Of a stretch of DNA of 53,121 bases, positions 1 through 53,121 are shown in pieces. The DNA comes from an uncultured Chloroflexia bacterium. Lineage in GTDB: Bacteria > Chloroflexota > Anaerolineae > B4-G1 > SLSP01. How positions within the stretch are numbered: position 1 is the stretch's first letter; each line of letters starts with the position of its first letter. The DNA lies in NCBI GenBank assembly GCA_963751345.1, contig CAVVUS010000026.1, positions 1 through 53,121 on the forward strand. Reading direction: 5' to 3'. The position numbers and the translations under genes are program-made. A model generated the notes under the pieces. The model made no database searches, was not told the origin of the DNA, and saw nothing but the letters and a program-made list of their open reading frames with translations.

Positions 1-1
1 C

Positions 2-1066
<1,065 letters not shown>

Positions 1067-1107
1067 GTGGTGAGCACTACGACCTGCTTAGTCGCGAAGG
1101 AGCCCTA

Positions 1108-1812
<705 letters not shown>

Positions 1813-1820
1813 ACCAACGC

Positions 1821-3668
1821 ATGTTCTCTTCAATCTGGTGGCGGATCACGGTGCCTTACATCGTCATCCTCTTAGTGGTGACGTTGGGGCTCGCGCTGTA
1901 TCTCTCGGCCGAGGTACGCACGGCACGCCTTGACGACCTGAGCAGCCATCTCCTCGACGAAGCCGCGTTGATGGCGGACGCACTGCGGGCGCCACTTACG
2001 GCCCCTGGTGGGGTCGCTGTCACTGACCTGAGCAGTCAGGCACGCGCGTGGTCGGATGAACTCGGGCAGCGGGTTACGATCATTGGGCCCGATGGAACCG
2101 TTCTGGGCGAATCGGATGCCAACTATGTGGAAATGGAGAACCATCTCCTGCGCCCCGAGATCCAGCAGGCACTGAAGGCCGGCAGAGGAACGTCAACGCG
2201 ATTCAGCCAGACACTCAAAACGGAAGTCATGTACGCCGCCGTCACCGTCACACAGGATGACCAGATTGTGGGCTTCGCGCGCGTCGCCCTGCCCCTTACA
2301 GCCATCGAGGCCAACGTCAGCCGGTTGAACCGCACCCTGATCCTCTCAGGCGCCGTGGCGGGTCTCGTCGCGGTGGTGCTGGCCACCTATGTAGCCTCCC
2401 GCACAATAGGCCCGGTCCGCCGGCTGACCGAGGCGGTCGAACGGATGGCGGCGGGCGATCTCAGCAGCCGCCTCCTGCCCACGACACACGATGAGGTCGG
2501 CACATTGACCCGATCGTTCAACGACATGGTCGACCAACTGCAGGAGAAGGTCAGCCATCTGGCCCTGGAGCAGGCTCGATTGTCTGCCGTGCTCGAGCAC
2601 ATGGCTGACGGGGTTATCATCACAGACGAGGACGGCACCGTCGTGATGATCAACGCAGCCGCTGCTCGGATTCTCAGGTACGATGAGGAGAGGGCGATCG
2701 GCCGCCGCTTCTCTCAGGTCGCCTATAGCCACCAGCTGATTGACCTGTGGAACCGCGCCTACGAGACCCAGGAAGAGCAAAACGACACGGTGGAGACCCT
2801 CCTCTACGGCAACTTCCTGCACGCGGTGATCACGCCGCTCCGGGGATCGGCGCCACCGAGGTACCTGGTGATGTTGCAGGACCTGACGCACATTCGCCGG
2901 CTGGAGACGATACGGCGGGATTTCATCAGCAACATCTCGCACGAGCTACGCACGCCGTTGGCCTCGCTCTCGCTGGTGGTCGAGACGCTGCGGGATGGGG
3001 CCATCGACGACCCGCCCGCGGCGCGACGTTTCCTATCACATATGGAGACGGAGCTGGCGTCCCTGACGCAGATGGTCGAGGAGCTGCTGGAGCTCTCGCG
3101 CATCGAGTCAGGGCGCGTGCCACTTGAGATTCGATCGACGCGGGTCAGGAAGCTGGTCCAGAAGCCGGTCAAGCGCCTGCAACCTCAAGCAGAGCGCAAG
3201 AGCGTCACGCTGAGCATCGCCATCCCGGACGATCTACCCCGCGTTATGGCGGACGCCAAGCGAATCCAGCAGGTTGTGACCAACCTGGTCCATAACGCGA
3301 TCAAATTCACGCCGCCGGGCGGAACTATCACCGTCTTCGCGCGGCTTGGCGAGCCCTCAAAGGAATCGGGGCGTTCCCCGGAGAACACTGAGGCGCCTTC
3401 TGCCGTCGAGGCAGCTCGAGAGATCATCCTTGGCGTGACGGATACCGGCATCGGCATTCCCGAGGGCGACATCGAGCGCATCTTCGAGCGGTTCTTCAAG
3501 ACGGATCGCGCCCGCGCGCAGGAAGGCACCGGCCTGGGGCTAGCCATCAGCAAGCACATCGTCCAGGGACACGGCGGGCGCATCTGGGTCGAGAGCCTCG
3601 AGGGCGTGGGAAGTACGTTCTACTTCAGTTTGCCGGTCGCTCCGAAACCTGCCCCGCAGTTAGAATAG
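1821..3668 (+). CDS. phoR: PhoR-like sensor histidine kinase (2 TM, HAMP, PAS, HisKA, HATPase)
   Basis: ENHLLRPEI extracytoplasmic motif, SHELRTPL H-box, NLVHNAIKF, DTGIGI, GTGLGLAI. Confidence 0.88.
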   Translation: MFSSIWWRITVPYIVILLVVTLGLALYLSAEVRTARLDDLSSHLLDEAALMADALRAPLTAPGGVAVTDLSSQARAWSDELGQRVTIIGPDGTVLGESDANYVEMENHLLRPEIQQALKAGRGTSTRFSQTLKTEVMYAAVTVTQDDQIVGFARVALPLTAIEANVSRLNRTLILSGAVAGLVAVVLATYVASRTIGPVRRLTEAVERMAAGDLSSRLLPTTHDEVGTLTRSFNDMVDQLQEKVSHLALEQARLSAVLEHMADGVIITDEDGTVVMINAAAARILRYDEERAIGRRFSQVAYSHQLIDLWNRAYETQEEQNDTVETLLYGNFLHAVITPLRGSAPPRYLVMLQDLTHIRRLETIRRDFISNISHELRTPLASLSLVVETLRDGAIDDPPAARRFLSHMETELASLTQMVEELLELSRIESGRVPLEIRSTRVRKLVQKPVKRLQPQAERKSVTLSIAIPDDLPRVMADAKRIQQVVTNLVHNAIKFTPPGGTITVFARLGEPSKESGRSPENTEAPSAVEAAREIILGVTDTGIGIPEGDIERIFERFFKTDRARAQEGTGLGLAISKHIVQGHGGRIWVESLEGVGSTFYFSLPVAPKPAPQLE

Positions 3669-3735
3669 GGTTCCCCGGCTTCACAGCCTCTCTCCTTCCG
3701 ATTGGGCCAGGCGAATTCGCACATCTTCGCGACGC

Positions 3736-3773
3736 TTAACAAATCGTTAACGTCGCACACAAGATGCGTTAAC
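3736..3773 (+). promoter_or_regulatory. Putative Pho box upstream of pstS
   Basis: TTAAC at 3736, 3747 and 3769 (11- and 22-bp spacing), the tandem geometry bound by PhoB/PhoP. Confidence 0.7.
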
Positions 3774-3829
3774 CTCGAGATGCTAATCTTCCTGGCGATG
3801 AAAACACATAATCGCAAGGAGAAGATTGA

Positions 3830-4940
3830 ATGCGTCGTCTATGGTTAGCCCCTTTTGTCTTGATAGCTTTGTTGGTGACCGCGTGCGGAGGCGCCGCGCC
3901 GGTGTCGCCGACGGCGACACCCCAGACGATGGCGCCCACCGATACGCAGGCTGCCGCAGCCGGCTCGATCCAGATCAGCGGCGCCGGCGCCACTTTTCCC
4001 TACCCCCTGTACAGCCGCTGGTTCTTCGAGTACGCCAAGGTAGATCCATCGGTCCAGTTCAACTACCAGGCCATCGGCTCGGGCGGCGGCATCCAGCAGA
4101 TTACGGCGAAGACGGTCGACTTCGCCGGCTCGGACGCCATCCTGAGCCAGGAGCAGCTCGATGCCGCGGCAGGAGTTCAGATGTTCCCGTCGGTGGCGGG
4201 TGCGGTCGTGCCCACCTACAACGTCGCCGAGCTCAAGGACGCGAGCCCGCTCGTGCTCGATGGGGCAACCTTCAGCGGCATCTTCCTGGGCACCATCACC
4301 AAGTGGAACGACCCCGCCATCGCCGCTCTGAACCCCGACCTCACGCTGCCTGACAAGGACATCATCGTCGTGCACCGCTCCGACGGCTCGGGCACCACCT
4401 TCATCTTCACCAGCTATCTCTCGGCCGTCAGCACCGATTGGGAGAGCACCGTCGGCAGCAGCACGTCGGTCGAGTGGCCGGTCGGCCTCGGGGGCAAAGG
4501 CAACGATGGGGTCTCGGGCACCGTCAGCCAGAATGACGGAGCCATCGGCTACGTCGAGCTGGCCTATGCCCAACAGAACAATCTGCCGATCGCGCAGCTC
4601 GTCAACGCCGCCGGCAACACGGTGACGGCCTCACCCGAGACGACCCAGAACGCAATGGCTGACTTCGGCAACGATATGCCGGCTACGCTGGCCCGTCTCA
4701 TCGTTAACGCGCCCGGGGCCAACTCCTGGCCGATCGCCGGGTACACTTTCCTGCTGCTCTACATGGACCAGACCGATTGCGCCAAGGCTCAGAAACTGGT
4801 GGCAGTTCATCCACTGGGCCCAGACGGATGGCCAGCCATACGCGCAGGAGCTGGACTACGTGCCGCTGCCCGACAACGTGCGCACGCTCGTCTTCGACAA
4901 GCTGGACCAGGTTACCTGCAACGGCCAGCCGCTTCCATGA
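3830..4940 (+). CDS. pstS: Phosphate ABC transporter substrate-binding lipoprotein (frameshift near 4803, probably a sequencing error)
   Basis: Lipobox VTAC, GAGATFPYPLY, IGSGGG, HRSDGSGTT; C-terminus continues in another frame (ELDYVPLP...GQPLP*) to TGA 4940. Confidence 0.95.
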
Positions 4941-4976
4941 GAGATTCGGCACGCCAGAGGCCATTGTGGGTTCCGT

Positions 4977-5014
4977 CCCGAGCGGACTCGGGCATCGGCC
5001 GAGCGGACTCGGGC
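4977..5014. repeat. Tandem pair of small hairpins CCGAG-CGGA-CTCGG
   Basis: 16-nt CCGAGCGGACTCGGGC at 4978 and 4999, each self-complementary, between pstS and pstC. Confidence 0.8.
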
Positions 5015-5045
5015 TTCTACCCAAAAGCTCTCGATTCGAGACAAT

Positions 5046-6036
5046 ATGACACAACGTGCACAAGATAGCAGTTCCGCCAGGCGCGACACCAGAACGCGCC
5101 TGGCGGCCTTCTGGCACCACGGCGACCGGCTCTATCAGGGGTTGCTCCTGGCGGCGGCGCTGCTGGTGCTGACCCTGGTGGCCGCCATCGGCTACGAGCT
5201 ATGGGGCAGTTCGAGCCTCTCCCGCCAGGCTTTCGGCCTGCGCTTTCTGGTCACCTCACGATGGGACCCGGCACTCAAGCAAGTCTTCGGCGCGCTGCCC
5301 TTCATCGGGGGCACGCTCGTCACGTCAATCGTCGCCCTGATCATCTCCGTGCCCCTCAGCCTGGGCGTCGCCATCTTCCTCTCGGAGCTGGCACCGACCT
5401 GGTTGCGCCAGCCGCTCGCCTTTGTGACTGAGCTGCTGGCAGCGGTCCCCAGCGTGGTCTACGGTCTGTGGGGGCTCTTCGTCTTCGTGCCTGTCATCGT
5501 GCACCCCATCGGCCAATCGCTGGCCGACGTGCTGGGTTTCATCCCATTCTTCGCCGGCCCGGTCTACGGTCCGAGCCGGCTGGCCGCGTCGCTCATCCTG
5601 GCCATCATGGTCGGGCCGACCATCGCGGCGATCAGCCGGGACGTGCTGCGTGCCATCCCCCAGACCCAACGGGAGGCGTCGCTGGCCCTCGGTGCTACAC
5701 GCTGGGAGATGATCTGGCAGGTGCTCCTGCCCTACGGGATATCCGGGCTGCTGGGCGCAGTGATCCTCGGCTTGGGGCGGGCCCTGGGCGAGACCATTGC
5801 GGTCACCATGGTCATCGGCAACAGCCTCAACACCGGCATCTCGCTGCTGCATCCCGGCTATACGATGGCCTCGGTCATCGCCAACGAGTTCACGGAGGCC
5901 ACCTCTCCCCTCTACCGCAACGCCCTGATCGAGATCGGCCTGATCCTCTTCTTCCTCACGCTGGCGCTGAATCTGGTGGCTCGCCTGTTGATCTGGCGGG
6001 TCGGTCGTCGAGGCTTGACGGGAGGCGCGGGCATGA
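5046..6036 (+). CDS. pstC: Phosphate ABC permease PstC (stop displaced by a 1-nt indel)
   Basis: ELLAAVPSVVYGLWG, REASLALGATRWE, GRALGETIAV, IANEFTEA; ATGA overlap with pstA at 6033-6036. Confidence 0.93.
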
Positions 6037-6922
6037 GTACAGACACGCTCGATCATCGATCCCAGGAGACGTGCGCGCCGGCGCAAAGTCGGAAGCGCGA
6101 TCATGTTGACGCTCTGCGGCCTGGCGACCGTCGTCTTCATCGCCCCGCTGATCTGGATTCTGGGCTACGTCATCAAAGAGGGCGGGCCGGCGCTCTCCCG
6201 GGGGTTCTTCACCCAACTCCCAACGCCGGTGGGCGTGCCGGGCGGGGGCGTGGCTAACGCCATCGTCGGCTCGGCGATCACCGTCGGGCTGGGGCTGTTG
6301 GTCGCCGCGCCGGTGGGCGTTCTCGCCGCCTTCTTCGTAGCCTTTCGTCCCAATACCCCGCTGGGCCTAGCGGTCCGGTTTGGCACAGACGTCATCGCGG
6401 GGGTGCCGTCAATCGTGATGGCCATCTTCGCCTACGCCCTGATCGTCTTGCCACAGCGCCACTTCTCCGCCTTCTCCGGCGGGATGGTGCTGTCGTTCAT
6501 CATGCTGCCCATCATCATCCGCTCCACCGAAGAGATGCTGAAGCTGGTACCCAATAGCCTGCGTGAGGGCTCGCTGGCACTGGGCGCAGCCGAGTGGCGG
6601 ACATCGCTCTCGGTCATCCTGCCCGCAGCGGGCAACGGAGTGCTCACCGGGATGATGCTGGCCATCGCGCGCGCCGCAGGCGAGGCCGCACCGATGCTCT
6701 TCACCGCCTTCGGCAATCCCTTTATGAGCGCCAGCCTGAACCAGCCCGTGGCGACGCTGCCGCACACGATCTACGTCTACGCCAATCTCGCCCTACGCCG
6801 ACTGGCGCGCCAAGGCCTGGGCCACAAGCCTGGTGCTGATCGTGCTGGTTCTGGCGCTCAACGTCGCGGCGCGCCTGATCGCCTGGTTGCGGGTCCGCCG
6901 GCTGGGGAGCGTGGTGCAATGA
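6033..6922 (+). CDS. pstA: Phosphate ABC permease PstA (indels near 6062 and 6785)
   Basis: [26 protein letters not shown]; reconstructed C-terminus ...[16 protein letters not shown]...VQ*. Confidence 0.92.
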
Positions 6923-7706
6923 TGGAACATGAGGGGGTGATGACCAAGATCTCAATCCGGAGCCTTTCGGTCTACCACCGCGCCTTTCGCGCCCTGGCGG
7001 ACGTCTCGCTGGAGATTCCGGCCAACCGCATCACGGCCATCATCGGCCCCTCGGGCGTCGGAAAGTCCACGCTCCTGCGGTCGATGAACCGCATGACCGA
7101 CCTCGTGCACGGGTGCGCGGACCGAGGGCCAGATCCTTCTCGATGAGCTGGAACATCCTGGAGCAGGACGTGGACGTCGTGGAGGTGCGCCGGCGCATCG
7201 GCATGGTCTTCCAGCGGCCCAATCCCTTCGCGAAGTCGATCTTCGACAACGTGGCGTACGGCCCGCGGCTCTACGGCGTGCGCGGCAGAGCGCTGGAGGC
7301 GCTCGTTGAGCACAGCCTGCGCTCGGCCGCGGTCTGGGACGAAGTGCGGGACGACCTCGGCAAGTCGGCGCTGGCGCTATCCGGCGGCCAACAACAGCGC
7401 ATCTGCATCGCGCGGGCGCTGGCGGTTCAGCCGGAGGTCATCCTGATGGACGAGCCGGCCTCGGCCCTCGACCCGATCGCCACACTCAAGATCGAGGAGC
7501 TCATCCGCGAGCTGGAGAAGGAATATACGATCGTGATCGTCACCCACAACATGCAGCAGGCGGCTCGCGTCTCGGACTTCACCGCGTTCTTCTACACCGA
7601 CGAGAGCCGCACCGGGCAGCTCGTGGAGTTCGGCGAGACGAAGAAGATCTTCACCAATCCCGAGGACGAGCGGACCGAGGACTATATCACGGGGCGGTTC
7701 GGGTAG
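6919..7706 (+). CDS. pstB: Phosphate ABC ATPase PstB (indels near 7113-7151)
   Basis: [55 protein letters not shown]. Confidence 0.95.
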
Positions 7707-7707
7707 A

Positions 7708-7737
7708 GGCAGCGGGCAGCGTGTCAGCCATCAGCAA
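7708..7737 (+). repeat. Short period-7 (T)CAGC tandem array
   Basis: CAGC at 7710, 7717, 7725 and 7732, immediately after the pstB stop. Confidence 0.55.
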
Positions 7738-7832
7738 TCGACGCTCCGGGTTCTGGAGCGCACCATCGTTATGGTGACGGGAAAGATGGAGGAACCGGAC
7801 TGGCGATGAGCTGCCACGCCTTGCGAAGGCTG

Positions 7833-7869
7833 GCCCGAGTCCCGGCTGAACTACGCCGGGAACTCGGGC
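7833..7869. terminator. GC-rich hairpin between convergent pstB and hypD
   Basis: GCCCGAGTCCCGGC / GCCGGGAACTCGGGC stem with one bulge and an 8-nt loop; no clear U-tract. Confidence 0.55.
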
Positions 7870-7897
7870 TTGACACCCTCGCAAGGTTCAGACGAGG

Positions 7898-10282
7898 TCA
7901 GAACACCTCGTGTTCGGTGCGGGCGATGATCTCGTCCTGCAGCGCCCTGCCCAGGTCGCAGAAGTAGTCGCTGTACCCCGCCACGCGCACGATCAGGTTC
8001 CGGTGCGCCTCGGGATCCGCCTGCGCCGCCCGCAGGGTGCTCGCGTCCACCACGTTGAACTGGATGTGGTGCCCGTTCAGGTCGAAGTAGGTCCGAACGA
8101 GGTGGACCAGGTGAGTCAGCCCCTCATCATCGGCGAGCAGCCGCGGCGTGAACTTCTGGTTGAGCAGCGTCCCGCCGGTGCGCACGTGATCCATCTTCGC
8201 CACCGACTTGATCACCGCCGTCGGTCCGGCTCGATCGGCGCCCTGCACGGGTGAGATGCCCTCTGACAGCGGTTTGCCCGCTTGCCGTCCGTCGGGCGTC
8301 GCACCGGTCACCGAGCCGAAGTAGACGTGACAGGTCGTGGGCAACAGGTTGATGTGATACGCGCCGCCCTTGGTGTTGGGGCGACCATCGACAGCGTCGA
8401 AGTAGGCCTCGAAGACCCGCACCATCAGGTCATCCGCACGGTCATCGTCGTTCCCATACCGCGGCGTGCGATTGAGCAGAAGCTGCCGTTCACGCTCACG
8501 CCCCTCGAAGTTAGCTTCCAGCACCGATAGCATGCCATCCATCGATAGCGTCTGGAGATCGTAGACGTGGGCCTTGAGCGCCGAAAGGGCATCCGTCATC
8601 GTGCCCAACCCCACGCCCTGAATATAGCTGGTATTGTAGCGCGCGCCGCCGTCGTGATAGTCCTTGCCGTTGGCAATGCAGTCGTCGATCAGCAGCGAGA
8701 GGAACGGCACCGGCATCTGTCGCGCATAGAGCCGCTCGATGACGTCGTTACCGCGCACCTTCACGTCGACAAAGTGGCGGAGCTGCCGCTCAAAGGCAGC
8801 AAAGAGCTCGTCGAAGGTCGCGAAGCTCCGAGGATCGCCTGTCTGCAAGCCGATCCGCTTGCCCGTTCGAGGATCGACGCCATTGTGCAGCGTGATCTCC
8901 AGCACCTTGGGCATGTTGAAGTAGCCGGTCAGGTTGTAGTTCTCCTTGCCAAACGCGCCGGTCTCCACGCATCCGCTCGTCCCGCCGCACCGCGCATCCA
9001 ATAGACTCTTCCCCTGCCGCAGCAGCTCCTCGATAATCAAGTCGGTGTTGAAGACCGACGGCTGCCCGAAGCCCGTGCGGATGATCTCCGCGGCACGCTT
9101 GATGAACGCGTCCGGGTTCTTCCGGCTCACCTGGATCGACGAACTCGGCTGCAGCAGCCGCATCTCCTCGATCACGTCCAGGAGCAGGAAGGTGACCTCG
9201 TTGACGCCGTCGTCGCCCTCAGGCGTCACGCCCCCGGTGTTGATCTGCGCGAAGTCGGTGTAGGTCCCACTCTCCTCCGCCGTGACCCCGACCTTCGGCG
9301 GCGCCGGCTGGTTGTTGAACTTGATCCAGAAACACTGCAGCAGCTCTTCGGCCGACGCTCGCGTCAGCGTGCCCTCCGCGATGCCACGGGCGTAGAAAGG
9401 ATACAGATGCTGGTCCAGCTTGCCGGGGTTGAACGCGTCCCAGGGGTTGAGCTCCGTGGTCACGCCGAGGTGGACGAACCAGTAGGTCTGCAGCGCCTCC
9501 CAGAAATCCCGCGGCGCGTGCGCGGGCACCCAAGCGCAGACCTCGGCGATCCGCAGCAACTCACCCTTGCGGGCCGGGTCAGGCTCCGTCGGCGGCCAAC
9601 TCCCGCGCCTTTTCCGCGTGTCGTTCCGCGAAGCGAATCACGGCGTCGGCCGCGATGGCCATCGCGTTCAGCTCGTCCTGCTTTGCGGGCGCGTCGGGGT
9701 CGTGCTCGAAGTCCAGCGCGGCGAGGGTGATCGCCACGTCGGCCTTCAGATCGAGCAGCCCCTTGCGGTAGATCTTGTCGTCCAGCGTGGTGTGCCCGGG
9801 CCCACGCTGCTCCATGAACTCGGTGAAGATGCCGGCGTCGTAGGCATCCTTCCAGGCCTCGGTCATCTCCGCGAAGATGCGCTCTCGCATCGTGCGCCCC
9901 TGCCAGAAGGGGATGATTCGCTCGGCGTAGATCGCGCGCGCCTCAGGGCTGACCTTGAAGGGGATCTTCTCACGCGCATCGAGGAGATCCAGGTCCTCCA
10001 GCGTGTGACAGCAAAGCTCGGGAAAGGTGGGGGCCGCTTTCGGCGCGGGCCCCTTCTCGCCGACGATCAGCTCACCGTCGTTGATGCAGATGGTCCGGTG
10101 CTCCATCAGGTAGCGGAAGGCCTCGGCGCGGCCGACCGCGTTCGCGCGCCGCAGAGGTACCGACTCACTTGCTGCTCGTGCACGGCGAAGGCCGTCATCA
10201 GCTCCGCCCGCTCGGTGGAGATGCTCGGCACCGCATCCAGGCTCTCCTGTCGCAACCGCGCCACCCGCTCTGTCATCGCCAT
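7898..10282 (-). CDS. hypD: Glycyl radical enzyme, trans-4-hydroxy-L-proline dehydratase type (split by indels near 10165 and 9580)
   Basis: TEFMEQRGPGH, WDAF.PG.LDQHL, KFNNQPAPPKVG, ESGTYTDF, GGTSGCVETG, LPTTCH.YFG, RVAGYS; these match the C. difficile HypD motifs as I recall them; GGAGG before ATG 10282. Confidence 0.85.
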
Positions 10283-10317
10283 ACGCTCGCCCTCCGGTCC
10301 ATTCGTGATCTGCGCCA

Positions 10318-10326
10318 ATAGTACCA
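10318..10326 (-). promoter_or_regulatory. Extended -10 promoter candidate for hypD
   Basis: TGG-TACTAT on the minus strand, about 35 nt before the start codon. Confidence 0.5.
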
Positions 10327-10372
10327 CAGAACAGCAGTAGCCGCTCTTGGTAGGGTCCTGGTCAGCCCGTCC

Positions 10373-10463
10373 CATAGGCATCAAGCAAAGGAGGCCGGAC
10401 CAGTGCCGGGGACTTCAGCAAAGATCCCCGGCACCATCTTCGCTCGTTAGCTTGATGCCTATG
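10373..10463. other. Nested inverted-repeat element (candidate ncRNA or MITE)
   Basis: Perfect 14-bp outer IR CATAGGCATCAAGC (10373-10386 / 10450-10463) and perfect 10-bp inner IR GTGCCGGGGA (10403-10412 / 10425-10434). Confidence 0.75.
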
Positions 10464-10510
10464 AGTGAGACGCCCGCTGTCCACAGATTGCCGTCGTCGA
10501 CCGACAATCC

Positions 10511-10538
10511 TTGGCACCTCACCGGACCGACGTATACT
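10511..10538 (+). promoter_or_regulatory. Sigma70-type promoter
   Basis: TTGGCA-N16-TATACT, ending 8 nt before ATG 10547. Confidence 0.6.
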
Positions 10539-10546
10539 CTGCCTCG

Positions 10547-11335
10547 ATGGAGAACTCACAGGGGACGCAGAACGAAATCCTCGATCAGCTTCTCACCACG
10601 CCGGCCGGCCTCGCGGTCTGTTGGCTGGGCAACCTGAGCTGGCTGATCCACGGCGCAGGGCAGCTCGTTGCCTTCGACCTCGACCTGGATCACGACCTGC
10701 GCCTCCGCCCCTCCCCTATCCCGACGGAGGAGATCGCGCCGGCGCTGGACGTGCTCTTCATCACCCACGAGCACGGCGATCACTTCAACGCCACGACGGG
10801 ATCCATCCTGGTTGAGCGGTCGGATTGCCTCTTCGTGATCCCGGCCAGTTGCGAGGCGAAGGCGCGCGCCATCGGCGTGCCCGACGCGCGACTCAGGATC
10901 GCGCGTCCACGGGAACCCTTTGACCTGCCCGGCATCCACGTAGAACCGCTGCGGGCGCTCCACGGGGACCGGCATCAGGCGGTCTACCGCCACGCCAACC
11001 TCGACGACTGCGGCTATGTGCTGACACTCGCCGGCCACCGCCTCCTGCAGCCGGGCGATTCGGTACTGCTGCAGGACCACCTGGAGCTGACCGGCATCGA
11101 CGTCCTCTTCGTCTCCCCCACCGACCACAACATGCGCGTCGAGCCGGCCTCGGTCCTGATCGAGGCGCTGCAGCCCAAGGCCATCTTCCCCCAGCACTTC
11201 GGAACGTACCGGGAGACGGGAGACAACGCCTTCTGGACCCACGGCTACCCGGACGAGCTCAAAGCGGCCCTTTCTAAGGTGATGCGGGACCGGTATCATA
11301 AGCTCGAGCAGGGCACGGTCTTCGCCGTCACGTGA
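10547..11335 (+). CDS. MBL-fold metallo-hydrolase (UlaG-like)
   Basis: WLGNLSWLI, THEHGDH, PGDS, PQHFGTY. Confidence 0.85.
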   Translation: MENSQGTQNEILDQLLTTPAGLAVCWLGNLSWLIHGAGQLVAFDLDLDHDLRLRPSPIPTEEIAPALDVLFITHEHGDHFNATTGSILVERSDCLFVIPASCEAKARAIGVPDARLRIARPREPFDLPGIHVEPLRALHGDRHQAVYRHANLDDCGYVLTLAGHRLLQPGDSVLLQDHLELTGIDVLFVSPTDHNMRVEPASVLIEALQPKAIFPQHFGTYRETGDNAFWTHGYPDELKAALSKVMRDRYHKLEQGTVFAVT

Positions 11336-11414
11336 GACACTCAGAGCATCCGGTGAGCCACAAGCGATCGCCCTTCGTGCCGTTCAGTGCGTACTGAACT
11401 CATAGCCAGACCAA

Positions 11415-11732
11415 ATGGAACAGCCCATGACATCAGAATACCTTTACCGCATCCAGCCCACCCGACCGTCTATGCTGGTCGACGGACCGACGCCGGATGA
11501 ATCCAGGATCATCTCCGAACACTTCGCCTACCTGAAATCACTCACGGAGGCGGGTGTCCTGATCCTCGCGGGGCGCACCCTCAACACCGACCCCAGCAGT
11601 TTCGGTATCGTGATCTTCCGTGCGGACTCGCCCGAGCAGGCTATAGCGGTGATGGCGAATGATCCCGCGGTCCACAGGGGCGTGATGCAGGCAACGCTCT
11701 TCCCCTACCGTATCGCCCTGATGGCCACCTAG
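11415..11732 (+). CDS. YCII-related domain protein
   Basis: HFAYLK..., LAGRTL, NDPAV..G.M.A.L.PY pattern. Confidence 0.8.
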   Translation: MEQPMTSEYLYRIQPTRPSMLVDGPTPDESRIISEHFAYLKSLTEAGVLILAGRTLNTDPSSFGIVIFRADSPEQAIAVMANDPAVHRGVMQATLFPYRIALMAT

Positions 11733-11748
11733 GTCACCGCGATCCGCC

Positions 11749-13068
11749 GTGCCAACCTTCATCACCATCTGGGCCGGCCAACTCGTCTCGACACTGGGCT
11801 CGGCCCTCACCGGATTCGCCCTGGGCGTCTGGATCTACCAGATCACGGGCTCTGCGACGCTTTACGCGATCACGCTGCTGGTCTCGGTCGTGCCGAGGAT
11901 CCTGGTCTCCCCCCTGGCGGGTGTGGTCGCCGACCACTGGGATCGCCGCCTGGTGATGATCCTCAGCGACACCGGCGCGGGGGTTAGCTCGCTCTTCGTC
12001 CTCGCGATGCTGTGGACGGGCAACCTGCAGGTATGGCACGTCTACGTAGCGACCGCCATCAACTCAGCCTTCAGCACCTTCCAGTGGCCTGCTTACTCTG
12101 CCGCCACCTCGCTCCTGGTGCCCAAGCGACATCTCGGTCGTGCCGGCGGCATGACGCAGATCGGAGAGGCGATCAGCCAACTCGCCGCGCCCGCCATCGC
12201 CGGCGCGCTCTTCGTGACCACGGGACTGAGGGCAGTCCTCCTGATCGACGTGGCGACGTACCTGGTCGCCCTGACCACGCTCCTCGCGGTCCGCTTTCCA
12301 CGGGCCGAGACGAGCGCGGAGGGGCTGGCGGCCAGGGGATCGTTCTGGAAGCAGGCGATCTACGGGTGGTCGTACATCCGGGCGAGGTCCGGCCTCTTTG
12401 GCCTGCTGGTCACCTTTGCCGTCCTCAACTTCCTGGTCAGCGTGACCTTCGCCCTCTACACCCCGCTCATCCTGGGGATGACCTCGGTCGACGTGCTGGG
12501 CTACCTCAACTCGGTGGCCGGGCTGGGGATGCTGGTCGGCACGGTGCTGATGAGCATCTGGGGCGGCCCGCGGCGCCGGATCTACGGCATCTTTGCCGCG
12601 GAGATGGTGCTGGGGCTGACCACGTTGCTCTTTGGGCTGCGCCTCTCCGTACCGCTGCTGGCGATCAACAACTTCTGGTTCATGCTCGCGATGCCGGTCT
12701 CCAACGGGTGCAGCCAGGCGATATGGCAGACCAAGGTCGCGCCCGACGTCCAGGGGCGGGTCTTCGCCATCCGGCGCATGATCGCCAGCTCGATCGTGCC
12801 GCTCTCGTACGCCCTGGCGGGGCCGCTGGCGGAGAAGCTCTTCGAACCGTGGATGGCCGAAGGCGGCGCGCTCGCGCCGAGCCTGGGGCGGATCTTCGGC
12901 GTAGGGCCGGGCCACGGCATCGCCCTCGTCTTCACGCTGGCGGGCGCGCTCTACATGATCTTCGTGCTCGCCATCCTCCTTCACCCGCGCATCCGGCGGC
13001 TGGAGATCGAGATCCCCGACACCCTGCCCGACCTTGCCGCCGGCGAGGTCGCGATAGCGCCCGCATAG
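11749..13068 (+). CDS. MFS transporter (DHA3/macrolide-efflux-like)
   Basis: W.GQLVS.LGS, GVVADHWDRR, QGRVFA; about 12 hydrophobic segments. Confidence 0.9.
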   Translation: MPTFITIWAGQLVSTLGSALTGFALGVWIYQITGSATLYAITLLVSVVPRILVSPLAGVVADHWDRRLVMILSDTGAGVSSLFVLAMLWTGNLQVWHVYVATAINSAFSTFQWPAYSAATSLLVPKRHLGRAGGMTQIGEAISQLAAPAIAGALFVTTGLRAVLLIDVATYLVALTTLLAVRFPRAETSAEGLAARGSFWKQAIYGWSYIRARSGLFGLLVTFAVLNFLVSVTFALYTPLILGMTSVDVLGYLNSVAGLGMLVGTVLMSIWGGPRRRIYGIFAAEMVLGLTTLLFGLRLSVPLLAINNFWFMLAMPVSNGCSQAIWQTKVAPDVQGRVFAIRRMIASSIVPLSYALAGPLAEKLFEPWMAEGGALAPSLGRIFGVGPGHGIALVFTLAGALYMIFVLAILLHPRIRRLEIEIPDTLPDLAAGEVAIAPA

Positions 13069-13093
13069 TGGTTTGCTAGGCCGGAAGTGCAAA

Positions 13094-13168
13094 TGTCATC
13101 CTGAACGAAGTGAAGGATCTGTGCCTTGCGGAGCCAGACATCCGTCGCCTGACGGACTCAGGATGACA
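13094..13168. repeat. REP-like palindromic element of GTCATCCTGA...TCAGGATGAC type
   Basis: 11-bp terminal IR TGTCATCCTGA / TCAGGATGACA with internal GAACGAAGTGAAGGATCT. Confidence 0.75.
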
Positions 13169-13209
13169 CTTCCCACGAATCAGGTTAACTGACCCATAGG
13201 AGGCCAACC

Positions 13210-14075
13210 GTGACCGAGCTATGAGACACTCCAGCAACTGACCGATCGCATCTACTATCTGCCGGCCGATCACCGCACCGACCGCCCGATCCTGGCCGCG
13301 ATCCTGGGAGACCGGCGCGTGCTGATGGTGGACGCGGGCGCGTCGCCGGCGCACGCCCAATTGTTCCTTGACGAACTGGACCGGGTGACACACCGGCGTC
13401 CGGATTGGGTCGCGCTCACGCACTGGCATTGGGATCATACGTTCGGCCTGAGCCACCTCTCGATCCCGTCGTTTGGGCACGTGGCCCTCGCCCGAAACCT
13501 GGCGCGGCTCCAGGGGCTGTCCTGGACCGACAAGGCGCTGGCGGAGCGCGTGGCACGTGGCGAGGAGATCGCGTTCTGTGCCGAGAACATCCGCAAGGAG
13601 TACGGCGAGCGGCGCGACATCGACGTCGTCCTGCCCACCATCACGTTCGAGCGAGCGGTCACCCTGGATCTCGGCGGCGTCAGGTGCGAGCTGCACCACG
13701 TCCCCACCGACCACACCGACGATGCCGTCGCGATCTACGTGGTAGAGGACGAGGTGCTCTTCCTCGGGGACGCCCTGGGCGAGAACCTCTATGCCGCGCC
13801 GCCCTACTACTCCGCCGGCAACGTGAGCAAGTTGATGGCGGCCATCCGCCGTTTCCCGGCTCGATGGTTTGTCGAGTCGCACAGCGCGCCGATGCGCGCC
13901 GAGGCGTTCTGGGCCGACAACCGCATCCTGGTTGTCGTCGCTGACGCTGATCCACGAGGGGATCACGGAGGAGGAGGCCCTCGTCGACGCGATCGAGCAG
14001 CGCATGGCGGGGCAGCTCCCCGAGGACTACCAGGAGATCGCGCGCCTGTTCCTCAATGGGCAGGGACTGGGGTAG
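13210..14075 (+). CDS. MBL-fold metallo-hydrolase (indels near 13216 and 13940)
   Basis: DRPIL, VDAGAS, THWHWDH, DHTDD, FLGDAL; AGGAGG before GTG 13210. Confidence 0.8.
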
Positions 14076-14137
14076 GTACTTTGCGCTGCTACGTTCGGTG
14101 ACTCCGGCTGTATGAGAGCATAGCGAAGATACGCTCC

Positions 14138-14342
14138 CTGGTGATTCGAGGTACCGGCATCCGCGTGCAAGACCATCGTCGTGGCAGCGACGCGATGGGA
14201 GATGACACCGGCACAGATCGCGGCTGAGTGTGAACTGACGGACGGGCAAGTGTCCGAGGCCCTGGCGTTCCATAAGACCCACAAGGAAGAGATCGACCAA
14301 GCGATCCAGGCAGAAGCGGCGCTGGAGCAAGCGAGCGCCTGA
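14138..14342 (+). pseudogene. DUF433-type antitoxin fragment (5' end missing, 1-nt shift); not in the ORF track
   Basis: Hand translation gives VIRGTGIRVQ/TIV...MTPAQIAAECELTDGQVSEALAF...EEID. Confidence 0.65.
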
Positions 14343-14471
14343 ATCGCAATGAGGCCCACGCTTTCAGCCGTATGTTTACGGTGACTTCTCTCTAGAAGAG
14401 GAGTACGGAAAATGGAAAGCCTGACCTCAAGTTCGAGCCCGGGAGCTAATCGAGCGCTGTGATACCGTTAC

Positions 14472-14942
14472 TCATCTTTGCTGTGGGCTTGGCGAGGTAG
14501 GGAGGATGAGCACCTCGACAGCTTCTACTCGTTTGAGCCGTACGTCGTTGGTGAGGAAGACAGCGGCATGCCACGTCAGCGCCGTCGCTAGGTGGATCGC
14601 ATCCGGCGTGGGCACGCCATATTCGGCCCGCAGCTCAGCCATCTGCTCCATAATGTCCAGATCGGCGTTCACCAACGTCAGGCCAGGAAATCGGTGAAAG
14701 ATGTCGCGGTAACGCATCAATAGATCGTCATCGCCAACTTTCTTGACGCCGGTGAAGACTTCTCCGGCGGCTAGCACCGAGGCGCAAGCCTCGAAATCCC
14801 CATTGGACAGCGCCTGGAAAACGGCTTGGGCTGAGGGTCCATAGTGCGGATGGCGCTCAAATGCATAGATGAAGATGGACGTATCCAGACAGACCCGGCC
14901 GGCAGCCGTGAGATTGCGGAGTAAGTCGCTCAGCTCTCCCAC
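14472..14942 (-). CDS. vapC: PIN-domain toxin (VapC family)
   Basis: LDTSIFIY, GE, TPDAIHLATA, LTND acidic PIN residues. Confidence 0.9.
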   Translation of the reverse strand: MGELSDLLRNLTAAGRVCLDTSIFIYAFERHPHYGPSAQAVFQALSNGDFEACASVLAAGEVFTGVKKVGDDDLLMRYRDIFHRFPGLTLVNADLDIMEQMAELRAEYGVPTPDAIHLATALTWHAAVFLTNDVRLKRVEAVEVLILPTSPSPQQR

Positions 14943-15175
14943 GCGCCTCGCTCCTCAGCCAGGAAATTCTCGCCGCCTCCTAGTTCCCTCCAAATATCCT
15001 CGCCCAAGCCATAGATGTAGTCGGCCCAATCGTCGGGCTCCGGCAGAAGGCGTACGATATCACCCTCAACGACGACGAGAATGCGTCCTCCTGGCTTGAT
15101 ACCCAGAGCTTCCCGTGCCTCCTTGGGCAACACCATCTGGTTACGGCTACTTAACTTTACGACCACCGCTGACAT
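14930..15175 (-). CDS. AbrB/MazE/SpoVT-family antitoxin
   Basis: KLSSRNQMVLPKEAREALGIKPG; overlaps the toxin start. Confidence 0.9.
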   Translation of the reverse strand: MSAVVVKLSSRNQMVLPKEAREALGIKPGGRILVVVEGDIVRLLPEPDDWADYIYGLGEDIWRELGGGENFLAEERGAWES

Positions 15176-15193
15176 GCTGCGCCTCCTGTAATT

Positions 15194-15242
15194 CGCTTTG
15201 TGAATGCGATGATCACAAAGTATACTACGCTTTCACAAAGCG
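15194..15242 (-). promoter_or_regulatory. TA promoter with operator half-sites
   Basis: CTTTGTGA (15196) and TCACAAAG (15213, 15233) surround a minus-strand TATACT at 15219-15224. Confidence 0.65.
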
Positions 15243-15305
15243 CACAGATGTCGAGTACATTCAATCGAGCCCCACACACCTCTGCCCGATCTCTTCTTGA
15301 GAGAA

Positions 15306-15354
15306 TTGGGCCAGACCTGCCAACCTCGAAGAAGGATTGACGGATCTGGCCCAA
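15306..15354. terminator. Hairpin downstream of the GH146/127 gene
   Basis: TTGGGCCAGA / TCTGGCCCAA 10-bp IR plus imperfect inner pairing. Confidence 0.45.
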
Positions 15355-15384
15355 AGACACCAGCAGCGGGATTCGATCTGTCGG

Positions 15385-17192
15385 CTACTTCCCGCCGACC
15401 TCCCTGACCGGAAAGTAGACGGTGAAGGGCTGATCCACGATCTCGTACAGCGGGAGCAGGCGGAAGTCCTGCGGCTGGCCCACAGTCCGGTAGCCGCCCT
15501 GCCACAGGGCCCACTCGCGCTCGTTGTCCGGCTTGAGCATCGTGGCGGGTCGGTCCTTATCTCCGTAGATCGCCCGCGGGCCGTCCACGAGGCCGGCAAG
15601 CACCACCGGGCCATCCATAAAGGCCACCGTGTCGGGTTCGTCGGGCAGCGGGCTGGTGCCGAGCGCCTTGGGGAGATCGATGTGCACGGTATCGTGGCCC
15701 CAGGTCCGGGTCAGGCTCACGTACGTTGAGGGTACACTCTCCACGTTCTGACGCTCGCCGTTTATCGTGATGCCCACCGTGCCGCTCAGCCACCAGGGCA
15801 GGCGAATCTTGAGCGTGAAGGTCTGGGGGTGCTCAGACGCCACAGATAGGTCAAACGCCCAACTCCCCGGCCGGTGCGCCGACCCGAGCTGCGGATCCTC
15901 AGCCAACGTGACCTTCACCGTTCCGCCGTCGCGCCGCCAAGTCAGGTCGCCGGGGATGTACTGGGCGAGCACCAGGCCCTCGTCGTCCTCGAAGTAGACG
16001 TGGTCCGCATAGATGGTGTGGGCCTGCACCAGCGAGCCGTGACAACACCAGAAGTCGTGCGTCGGCGTCCCCCAGGCTTTGACCGATCCGGGCCGGAGCG
16101 GCAGGAAATAGGCGATCATGCCCGTCCGGGGGTTCTGCTGCGCGAGGATGCCGTTGTAGAGGTTGCGCTCCCAGTAGTCGGCATAGGTCACGTCGCCGGT
16201 CCAGCGCAGGAGATAGGTCGCCAGCCGCATCATGTTGTAGACGGTGCAGTGCTCCTGGGTCTTCTCGCCCAGGCGCGCTGCAAAGGCGAACGGCGGGGTC
16301 CAGATCTCGCCGTCGGTCTGTCCCGCCGGTGCAGAACGCCCCCCGCCGGGTCACCGCCCAGTCCCAATAGGCCTCGGCGATATCGCGCCAGCGCTGCTCG
16401 CCGGTGACCTCCCAGGCCCGCGCGGCCCCCTGGGCCTCGGGGATGGTGGTGTTGGCGTGCATGTTGGTCAGCGCGTCCTCGCCCGCCAGCAGCCGCTCGA
16501 AGAGCCGCGGGCGGTCGTAGCGCTCCATCAGCTCGCGGTGTCTGTCGTTGCCGGTGATGCCGTAGAGGTTGGCCCACGCCTCCAACATCCCGCCGGTCTC
16601 CACGTCGAGGATGTCGTCCATCTCGTCCCGCGAGAACCGGCCCGTCCACCGGTAGAACCACTCGGCCCAGCGCTCGAGGATGTGAAGCGCCTGATCGCTG
16701 CCGGCGTAGGCCACCATGTCGTACAGCCCCATCAGCGTCTTGTGGAGCGTGTAGTGCGGCGCCCAGACGTGCTTCCCGCGGGCCACCCAGTCGAGGTAGG
16801 TCGTGGGGATGGAGCCGGCCCACTCGCCACCGTTCTCGACCTGGCAGCGGCCGAGTTCGGCCACGATAGTGGTCGGCCTTGCCCTTGACCTCAGCATCGC
16901 CGGTGCCGGCGTAGATGCGGGCCGCAGCCGAAAGCCAATGCCCCAGGAAGTGGCCGCGGACCTGGCAGGTGGGGGATTCCCACCCCCAGTGGATGTCGCC
17001 GGGATCGTCGCGCGGCGCCCACAGCCCCGCCTCTATGTAGAAGTTCTGGAGCAAGTGCCGGGTCTCGAGGCTCATCACGTAGCCCCTGTTGAGGTCGAAG
17101 CGCCGGCGGAACTCGCCGGGCCGGAGCGTGACGTCGCCGAGATCGAACTGTCTGAATGTCTGTTGCACGCCCAACCTCCTCCGATTACTCAC
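15385..17192 (-). CDS. Beta-L-arabinofuranosidase-like glycoside hydrolase, GH146/GH127 type (split by indels)
   Basis: GHFLGHWLSA, WAPHYTLHK, ETGGM, HANTTIP, EHCTVYNMMRL, FWCCHGS across three frames; no signal peptide. Confidence 0.82.
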
Positions 17193-18609
17193 CCTGCCCT
17201 ATCGAGGTGATCCAGGATAATCCGGTCCTTCGTCCAGTGGTCGCGATACCAGGTACTCGCCTCGAAGGTGTCGCCGATCGCGGCCATCCTCGCTTGCAGC
17301 CGATCGCGGAAGCCCTCCAGCGCCTCGGCGTAGGCAGGATCACCGGCGAGATTCCGCATCTGATACGGGTCCGCCACGTTGTCGAAGAGCAGCTCCTGGC
17401 GGTCCACGTGGTAGATGGCGTATGTGTACCGCTTGGAGCGCAGCGCGCGCCACTCGTGGCCGTCCTCCCAGATCGCGGTCGCGCCGGTGCACTGCATCAG
17501 CGCCGCGTCCGGCTCCGGGCCCGCTCTCGCCCAGCGCAAAGGCGCTGAGATCGGCCCCCTCGACCTCGCCGGGGACCGGCAGGTCGAGGAGGGAGAGCAG
17601 CGTGGGCATGACGTCGGGCGTGTTGAGGCAGGCGTCGCTGACCGCGCCCGCGGGCACGTGGCCGGGCCACCGGATCAGGAACGGCACCCGCGCCGCCTCG
17701 TCGTAGAAGATGTTCTTGGCGCGCCGCCCGTGGGCGCCGAAGCACTCGCCGTGGTCGGAGGTGAAAACGACGATCGTGTTCTCGCGCAGGCCGAGCTCGT
17801 CGATCGCGGCCATCAGCCGCCCGACGTTCCGGTCGAGGTTCGCCGTCATCGCGTAATAGACGCGCATCCAGTCCGTGATCTGCTCACGCTCCTCGGGCGA
17901 CAGCCGCGCCCACGCATCAGCGTGCGGGTCGTTCTCCGGCACGTAGTTCGGCGGCAGCGAGAAATCCACATCGGCAAACATCGCCAGGTCCTCCGCGGGC
18001 ACGTTGTCGGCGTCCCAGGGGTCGTGCGGCGTCCCGTAGGAGAGAAAGAGCGCCAGCGGATGATCCGCGTCCGCGGCGCGACGAAGCTGATCGATGGCGA
18101 GATCCGTCTGGCCGTCCGGCTCGTACCCCTCCATCGTGATCCGCTCGGGACTGTTGGTGTGGTAATAGGCGTCGACGTAGGTATGGTGGAAGCCGTACGA
18201 GGCCCAGAAGCCGTCGAAGCCCAGCCTGTAGGGGCCAGGGGGCGTGAAGGAGTTGCGCGGATCGTCGTGGTGGCCCAACTGATTGGCCCACAGGTGCCAC
18301 TTGCCGATGTAGGCCGTGTCGTACCCGCCGCCGGTGAGGACGTGGGCGAGGCAGTGGTGGTTCGGGTTCATCCGCAGCTCGTTGATCACCATGCCCGGTC
18401 GTGGTGGTGTAGGTGCCGGTGAGCAGGCTCGCCCTGTAGGGCGCACAAACCGGATGACCGGAGACGGCATTGCAGAAATCGGTGCTCTCCGTGGCCAGAT
18501 GATCGATGTTGGGCGTATGGGCCAGCAGGTCGCCGGCGTAGCCGCACGAGCGATAGCGGAGCTGGTCCGCGAAGACATAGATCAGGTGGGGACGTTGGTG
18601 TTTGGACAT
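17189..18609 (-). CDS. Cys-type formylglycine sulfatase (split by indels)
   Basis: FADQLR, CAPYRASLLTG (CxPxR), GKWHL, PHDP, FTSDHGE. Confidence 0.9.
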
Positions 18610-18676
18610 AGATCTCCGATGTCACTTGCGATGGTGAAGTCGCCGCCGCATAGGCCGAAGACCATCCTTGTCATCA

Positions 18677-19228
18677 TCAGAACAAGAACGGTACGAACCT
18701 CCTGGTGTGGCTCATATACGCCTCATACGCCGGACCAAAGAAGCGGACACACTCGACCTCGTCTGCCTTAGCTGTAGCAAGCAGGAAAGCCGTCGCAGCC
18801 AACGCCAGCAGTGCACCGTACCAGGTCAGGGCTTTGAAGGCTATCCCCCAGGTCAAGAACAAGAGCGAACTGTAGAGGGGGTGGCGGATGTAGCGATAGA
18901 TGCCCGTACTGACCAAAGCGGTGGTCTTCTCGAAAGCCAGCAACTGGGGTTCAGCCTCTCGATGCTTCGCCGGCCTTCCTCGACTGACCAAAGCGCGAAC
19001 GCCGAATGTAAGCGGAACAATGCCCGCAGTGAGCAGAAACCATGAGACGAGCTGATGCCAGGAGAACGGGTCCGTGAACCAGACGTCCACGTTCAGTACA
19101 AACAGCGCAGCGATGAGCTCCCACGCAAAGAAGCGGTAGAAGCCGTGGGAGCGCGGCACACGAAGGGTACGCCAAGATATGCAGACGAGGCAGACCGATA
19201 GCAGGCCAAAGCCGACCCACTTGACCAT
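18677..19228 (-). CDS. Isoprenylcysteine carboxyl methyltransferase/PEMT-family membrane protein
   Basis: LVSTGIYRYIRHPLYS, FGPAYEAY...RFVP. Confidence 0.85.
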   Translation of the reverse strand: MVKWVGFGLLSVCLVCISWRTLRVPRSHGFYRFFAWELIAALFVLNVDVWFTDPFSWHQLVSWFLLTAGIVPLTFGVRALVSRGRPAKHREAEPQLLAFEKTTALVSTGIYRYIRHPLYSSLLFLTWGIAFKALTWYGALLALAATAFLLATAKADEVECVRFFGPAYEAYMSHTRRFVPFLF

Positions 19229-19291
19229 GTCATCTCCGTATCAGAGAATCCATGCGAGGCCCACGTAGCGGCCGGACGATGCACCGATCAG

Positions 19292-20221
19292 CTACTCGAG
19301 CAGCGGTTGAATCTCGGAAAGCTCTGTCGCGGTGAAGGTTCTGGCACCCACCGCGGCGTTCATCGCCGCCTGCTCCGGGGACTTCGCCCCGGGGATCGCG
19401 ACGGGGTTGGCGGGATGCGAGATGACGTAGCGCAGGGCCGCATTGACCATTTCCTCGCCGGGAGCGAAGCGCGCTTTGAGTTTCTCGACCTTGGCGACCT
19501 CGAGCTCGTACTGATCGCGCTGCCTGCCACCCACGTTCCACGATGCACGGACCGAGTCGGTGAAGACCGAGTCATGGGTATACTTGCCCGAGAGCAATCC
19601 CCTGCGCAGTGGTCCGCGAACCATCACGGCGATGCCGTGTGCCTCGCAGTAGGGCAGGAGCTCGTCCTCAGCGGCGCGGTTAAGCATGGAATAGTTCACC
19701 TCTACCACGCTGCACGTGCCATTGACGTTGAAGCGCTTGAGTACCTCCAGGCTGTCGGTGGAGATACCGTAGGCCCGGATGCGCCCTCGCTGTTTGAGCA
19801 TCTCGAAGGCCTCCAGATAGACGCTCGGGTCCTCGATATTGCCCTCATGGCAAAGCTCGACGTCGAGCCAATCGGTGCGCAAGCGATGCAGCGAAGCGTG
19901 CGCACACAGCCGGATCATATCCACCGTGGTCTTGGGCACGCCCTGACCCGTGCGGGCCCCCCAATGGCCGATCTTGCTGACGACATAGACTTGGTGGCGG
20001 ATGCCGGCAAGGCCTGTGCCCAACCGCTCCTCGGACAAGCCGTTGGGTTCGCCGTATGACTCCGCCGTGTCGAAGAGATTGACGCCTGCATCAAACGCCT
20101 GACGAATCGTCGCCCAGGCCGTCACATCGTCGATGTCTCCCCATTGGTTGCCGATGTTCCAGGTTCCGAGGCCAATGGCCGAGACCTGCCAGCCGGTCTT
20201 GCCGAATGCACGCGTGATCAT
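19292..20221 (-). CDS. Aldo/keto reductase
   Basis: IGLGTW, FDTAESYG, SK, SLHRLRTD, IPGAKS. Confidence 0.92.
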   Translation of the reverse strand: MITRAFGKTGWQVSAIGLGTWNIGNQWGDIDDVTAWATIRQAFDAGVNLFDTAESYGEPNGLSEERLGTGLAGIRHQVYVVSKIGHWGARTGQGVPKTTVDMIRLCAHASLHRLRTDWLDVELCHEGNIEDPSVYLEAFEMLKQRGRIRAYGISTDSLEVLKRFNVNGTCSVVEVNYSMLNRAAEDELLPYCEAHGIAVMVRGPLRRGLLSGKYTHDSVFTDSVRASWNVGGRQRDQYELEVAKVEKLKARFAPGEEMVNAALRYVISHPANPVAIPGAKSPEQAAMNAAVGARTFTATELSEIQPLLE

Positions 20222-21249
20222 GATGTCTCCCTGTATGATAGCTGATCAACCATTCTCGTTTGCGACGACCGTCGCACCAGGAGATCTATGGGCAGAACGA
20301 TCTCCTCAGGCCCCTGAGGTTCTGGTTCCTTCAGACGCTTGAGCAGCAAGCGCGTGGCGATCTGGCCCATCTCATAAGCTCGCTGGGCCACGACGGTGAG
20401 GAAGGCGTCCATAGCGAAGGTAGGGGGCAGGTCGTCAAAGGCGACCAGCGCTACGTTGTCCGGCACTCGCAGCCCCGCGTCGCGGAGTGCCCTGAGAACG
20501 CCGATGGCGATGAAGTTATTGGCCGCGAAGTAAGCTGTCGGGCGGGGCGTGAGCGCAAGGACCTGCTGGGTCATCTCGTATCCTCCCGGCTGCGTGAAGG
20601 TGCCGTAGATCACCATCCGCTCATCCACCGGGATGCCGGCCTCAGTCAGCGCACGGCGATAACCGGCAACCCGGTCGACGGCGGTCGATACCTCACGCGG
20701 GCCGCTGAGCATTGCGATGTGGGTGTGTCCAGCATCCAGCAGATGGCACGTCAGTTGGTAGGCGCCACCGACAGAGTCCGATAGCACCGTATCGACCGGG
20801 GCCCATACGGACCGGTCCACGACAACCAACGGCACCTGCTGCTTCCGGATCAGTGCAACGGAACGCGTATCGCTGCGCGTGGGAACCAGGATGAACCCGT
20901 CCACCTGTTTCTGCAGAAGGACACGCACGTAGTCGTACTCTTTCGCCTCCGACTCGTCGGTGTTGCCGAGAATCACACTGAAGCCATCCTCATTTGCGAC
21001 GTCCTCAACGCCCCGCGCCACGATCGGCCAGAAGGGGTTGGCGATGTCGCTCAGCACCAGCGCCAGGGTATGAGTCTCCTTGGACCGCAAGCTGCGCGCG
21101 ATGCGGTTGGGCACGTAGCCCAACTCCTCAATGGCAGCCTCCACCCGCTGACGGGTCGTGTCACTGACGTAGCCGGAGTTGTTGATCACACGCGAGGCCG
21201 TAATAGGTGCGACGCCTGCTCGGTTGGCAACATCTTTAATCGTGGGCAT
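20218..21249 (-). CDS. LacI-family transcriptional regulator
   Basis: TIKDVA.RAGV...ASRVIN, Y.PN..ARSL, periplasmic-binding-fold C-terminus. Confidence 0.95.
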   Translation of the reverse strand: MPTIKDVANRAGVAPITASRVINNSGYVSDTTRQRVEAAIEELGYVPNRIARSLRSKETHTLALVLSDIANPFWPIVARGVEDVANEDGFSVILGNTDESEAKEYDYVRVLLQKQVDGFILVPTRSDTRSVALIRKQQVPLVVVDRSVWAPVDTVLSDSVGGAYQLTCHLLDAGHTHIAMLSGPREVSTAVDRVAGYRRALTEAGIPVDERMVIYGTFTQPGGYEMTQQVLALTPRPTAYFAANNFIAIGVLRALRDAGLRVPDNVALVAFDDLPPTFAMDAFLTVVAQRAYEMGQIATRLLLKRLKEPEPQGPEEIVLPIDLLVRRSSQTRMVDQLSYRETS

Positions 21250-21414
21250 AGGGCTCCCATTGGGATGACGATGTTATTGTACTTGCGTTCGGGTGGGAAT
21301 CAAAACGAGGGGAAGGGAAAGGTTCATCAGGGATCAGGATGACGTCCTGACGTGTGTTAGGATAGCGAACTCACCCGGTGGCGCGATGAGTGTTCTGGGC
21401 AACCGGGTGATCTC

Positions 21415-21458
21415 GCTGACCGCCAACAGCTGACGGCTGACAGCTGATAGCTGTCAGC
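21415..21458 (-). repeat. Period-7 GCTGA tandem array containing a 10-bp palindrome
   Basis: Units at 21415, 21422, 21429, 21436, 21443, 21450; GCTGACAGCT-GAT-AGCTGTCAGC; directly after the gdh stop. Confidence 0.85.
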
Positions 21459-21463
21459 GTCCT

Positions 21464-22723
21464 CTACGGGAATATGCCCCGCTCTCGATACACCGTCTGC
21501 AGACGATCGAGCGCCACGATGTAGGCCGCCATGCGCCAATCCGTCTCGTAATGACGCATGGCATCGCGCACCCGCCGGTAGGCTCCAACGATCTGCTTGT
21601 GCAGCTTAGCGTCTACTTCTTCCAAATCCCAGAACTCGCTACGCTTGTTCTGCAGCCATTCGAAATAACTGACAATTACGCCGCCCGAGTTGGCAAGGAC
21701 GTCGGGGAGCACCAAAATCCCCTTCTCCTGCAGGATCCTGTCGCCATCGATGTCCGTCGGACCGTTCGCGCCCTCGACCACCAGCTTGACGTCAAGCAAA
21801 GGTGCGGTCTCTGCCGTGATCTGGCTTTCCAGCGCCGCCGGGACGAAGAAGTCGGCCTTCGTGCTAAAGAAGGTCTCGTGATCGACGACCCTGCCACCGG
21901 GATAGCCCTGTGCGCGCCCCTCGCGTGCCACGTACACCGCCAGGTCGTCGGGATCGATGCCATTGGGGTTGACCAGCGCGACGGAGTGATCCTCGATGCC
22001 GACCATCACCGCCCCCAGCGGCTTGAGCAAGCGAGCAGCCCACGAACCGACGTTGCCGAAACCCTGGATGATGTACGTGGCACCCTCCAGTTTGAAGTCA
22101 TGGTCTTTGGCCCACTCCGCCAGCACGTAGGTTAGCCCCTGACCCGTCGCCTTGTCGCGACCTACGCTTCCGCCCGATTCCACCGGCTTGCCCGTCACCA
22201 CGTGAACGCAGCGGTTACGCTCCAATGGGGGCATCATCTGCAGATAGGTATCCAAGATCCACGCCATAATCTGCGCGTTAGTGTTGACGTCCGGCGCGGG
22301 GATATCGTATTCCGGCCCGATGTTGCTGCCCAGCGCGAATGTAAAGCGCCGCGTGATTCGCTCCAGCTCCTCCTGGCTGAAGTCCCAGGGCCGCATCTGG
22401 ATCCCACCCTTGGCACCTCCGAAGGGAATACCTGCGATAGCCGTCTTCCAGGTCATCCACGCAGCCAGCGCACGAACTTCATCGATGTCTACGGCGGGGT
22501 GAAAGCGCAATCCCCCCTTGTAGGGTCCCAGCACGTTGTTGTGCTGGACCCGATAGCCGGTGAACATCTGTACGCAGCCGTTGTCCATTACTACCGGGAA
22601 GTTCACGACAATCTCATTCGTCGTATGTGACAAAATCTTACGAATCTCAGGATTCATCTCCATAAGATCCGCGGCTTTGTCGAACTGCGCCAGCACCGTC
22701 TCGAAGACGCTCAATTGGGTCAT
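21464..22723 (-). CDS. gdhA: Glutamate dehydrogenase (Glu/Leu/Phe/Val family)
   Basis: GPYKGGLRF, PFGGAKGG, PAPDVNT, QGFGNVG, EGANGP, NSGGVIVSYFEW. Confidence 0.95.
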   Translation of the reverse strand: MTQLSVFETVLAQFDKAADLMEMNPEIRKILSHTTNEIVVNFPVVMDNGCVQMFTGYRVQHNNVLGPYKGGLRFHPAVDIDEVRALAAWMTWKTAIAGIPFGGAKGGIQMRPWDFSQEELERITRRFTFALGSNIGPEYDIPAPDVNTNAQIMAWILDTYLQMMPPLERNRCVHVVTGKPVESGGSVGRDKATGQGLTYVLAEWAKDHDFKLEGATYIIQGFGNVGSWAARLLKPLGAVMVGIEDHSVALVNPNGIDPDDLAVYVAREGRAQGYPGGRVVDHETFFSTKADFFVPAALESQITAETAPLLDVKLVVEGANGPTDIDGDRILQEKGILVLPDVLANSGGVIVSYFEWLQNKRSEFWDLEEVDAKLHKQIVGAYRRVRDAMRHYETDWRMAAYIVALDRLQTVYRERGIFP

Positions 22724-22742
22724 GCACGATCCTCCTATGAAA

Positions 22743-22759
22743 GATATAAATGTTATATC
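22743..22759. promoter_or_regulatory. AT-rich palindrome, candidate operator between divergent gdhA and acuC
   Basis: GATATAA-ATG-TTATATC. Confidence 0.45.
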
Positions 22760-22883
22760 ATTGTGTCATCGATCAGCGAGTGACGAATGACCGGAAAACG
22801 GGGGCAGAATGAGCGAAAACCAATCGCCAATCCCTTCGACTCCCTGTATCATGAACGCACTCAACCGCACAACAGGAGGCTTC

Positions 22884-24035
22884 ATGACCAACGACGCCGG
22901 CTACCAAAACACAGGACCGGGATCCCCCCGCCGCGCGCTCTTCATCTCATCGCCCGCGCTCTGGCGCGCAGGGTTTGGGGGAAAACACCCGCTCAAACCG
23001 GAGCGATTGGCCCGCACCGTGGCCTTGCTGGATGGGTATCATGCCTTCGACGCGCCCCACGTTGAGGTCATTGAGCCGCGCCTGGCCACCGAAGACGAGT
23101 TGGCACTCTTCCATACCCCCGACTACATCGATACCGTGCGGCGACTGAGCGCGGGTGGCGACCGCCTTTCTGCCCACCGTTATGGCTTTGGGCCCGGGGA
23201 CAACCCCATCTTCAATGGCATGTACGAGAGCTCCTCGCTGAAGGCGGGGGGCGGCATTATGGCCGCGGAACAGCTGCTGGCCGGGACCTGCGATGTGGCC
23301 TTCAACTTCAGCGGGGGGCTACACCACGCCGCGCCAGATCACGCCTCAGGCTTCTGCATCTTCAACGACGTCGCGGTGACCATCGCCTGGCTCGTGGCGC
23401 AGGGAAAGCGCGTCGCCTATGTGGACATTGACGCGCACCACGGCGACGGGGTTCAGAATGCGTTCTACGCTACCGACCGCGTGCTCACGATCTCGCTGCA
23501 TCAGGACGGGCGAACTCTCTTTCCAGGCTCGGGCTTTGTGGAGGAGAACGGTTCGGGTGCGGGCGAGGGCTACAGCGTCAACATCCCTCTTTACCCCTAT
23601 ACCGATGATGCCACCTACCTCTGGGCCTTCCGCGAGCTCGTGCCGCCGCTGGTCCGGCGCTTCGCGCCGGACGTGCTGGTTACCCAACTGGGCGTCGACA
23701 CCCACTTCCTCGATCCGCTCACCCAGCTTGCCCTCACCACCGAGGGCCACGCGGCTCTATTCGCCGAGTTCGATGAGCTGGCGACGATGCCCTGGTTGGC
23801 TTGTGGAGGAGGGGGCTACAACCTCGACGTCGTACCCCGTTCGTGGACGCTTGCCTTTGGGGTTATGTCCGGTCAAACGCTTCCCGACGACCTTCCCGAG
23901 TCCTATCGAGAGACTTACGGCGGGCAATGGCTGCACGACCACGAGAAGCCTGCGTTGGACGGGGCTTCTCGCTCCCAGGTGCGCCGCCACGCAGAGCAGG
24001 TCGTGGCGGCAGTGCAGGCGCGCACGCATCTCTAG
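22884..24035 (+). CDS. acuC: Zn-dependent deacetylase, AcuC/HDAC class I-like
   Basis: HPLKPER, GGLHHA, SGFC, DIDAHHGDG, GGGGY; AGGAGG before ATG 22884. Confidence 0.85.
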   Translation: MTNDAGYQNTGPGSPRRALFISSPALWRAGFGGKHPLKPERLARTVALLDGYHAFDAPHVEVIEPRLATEDELALFHTPDYIDTVRRLSAGGDRLSAHRYGFGPGDNPIFNGMYESSSLKAGGGIMAAEQLLAGTCDVAFNFSGGLHHAAPDHASGFCIFNDVAVTIAWLVAQGKRVAYVDIDAHHGDGVQNAFYATDRVLTISLHQDGRTLFPGSGFVEENGSGAGEGYSVNIPLYPYTDDATYLWAFRELVPPLVRRFAPDVLVTQLGVDTHFLDPLTQLALTTEGHAALFAEFDELATMPWLACGGGGYNLDVVPRSWTLAFGVMSGQTLPDDLPESYRETYGGQWLHDHEKPALDGASRSQVRRHAEQVVAAVQARTHL

Positions 24036-24062
24036 AAGAAAACAGAACGGCGACGGAGGCGA

Positions 24063-25349
24063 CTATGGCACACGGCGCTCAGAGGTCGAAGACGTCCCCG
24101 TATCTTCACGTCGCAGGAACAACGTGAGCACCAAGGCGACAACCTGCACCGTGATTCCAAGCACGAACGGCCCACGGGGCGACGACGTGTAGAGCATCCC
24201 GGCCAAGGCGCCGCCGGCAGGCTGACCAACGCCGTCAGGGCGCCACTCGCTGAGAAGACCAGCGCCCGCTCGCGATCCCCAATGATGTTGGCCCAGTAGC
24301 TGTCATTGGCGGGTCTGAACAGGGCTACACTCACTGCGCTTCCGACGGACCAGAGAATGGCCCACCAGATCGTCCCGCTAGGCGAGGCCACCATGCAGAG
24401 GCAGGCAACGACGCTCAGGAGTTGGCCCACGACCAAATTCCCGAAGACCTGCTTACCCGGCGTGCGCCGGGAAGCCAGGAGGATCATCGCCATCGTCACA
24501 ACCGCGGAGATGAAAGGGAAAATCGCAATGGTCGAATCCGCAAGCCCGATGCCACGCCGATCGGTCATATAGATCGCCACGTAGGTGGTCCAGATCACTG
24601 TGTTGAACGTCAGCAGGTTACGCACCAACTATAAAGAGCCGGATGCGCCGGTCCACCCACATCGTCTTGAGGGCCGCGAGATACTCCCGGCCCAGCTCCC
24701 TGGGGGCCAGATCCAACGTGTCGACCATGCGTGCCCGCCCCATGCTGGTCTCCTGCAGCGTGAACTGGCGGAAACCGCGATCCCGACCGAGGAGACCATG
24801 ACAAGATCCCGCAAGGATGCGACCGGCAGGAATGATGCCCAGCATCGCGACAAGTAAGCCTGCTGCCGGTGCGAGGAGGCGGGCCCCGGACGAAAGGAAC
24901 TGCACCATGCGAAAGACCGCCGCCCGGTGCTCCGCAGGCACGTCCTCAACAAAGAGGCATTGGAAGCTGGGGTTCACAACGTAGACAAAGCCGTTGATGA
25001 ACCGTCCAATCAGAAAGTACCACGGGTTGCGCGCTATAGCATAGAGGCCCATAGGCACACCCCAGCAGAGGATATCGAAGACCACCAGCACCCGCTTGCG
25101 CCCGAACCGGTCGGCGAAGTATCCCCCCATCAGGGTGCTGATGAACTGCGTGAAGATGAGGACGCTTTCCAGCCACCCGATCTGGAGAGCAGTGACCCCT
25201 AGCGCCACCATATAGAGTGACACGTAGGTCCGATACCACTGGAACGATACGGCTGCGACGCCCTCCGTGATTGAGATGACCCGCGCATTGCCCCGGACCG
25301 TCGGGAAGAAGCCACGCCCTTGCCGTCGTCGCGTTGGCTGCTGGATCAC
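24063..25349 (-). CDS. MFS transporter (several indels)
   Basis: GGYFADRFGRK motif A; hydrophobic segments continue across frames; GGAGG before GTG 25349. Confidence 0.8.
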
Positions 25350-25368
25350 GTCAGTCCCGCCTCCCACG

Positions 25369-25399
25369 AAAAAAGGCTGGGCGTCGCAACGCCCAGCCT
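25369..25399 (-). terminator. Intrinsic terminator at the end of the ABC/GH29 operon
   Basis: 11-bp stem AGGCTGGGCGT / ACGCCCAGCCT with a 4-nt loop, followed by a T-run on the minus strand. Confidence 0.85.
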
Positions 25400-25460
25400 C
25401 GCAAGATCATACCAACGGCATCCGGCATGATGAGCCCGGTGTTTCGAGCGATCGACTCGC

Positions 25461-26858
25461 TCAACCCTCTAGCGACAGGGCCACCACCGTTGCGATAGGA
25501 TCAGGTGCGGCACCAGGGCCGTGGACGACCAGGGCATCGCCCTGTTGTTCGACCTTGAGCGCGGTGTCAGGGTCCTCCAGGAGATAGGCACCGGCCACGC
25601 CCTGCGGCAGCGACGGGAGCTTGAGCACGCCATCAGCGGGCCAGTCGAAGACATGCACGTAGACTGTGCCGGGCTTGGCGGTACTGCGCGCCCACCCGAG
25701 ACCCTGGAAGGGACCGGGCTTGGTGTCGTAGATCGCCTCACCGTTGACGTCCAGCCACTCGCCCATGCCGGCCAGCCGGTCGACACTCGGCTGGGGGATC
25801 ACACCCTCAGCCGTCGGTCCGACGTTCAGCAGGTAGTTGCCGCCCTTGCTGACGATGTCCACCAGCTTCCGAACCAGGTCCTCCGTCGACTTCCAGTTGT
25901 GGTCGTTGACCTTGAAACCCCAGGTGTCGTTCATCGTTGCCGGGGTCTCCCAGTCGACGGTCACGGCCTCACCAGGGATCCGGTTGTCGCCCGCCGAGGC
26001 ATAGTCGCCCAACTGATTGCCGATACGCCCGCACACGAGACAGTCGGGCTGTACCCCGTGGACCAACTCCAGCAACTGCTCGCTCTGCTCCTTGGTGATC
26101 CCCTTGGGGGTGTCAAACCAGATCAGGGCCACGGGCCCGTAGTTGGTGAGCAGTTCGCGCACCTGTGGCTTGACGAGCTCATCCAGATACTTCTGGAAGT
26201 TCTTGGTGGCGGGATCGTAATCCCAATCGTTGCCGTCCCCGTCCGGGTGATGCCAGTCCTGCGTCTGCGAGTAATAGAAGCCAAGCTTGATGCCCTGCTT
26301 GGCGCATTCCTCGGCCAACTCCTTGAGCGGGTCCCGGCCAAAGGGTGTGCGGTCCATGATGTCGTAGTCGCTGACCTTGGAGTCGAAAATGCAGAAGCCA
26401 TCGTGGTGCTTGGACGTGATGACCATGTACTTCTGCCCGGCCCGCTTGGCCAGCGACACCCACTCGGCAGCATTGAACTTGACGGGGTTGAACTGCTCGG
26501 CCAGCTTCTCATACTCGCTCACAGGGATGCGTGCGCGATACATAATCCACTCGCCAATGCCCGGGATCTCCTGCCCCCCCCACTGGCCCGCGGGGACGGC
26601 GTAGAGGCCCCAATGGATGAACATGCCAAACTTGGCCGCACGCCACCAAGCCAGCCGGGTATCGAGGTGCGCGCCTGCTCGCTGGCCGCGCGTCTCAACG
26701 ATTGCGGGCCTTGACTCGCGTTCCTCAAGCGCCCGTCGGAGCAGATAATCCACCGCATCCGCCAGCTCCACGTGCATGGCCGCAGCAACTTTCTCCATCC
26801 TGGGCATCATCGCATCGGTGAGCTTTACGGTTCTCTCGGGTGATTCTGATTCTGCCAT
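25461..26858 (-). CDS. GH29 alpha-L-fucosidase-family hydrolase with an N-terminal RHH-like extension
   Basis: KFGMFIHWG, SKHHDGF, WFD nucleophile, NYLLNVGP; about 65 aa of non-signal-peptide N-terminus. Confidence 0.9.
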   Translation of the reverse strand: MAESESPERTVKLTDAMMPRMEKVAAAMHVELADAVDYLLRRALEERESRPAIVETRGQRAGAHLDTRLAWWRAAKFGMFIHWGLYAVPAGQWGGQEIPGIGEWIMYRARIPVSEYEKLAEQFNPVKFNAAEWVSLAKRAGQKYMVITSKHHDGFCIFDSKVSDYDIMDRTPFGRDPLKELAEECAKQGIKLGFYYSQTQDWHHPDGDGNDWDYDPATKNFQKYLDELVKPQVRELLTNYGPVALIWFDTPKGITKEQSEQLLELVHGVQPDCLVCGRIGNQLGDYASAGDNRIPGEAVTVDWETPATMNDTWGFKVNDHNWKSTEDLVRKLVDIVSKGGNYLLNVGPTAEGVIPQPSVDRLAGMGEWLDVNGEAIYDTKPGPFQGLGWARSTAKPGTVYVHVFDWPADGVLKLPSLPQGVAGAYLLEDPDTALKVEQQGDALVVHGPGAAPDPIATVVALSLEG

Positions 26859-26878
26859 CCGTTGCCTCCTGGTTCAGG

Positions 26879-27940
26879 TTAAGGGGTTGTCGCAGTGTCT
26901 CGCAGAGGTCGTAGCCGACCTATGCCACGCCGGATAGGGATAAGCTCCTCAGCGCGATGGCAACTCACGAAGTGCGCAGGGCTCAACTCGCGCAACACCG
27001 GCGTCTCGACCTGGCAGATCTCCTTGGCATAGCGACACCGGGGATGGAAATAGCAGCCGCTTGGGGGATTGGACGGGTCGGCTACCTCACCCTCCAACAC
27101 GATGCGCTGCTTCGTCGCTCGCGGATCAGGCCGCGGTACCGCCGACATCAGCGCCTCCGTGTAAGGATGCAGGGGAGCCGGATAGATCTCGTCGGTAGCC
27201 CCCATCTCGACCAGCTTTCCCACATACATCACGGCGACACGGTCAGCGATATGCCGGACCACACTCAGATCGTGGGCAACGAAGAGGTACGTCAGGCCAA
27301 AGCTGCCCTGCAACTCACGGAGCAGGTTCAGCGTCTGAGCCTGGACCGACACGTCCAACGCCGAGACCGGCTCATCGCAGACGATGAAACGCGGACTCAA
27401 TGCCAGCGCGCGGGCAACGCCGATCCGTTGTCGCTGACCACCGCTAAACGCATGCGGGTAGCGACGCAGATACTCGGGGCGCAGCCCTACCGACCGAAGC
27501 AACTCCGCCACACGATCCTCCAGCGCCCGTCCCCGCAGGCCATGGTCGATCACCAGGGGCTCGCCCACAAGTTCCAAGAGCGTCATCCGCGGGTTCAGCG
27601 AGGAATAGGGATCCTGGAAGATGATCTGCATCTGCTGTCTGACCCGGTTCAGCTCCGACCGCTCCAGCGCCCGGAGATCAACCCATCCGTCGCGCTGATC
27701 GCGGAACATGATCTCCCCGGCCGTCGGCTCAATTGCCCGTAGGATGCAGCGACCGGTCGTCGTCTTGCCACAACCGCTCTCGCCCACCAGCCCCAAGGTC
27801 TCGCCCTCGTTCACATACAAGCTGATGTCGTCCACCGCCTTAACGTTGCCCACGGTCTTCCTGAAGAACCCCTTCTTGATGGGAAAGTACTTCTGCAGGT
27901 TGGATACCTCCAAGAGCCGCTCGTCTTTTCTCTCTGCCAT
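26879..27940 (-). CDS. OppF/DppF-type ABC ATPase
   Basis: [35 protein letters not shown]. Confidence 0.95.
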
Positions 27941-27955
27941 ACGCCTCTCTCCCCC

Positions 27956-29065
27956 TTACGCCTGGCGGTCCCGGTCCGAGCGCCCGGCTGCTGAGCGGCT
28001 CGCGCCCTCGCCGTACAGAACGCATCGTACCCAATGCCCAGCCTCGACCTCGATCCACGGCGGATCCATATCCGCGCATTCGGGGCGGGCTTGTCGACAG
28101 CGTGGGTGGAACGGACATCCTGAGGGCAGGTGGTAGGGATCCGGCACCATACCCTTGATCGCCTCGAGCCACTCCGTCCGATCCTCGGTGATCCGTGGGA
28201 TGGACCGCAGCAGCGCCTGGGTATAGGGATGCAGCGCATTGTAGAAGAGCGAATCGACATCCGCCTCCTCCACCACTTTCCCCAGGTACATCACGACGGC
28301 CGCATCGGCCATCTCGGCGACGACGCCGAGATCGTGCGTAATGTACATAATGGCCATGCCCAGGTCTTCCTGCAACTGGCGCATCAGATCAAGAATCTGG
28401 GCCTCAGTCGTCACGTCAAGGGCGGTCGTCGGCTCATCGGCAATCAACAGGTTCGGATTGCACGATAGCGCCATGGCAATCATCCCGCGCTGCCGCATGC
28501 CACCGCTGAGCTCGAAGGGATAGCTGTCAACCGTGACCGAGGGTCGGGGCATGCCCACGCGCTCCAGCATATGGATAGCTCGCTCGCGGGCCTCCGCCTT
28601 CGACACGTGCTGGTGCAGCATAATGTTCTCCATGATCTGGTTGCCCATCGTGTGTACAGGAGAGAGGGAGGTCATCGGTTCCTGAAAGACCATGGCGATC
28701 TCATTGCCCCGGATCTCACGGATTTCCGGTCCCTTGGGATCGAGCTTTGTGAGATCGATGACATCCGCCATCGCGAAGGACTCCTTATCGTCGGTATAGC
28801 GATAGTAGCGCAGCCCTCCCTCCAGGATCCGCCCGGGCGGCGGGACAATCCTGAGAATGGACTGCGCGGTGACGCTCTTACCACAGCCACTCTCCCCCAC
28901 GACCGCCAGAGTCTTTCCCCGCTCGATCGTGAAGTCTGCTCCATCCACGGCCCGTACCGTCCCCTCTTCCAGGGGAAAGTACGTCTTCAGTCCCTCGACC
29001 TCCAGCAACACCCTGCCGTTGGCCTTTGGGCCACCCGTGACCTCCAGATTATCGGCAACCATCAT
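27956..29065 (-). CDS. OppD/DppD-type ABC ATPase
   Basis: [35 protein letters not shown]. Confidence 0.95.
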
Positions 29066-29070
29066 TCCTC

Positions 29071-30324
29071 CTAGTCAAGGAGCACACACCCCGCACCGAG
29101 CTTCTGCACGGGGGGACTGTCGAATTCCAACTTGATCACTGTGACGCCCGCTATGCGATCCGGATCGAAGTGGGGCAGGTTCTTGAGAATCAACCGCTCT
29201 TCGGTCTGCTCAAACGTGATCGGGGTCCCGTCGGCCAAGAAACTGGCCTTGACCAACTTGGTGCGCAGCCCGCCGATGACCAGCTCAGATCCCGGCCACC
29301 GCTCGCACCAGTAGTAGGCAGTGTTACCCTTGAGCGTCCACTTACCGGTATTCATAAACTCTACCCGGCCGCGTCCGGCGCGGTCGACCTGGCCATAGAG
29401 CGCCTCGCCGTTCTTGCTGACCCACTGGCCCACCGCGGTGAGGCGTTCCGTAGCTTCGGGCGGAACCGAACCATCCGGCGCGGGGCCGATGTTCAGCAGC
29501 AGGTTGCCCTGGCCCGCGGTCGCCGTGCGCAACATATCGATGACCTCACGCACCGGGCGCCAATCGGGGGCGATCGGCATATATCCCCAGGAGCCGTTGA
29601 AGGTCATGCAGGCCTCCCATGCGCGGCCCTCTTCCTCCGCTGTGACATGCTCCTCCGGCGTGCCGAAGTCCTCAGGTAGCTGAGAGCGGTTGTTGATCAG
29701 GATGTGCGGCTGCAGCTCCCGCGCCATCGCGTTCATCTTGACGCTCTCCCAGGCCTCAGGGCTGCTCAGCGGCCAGGAGACATCGTACCAGAGGATATCG
29801 ATCTTGCCATAGTTGCTCATCAGCTCGCGCACGCACCCCTGGGTGAAATCAAGGAAGCGCCGGCGGGCGCCTTCATCCTTCGCGCACGCCGCACCGTCAG
29901 GATGGTGCCAATCCATCAACGAGTAGTAGAAGCCGATCTTCAGGTCGAACTCGCGGCAGGCCTCCACGAACTCACGTACCAGATCCCGTCCGGGGCCGCA
30001 CTTGGCGGCGTTGTAGTCCGTCTGCTGGGTGTCCCAGAGGCAGAAACCCTCGTGGTGCTTGGTGGTCATCACCATGTATTTCATGCCGGCCTGCTTGGCC
30101 AGCGCAGCCCACTCGCGTGCAGGGCGCTCCTTCGGATTCCACGTCGCAGCCAGCTTCTCGTATTCGGCGAGAGGAATCCGCTCGCGGTTCATCACCCATT
30201 CATGACGCCCCAACTGGGCATAGAGCCCCCAGTGGATGAACATCCCGAAGCGCGCCGCTTGCCACCAGCGGATGCGCTCGGCTCGGGTCTCAGCGATCTG
30301 CTGTAGATAGGCTTCTTTTTCCAT
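29071..30324 (-). CDS. GH29 alpha-L-fucosidase-family hydrolase (cytoplasmic)
   Basis: RFGMFIHWG, TKHHEGF, WYD, NLLLNIGP. Confidence 0.92.
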   Translation of the reverse strand: MEKEAYLQQIAETRAERIRWWQAARFGMFIHWGLYAQLGRHEWVMNRERIPLAEYEKLAATWNPKERPAREWAALAKQAGMKYMVMTTKHHEGFCLWDTQQTDYNAAKCGPGRDLVREFVEACREFDLKIGFYYSLMDWHHPDGAACAKDEGARRRFLDFTQGCVRELMSNYGKIDILWYDVSWPLSSPEAWESVKMNAMARELQPHILINNRSQLPEDFGTPEEHVTAEEEGRAWEACMTFNGSWGYMPIAPDWRPVREVIDMLRTATAGQGNLLLNIGPAPDGSVPPEATERLTAVGQWVSKNGEALYGQVDRAGRGRVEFMNTGKWTLKGNTAYYWCERWPGSELVIGGLRTKLVKASFLADGTPITFEQTEERLILKNLPHFDPDRIAGVTVIKLEFDSPPVQKLGAGCVLLD

Positions 30325-30374
30325 GACCGACTCCTCTTGGATGAGAGATAGGGAGAACGCGAGCTACCACAAGG

Positions 30375-31550
30375 CTACAGCCTCGAATACGGGTCTGCAG
30401 CATCGCGCAGCCCATCGCCGATGAAGTTGAACATGAGCACTGTGAGCACCACGAAAATCCCAGGGATCAGCTGCCAGGGGCGTTGCGCCACCACAGTGAG
30501 CTGCTGCGCATCCCTCAGCAACGTCCCCCAGCTCACCGCGGGCGCCTGGATCCCCAACCCCAGGAAGCTGAGCGATGTCTCGCCCAGGATGGTGTAGGGG
30601 ACCGCCAGCGTGATGTTGACCAACAGATAGCTCATAAAGTTCGGGAGCATATACCGGCCAATCAGCCGGGTCATGGGCGCACCATAGACCTGTGCGGCCA
30701 TGATGTAGTCTTCCTCACGCAACGAGAGCAGTTTGCCACGAACGGCCCGCGCCAGGCCACCCCACCCCAACACCGATAGGATAATCGTGATGGCGAAGTA
30801 GGTCCTGACGACCGGCCAGTCACGCGGGATGGCCGCCGCCAACCCCATCCACAGAGGAATGGATGGCGTCGCGACCATGAAGTCGACGACGCGCATGATG
30901 ACCTCATCAACAACGCCGCCGAGGTAGCCGGCAATTCCGCCCAGGCTCACCCCGAGGGCGAAAGTGAAAATGACACCGCCAAACCCGATGAACATCGAGA
31001 TGCGCGACCCATAGAGGGTTCGAGAGAACACGTCACGCCCCAACATATCCGAGCCAAAGAGGAAGACCGGCTGATCCGCCTCTATCCCGAAGAGACGCCA
31101 GTTCAGTGTGATGAGACCCAACAGCTTACGAGGTTCTGCCGGGATAAAGAAGCGTATCGGGTACATCGCTGACGTATCTTCGATGAAACCCACACGAAAG
31201 GTCTCCGGGTTGACCGTGCGGTCCAACTTGTAGACGAAGGGGCCCACCCATTTACCTGAGGCATCGCGCAAGTGGATCCGAGCCGGTGGGGCAATCTCCC
31301 ACGTGCCGAAACGCTGGCCCGTGTCATAGGGCGCAAACAGATCGGCAGTGATCGCAAAGAAATACATCACGAGCAAGACCACGATTGCGATCACCGCAAC
31401 ACGATGCTTCCTGAACTTCCACCACATAAGCTGCCACCCCGAGGCCGTGTAGAACGTCTCGCCGGCTTCTGCCATATGCATTCCGCGAACACCCGCGCCC
31501 TGGACCTCTGCTATTACGTCTGACATGATTACTTTACCCCTCTGCTCCAT
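30375..31550 (-). CDS. OppC/DppC-type ABC permease
   Basis: GSDMLGRDVFSR, GETSLSFLGLG, GDGLRDAADP. Confidence 0.93.
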   Translation of the reverse strand: MEQRGKVIMSDVIAEVQGAGVRGMHMAEAGETFYTASGWQLMWWKFRKHRVAVIAIVVLLVMYFFAITADLFAPYDTGQRFGTWEIAPPARIHLRDASGKWVGPFVYKLDRTVNPETFRVGFIEDTSAMYPIRFFIPAEPRKLLGLITLNWRLFGIEADQPVFLFGSDMLGRDVFSRTLYGSRISMFIGFGGVIFTFALGVSLGGIAGYLGGVVDEVIMRVVDFMVATPSIPLWMGLAAAIPRDWPVVRTYFAITIILSVLGWGGLARAVRGKLLSLREEDYIMAAQVYGAPMTRLIGRYMLPNFMSYLLVNITLAVPYTILGETSLSFLGLGIQAPAVSWGTLLRDAQQLTVVAQRPWQLIPGIFVVLTVLMFNFIGDGLRDAADPYSRL

Positions 31551-32529
31551 AGCGAATCCGCGGATCGAGCCAGGCCAGCAGGATATCCGAGATCAGCGTC
31601 CCGAACACGGTCAGGACCCCCAGGATCAACACAATGCTCCCCGCCAGGTACATATCCTGGTTGAGTGTGGCCTGCATCAGCACCGGGCCGATCATCTGGA
31701 GATTGAGCACGATCCCGACGATGACGCCACCGTTGATCAGGCCGGGCAACAACCACCCGATCGTGCTGAAGACAGGGTTCATCGCGATCCGGACGGGGTA
31801 TTTCAGTAACAGCCGCGTTTCGGTCAACCCTTTCGAACGCGCCGTGACCACATAGGGCTTTGATAGCTCATCCAACAGCGTCGCTCTTAACGTACGGATC
31901 AGCCCCGCCGTACCCGACAGGCCAATGATCACGATGGGCAGCCACGCGTTCGACAGCAAATCCAGGAACTTTGCGAACGAAAACGGAGCGTCTCTAAAGT
32001 CCATCGAGTAGAGGCTCGTGACCATGTTCCCGCTGGCGAGGAAGAATATCCAAGAGATGCCCAAGGCCAACAGGAAACTCGGAATTGCCAAACCGATGAA
32101 GCCGAAGGTGGTCGCCAGGTAGTCGAACCAGGAGTACTTGTAGATGGCGGAGAAAATGGCGATAGGGATCGCCAGCACATAGACCACCAGGAGGCTCGAC
32201 AGTGACACGAACATTGTGATGGGCAGACGCTCCACCAACAACTGGTTGACCGGGCGACTCCAGAAGAACGACATTCCGAAATTGCCGTGCAATAGGATGT
32301 TGCCGATCCACTTCGTATACTGAACATAGATGGACTGGTCGAGACCGTACTGCGCCTTGAGCGCGTCAATCTCCGCCTGGTTGAACACCTCACCCGCGGC
32401 TCGCCTCCCGTTGATATAGGTCGTCAGGTAATCGCCCGGCGGAAGCTGGATGATCACAAAAGAGATGATCGACAACAGCGCCAACATCGGGATCATGATC
32501 ACAAAACGGCGAGCGATATAAGCAAGCAT
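31534..32529 (-). CDS. OppB/DppB-type ABC permease
   Basis: IQLPPGD, YGLDQ, YVVTARSKGL, LDPRIR. Confidence 0.93.
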   Translation of the reverse strand: MLAYIARRFVIMIPMLALLSIISFVIIQLPPGDYLTTYINGRRAAGEVFNQAEIDALKAQYGLDQSIYVQYTKWIGNILLHGNFGMSFFWSRPVNQLLVERLPITMFVSLSSLLVVYVLAIPIAIFSAIYKYSWFDYLATTFGFIGLAIPSFLLALGISWIFFLASGNMVTSLYSMDFRDAPFSFAKFLDLLSNAWLPIVIIGLSGTAGLIRTLRATLLDELSKPYVVTARSKGLTETRLLLKYPVRIAMNPVFSTIGWLLPGLINGGVIVGIVLNLQMIGPVLMQATLNQDMYLAGSIVLILGVLTVFGTLISDILLAWLDPRIRYGAEG

Positions 32530-32654
32530 TCAGCACCTTCTCCTTCCCCAAAAAGAGCGGATAGCGCCCTATTTCCGAGCACCGACTGTCGCCGGATTCC
32601 TTCCAGCTACCTTGTGCCACTCGCCTGTCGTTCCAGCGCGAGACCTTCGGACCT

Positions 32655-32694
32655 GGCTCCCAGGTGTCGCCCGCAAGAGCGACACCTGGGAGCC
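32655..32694. repeat. Perfect 16-bp hairpin between the SBP and permease genes
   Basis: GGCTCCCAGGTGTCGC-N8-GCGACACCTGGGAGCC; GTAG at its foot on the minus strand. Confidence 0.85.
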
Positions 32695-32735
32695 TCTACC
32701 ATACACGATCAGTCGGTTGCCTTCTCCAGACTCAA

Positions 32736-34733
32736 CTACGCCTTGAAGAAGACCTGCTCCTGAGAGAACCACACGGCCGACGAACGACCAGAATGCGCCA
32801 TGTTGCCGAGATTGGGTGGGATGATCAGCGGATCGGCGACATTCGCGCGACAGAGGCAACATCGGGACGTTCGTATTGTACCAGGTGAAAAGCTTGTCCT
32901 GAGCCGCCAGGCCCTGATCCGTGTTGGGGTTCACGGCGGATAGCTCGACATCGATCGCATACAGTTCCTTCATCCAGTCGGGCGGTTCCTCGCCTTCGCG
33001 CGCCGCCGGAGGTCTGCCAGAGGTGCCACTGCTGCGCCCACAGGATACGACTGTCAGGCATGTAGTCCTGGGTGAGGAACGGCCAGTTGCAGTCATCCAG
33101 CCAGTCGATGCTCCCCTTCAGCTCGTTGGCGTCCCGCGTCGCGCTCCACAGCGTCTGCTCCATCGACTTCATGGGGGTGTAGATGCCGACTTCCTCGAGT
33201 TGGCTCTTGATGACCTCTGCGGGCTTGGCATAGAGCGCATCCAGCCGCACGTCGAACCTAAACTCAAAGCGGTTGCCATCAGGCCCAAGGCGCCAGCCGT
33301 CAGCATCCTTCTGGTCGAGGCCGGCCTCATCGAAGTACGTACCGGCCTGCTCCGGGTCATACGCTGCCGGGCAGCCAGGGGTTCTTCTCCCCCATGCCCA
33401 GGAACAGCACCTGGATGATCTCGTCGAAGTTGATCGCTGAGGCGAGACCAAGGCGGAACTCCCGCTTCGCAACTACTTCCGCCCATACCGGATCGGCGTT
33501 GTTGAAGTTCACGAAGAGCGCGACCGGCGCGTTGTGGTAGACCAGGTTCAGGTCGACCTTGTAGTTGTTCTCAGCTTCGTGCTCCTTGTAGAGCGCGATG
33601 TCGGTGTGGTTGAGGATCTCGCGACACCAGTTGATGCCGCCACCTACGATCGCGGTAGGAATGTTCTCCAGGGTGGAGACCACGACACTCTCGGTCCGAC
33701 CGACGTAGGGGAGCTGCTGTCCCTCGGTGTCGACGCGGTAGTAATAGGGATTGCGCTCCAGGATGAGCAGGGTATCCGGGTGGTCCATGACCAGATAGGG
33801 ATTCAGGACCGGATTGCCGATCATGCGTGCCGCACAGGTGCCACCGCCGCCGACGTCTATGTTGAGGAAGTTCCGGTACCATTCCGCATCCGTGAGCCCC
33901 GCCTCCATCAGTATGGTGTGGAGTTTATCGGGGTCGGCAAAGTCCTTGTGGAACTGCTCCATGTAGTGCCGGGGCTTGAGGAAGTAGCCGTAGTTCCCCC
34001 ACAGGGTGCCCATTCCCAGTTGCTTCAGCAAGCGACCGTTGGACTCCTTGAGGGTCAGTTTGAACGTGAAGTCGTCGACGATGTCGAGCGTCAACACGTC
34101 ACCCGAGGTCGTGGCGCCATCGCGATAGTAGCGGCTGACCGTCGACACCAACTCCGGATTGAGTACGAAGTCGTTCCAGGCGAAGTCGGTGTCCGCGGTC
34201 GTGACGGGCACTCCATCAGACCACTTGAGCCCCTTGCGCAGCGTCAGCTCATACTCGGTGCAGGACTCATTGACACTCCAGGAACTGCAGATACCTCCGG
34301 TTATCGGGCCAATGTGGTGCACCGGCGTGTTCAGCAGCCATTCGTAGGTGCTGTGCTGGCAGGGGTAGGACCACTCTGCTTGGTTGGTCACGGTCCGCAG
34401 GACCTCGTCCGGCCCGCTGTAGCGACCCACTTCCCAGTCCAGGTCCTCCTCAACAATCCGGCTACCGGGCCCAACAACAAACGGCTCCAAAGGCAGCCGC
34501 TCATCCACCGGCGGCAGCGTGCCCGCCGCCACCAACGCCGCCAGCTCCGGCGCTTCCTTGTACCTCGAACCCGAAGTAGCGGGAGCCATCGTGGCTTCCG
34601 GCTGCATTGTCGGTTCTTGCGTAGGGGCGGGCTCCGCGGTCGGTGCCCCGCAAGCCGCCGATATCGCACCGGCAGCCGCTAACGTCGAAACATACAGGAA
34701 CTCACGTCGCGTGATCTTGCCTCGCTTACTCAT
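32736..34733 (-). CDS. Family-5 solute-binding lipoprotein, sugar-associated subtype, Tat-exported (indels in the 3' part)
   Basis: TRREFL Tat motif plus SAAC lipobox, EAPEL...G.LPPVDERLP, GLKWSDG.P.T, RNPYYY.VD.EGQQLPY. Confidence 0.9.
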
Positions 34734-34842
34734 TCTTCGTCTCCTCCCCGGGGGATACATCTTCTGATGCAACTAGCCGATGTTGCCATACCTCCAATTA
34801 AGGCAGCCGTTGCTATATCTCGCTGATCCATCACCTCCTCTC

Positions 34843-34860
34843 TATGATATCGTTACCATA
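34843..34860. promoter_or_regulatory. LacI-family-like operator upstream of the SBP gene
   Basis: TATGATATCGTTACCATA: imperfect palindrome with a central CG (TG..A.CG.T..CA). Confidence 0.55.
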
Positions 34861-34924
34861 TCCTGGGACGGTAAAAAGAAACTATGCTGCACAGATCAGA
34901 AACCGGTGATACGTCCTGCTACCT

Positions 34925-35287
34925 TCACAGAAAGAGGCGCCACAGATAGACCCCACCCATCAACAACCCTTCAACAACGAAGAGCGTTATGATGGCGCGG
35001 CTGGAGAATCTGCCGTCGATCGAGCGCCGGAAATACTCCTCAGACACGACAATGAAGATCAGCCACAAAACCCCAAGCCCGACCGTACCGAACTTATCGA
35101 TACTGCTGAGCGCCCAAGGATTCACGTTGTGCATTCGCATGGGCAGATTGACCAAGAAAAGGAGGCGCATCTGTAACATCAGCCAAAGGGCAACCGCTGC
35201 AGAGGCTAACCACAATGCGTAAGCTAGTACAACCGATAGGATAGTCCGTATTCTGCTCTTAGAAGGAACCATATAACTTGGGTGCAT
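34925..35287 (-). CDS. Small three-TM membrane protein of unknown function
   Basis: Three hydrophobic stretches and an EEYFR motif; start uncertain (35287 or 35272). Confidence 0.75.
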   Translation of the reverse strand: MHPSYMVPSKSRIRTILSVVLAYALWLASAAVALWLMLQMRLLFLVNLPMRMHNVNPWALSSIDKFGTVGLGVLWLIFIVVSEEYFRRSIDGRFSSRAIITLFVVEGLLMGGVYLWRLFL

Positions 35288-35377
35288 TCCTTTGCACAGA
35301 GGGAAGATTCAACCGAGCAAACAGGCCAAGCCCCTAAGGACCCGGTGCGCAGATTGCCGTTTGGCGACAATGCCCAT

Positions 35378-35410
35378 AGTATACACAGGTAGTTTTAGTA
35401 TGTCAACATA
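35378..35410 (-). promoter_or_regulatory. Near-consensus sigma70 promoter with a palindrome over the -35 box
   Basis: TTGACA-N17-TATACT on the minus strand; TATGT-CA-ACATA at 35399-35410. Confidence 0.8.
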
Positions 35411-35428
35411 CCAAATGTCAGAATGCGG

Positions 35429-38011
35429 TCAGTCCAGGTGCAGGCGCAATGCCCTCTCGCCCACCATGATGATCAACTCGTCCGCAGGCAGATCGGCAAC
35501 GCCATAGGGGCTTTCGAAGTGTCGGAAGCCGGTAATGGGCTCCACCTCACCATTCCTCAGCAGTGGCCCCTCCCATCCAAAGGAGAACGTCTCGTCGCGA
35601 AGGCCGGTATACTGTACCGACAACGCCTGGAACGCCGGCGGGCGGCTCAGAACGGCTTCCTGGAATTCGGAGAACGTGCCGTCTTGGGCCTCTCGGCCCA
35701 TCTGGCAGAGCCAGACGTTCTCTCGTCCGTAGGAACGCAACTCACGCTGTGCCTGCAGCCCTGTCTCCAGCAATGCGATGCCCCGCGCCGCCGTCAGCGC
35801 GATGTAGCCTGACCCTTTCTGCGCGAACGCCCAGCCACCGTGCAGCGCATAGGCGTCAAAGGCATAGACAGGGAAGTAAGCGTGGGTGAATCCCATCCAG
35901 TCGTCCTCAGGTAGTGCATAGATCGCCACCAGGACATCCTGCCATTGTGCAACCCTCGGTAGGGAAGCGTTGCCCCGCCAATAGTTGGGCCGGCGGGCTT
36001 CGTGGAAATCCGAACAGGCAGGATGGTTGACGAAGACAGTCGACCCCGGCGCCAACGTGGCCTGCCAGACGTTCTCACGACTTCCCGGCTGTCCAGGCCG
36101 GTAGTCCTGCACCGAGCTAAGCGCGTAGTCCGGCGTGCGGTACATCACCTTATTGACTACATCGGCCTGGAAGCCCTCTTCACCCCCGACCAGACCTGGC
36201 GCGTGCTGCTCACGGCTCCACATCGCCTCCGGCTGGTCCCCCGCAATCTCCTGGATGAGTTGTGGGAACCCGTATTCGTCCGCACAGGCAAGGCTGACGT
36301 AGCCAATCGTCTCACTGTTGAACGCTCCCATCCCCCACATCAGCCGGCCGATACCCGAAGTTGCTTCCAGCATGCCGTGAAAGAGCTGTCCCGCCTCGGT
36401 CACGCCGCGAGTGGAGCCAAAGACGCCCTTGAAGGAATTCAGGGCCAGGCTGAACAGGGTCTTGTCCAGCATAGCGGTCGCCATCTCCCACACTTCGTCC
36501 TTCTCAGCAAACTCGACCAGATGCACCAGGGCGGCTATGACCTCAGCAAAGACAATGTCCGAGTCCCAGGCCGCGAACCCCCCGGCCGCTCGCTGCCTGA
36601 GCCAAGCCATCGCCCGCTGTTCGCCGTGCTCTCGGTGCCACGTGCCGGTCTGTCCGGATTCTACGAAGACACGCTCGGGGAAGCGCTCCCCGGCTAGGAT
36701 TTCGCAGGTGGACAGTAGCAGGGCATCTGCCTCGTCTTCTTCCGCGGGTTCATCCTCGTAGCGGTAACCAAGGACTGCCTCTTCCAGAGGAGTGGTCAGC
36801 GTCGCCGGAAACGCGGAGTCCGATCCGAAGCGCGTCAGGATCCCGATCAACCCCAATAACTCACGGATAGTGCCATACTCGCGGGCACTTACCCGGTCAA
36901 TAGCGCGCACAATAACAGGCGGCTCGACCACCGACCACCAACTCACCGCCATCTTGGCCATCTCGGCGAAGACATCGTCCGGATAGCGGGCTGCTTGCTT
37001 GAGCGCTTCGAAGCGACGATCAGTCAACTCACCATAGATCTGATCCGAAAAGCGGTTGTTGTCCAACGCCCAGACCGGCAGCTCTCGCGTGGCCCACATC
37101 TGCTCGTTGATATATTCCTCTTCTGTCGGTCTCAGGACCGCGTGGTAGAAACGCTCCGGGAAAGTGTACGCCGGCCCCAATGTCGCTTCAGTTTCCTGCG
37201 TAGGCCGGGCCCCTACCTCCGTTTCAGAATAGGTCTGCCCATTCGGAATCTGTAGCCGGACCGCGAAGCCCCTGGCCCATCGTCCCATCACCGGATCGAA
37301 GTCCAGGCAAATCTGTTCAAGTCGTTCAAACACGTTCTTGCGCAGACGAGCAGCGGCGAAGGTACGCTCCAATTCCCTCCGCCTCTTCAGCGGCAGGACA
37401 GTTGTGGGAATAGCGACGGCTCCTCCTCTGAGAGGTGCGAAGGTGTCTCCCGGACGGGCAGACATGACGCGCAGCGCCACCGCAAAGGGACCGGCGCCCA
37501 GGGCAACTCGCTCAAAGCGAATCAGGATCGGATTGTGGCCCTCAGCAAATGGTACCGTGAAGGAGACTGTCTCGGCGCCGGCACCGGACGATGCGTCATG
37601 GAACACATGGTGGTCATTGACCCAGACGTCAGCGGGACCGTATGCCGTGAGGAACAGGGTCACGTCCTGCGCCACAGGCACATCCACCCGGGTGTAGGCC
37701 CATGCCCGCAACAACTGACGCGTGGGCGTCACCTCGCTCAGATCAACAAAGTGATCCTCCTGGGTACTCAGGTAGGACCAGGACCCCTCATAGTCACCGA
37801 TCGTGACCTTGTGACCGACGAACGGAGTGTACTCGACCGGCATCTCGGTTATGCCCGAGTCCGTCACCACAGACGTAGCTACGGCGTGACCTTCCTCGCG
37901 AGTGCCGGCGTCGGCCCCCAGGTTGGGTAGCGGCGTCCGCTGTGGGCCGGCAACAAGCCAGTTGTGAATGTAGCCATCTTCAAGCTCATAACGGAGGTAG
38001 GACAGTTCCAT
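35429..38011 (-). CDS. Large hypothetical protein, possibly carbohydrate-active
   Basis: Intact ~860-aa ORF with AAGGAG before ATG 38011; beta-sandwich-like N-terminus, helical middle, beta-rich C-terminus. Confidence 0.75.
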   Translation of the reverse strand: MELSYLRYELEDGYIHNWLVAGPQRTPLPNLGADAGTREEGHAVATSVVTDSGITEMPVEYTPFVGHKVTIGDYEGSWSYLSTQEDHFVDLSEVTPTRQLLRAWAYTRVDVPVAQDVTLFLTAYGPADVWVNDHHVFHDASSGAGAETVSFTVPFAEGHNPILIRFERVALGAGPFAVALRVMSARPGDTFAPLRGGAVAIPTTVLPLKRRRELERTFAAARLRKNVFERLEQICLDFDPVMGRWARGFAVRLQIPNGQTYSETEVGARPTQETEATLGPAYTFPERFYHAVLRPTEEEYINEQMWATRELPVWALDNNRFSDQIYGELTDRRFEALKQAARYPDDVFAEMAKMAVSWWSVVEPPVIVRAIDRVSAREYGTIRELLGLIGILTRFGSDSAFPATLTTPLEEAVLGYRYEDEPAEEDEADALLLSTCEILAGERFPERVFVESGQTGTWHREHGEQRAMAWLRQRAAGGFAAWDSDIVFAEVIAALVHLVEFAEKDEVWEMATAMLDKTLFSLALNSFKGVFGSTRGVTEAGQLFHGMLEATSGIGRLMWGMGAFNSETIGYVSLACADEYGFPQLIQEIAGDQPEAMWSREQHAPGLVGGEEGFQADVVNKVMYRTPDYALSSVQDYRPGQPGSRENVWQATLAPGSTVFVNHPACSDFHEARRPNYWRGNASLPRVAQWQDVLVAIYALPEDDWMGFTHAYFPVYAFDAYALHGGWAFAQKGSGYIALTAARGIALLETGLQAQRELRSYGRENVWLCQMGREAQDGTFSEFQEAVLSRPPAFQALSVQYTGLRDETFSFGWEGPLLRNGEVEPITGFRHFESPYGVADLPADELIIMVGERALRLHLD

Positions 38012-38211
38012 CAATGCGACGCTCCTTTTTGGACAGTGTGCCCCAGCGTGAGATCGTGATTGGTGTCGGCGGACAGGGTACGACCACAGACACATTACCA
38101 TGGATCATTGGCTTGGCAACCGCGCGCACTTGCGCAGTTGCGACTTCCGGCCCATACTCGGCACGATCGAGGGTGCGGAAGCGGGCACTCATTCCACGCG
38201 GAGATATGTCC

Positions 38212-39027
38212 ATGAAGTATAGTGCCACCACAACCGGTCTTATGTCGCTCGACGAGCTCATCGCTCATCTGAGCACACATGAGCGTGTCGCAGGAATTCT
38301 ACAGATCGGTTCGTTGGCCGGGGGTACGATCACAGATGCCAGCGACTACGACCTCGTGATCGTACAGCGTGGCGAACAGGGTGCTGAGGCCCAGCCGCCC
38401 TGGTACGTCGGGATGACCCAGGTTGACCACCGGGCCACCGATCTGGTGTTTGTCGCCGCATCAGAGGTCGAGCGCCTCTCCACGCTGACTACACCCATTG
38501 GCCCGGGAGACGGGCTAGCGCCGATCATCCGTTGGATACAACGTGGCCACGTCGTCTTCGATCGCACCGGTCTGGTGGATCGGGCTCGATGCCACCTCGG
38601 ATCGAAGTCGTGGATAGAACCGGTCGACGACCAGGTTGTGCACGGCGTGTGGTTTGCGATCAACTACAACCTGGTCCAGACCCGTCGTATGCTGCTGGCC
38701 GATGACGCACTTTACCAGACCACCGCAATCATTCGCATGGCGGTCTACGGCCACCCGGACCTCTGGCACGGCTATTTCACGCTTCGCAAGCTCCCCTGGG
38801 AGGGAGATAAGGCCGCCGTTGCATACCTATCGCAGCATGACCCACAGTTTCTGGAGGCATACAAACAGTTCATCGCCGAGCCTGCACCGGCAGCGAAGCT
38901 GCTGGCCTACGAACGTGCTGCGGCCGGGGTCACGTCGGCCTGGGGAGGCCTTTGGCCCGCCGACACAACGGCCATGAATGTGGATTACGCCCTGGAAACG
39001 TGGCAGGCGCTGCTGCAGGCCCGCTAG
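38212..39027 (+). CDS. Pol-beta-superfamily nucleotidyltransferase domain protein
   Basis: IGSLAGG....SDYDLVIV (GS...DxD), a third Asp in TDLVF, helical C-terminus. Confidence 0.75.
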   Translation: MKYSATTTGLMSLDELIAHLSTHERVAGILQIGSLAGGTITDASDYDLVIVQRGEQGAEAQPPWYVGMTQVDHRATDLVFVAASEVERLSTLTTPIGPGDGLAPIIRWIQRGHVVFDRTGLVDRARCHLGSKSWIEPVDDQVVHGVWFAINYNLVQTRRMLLADDALYQTTAIIRMAVYGHPDLWHGYFTLRKLPWEGDKAAVAYLSQHDPQFLEAYKQFIAEPAPAAKLLAYERAAAGVTSAWGGLWPADTTAMNVDYALETWQALLQAR

Positions 39028-39034
39028 ATACACA

Positions 39035-40615
39035 ATGATCACATCGCCAAGGCATCCCAGCATAGCCGCAGGCCGTTCACCGGCGGAGGCTCATCACGCT
39101 TCTTGTGATGCTCATCGCGCTCGTCCGCCTCGTGTCCTTCACCGTGCAGTTTGCCCGTCTGAGCCTGCAGATGGACTTCGCGGCGTACTACACGGCCGGA
39201 GAAGCCGTCGACCGGGGGCTGGACCCGTATGTCAACCAGGTGGCGGCGGACCCGCCGCTCTGGGACGGCGTCGCACGCTACACCCATAGCCGGTTTCTCT
39301 ACCCGCCCCTCGCTGCCTATCTCTTCGTTCCGCTCGCCCGGCTGCCCTATCTATGGGCCAAGTCGCTGTGGGCGCTATCTGGAACTGCTCTGTACGGGCG
39401 CGAGCCTCGCCATCACCGCATGGGTCGATCGGCTTCCGAACGCATCACACGTCCCGCGTGGATGCTCATCGTCACAGCCACTGCACTCTTTCATCCGCTG
39501 CTCACCCATCTCGAGCGCGGCCAGATCGACTGCCTGACCCTGGTGCTCCTGATGCTAAGTATCGCCCTGATGATCAAGCGAGGCCGGTGGGGCCGGAAGG
39601 CCGGCATGTTGGGGACGTGGGCGCAGGGCTGCTTCTCGCCGTCGCCACGCTGCTGAAGCTCCACGTCGGCTTGATCCTGCCCTTTCTCCTCCTGCGCAGG
39701 CGTTTCTCGGTGAGCGCGGCGTACGCAGTGGGGATGGGGCTGATCGTCATCACATCGCTGCTCGTGGCCCCGGCGCTCTCCGTGGACTACGTCACGCACC
39801 AACTGCCGCGGATCTCGGTCTACGGTGAAGGTGGGACCGAGGCTATGCTGCTGAGCCCGGAGCCGCTGGAGCGGTTGCTGGCCGGCGTGCCCGAGGGGAT
39901 GACACGGCTCGCAAGCTCTGACCCCACTTCCGACCGCATCTATATGCGTGAGTACTTCTCATTCTTCGCCAATGGCACCCTGGTCAGGGAGGTCATGCCG
40001 ACAGTCCAGCGACTCGGTCTGCCCTGGAGCATATCGCGGCTCTCGATGGGGCTCTTCCTGCTGTGTTTTGGGGCTTTGGCTCTATGGCAGTGGCTCAACC
40101 GTGACATCTACCGCCGGGGAGGCGATACTCATCGCCAGCGTGTCGAGCCGTGTCACCGCCGAGCTTCTCTATTGGATCTTGGCGCTGACCGTGATCCTTA
40201 TAACGGCACCGGCAACGTGGGTCATGAACCTCGTCTGGCTGCTGCCCTTGTTCGTCATCCTCGCGGCCGAGGGGCATCGGGTGAACATGCAGGCACCGGC
40301 TCGCCCGTCAGTGGCCGTCTCTCATCGTCGTCTGGCTTGCTGCGTTGCTCCTCGCCGCTGTCCCGGATCGCATCATCTGCCTATGGCGTCACCGCGATAT
40401 TTCAGATCCCGGAATGGCTGCTCTATCCGTGGGGGTGGGTATGGGCCTCTCGGAAATACCTCGTCGCGGAGGGCCTGCTGTTGATCTCAATCGCGGGCTA
40501 CGTCACCGTGGCTTTTGGCGCAGCTACAGCAGGGCGCCAGCAAGCGCCGGGGCCCAGAAACGGGAAAAGCGCCGTGGAATCGGCGCTTTTCATCTCCAAG
40601 GAAAACCCTGGATGA
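39035..40615 (+). CDS. GT87/DUF2029-type membrane glycosyltransferase (multiple indels; 3' end uncertain)
   Basis: DFAAYY.AG...G.DPY, FLYPP, GQID, A.LLKL. Confidence 0.75.
40564..40591. terminator. Bidirectional intrinsic terminator
   Basis: GAAAAGCGCCG-TGGAAT-CGGCGCTTTTC, downstream of the tRNA. Confidence 0.85.
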
Positions 40616-40685
40616 CCCGCACAGGACTCGAACCTGTAACCAAGGGTTTAAGAGACCCCTGCTCTACCAATTGAGCTAGCGGGCC
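40613..40685 (-). tRNA. tRNA-Lys (anticodon CUU)
   Basis: 73-nt cloverleaf: GGCCCGC acceptor stem, TAGCTCAATTGGTAGAGC D-arm, CT-CTT-AA loop, GGTTCGAGTCC T-arm. Confidence 0.96.
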
Positions 40686-40702
40686 ATCTGCTGACGGGCA
40701 GA

Positions 40703-40731
40703 ATCTTACCACAACTGCGCGATTTTGACAA
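40703..40731 (-). promoter_or_regulatory. Sigma70 promoter of the tRNA
   Basis: TTGTCA-N17-TAAGAT with a TG extension. Confidence 0.8.
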
Positions 40732-40864
40732 GACGCCGCACGGTATTCCGCCAGATGGCGCGGCCATTATCGCCAGGTAGTGCTCCTGCGGCCCGCTGTA
40801 TCGTCGTCCCGATTCCGTGCTAGAATAGCTCTCAGGATCAAGTTCTAAGTCACGACGCAAGGCT

Positions 40865-42013
40865 ATGAAGCTACTCTATGTGAACCCGCCAGACGACACG
40901 ACGGCTAAGGTGCTTTCCGCGCTCGGCCGGCATCCGGAGTTGTCGATCGATACGGTGTCCCATATCAATGGGGCGGGCAAGCGCATCGCTGAAGAGCCGC
41001 CCGGATGCCGTGCTGATGGTGAGCCATCCGGACGCGGCCCATTGGACATCGGAGTTAGCTTCGGCGGGATGGACGGGGACCACGGTGCTCCTTGTTCCGG
41101 CGGACGATTGTGACGATGCCGAAGCTCTGATGCAGCACCCCGGCGTCATATGTCTGGCGGCGGAGAATGTGGAGGCACCTTATTTCCCGAGGTTGCTCGA
41201 TCGACTGGTGCAGACCGATCGCACACAGCACCTTCGGCGGCGACTGCGCCAGGCAGAGGACGCGCTCTCGCAGTTGCAGCGCTTCGACACGCTCAAGGGT
41301 CAGTTCATCCAGAACGTCTCCCACGAACTGCGGACCCCATTGGCCATCGTGAAGGGATACGTCGACCTCATTGCAGAGGGCTCGCTTTGGGGAATCCGGG
41401 AACCCATCCTCAACCAGGCGATCAGGCCATCCACACGCATACCAACAATCTGGTACGGTTGGTCGACTCGATCACCACACTTGGGGACGCTGACGTGGGG
41501 CGGCTGAGCCTCGTTCCACAGCCTCTCCCACCCATCTGTGACGCAGCGGTCAAGGCCATCCGGCAGCATGCACTGCGCCGCAGCATTGCCATCGTCTCGG
41601 AGATCCCGCAGACGTTGCCCGCAATTGACGTCGATGCGGAGGGTATGCTGCGTGCATTGAATCACGTCCTGGAGAACGCCGTGAAGTTCAGCCCGGAAGG
41701 AAGCGAGGTCCGATTCGTGGCCTTCGCGGACGATGGCTGGGTCTGGCTGCAGGTGAAAGATAACGGCATCGGCATCCCGACGACCGAGCTGGATCGCGTT
41801 TTCGACCGCTTCTACCAGGTCAACGGCCAGTCCACCCGCCGCTATGGTGGGATGGGCATTGGGCTTTCGCTGGTCAAGGAGGTGGTCGAGATCCATCACG
41901 GGGAGGTATGGGCAGAAAGCCCGGGCGAGGGACAGGGCACAACGATCTCGATCAAACTGCCGACTATGCAGGACAGGGCAGGGCCGGTGCCTTCCGGAAA
42001 AACCACAGGATGA
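40865..42013 (+). CDS. Cytoplasmic histidine kinase with a degenerate receiver-like N-terminus (indels)
   Basis: VSHELRTPL, ENAVKFS, DNGIGI, GMGIGLS; TGC-TAGAAT extended -10 at 40818-40826. Confidence 0.85.
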
Positions 42014-42660
42014 AACCGAACGTCGTCTTGCTCCTACTGCTCCTGCTGGCAACCATGGCAGGCTGTGCGCGAACGGCACCGTCAAGCTTGCCGATGCCCC
42101 TTCCGACCTCCTACATCGTCGCCGACGATTTCTCGCCCCCCAATCCCGGCTGGGCACGCTTCGACACTCAGGATAGCGCCGTCTACGCGCTTGCCGGGGA
42201 GCTATTCCTGGAGGATCGCGGCGGGGGAACCTCCGTATACTCACCGCTCATCGGCTATGACGATGCGGATGTCCTGATCGACGTCGACGTCCGGCACGTA
42301 CAGGGCTCCGTCAACAACTGGATGGGCGTCTTCTGTCGCCAGCAAGATGAGGACAACTACTACCTCCTGGCAATCAGTGCCGATGGCTACTATCTGCTTC
42401 TACGCGTTGTCAACGGTGAGGAAACCGCATTGGTAGGACCGGAGTACAGCGACGTCATCCACGAGGGAAAAGCCGAGAACGCGCTGCGCGCACGCTGCCA
42501 GGGTTCCACGCTGACTCTGTGGGTCAACGATCAGCGTCTTGCCACGTACAGTGACGGCGCGCTGCGCGACCCGGGGAATGTAGCCCTTTTTGCGGATGCC
42601 GTGCAGCGGGGCGACATCGTCGTCGTGGCATTCGACAACTTCGTGCTGGCGAAGCCGTGA
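42010..42660 (+). CDS. Lipoprotein with a ConA-like/DUF1080-like beta-sandwich domain
   Basis: Lipobox MAGC; G..CR.QD..NYY...IS.DG.Y, LTLWVND, FDNF. Confidence 0.75.
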   Translation: MKPNVVLLLLLLLATMAGCARTAPSSLPMPLPTSYIVADDFSPPNPGWARFDTQDSAVYALAGELFLEDRGGGTSVYSPLIGYDDADVLIDVDVRHVQGSVNNWMGVFCRQQDEDNYYLLAISADGYYLLLRVVNGEETALVGPEYSDVIHEGKAENALRARCQGSTLTLWVNDQRLATYSDGALRDPGNVALFADAVQRGDIVVVAFDNFVLAKP

Positions 42661-42663
42661 GGG

Positions 42664-43322
42664 ATGAACGACGTTTCCACGTTAGCACGTTTGAACGTTC
42701 CAACGTGTCAACGTCTCCACCTTGGCCTGCTCGTCCTCTGGCTGGTGGCGCTGGTCGGCTATTTCGGACCGTGGATCGCGAGGAAGCCCGTCAGCGCGGC
42801 GCTGGCTGGAACGCGTACGACCTCTACGGGTCTGCTGCGCTTCTGCCGGAGATCGAGAGCGGTGCCCTGACCGTGAACCTGCAGACGCTGCAACTCCCCC
42901 TATTGGGTCTTGCCGCGCTCTTGCCGGCGCTGGCAGCGTGCCGGCGTCTCGGGGTGCGGATAACAGCGGCGCTGATCGGCGCCGTCCTGGCAGCAATGAC
43001 GCTCCCTCCCTATCCTGAGATCCTTACCGCTTGGCGCACACCCGGATGGCGCGTGCCTTTCTGGTGGGGGATAGGCACGATGCTGGTTTGCCTCGCCGCT
43101 ATCCGGCTCATGCCCGAATTGGGACGATATCGTGCGTGGTGGATGGTGGGCATCGGAGAGATGGCGATCCTGCCGGCGGTCGCCACCCTCATCCGTCTGC
43201 TCCCCGCGCTGAGCACATTGCACGCAGCACGGGTCACGCCAGGTTGGGGCTTCTGGGCCTGCGTCCTGGGGACGGGCACCCTCAGCGGCGCCGCTGCGCT
43301 CATGGCGTGGAAGGAGCGCTGA
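42664..43322 (+). CDS. Hypothetical membrane protein (indels near 42808-42840)
   Basis: GYFGPW...AYDL...LPE...LPPYPE with 5-6 hydrophobic segments; TGATG coupling to the next gene. Confidence 0.7.
42671..42718 (+). repeat. Period-8 ACGT tandem array, copy 1
   Basis: ACGT at 42671, 42679, 42687, 42695, 42703, 42711. Confidence 0.9.
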
Positions 43323-43594
43323 TGGAAGAGAAGAAGTGTGGACACACCCTCGCACATCTGCACGAGATCAAAGCAAAGTACGAATCCACATTGCTGGCCA
43401 AGGCGAACGTTGTCGCCGTGGGTATCGGCATCCCGATGCGCGACGGACGGCCGGCTGCAGAGCCGGGCATTATCGTCAGCGTCACGCGCAAGGCCGCGGC
43501 CAGCGAATTGGATCCGGAAGACCTCATCCCACACGTCCTTGAGGACGTCAGAGTGTGGGTCGAGGAAATCGGCCGGCCCCGGGCAGCGGATTGA
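43322..43594 (+). CDS. 90-aa protein homologous to the N-terminal domain of the downstream protease
   Basis: NVVAVGIG...IIVSVTRK...SEL...DLIP...V.EIG..RA aligns with the protease N-terminus; AAGGAG RBS. Confidence 0.8.
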   Translation: MEEKKCGHTLAHLHEIKAKYESTLLAKANVVAVGIGIPMRDGRPAAEPGIIVSVTRKAAASELDPEDLIPHVLEDVRVWVEEIGRPRAAD

Positions 43595-43630
43595 TCCGGC
43601 TGACGGTGAGGAGCTGAGGAAGATGAGCCG

Positions 43631-44647
43631 ATGGATATGAGTGACGGGGTTCTGCAGAGCAAGAGAGAGATCGCCCGCCAGGCAGCAGGGGATCTGTTCG
43701 GCCTGAGAAACGTCGTAGCCTGCGGGCTTGGGTACAAGATCTCGGAGGGACGACAGACCGATGAGCTCAGCCTTGTCGTATCGGTGACACGGAAGATGCC
43801 ACCGTCCGAACTCCGGGTCAAAGATCTGGTTCCCAAGGCCTATGCCGGTCTGACGACCGACGTGGTAGAGACGGGGCACATTCGAGCATTGATGGCCGAA
43901 GACCCCCGCGCGCGCAGGCGCCCGGCCCAGCCCGGTATCTCCATCGGGCATCGCGACATCACCGCCGGGACCTTTGGCCTGTTGGTCCAACGCGCCGGCA
44001 CAGCCTATATCCTCAGCAACAACCACGTCCTTGCGGACAGCAATGCGGGCAAGATCGGCGATCCGATCTATCAGCCCGGGCCGGCCGATGGGGGAACGGC
44101 CAACGACAAGATCGGGACGCTGATCGAGTTCGAGCCACTCGACTTTGGAGATACGGAAGCGGAGTGCCCGGTCGCGCAGACCCTGGCCGATCTACTCAAC
44201 CTGCTGGCCCGGCTGACCGGTTCGAGCCATCGCCTGCAGCCGGTGATGAAGACCCCCGGTCTCAACCTGTTGGATGCAGCGCTGGCACTGCCGGACCAAC
44301 CCGATTGGGTGATCCCCGATATCCTGGGCATTGGCATCCCTACAGGCAGCACAGAACCTACGCTGGGTCAGAGCATTCAGAAGACGGGACGCACGACCGG
44401 CTTGACCAAGGGGACCGTCACTCAGATCGACGTCACCGTCGACGTCGACTACGGGGGACGCACGGCGCGTTTCGCAGATCAGGTGTTCGCGAGCCCAATG
44501 AGCGGCCCAGGGGACTCAGGATCGGGCATCCTCGACACACGAGGCCGTGCCGTGGGCCTGCTCTTTGCCGGCTCCGAACTCATCACAATCTTCACGCCCA
44601 TCAGGCGCATCCTGGACCGCTTTGGCGTCGACGTGGTGATACTATAA
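43631..44647 (+). CDS. Trypsin-like (PA clan, NAL1-like) serine protease, no signal peptide
   Basis: AGTFG, LSNNHV (His), DAALA (Asp), GRTTG.T.G, GDSGS (Ser). Confidence 0.88.
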   Translation: MDMSDGVLQSKREIARQAAGDLFGLRNVVACGLGYKISEGRQTDELSLVVSVTRKMPPSELRVKDLVPKAYAGLTTDVVETGHIRALMAEDPRARRRPAQPGISIGHRDITAGTFGLLVQRAGTAYILSNNHVLADSNAGKIGDPIYQPGPADGGTANDKIGTLIEFEPLDFGDTEAECPVAQTLADLLNLLARLTGSSHRLQPVMKTPGLNLLDAALALPDQPDWVIPDILGIGIPTGSTEPTLGQSIQKTGRTTGLTKGTVTQIDVTVDVDYGGRTARFADQVFASPMSGPGDSGSGILDTRGRAVGLLFAGSELITIFTPIRRILDRFGVDVVIL

Positions 44648-44649
44648 AA

Positions 44650-44709
44650 ACGTTGGCACGTTTGAACGTTCAAACGTGCCAACGTGCAGACGTGCAGACG
44701 TACCAACGC
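44650..44709 (+). repeat. Period-8 ACGT tandem array, copy 2
   Basis: ACGT at 44650, 44658, 44666, 44674, 44682, 44690, 44698 (ACGC at 44706); fills the protease/recA gap. Confidence 0.9.
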
Positions 44710-44715
44710 GGCGGC

Positions 44716-45780
<1,065 letters not shown>

Positions 45781-45877
45781 CCACCTCCCCTAGGTTGCTC
45801 TTGTCCAGAAAACCGGAGCGATGGGCTGTTGCACAAAGCCCCGGAAGTTGGTAAAGAAGCTCGATCTTGTGTCTCCT

Positions 45878-45906
45878 ATTATAGTACAAACGTTCTACCA
45901 GTACAA
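45878..45906 (-). promoter_or_regulatory. recA promoter with a LexA (SOS) box in the spacer
   Basis: TTGTAC-N17-TATAAT; AGAAC-GTTT-GTACT at 45883-45896. Confidence 0.85.
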
Positions 45907-45950
45907 GAGGGAATCCGGCTTTCTTCAACGTCCACAAGGCTCGAGCCCTG

Positions 45951-47411
45951 CTATCTACGGCCCGACCGCGTGCGCGGTGATGACCGCTTGCTCCCTCCAA
46001 GATACGGAGGAACCTGGATCTCGTAGATCGTGCTCCGCGAGGCATCCATGAAACGAATCGCGATCTTCTGATCCAGTTCCCTCATCGCCACCACGGTCGT
46101 GACCACGGTGGGCAGCCGGGCAACGTAGCGGTAGTTGATCAGTTGGAAGAGCTTTTCCTTGGCCCACGGTGTCGCGCTCTCCGTGCCCAGATCGTCAAGC
46201 ACCAGCATCGGTGAGCGCCGGACCTCCTCAAACCGCCGGTCCAGCGAGAGGTTGCTCTGCGGATTGAATGCCGCCCGCAGATAGTCGAGCAAGTCGGGCA
46301 CCACCACGAAGAGCGCCGGGTGCCCCAGGCGGTCACGTTCGTTGGCGATGGCAGCTGCCAGATGCGTCTTCCCCACACCGTATGCACCGGTGAGGACCAG
46401 CCATCCTTGAGGGTCCGCGGCGTAGCTACGTGCCACGTCCAGGACATCCGCCAGATGCTGGACCTCGTTCTTGTCGAGTTCGTGACGCCGAAGATCGAAA
46501 GTGTCCAGTTTCATCTCCGAGTAGAGGGAGAGCGTGTTGAGGCTGGTGGTCTCGCGCTCTACACCCCCCAACCTATAGTCGGGTGCAAGAATCGTCGCCA
46601 TCTCTACCAGTTCGGGATCGGCGAGCCGCGAGCGCAAACGGGGATCCATACGCTCCAATTCGTGGTTGGTGGTAATCACGGTAGGCAGGCGCATCATATA
46701 GCGGTAGTTGAGCAGTTGGAAGAGCTTTTCGAGCGCCCACGGCGTCGCGTTCTCAGTGCCCAGATCGTCAAGAATCAGCAGCCGCGTCGTGCGCACCTGG
46801 TCGAAGCGATCGGAGTAGGCCTGCGACGCACCGGGCGCGAAAGCACCGCGCAGATGGTCGAGGAGGTCCGGGACGGTGACGAAGAGCGGTACAATGCCGC
46901 GCTTGAGCACCTCATTGGCAATCGCGGCGGCAAGATGTGTCTTGCCGGAGCCATATCCTCCCATCAACAACAGCCAGCCATCGAGGCGCCGGGCATAGGA
47001 GACAGCCGCGTCGTAGACACCACGGAGGTTCCGCTGCCGCTCTGCCGATAGACCGTGTCCGTCCGGACGGAACGTCTCAAAGGTGAACCGGGTGAGCGTC
47101 TCGAGGTTCCCAAGCGAGCGCAGCGTCTCGTTGCGGTGGGTCTGGATCTCTTCCATCCGGCACGTACACGGGAAGAGCTTGCCGAAGTGGGGATGCCCAA
47201 CCGGCACGTCCATGCGTACGTAGCCGATTCCATGGCAGATCGGGCAATTCGGATCGCCGACCCCGTCGACCACGTCCGCTACGTCGGCCATCTCGGTCCC
47301 GGTTCGCTCAATGGTGGACGAGTCTGTCGTAGGCGTCGTCGATGTAGCGTCGCGTCTCTGCTTCGCGATCTTGCTTGCCAGCTTCCCGGCCAGATTGTCG
47401 ATTGGTTCCAT
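45951..47411 (-). CDS. DnaC/IstB-like helicase loader with a Zn-finger and two tandem AAA+ domains
   Basis: CPIC.G.G...PCTC; two copies of G.YG.GKTHLAAAIAN and LDDLGTE.ATPWA.EKLFQL.NYRY; start could instead be 47291. Confidence 0.88.
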   Translation of the reverse strand: MEPIDNLAGKLASKIAKQRRDATSTTPTTDSSTIERTGTEMADVADVVDGVGDPNCPICHGIGYVRMDVPVGHPHFGKLFPCTCRMEEIQTHRNETLRSLGNLETLTRFTFETFRPDGHGLSAERQRNLRGVYDAAVSYARRLDGWLLLMGGYGSGKTHLAAAIANEVLKRGIVPLFVTVPDLLDHLRGAFAPGASQAYSDRFDQVRTTRLLILDDLGTENATPWALEKLFQLLNYRYMMRLPTVITTNHELERMDPRLRSRLADPELVEMATILAPDYRLGGVERETTSLNTLSLYSEMKLDTFDLRRHELDKNEVQHLADVLDVARSYAADPQGWLVLTGAYGVGKTHLAAAIANERDRLGHPALFVVVPDLLDYLRAAFNPQSNLSLDRRFEEVRRSPMLVLDDLGTESATPWAKEKLFQLINYRYVARLPTVVTTVVAMRELDQKIAIRFMDASRSTIYEIQVPPYLGGSKRSSPRTRSGRR

Positions 47412-48033
47412 CTCGTCCTTCGCTCTGCCAGTGTTCCAGGATGGCAAGAATGTACTTCCAATTGCGTTTGTTCAACCGCGCAGCCTCGCGGAACGCGTCC
47501 TCGATCCACTCCGCGGGATAGGTCCGCTCCGCATCCATCAGATCCTCGCTCAACAGAGCCGTTAACGGCCCAATGGTCTGCTCGTAGAGGGCAAAGATGT
47601 TGGGGCGTTCCTCGACCGTCGCCCGCGTCAGGGCGACACCGCGACGCAGAGCCTCCACCGACGAGCGTCCCTGCGGGCTGTTGGCGAAGTACCGGACCTC
47701 CACGGTATCGTCCGCGCTCTTCGACGGGACGGCAAGCAGAACCCCGTGGTCGACCGATTTGGCTAGAGCGCCCTGCAGTCTCGTCACGTAGTTCTGCCCG
47801 GGCAATCCCATACGCAACACGGCGTCAGAGAGAAGATCGCGATCGGTGATCCACGGTGCCCCTTCGGCGCGCATCCCCGCCAATCGCCACAGGACGTGCA
47901 GGACCACCTTCACTTCGTCAATATCGTCGAGATTCGGCAGCAGATCGCTGAAGATCGACTCGGGCAGCCTGACCGTCGCCGTCGCACCCTCGTGAAAGCC
48001 GGAGAAGCGATAAGTACGGTTGTGGCTCACCAT
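47308..48033 (-). CDS. DnaD-domain replication protein
   Basis: LPE..FS.LLP...E.KV N-terminal domain; RPNIF.LYEQ.IG.LT, W..DAF.EA..N.R.W.YI..IL..W. Confidence 0.88.
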   Translation of the reverse strand: MVSHNRTYRFSGFHEGATATVRLPESIFSDLLPNLDDIDEVKVVLHVLWRLAGMRAEGAPWITDRDLLSDAVLRMGLPGQNYVTRLQGALAKSVDHGVLLAVPSKSADDTVEVRYFANSPQGRSSVEALRRGVALTRATVEERPNIFALYEQTIGPLTALLSEDLMDAERTYPAEWIEDAFREAARLNKRNWKYILAILEHWQSEGRDGTNRQSGREAGKQDREAETRRYIDDAYDRLVHH

Positions 48034-48042
48034 GGTGTCACG

Positions 48043-49410
48043 CTAGATTCCAATCGGCGGCGCCGTCGCCCCGTAGTCGTCGGGCGCGGCTTGTGCGTAG
48101 ACGTCGGCAAACTGGGTCAACCGTTTGTTGAAGTAGACCTGCACCGTGCCCGTGGGCCCGCTGCGATGCTTTGCGATCATCACATCCGCGACGTTGGGGT
48201 TCTCGGTGTTCTCGTTGTACAGTTCCTCGCGGTAGATGAACATCACGATATCCGCATCCTGCTCCAGGGATCCGGACTCGCGCAGATCGGAGAGCACCGG
48301 GTGCTTGTCCTGGCGTTGCTCGACGGCACGGGACAACTGCGAGGCCGTCATCAGCGGTACGTCGACCTCGCGAGATAGACCCTTGAGCGAGCGGGAGATG
48401 AACGAGACCTCCTGCACGCGATTGTCAGAGCGCATGTCCGAGTCCATCAACTGCAGGTAGTCCAGGAAGATCATATCCAGTCCGCGCTCCGATGACAGCC
48501 GGCGGCACTTCGTCCGCAGTTGCAGGACCGTGATCGCCGGGGTATCGTCGATGTAGATCGGAAGCTCGGAGAGATGACCGATAGCCTCGGCAAAGGCAGG
48601 CCACTCCTCCTCCTTGAGCTGCCCCAGGCGCAGACGCTGGGCGTCAATGCCGCTCACTTGGGCGACCAGACGCTGCACCAACTGCTCGGCAGACATCTCC
48701 AGGCTGAAGAAGGCGACGACCTTTCGCTGCTCGGCGGCGTGCAGGGCAAAGGTGAGCATGAGCGACGTCTTGCCGACACCGGGGCGGGCAGCAAGGATCA
48801 GGAGATCGGAACGCTGAAAGCCCCCGAGCACCCGGTCCAGATCCCGGAACCCCGAGGGCACGCCCATCAGCTCGCCGCGATGCGCGTAGAGGTTCTCTAT
48901 GTGATCGTAGTAACGCGGGACGATCTCCTGGATCGGCTGGAGATCGCGCGTGAGTCGATTCTGCGAGACGCCGAAGAGCGCTTTCTCCGAGTGATCGACG
49001 ACACGTTCGACCGGCAGCGTCTCGTCATAGGCAAAGCGTGCGATGTCGCTGGCGGCATCCAGCAGGCGGCGGCGCACCGCAGTCTGCTCGACCAGCCGCC
49101 CATAGGACTCTACGTTGATCGCCGAGGGAACCGCCGTAATCAGTTGGGAGATGAAGGCATCGCCGCCCACCGCATCGAGGTGGTCCAGCTGGGCCAGCTC
49201 CGTCGTCAACGTCAGGAAATCGACGGGGTCCCGACGCTCGTGAACGCGGATCATCGCTTCGTAGACCCAGCGGTGCTTCTGCAGGTAGAAATCCCCCGAC
49301 TGCAGAAACGGCAGCACACTATAGATAGCCTCAGGGTCGATCAGCAGCGCTCCAAGCACCGCCTCTTCCGCCTCTGTATTGTTGGGTACTGTCTTGTCCG
49401 GCACGGCCAT
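48043..49410 (-). CDS. dnaB: Replicative DNA helicase
   Basis: AEEAVLG, AARPGVGKT, FSLEM, DYLQL, SQLSR, SDLRESGSLEQDAD, K.RSGPTG. Confidence 0.98.
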   Translation of the reverse strand: MAVPDKTVPNNTEAEEAVLGALLIDPEAIYSVLPFLQSGDFYLQKHRWVYEAMIRVHERRDPVDFLTLTTELAQLDHLDAVGGDAFISQLITAVPSAINVESYGRLVEQTAVRRRLLDAASDIARFAYDETLPVERVVDHSEKALFGVSQNRLTRDLQPIQEIVPRYYDHIENLYAHRGELMGVPSGFRDLDRVLGGFQRSDLLILAARPGVGKTSLMLTFALHAAEQRKVVAFFSLEMSAEQLVQRLVAQVSGIDAQRLRLGQLKEEEWPAFAEAIGHLSELPIYIDDTPAITVLQLRTKCRRLSSERGLDMIFLDYLQLMDSDMRSDNRVQEVSFISRSLKGLSREVDVPLMTASQLSRAVEQRQDKHPVLSDLRESGSLEQDADIVMFIYREELYNENTENPNVADVMIAKHRSGPTGTVQVYFNKRLTQFADVYAQAAPDDYGATAPPIGI

Positions 49411-49450
49411 TGTAATCGTAGTCCAGGTTATTAGGTCAGTCGTTTGGCTA

Positions 49451-49488
49451 ACGTTCGAACGTTTTCACGTTCAAACGGTTCAGCGTTC
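49451..49488 (-). repeat. Period-8 ACGT tandem array, copy 3
   Basis: ACGT at 49451, 49459, 49467; degenerate units at 49475 and 49483; directly after the bfn stop. Confidence 0.8.
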
Positions 49489-49989
49489 TTATTCTCGATC
49501 GTGAGGTTCGTCAAGATCCAATGACGAGAGGAAATCACGGAAGGCCCTCAGGGACTCGGACTCCCCCTCCCCCTGGCCTCGAATATCCTGCTCCGGGATC
49601 ACGCCCGCATCTTCCATCACCGACTCTGCAACGTAGATGGGCACGTTGAGTCGCACGGCAATCGCAATAGCGTCACTGGGCCGCGAGTCTACCTCGAGTT
49701 CACTATCGCCGATCGATATCGTCAACGTCGCATAGAAAGTGTTTTCGGACAGATCACCGACTTGGATGTAGAGCAGCTCTGCGTCCACAGCATCCAGCAG
49801 ATTGACGATCAGATCGTGTGTCAGAGGTCTCAGGACATCGATCCCCTTGGCGCCCACCGAGATCGCCTCAGCCTCGCACGGGCCAATCCAGATCGGCAGG
49901 TACCGCTCTGCTTCAAGTTCCTTCAGGACGACGATGCGATGCGATGAGACAAGACTGACCTGGATTGTCTCAACCTTTACCTCAATCAT
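49489..49989 (-). CDS. Bifunctional nuclease family protein (DUF151)
   Basis: LPIWIG..EA.AI, RPLTHDL, DSRPSDAIAIA; GGAGG before ATG 49989. Confidence 0.92.
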   Translation of the reverse strand: MIEVKVETIQVSLVSSHRIVVLKELEAERYLPIWIGPCEAEAISVGAKGIDVLRPLTHDLIVNLLDAVDAELLYIQVGDLSENTFYATLTISIGDSELEVDSRPSDAIAIAVRLNVPIYVAESVMEDAGVIPEQDIRGQGEGESESLRAFRDFLSSLDLDEPHDRE

Positions 49990-51480
49990 AGTGTCCTCCC
50001 AGGCAGGTAGTGTCGGGCAGAGGGTGTCGGTGCCCCCCATTATACCCTCCGGCACCCCAGGCCACAAACACACAGACGACGGGCACGACGGGCACATAGA
50101 ACCTATCGTAGGCGATGGGGCCGGGTAAGGCCACATAATAGAGCACCGTACCCAGCAACAGCAGATCGATCCAAGGCCTGGGCCGCAGCCGCCACGCCCC
50201 TCGCGCCGCCAACGTCGCGACGCCGATCCTGCCCAGGAGCAGGCCCCACCACAGGACCGCAGCCCCCGGAGGTATCCGCGAGATACGCTCGGTCCAGAAG
50301 GCATGCAGCGCGTCCCCGACTGCATCTCGACGCAGTGACCATGCCATCCGCTCCCAGATGTCGGGAACAACCCCTGTCTCCAGCCACTCTCTTCCCGTGG
50401 CCACATGGTACCACAAACGATGCCCCGGATCGATAAGACTTCGCAGGACACCCCGTGCGTGAACGCGCAGGTAGGTACCGAGATGCTGAAAGACCAGCGC
50501 GCGGGCAGCCGCCGCGACGTCACGCTGTTGTTGGCTCCGGACGTCGCAGAGCGGCTCGCCCGCGGTGGTGCCGGCAGGGCTGCTCGCCGAGGCCAACTCA
50601 CCGTAGATATACTCCCACGTTTCCGTCCACGGCGCCACGTCCAGGCCCTGCAGTTCGGCCTCTGTCGCCACGGCACTCACCCGCGCCAGGTTCTCCTCGA
50701 AGGCGGTGGAGAGCACCCAACGTCCCAGGACCAGGCGGTTCCTCAGCACCCAGGGGAGCAACACCACAGCCAGCGTCGCGAGGAAGGCGGCCCCGATCCG
50801 CCACCCACGACGAGTTCGCCCTGTCGCCAGCCTGAGAATCACCAGCGCAAGTACGGCGACCACGAGGTACTGGACGTTCGGCTTGATCAGGAGCGCCAGC
50901 CCCCATCCCACGGCGGCCCATGCGGCGCGTGCCGGTGTGGGGCGGCGGAACAGCCGCACCGTGGCCCAAAGCGCCGCCATCTGTACCGGCAGGAGAAGAG
51001 CCTCGGAGAGCAAGTAGCCCGTATACCGCTGCGTCGTGCCGTTGAGGGCGTAGAGCAAGCCGGCGACGAAGGGGATCCAGCTCCGGAACCCTTGGCCCGC
51101 CGAGCCGTAGGGCGGGCCAAGGGTTGGAGAAACAGCCCGCGCCAGCAGCACGACCCACGCGGTGGTCAGGACCTCCAGGAGGATCTGAACGAGAACGGCA
51201 GCCTGCGGATCGCGGCCCAGGGCCAGGTAGGTGCCGATCAGGAAGAGCGGGTAAAGCGGCGTGCGAACCGCCGTCGCGCAGAAGGGGGGATCCCAGCCGA
51301 TGGCGAAGCCCCGTCCCTGGAGGACGTTCACGGCCAACAGATGGAAGCCCTCGGCATCGACCGGCGAGATGGGATTCGTGGGGAAATGCTTCAGCCACGC
51401 GGCACGCGACGAGGGCGGTCAGCAGCAGGGGCACCCACGCCCAGAGCAGGAACGCCCTTTGTGACAGAACCGAAGATGGG
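49982..51480 (-). CDS. ArnT/PMT-like GT-C membrane glycosyltransferase (indel near 51410; start approximate)
   Basis: DAEGFH.LA.N...G.GF, RTPLYPLFL, LLSEAL, L.KPN, PW.LRN, RF.VP. Confidence 0.8.
50039..50067 (-). promoter_or_regulatory. Promoter candidate for bfn-dnaB, lying inside the 3' end of the GT gene
   Basis: TTGTGG-N17-TATAAT on the minus strand, 50 nt before the bfn start. Confidence 0.55.
51087..51125. repeat. Perfect 15-bp hairpin inside the GT coding sequence
   Basis: AACCCTTGGCCCGCC-GAGCCGTAG-GGCGGGCCAAGGGTT (39 nt). Confidence 0.85.
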
Positions 51481-51537
51481 CGAACCCTCTCCGCAGGTCT
51501 CGCCTTATCCCCGGTTTCCCTATCCCGTCTCACTTCC

Positions 51538-52320
51538 CTACGGCAGACACCGCTCCCCAATCAGCCTGACCCCGTCGAGCGTCAGCCAGGGATCCACGAT
51601 CGAAAACTGCCCGGTCAAGGGCGCGATGATGTTGGAGAGCCCCCCCGTGGCGACGACCTTGGCCTCGGCCCCATGCGATGGCGTCCCGATCTCGGCCCGG
51701 AAGCGGGCGATCATGCCGTCGACCAGGCCCACGTAGCCCAGCAGCACGCCGGACTGCACCGAGTGGATGGTGTTGGTGCCGATCGCCCTTGGGGGAGCGA
51801 CCAACCTGACCTGCGGCAACTGCGCTGTCTCGCCGGAGAGCGCAGACGCCGCCAGGTTCAGTCCGGGGGCGATGGCAACGCCCAACAGCACGGCATCAGC
51901 GGAGACCGCCGTGAAGGTGGTCGCCGTGCCGAAATCCACGACGATGCACGCATCGCCGATCCGGTCGTGGGCGGCAACGGCGTCGGCGAGGAGATCCGCC
52001 CCGAGCTCGGCGGGGTTGTCGACCGCGAAACCTAACCCTGTCACCACGGTGTGGTTGATCACCAGGGGTGTAACGGGCGTCTCCTCGGCAAGCATCTCCT
52101 CAATGCGCCCGGTCAGCGGCGGCACCACGCTGGCGATCACGATCCGATCGAAGTCCCCCATCCCGAGCCCGGCCTCGCGCAGCAGCGACCGGAAGAGGAC
52201 GCCATACTCGTCCGCCATCTTGTCCCGCACCGTGCGGACCCGCCAGTGATGGCGCCACACCGCCCCATCGTGCACCCCAAAGACCACGTTGGTGTTCCCC
52301 ACATCGACAGCCAAGAGCAT
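51538..52320 (-). CDS. coaX: Type III pantothenate kinase
   Basis: DVGNTN, SVVP, LGAD, VDFGTATT, I.PG, ATGG, LTL.G. Confidence 0.96.
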   Translation of the reverse strand: MLLAVDVGNTNVVFGVHDGAVWRHHWRVRTVRDKMADEYGVLFRSLLREAGLGMGDFDRIVIASVVPPLTGRIEEMLAEETPVTPLVINHTVVTGLGFAVDNPAELGADLLADAVAAHDRIGDACIVVDFGTATTFTAVSADAVLLGVAIAPGLNLAASALSGETAQLPQVRLVAPPRAIGTNTIHSVQSGVLLGYVGLVDGMIARFRAEIGTPSHGAEAKVVATGGLSNIIAPLTGQFSIVDPWLTLDGVRLIGERCLP

Positions 52321-52519
52321 AGATCCCTCCCTGGATAAGCGCCGGATAGGCATGAGTGTAGCCGCATCTTGCGGTGAGGCCAGGGGCGTTCATCGCAGCG
52401 AGCGGGGTGAGCGCAGGTGATGTACGGTTGCCTCGGCCCATGGACGCAGACGGGCCAGCCACAACTCGTTGTGACTGGCCCCCAGTTCACGCCGCGTCCG
52501 GCGGCCTCTCAAGACTGCG

Positions 52520-52961
52520 TCAGCGACCGCCCATCTGGTACAACTGCGTGTGAGCGTCTTCCCGCTGACCGGTGAATCCCCTGTCGCTACGCTCTGGGGA
52601 CATAGCGCCGGTCCGTCGCCATCGTCCCACTGCTCCAGCGTGCCTCCCCGTACGGATAGAGCGCGTACACACCACGCGAGCGCATCTCGCTCACCACGCC
52701 ACCACCGCTGCTGTTCGTGGTCATGCTCGCGCTTCCCAGCTGTCGCGAGGCCGTGGTCCCCGTGGATCCAGCTCACGACGCTCCCTACCCGAATCGCCAC
52801 CCGCTGACTACCCAGGTAATAGTACGTCGTCACCACCCCGGTCGTCAGGTTCTTCTCGTAGTGCGGCCCCACATACACCGTCGTCTGCCCCCCGCCACCT
52901 TCTTCACCAGCGTCCCATCCCCGTCGTAGGTGTAGGTCGCCAGCACCGTGCTCCCCTGCTT
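52520..52961 (-). pseudogene. RHS/YD-repeat core fragment with three short insertions
   Basis: Reconstructed: YTYDGDG.LVKK...YYYLG.QRVA.R...GDH|LGS...R|YPYGE...TDRRY|TGQRED...LYQMGGR*. Confidence 0.88.
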
Positions 52962-53036
52962 GTGTATACATTCGCGCTAGTCAGGTTGTCATCGTCGCAA
53001 CTCGCACCCCGGCTCCTGGGAATTCCAAATCACAAA

Positions 53037-53075
53037 GAGGGCTAGTCGCGATCATGTGATCGGGACTAACCCCTC
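53037..53075. other. Imperfect long hairpin
   Basis: GAGGG.TAGTC.CGATCA / TGATCG.GACTA..CCCTC. Confidence 0.5.
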
Positions 53076-53121
53076 GAAGCCAGGTCCTACACAGAGTTGA
53101 TCTTTGCTCGGACTTGCTAGA

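Follow-up and report, generated by a model that had tools for sequence, protein, structure and literature searches.

Palindromic micro-insertions in a decayed RHS core fragment of an Anaerolineae genome and in related orphan toxin cassettes

Can short insertions that lie exactly at the conserved motifs of a broken RHS toxin gene be explained without a system that targets such genes? The question is raised by an RHS core fragment near the end of the stretch of DNA analysed here (the window), which is one entire contig (53121 nt) of a 5.4-Mb, 49-contig assembly. A reading made from the letters of this DNA alone, hereafter the sequence-only reading, had taken the fragment to be clean RHS core apart from three insertions, each in a conserved motif, and had proposed that such a coincidence reflects targeted micro-insertion, for example the cut-and-repair scars of a silencing system. 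Here, the fragment was compared with an intact core, its insertions were searched for in related genomes and metagenome contigs, and several explanations of their position and persistence were weighed.

A broken RHS core at the end of a contig

According to our analysis, the fragment is an RHS core remnant of 450 bp (positions 52520 to 52970, minus strand, as for all of its parts named below) without the 5' shell and without the 3' toxin tip. The reference for a frameshift-aware alignment was the intact core of an RHS protein of the same genus, encoded by a 2485-aa open frame (G011:C12). Residues 1 to 122 of the 170-residue reference window are covered (score 464), the homology is collinear, and nucleotide identity amounts to 81% over 363 aligned bases. 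Between 52970 and 52520, the core reading is distributed over four frames, and the alignment places five breaks in it, namely, a 1-nt loss, 13 nt, an extra GGT codon, 18 nt, and 28 nt. The loss falls in a run of G at 52888 to 52893 (core residue 19) and takes the reading from frame A to frame B. Segment B, which translates as TTVYVGPHYEKNL...SWIHGDH (52753 to 52886), leads up to insertion 1, the 13 nt at 52740 to 52752, placed after the H of DH at the DH/LGS bond. The following segment C reads LGSASMTTN...ATDRRY (52602 to 52739) and contains insertion 2, 18 nt in frame at the R/YYPYG bond (52662 to 52679). Insertion 3, the 28 nt at 52574 to 52601, stands after the Y of the RY/TGQ bond, and beyond it segment D (TGQREDAHTQLYQMGGR, 52520 to 52573) runs into a stop, where core homology ends as well, its last homologous residues being LYQMGGR. 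The gene that comes next encodes a type III pantothenate kinase (51538 to 52353, minus strand; PF03309, E 1.4e-64), which adjoins the element and lies outside it. No DPxGH core end, C-terminal toxin tip, or immunity gene was found at the remnant locus. Against TIGR03696 the remnant scores 14.1 bits (E 0.30), below the cut-off of 32.5 bits, because the domain is severed at residue 37 and interrupted; its separate pieces give no match, and intact relatives score 72 to 78 bits. The fragment is a remnant of the TIGR03696 family and not a scoring member of it.

The alignment bears out the three discrete insertions at DH/LGS, R/YYPYG, and RY/TGQ that the sequence-only reading had described and corrects that reading in its details. 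Of the limits given there, the lower one at about 52520 holds, and the start moves from 52961 to near 52970. Insertion 2 is present where it had been placed, with its flanking GCGCTC direct repeat, but is 18 nt long and in frame rather than about 19 nt. The three insertions had also been regarded as the only breaks, the 1-nt loss in the G run having been overlooked.

Among public runs (assembled Logan contigs), no run's share of the sampled words exceeds 0.13. Only 52849 to 53121 is covered by contigs identical to the window, and none is identical over 52520 to 52848. A near-identical contig (X3), in which one letter is different and one gap occurs over 150 bases, has an additional G at 52890 that would bring frame A back to frame B. 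In a soil contig that departs from the fragment at 16 letters over 353 bases (X4, record 7), insertion 2 is retained and insertion 1 is longer by 6 bases, which gives a 19-nt form, and two other related contigs have DH/LGS and RF/TGQ junctions without insert. The lesions private to the fragment are insertion 3, which is known from a single assembly, and the loss in the G run. Over 52300 to 53121, no Rfam 15 covariance model matched at E up to 1. The fragment is best read as a fossil orphan cassette of an RHS toxin, in a metagenome-assembled Anaerolineae genome.

Insertion 2 is the sole window insertion that still folds as a hairpin of its own. The region of insertion 1 folds no better than shuffled sequence (z +0.87), and insertion 3, for which a hairpin had also been claimed, shows a modest fold (z -1.7). 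The latter has no relatives among the searched copies and bears only a weak likeness to other inserts. Its reported resemblance to a palindrome at 13094 dissolves, since 735 of 1000 shuffles score equally well; the palindromic element itself (13094 to 13170) is real as an inverted repeat. The 7-nt word common to insertions 1 and 3 does exist and is weakly unusual, 78 of 5000 shuffles reaching the same. The inserts are not genome-wide repeats here: at up to 2 mismatches, insertions 2 and 3 are each present in a single copy in the source genome, the one other exact match to insertion 1 is attributed to chance, and inserts have no 10-nt word in common with the rest of their own loci. The frequent 16-mers of the source genome (G000) belong to other palindromes, in families of 20 to 60 copies each, and to a CRISPR-like repeat, and repeats spaced at about 164 nt form a tandem array at C19:22927-24079.

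Hairpin families hp1 and hp2 in RHS cores

The DH/LGS bond is the site of a hairpin that we call hp1, a perfect palindrome of 17 or 19 nt with a 6- or 7-bp stem and the loop CAGA, located exactly between DH and LGS. Insertion 1 aligns to hp1 with losses; it is a decayed hp1 copy that was not created in the fragment. A DNA search of 41 genomes gave matches in 7, the source genome included, and the DH/LGS site carries hp1 in several copies and is empty in others, among them the intact G011 gene. The carriers are RHS cassettes of two Anaerolineae genera and 20 metagenome contigs. When 145 genomes of the order were scanned, all eight matches with 0 to 1 mismatch immediately preceded the LGS codons in an RHS core and had GDH ahead of them in five cases and, in the other three, only CAY after unrelated sequence; the 12 matches with 2 mismatches lay in unrelated contexts, against 13 for the control. 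The same scan revealed a third stem variant in the second genus. Among 401 genomes of the class, a sample with only 3 of the family, no hp1 was detected beyond the source genome.

In metagenome contigs, 36 distinct matches to the hp1 pattern were found, 20 in RHS context and 16 by chance. The stems are fully complementary in all 20 of the former, which fall into three variants (13, 2, and 5 contigs), and asymmetric in 9 of the 16 chance matches; the search pattern fixed all hairpin positions but two, so that only the symmetry of those two was free and the invariance of hp1 in this set is largely imposed by the pattern. Alignment of 21 hp1 copies gives a helix of 10 pairs, including three flanking pairs, which is 97.5% paired, with one compensatory pair (UA in 11, CG in 5) and with symmetric loss of one base per arm in 5 of the 21. 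Intact hp1 together with its flanking codons folds at z -4.0 to -2.6.

Elsewhere in the source genome, hp1 occurs once, again inside an RHS remnant. This second remnant (G000:C30:230199-230319; L001 8200-8313, minus strand; 112 bp) lies in an intergenic gap and is the only other RHS-like DNA in the genome. It starts with CAT and a perfect 19-nt hp1, continues with TTGGGG..., is missing some 41 nt in the region of YYPYGE, and stops exactly behind RRY, where the neighbouring gene on the opposite strand has its stop codon; an orthologous copy is present in G002:C17. The only other CAGA-loop hairpin of the source genome, at C24:127275, was rejected as an hp1 copy, since its surroundings encode an acidic stretch and its occurrence looks fortuitous. 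Searches with separate left-arm and right-arm patterns, for an hp1 split around a larger element, returned only chance matches beyond the known copies. At two unrelated, non-RHS places (L161 in G077:C175 and L170 in G126:C487), 20 nt consisting of GATCAT and the left half of hp1 are shared before the sequences diverge, an identity longer than the 15 nt required by the search pattern.

Insertion 2 is a member of a second hairpin family, hp2, fixed at R/YYPYG, and likewise was not created in the fragment: an 18-nt insert identical to it is found at the same bond in a copy from another genome. TIGR03696 begins exactly at YYPYG (site 85), where hp2 sits. Several variants of hp2 were identified, with a compensatory change in the stem; in one of them a TAG lies in frame, and another is a tandem pair. 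Among the copies collected by protein homology, hp2 was found in RHS cores only, and it frequently co-occurs with hp1.

All judgeable copies with a hairpin are orphan cassettes truncated at the 5' end. Ahead of hp1, the open frame measures at most 201 aa in the 24 listings with an upstream stop inside the locus, among which some contigs appear twice; eight more run off the contig and are not judgeable. Downstream of hp1, the LGS frame is open for 187 to 340 aa in 7 of 12 listings and passes through the core end into differing C-terminal tips. No confirmed full-length gene with a hairpin was seen among the judgeable listings. In G114:C19, a main gene of 1518 aa has no insert and hp1 lies in a later downstream orphan of the array; the intact 2485-aa gene of G011 has no insert either, and orphans without insert are common. 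The orphans considered here consist of core pieces that lack the 5' part and end in distinct toxin tips, and they follow a full-length gene in arrays; the tips of hairpin-bearing cassettes, as far as homologous ones were compared, are 99.8 to 100% identical. Orphan rhs-CT/rhsI cassettes downstream of main rhs genes are described for Enterobacteriaceae (PMC3967940; see also PMC3150448). Orphan rhs fragments lack translation start signals and are activated by recombination with the main gene in a common region (PMC3967940). The presence of hairpins in orphans only fits a lesion that is tolerated solely in silent copies.

Other peculiarities of RHS loci were observed along the way. An RHS gene at 7893 to 11317 of locus L013 (G011:C26) has an internal loss of approximately residues 341 to 1550, several 5' frame changes, and a further RHS piece after it, and its counterpart in G018 (C146) carries hp1. 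A conserved 189-nt in-frame insertion at the core end, between SIVP and DPxNPQ, which at the protein level resembles an extra segment, occurs in L042 (5265 to 5458 and 6797 to 6990), L075, and L085. AbiEi/AbiEii toxin-antitoxin pairs, assigned by Pfam, adjoin hp1-bearing RHS fragments in L001 (8366 to 10051) and L041 (12171 to 13711). The idea that such a pair and an hp1 fragment form a common mobile unit is unsupported, since the AbiEii proteins of the two loci are not closely related (E 0.069).

Site preference, spread, and competing explanations

An aligner run on 165 distinct core copies yielded 146 inserts of 10 to 70 nt, belonging to 95 families. The recurrent families are a 23-nt insert at site 32; a REP-like 25-nt insert at site 49, present in RHS arrays only in the five genomes scanned; hp1 at site 66; hp2, in its several variants, at site 85; a 19-nt hairpin, also at site 85, whose inner stem and loop are those of hp1 reversed (the inner 10 nt are common to both, in opposite orientation); and a REP-like 24-nt insert at site 118. 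Frame-breaking families are scattered over many sites, with five of them at sites 103 to 106, and a single metagenome cassette (L236) harbours six inserts, including a tandem double hp2. At DH/LGS we also found three clear inserts that are unrelated, of 22 nt (L085), 24 nt (L079), and 47 nt (L073), two of which are REP-like. A 28-nt candidate at the same bond (L121) was discarded, given that its upstream flank is not RHS-like; the candidate more likely represents a 5' boundary. The 24-nt insert of L079 belongs to a repeat present 175 times in its own genome (control 0); small repeat units do land in RHS cores. In that genome (G145), 24-nt units are also seen apparently in frame within coding sequences (e.g., L137 and L139, contigs C120 and C248) and in tandem arrays.

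By a rough estimate of our own, about 40 frame-breaking families over 166 sites would give some 0.24 per site, so that several at a site named beforehand are unlikely by chance, an estimate weakened by the fact that the aligner sets inserts only between codons and does so more sharply beside conserved residues. Since unrelated inserts, two of them REP-like, share DH/LGS, some site preference is likely at this bond and the positions are not those of random decay; in this, the sequence-only reading was right, and the same three sites are indeed struck again in other RHS copies. Its premise of three motifs hit independently overstates the coincidence, because insertions 1 and 2 are inherited members of families. 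Alignment of the cores of relatives returned the expected recurrence at the same sites but, for the most part, not the variable content per site; the content is mostly conserved, whereas cut-and-repair scars would vary. As for the ends of RHS pieces, two orphans with different hp1 stem variants start 3 nt ahead of hp1, the contig 30 remnant ends after RRY, and one orphan starts at T/GQ. These boundaries, at the foot of hp1 and at RRY/TGQ, hint at breakage near those sites.

How the hairpins move can be read from pairs of filled and empty copies. The cores of G018:C6 (filled) and G011:C12 (empty) are 98.4% identical and differ by 7 substitutions in the 93 nt around hp1, the next 1000 nt having only 2 and one indel. 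In L231 and L238, the toxin tips are identical over 208 codons, 100 core codons hold 22 substitutions, and hp2 is present in one copy and absent from the other. No clean insertion or excision, that is, no filled/empty pair with unaltered flanks, was found among the compared pairs, each close pair showing local substitution patches instead. Because filled and empty copies differ by such patches, the hairpins are carried from core to core within tracts of recombination or conversion. This favours homologous recombination over the targeted insertion or excision that had been proposed; the open frames listed beside the arrays did not reveal an enzyme that could belong to an active targeting or silencing system. 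Recombination can copy inserts flanked by the most conserved DNA into many cassettes, unlike inserts in variable stretches, so that motif-adjacent sites become enriched. Such copying accounts for much of the link between inserts and motifs.

The reading that we prefer, with a probability of roughly 0.55, is that palindromic micro-insertions persist and spread passively in silent orphan cassettes. Insertions 1 and 2 would then be copies of two old palindromic micro-insertions, hp1 and hp2, which reside in the core-homology region of silent orphan cassettes of this bacterial family. The origin of each hairpin was probably a single event, or a few, in which a small hairpin-forming sequence was inserted, the presumed source being a REP-like micro-element or a product of replication or repair. 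The former origin is plausible given the 175-copy repeat unit of L079 at DH/LGS, although hp1 and hp2, unlike REP elements, are not dispersed and are confined to RHS cores. As orphan cassettes are untranslated, hairpins would persist there, and as hairpins break the frame, they would not be tolerated in working full-length genes. Their passage from cassette to cassette would take place by homologous recombination or gene conversion through conserved flanks, the step that the data support, and this route would favour inserts beside the most conserved motifs. The stems may stay perfect by templated self-correction of palindromes or by some structural constraint. A hairpin in an orphan would probably shorten the region where crossing over with the main gene can produce a working fusion. 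In the window copy, hp1 would have decayed, and the private 28-nt insertion, the 1-nt loss, and the truncation of both ends would have been added. Some observations sit uneasily with passive spread: L005 and L007, from different cassette subfamilies, have immediate flanks that are only about 64% alike by inspection, and their hp1 copies differ by a symmetric deletion only, a near constancy not predicted by plain neutral descent. Moreover, recombination bias does not explain three unrelated inserts at the DH/LGS bond, the orphans that begin just before hp1 hint at breakage near the hairpin foot, and the reversed inner 10 nt of hp1 in the site-85 insert hints at a recognised hairpin core.

Alternatively, the hairpins might be functional cis elements that lock orphan cassettes, with DNA or RNA structure under selection, whether to block translation of the spare toxin, to limit productive recombination, or to stabilise or process a transcript that feeds the immunity gene. 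This would suit the perfect stems with compensatory variants (20 of 20 metagenome matches in RHS context and the counts in the alignment), the fold that reaches into the flanking codons with z between -4.0 and -2.6, the confinement to orphans whose toxin tip stays open for 187 to 340 aa (7 of 12 listings), the frequent pairing of hp1 with hp2, the position of hp2 exactly at the start of TIGR03696, and the activation of orphans via recombination in the common core (PMC3967940). We nevertheless consider it a tentative and rather unlikely reading: any frameshift would lock a cassette, which makes a conserved hairpin unnecessary, insert-free orphans are common, templated correction can keep palindromes perfect without selection, the truly covarying pairs number one, and the window copy is decayed. 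Improbable, too, in our judgment is that the inserts are ultra-small site-specific mobile elements, or the scars of such elements, which are moved in trans and home to conserved RHS core DNA. The several unrelated inserts at DH/LGS, two of them REP-like, the recurrent families at sites 32, 49, 85, 103 to 106, and 118, the six inserts of L236, the same hp1 in divergent cassette subfamilies, and the very small mobile repeats reportedly present in cyanobacteria can be enlisted for it. Yet the search for a clean filled/empty pair failed among the pairs compared, hp1 and hp2 were not seen outside RHS cores (for hp2, among the copies that protein homology had gathered), the reference core showed, on inspection, no target motif common to the empty sites, the list of open frames beside the arrays contained no identifiable transposase, and the inserts' own loci held no 10-nt source for them. 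Both ideas meet in a bolder one, which we regard as doubtful, namely, that a protein recognises hp1, hp2, and their relatives, which would be hairpins specific to RHS and conserved in structure. They may form a lock-and-key by which spare toxin cassettes are kept silent up to a defined event in which the hairpin is removed or bypassed, or they may be the smallest known homing elements (17 to 25 nt), aimed at the DNA that encodes the conserved motifs in a polymorphic toxin family. Room for protein recognition is left by the reversed hp1 core at site 85, by the orphans starting 3 nt before hp1, and by the unrelated inserts at the same bond.

Two more explanations are far less probable than those above. 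Open frames flank hp1 on both sides, and inserts 13, 17, 19, and 28 nt long would suit a ribosome hop better than one fixed frameshift, so that the hairpins could conceivably be recoding signals which, by hop, frameshift, or RNA cut-and-rejoin, give a full-length protein. Set against this, CAY, the codon ahead of hp1, differs from AGC, the triplet that precedes the landing site, one hp2 variant has an in-frame TAG, some cassettes carry up to six inserts, the region has no Rfam match, and hp1 was never seen in a confirmed full-length gene, which argues against efficient bypass; we consider recoding very improbable. It is equally hard to credit that the window insertions stem from faulty assembly or consensus where coverage is low at the end of a contig, as might be suspected from a fragment that stops 150 nt short of the end of its contig of 53121 nt, is matched by no identical contig over 52520 to 52848, and has a G-run loss absent from a near-identical contig. 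Insertions 1 and 2 recur in independent assemblies of many projects and are also found in the soil contig with 16 other letters over 353 bases, and the doubt is thereby limited to insertion 3 and the G-run loss.

Meaning and comparison with known systems

Orphan RHS cassettes are regarded as a store of toxin and immunity genes on which recombination with the main gene can draw to activate them. Conserved frame-breaking hairpins in the recombination region would decide which crossovers yield a working toxin and would mark an undescribed layer in the keeping or silencing of toxin reserves. Under passive spread, very short palindromes can persist and spread in one gene family by recombination alone, and their persistence bears on how "pseudogenes" in metagenome-assembled genomes are read. 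If an enzyme does recognise the hairpins, it would represent a new site-specific activity on toxin genes. In the main texts of the literature searched, no report of hairpin insertions in RHS cores was found.

Translational bypass, known from phage T4 gene 60 and from mitochondrial byps, involves matching take-off and landing codons in expressed full-length genes. Its elements are, like those studied here, short hairpin-forming inserts in otherwise intact coding sequence, but at hp1 the take-off CAY and the landing AGC are mismatched, and there is no confirmed full-length hp1 gene. Small dispersed repeats are units of about 21 to 27 nt at many unrelated places, which can sit in genes and in other repeats, and Elhai is said to have described very small mobile repeats in cyanobacteria in 2008. 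The hairpins resemble these cyanobacterial units, being mobile-looking, about two dozen bases long, and possible inside genes, and their size fits. However, the cyanobacterial repeats are multi-copy and genome-wide, whereas hp1 and hp2 belong to one gene family; hp1, the 25-nt insert at site 49, and hp2, the last as far as tested, were found in RHS cores only, and the host phylum differs.

REP and REPIN sequences with their RAYT transposases are likewise short GC-rich palindromes that fold as hairpins (PMC3116915), and the insert of L079 at DH/LGS is a unit of a 175-copy repeat. In contrast, hp1 and hp2 occur in one to three copies per genome, all within RHS cores, and lie in coding sequence, not between genes; at 17 to 19 nt they are shorter than REPIN doublets, and the window inserts do not have many dispersed copies in the same genome. 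With the orphan rhs-CT/rhsI cassettes (PMC3967940), the cassettes described here have in common 5'-truncated cores, distinct tips, an arrangement in arrays, silence, core homology to the main gene, and cores recombined between copies. The window copy differs from them in being without a tip and without an immunity gene, and what sets the present cassettes apart is that they carry conserved, frame-breaking hairpins at fixed sites of the core.
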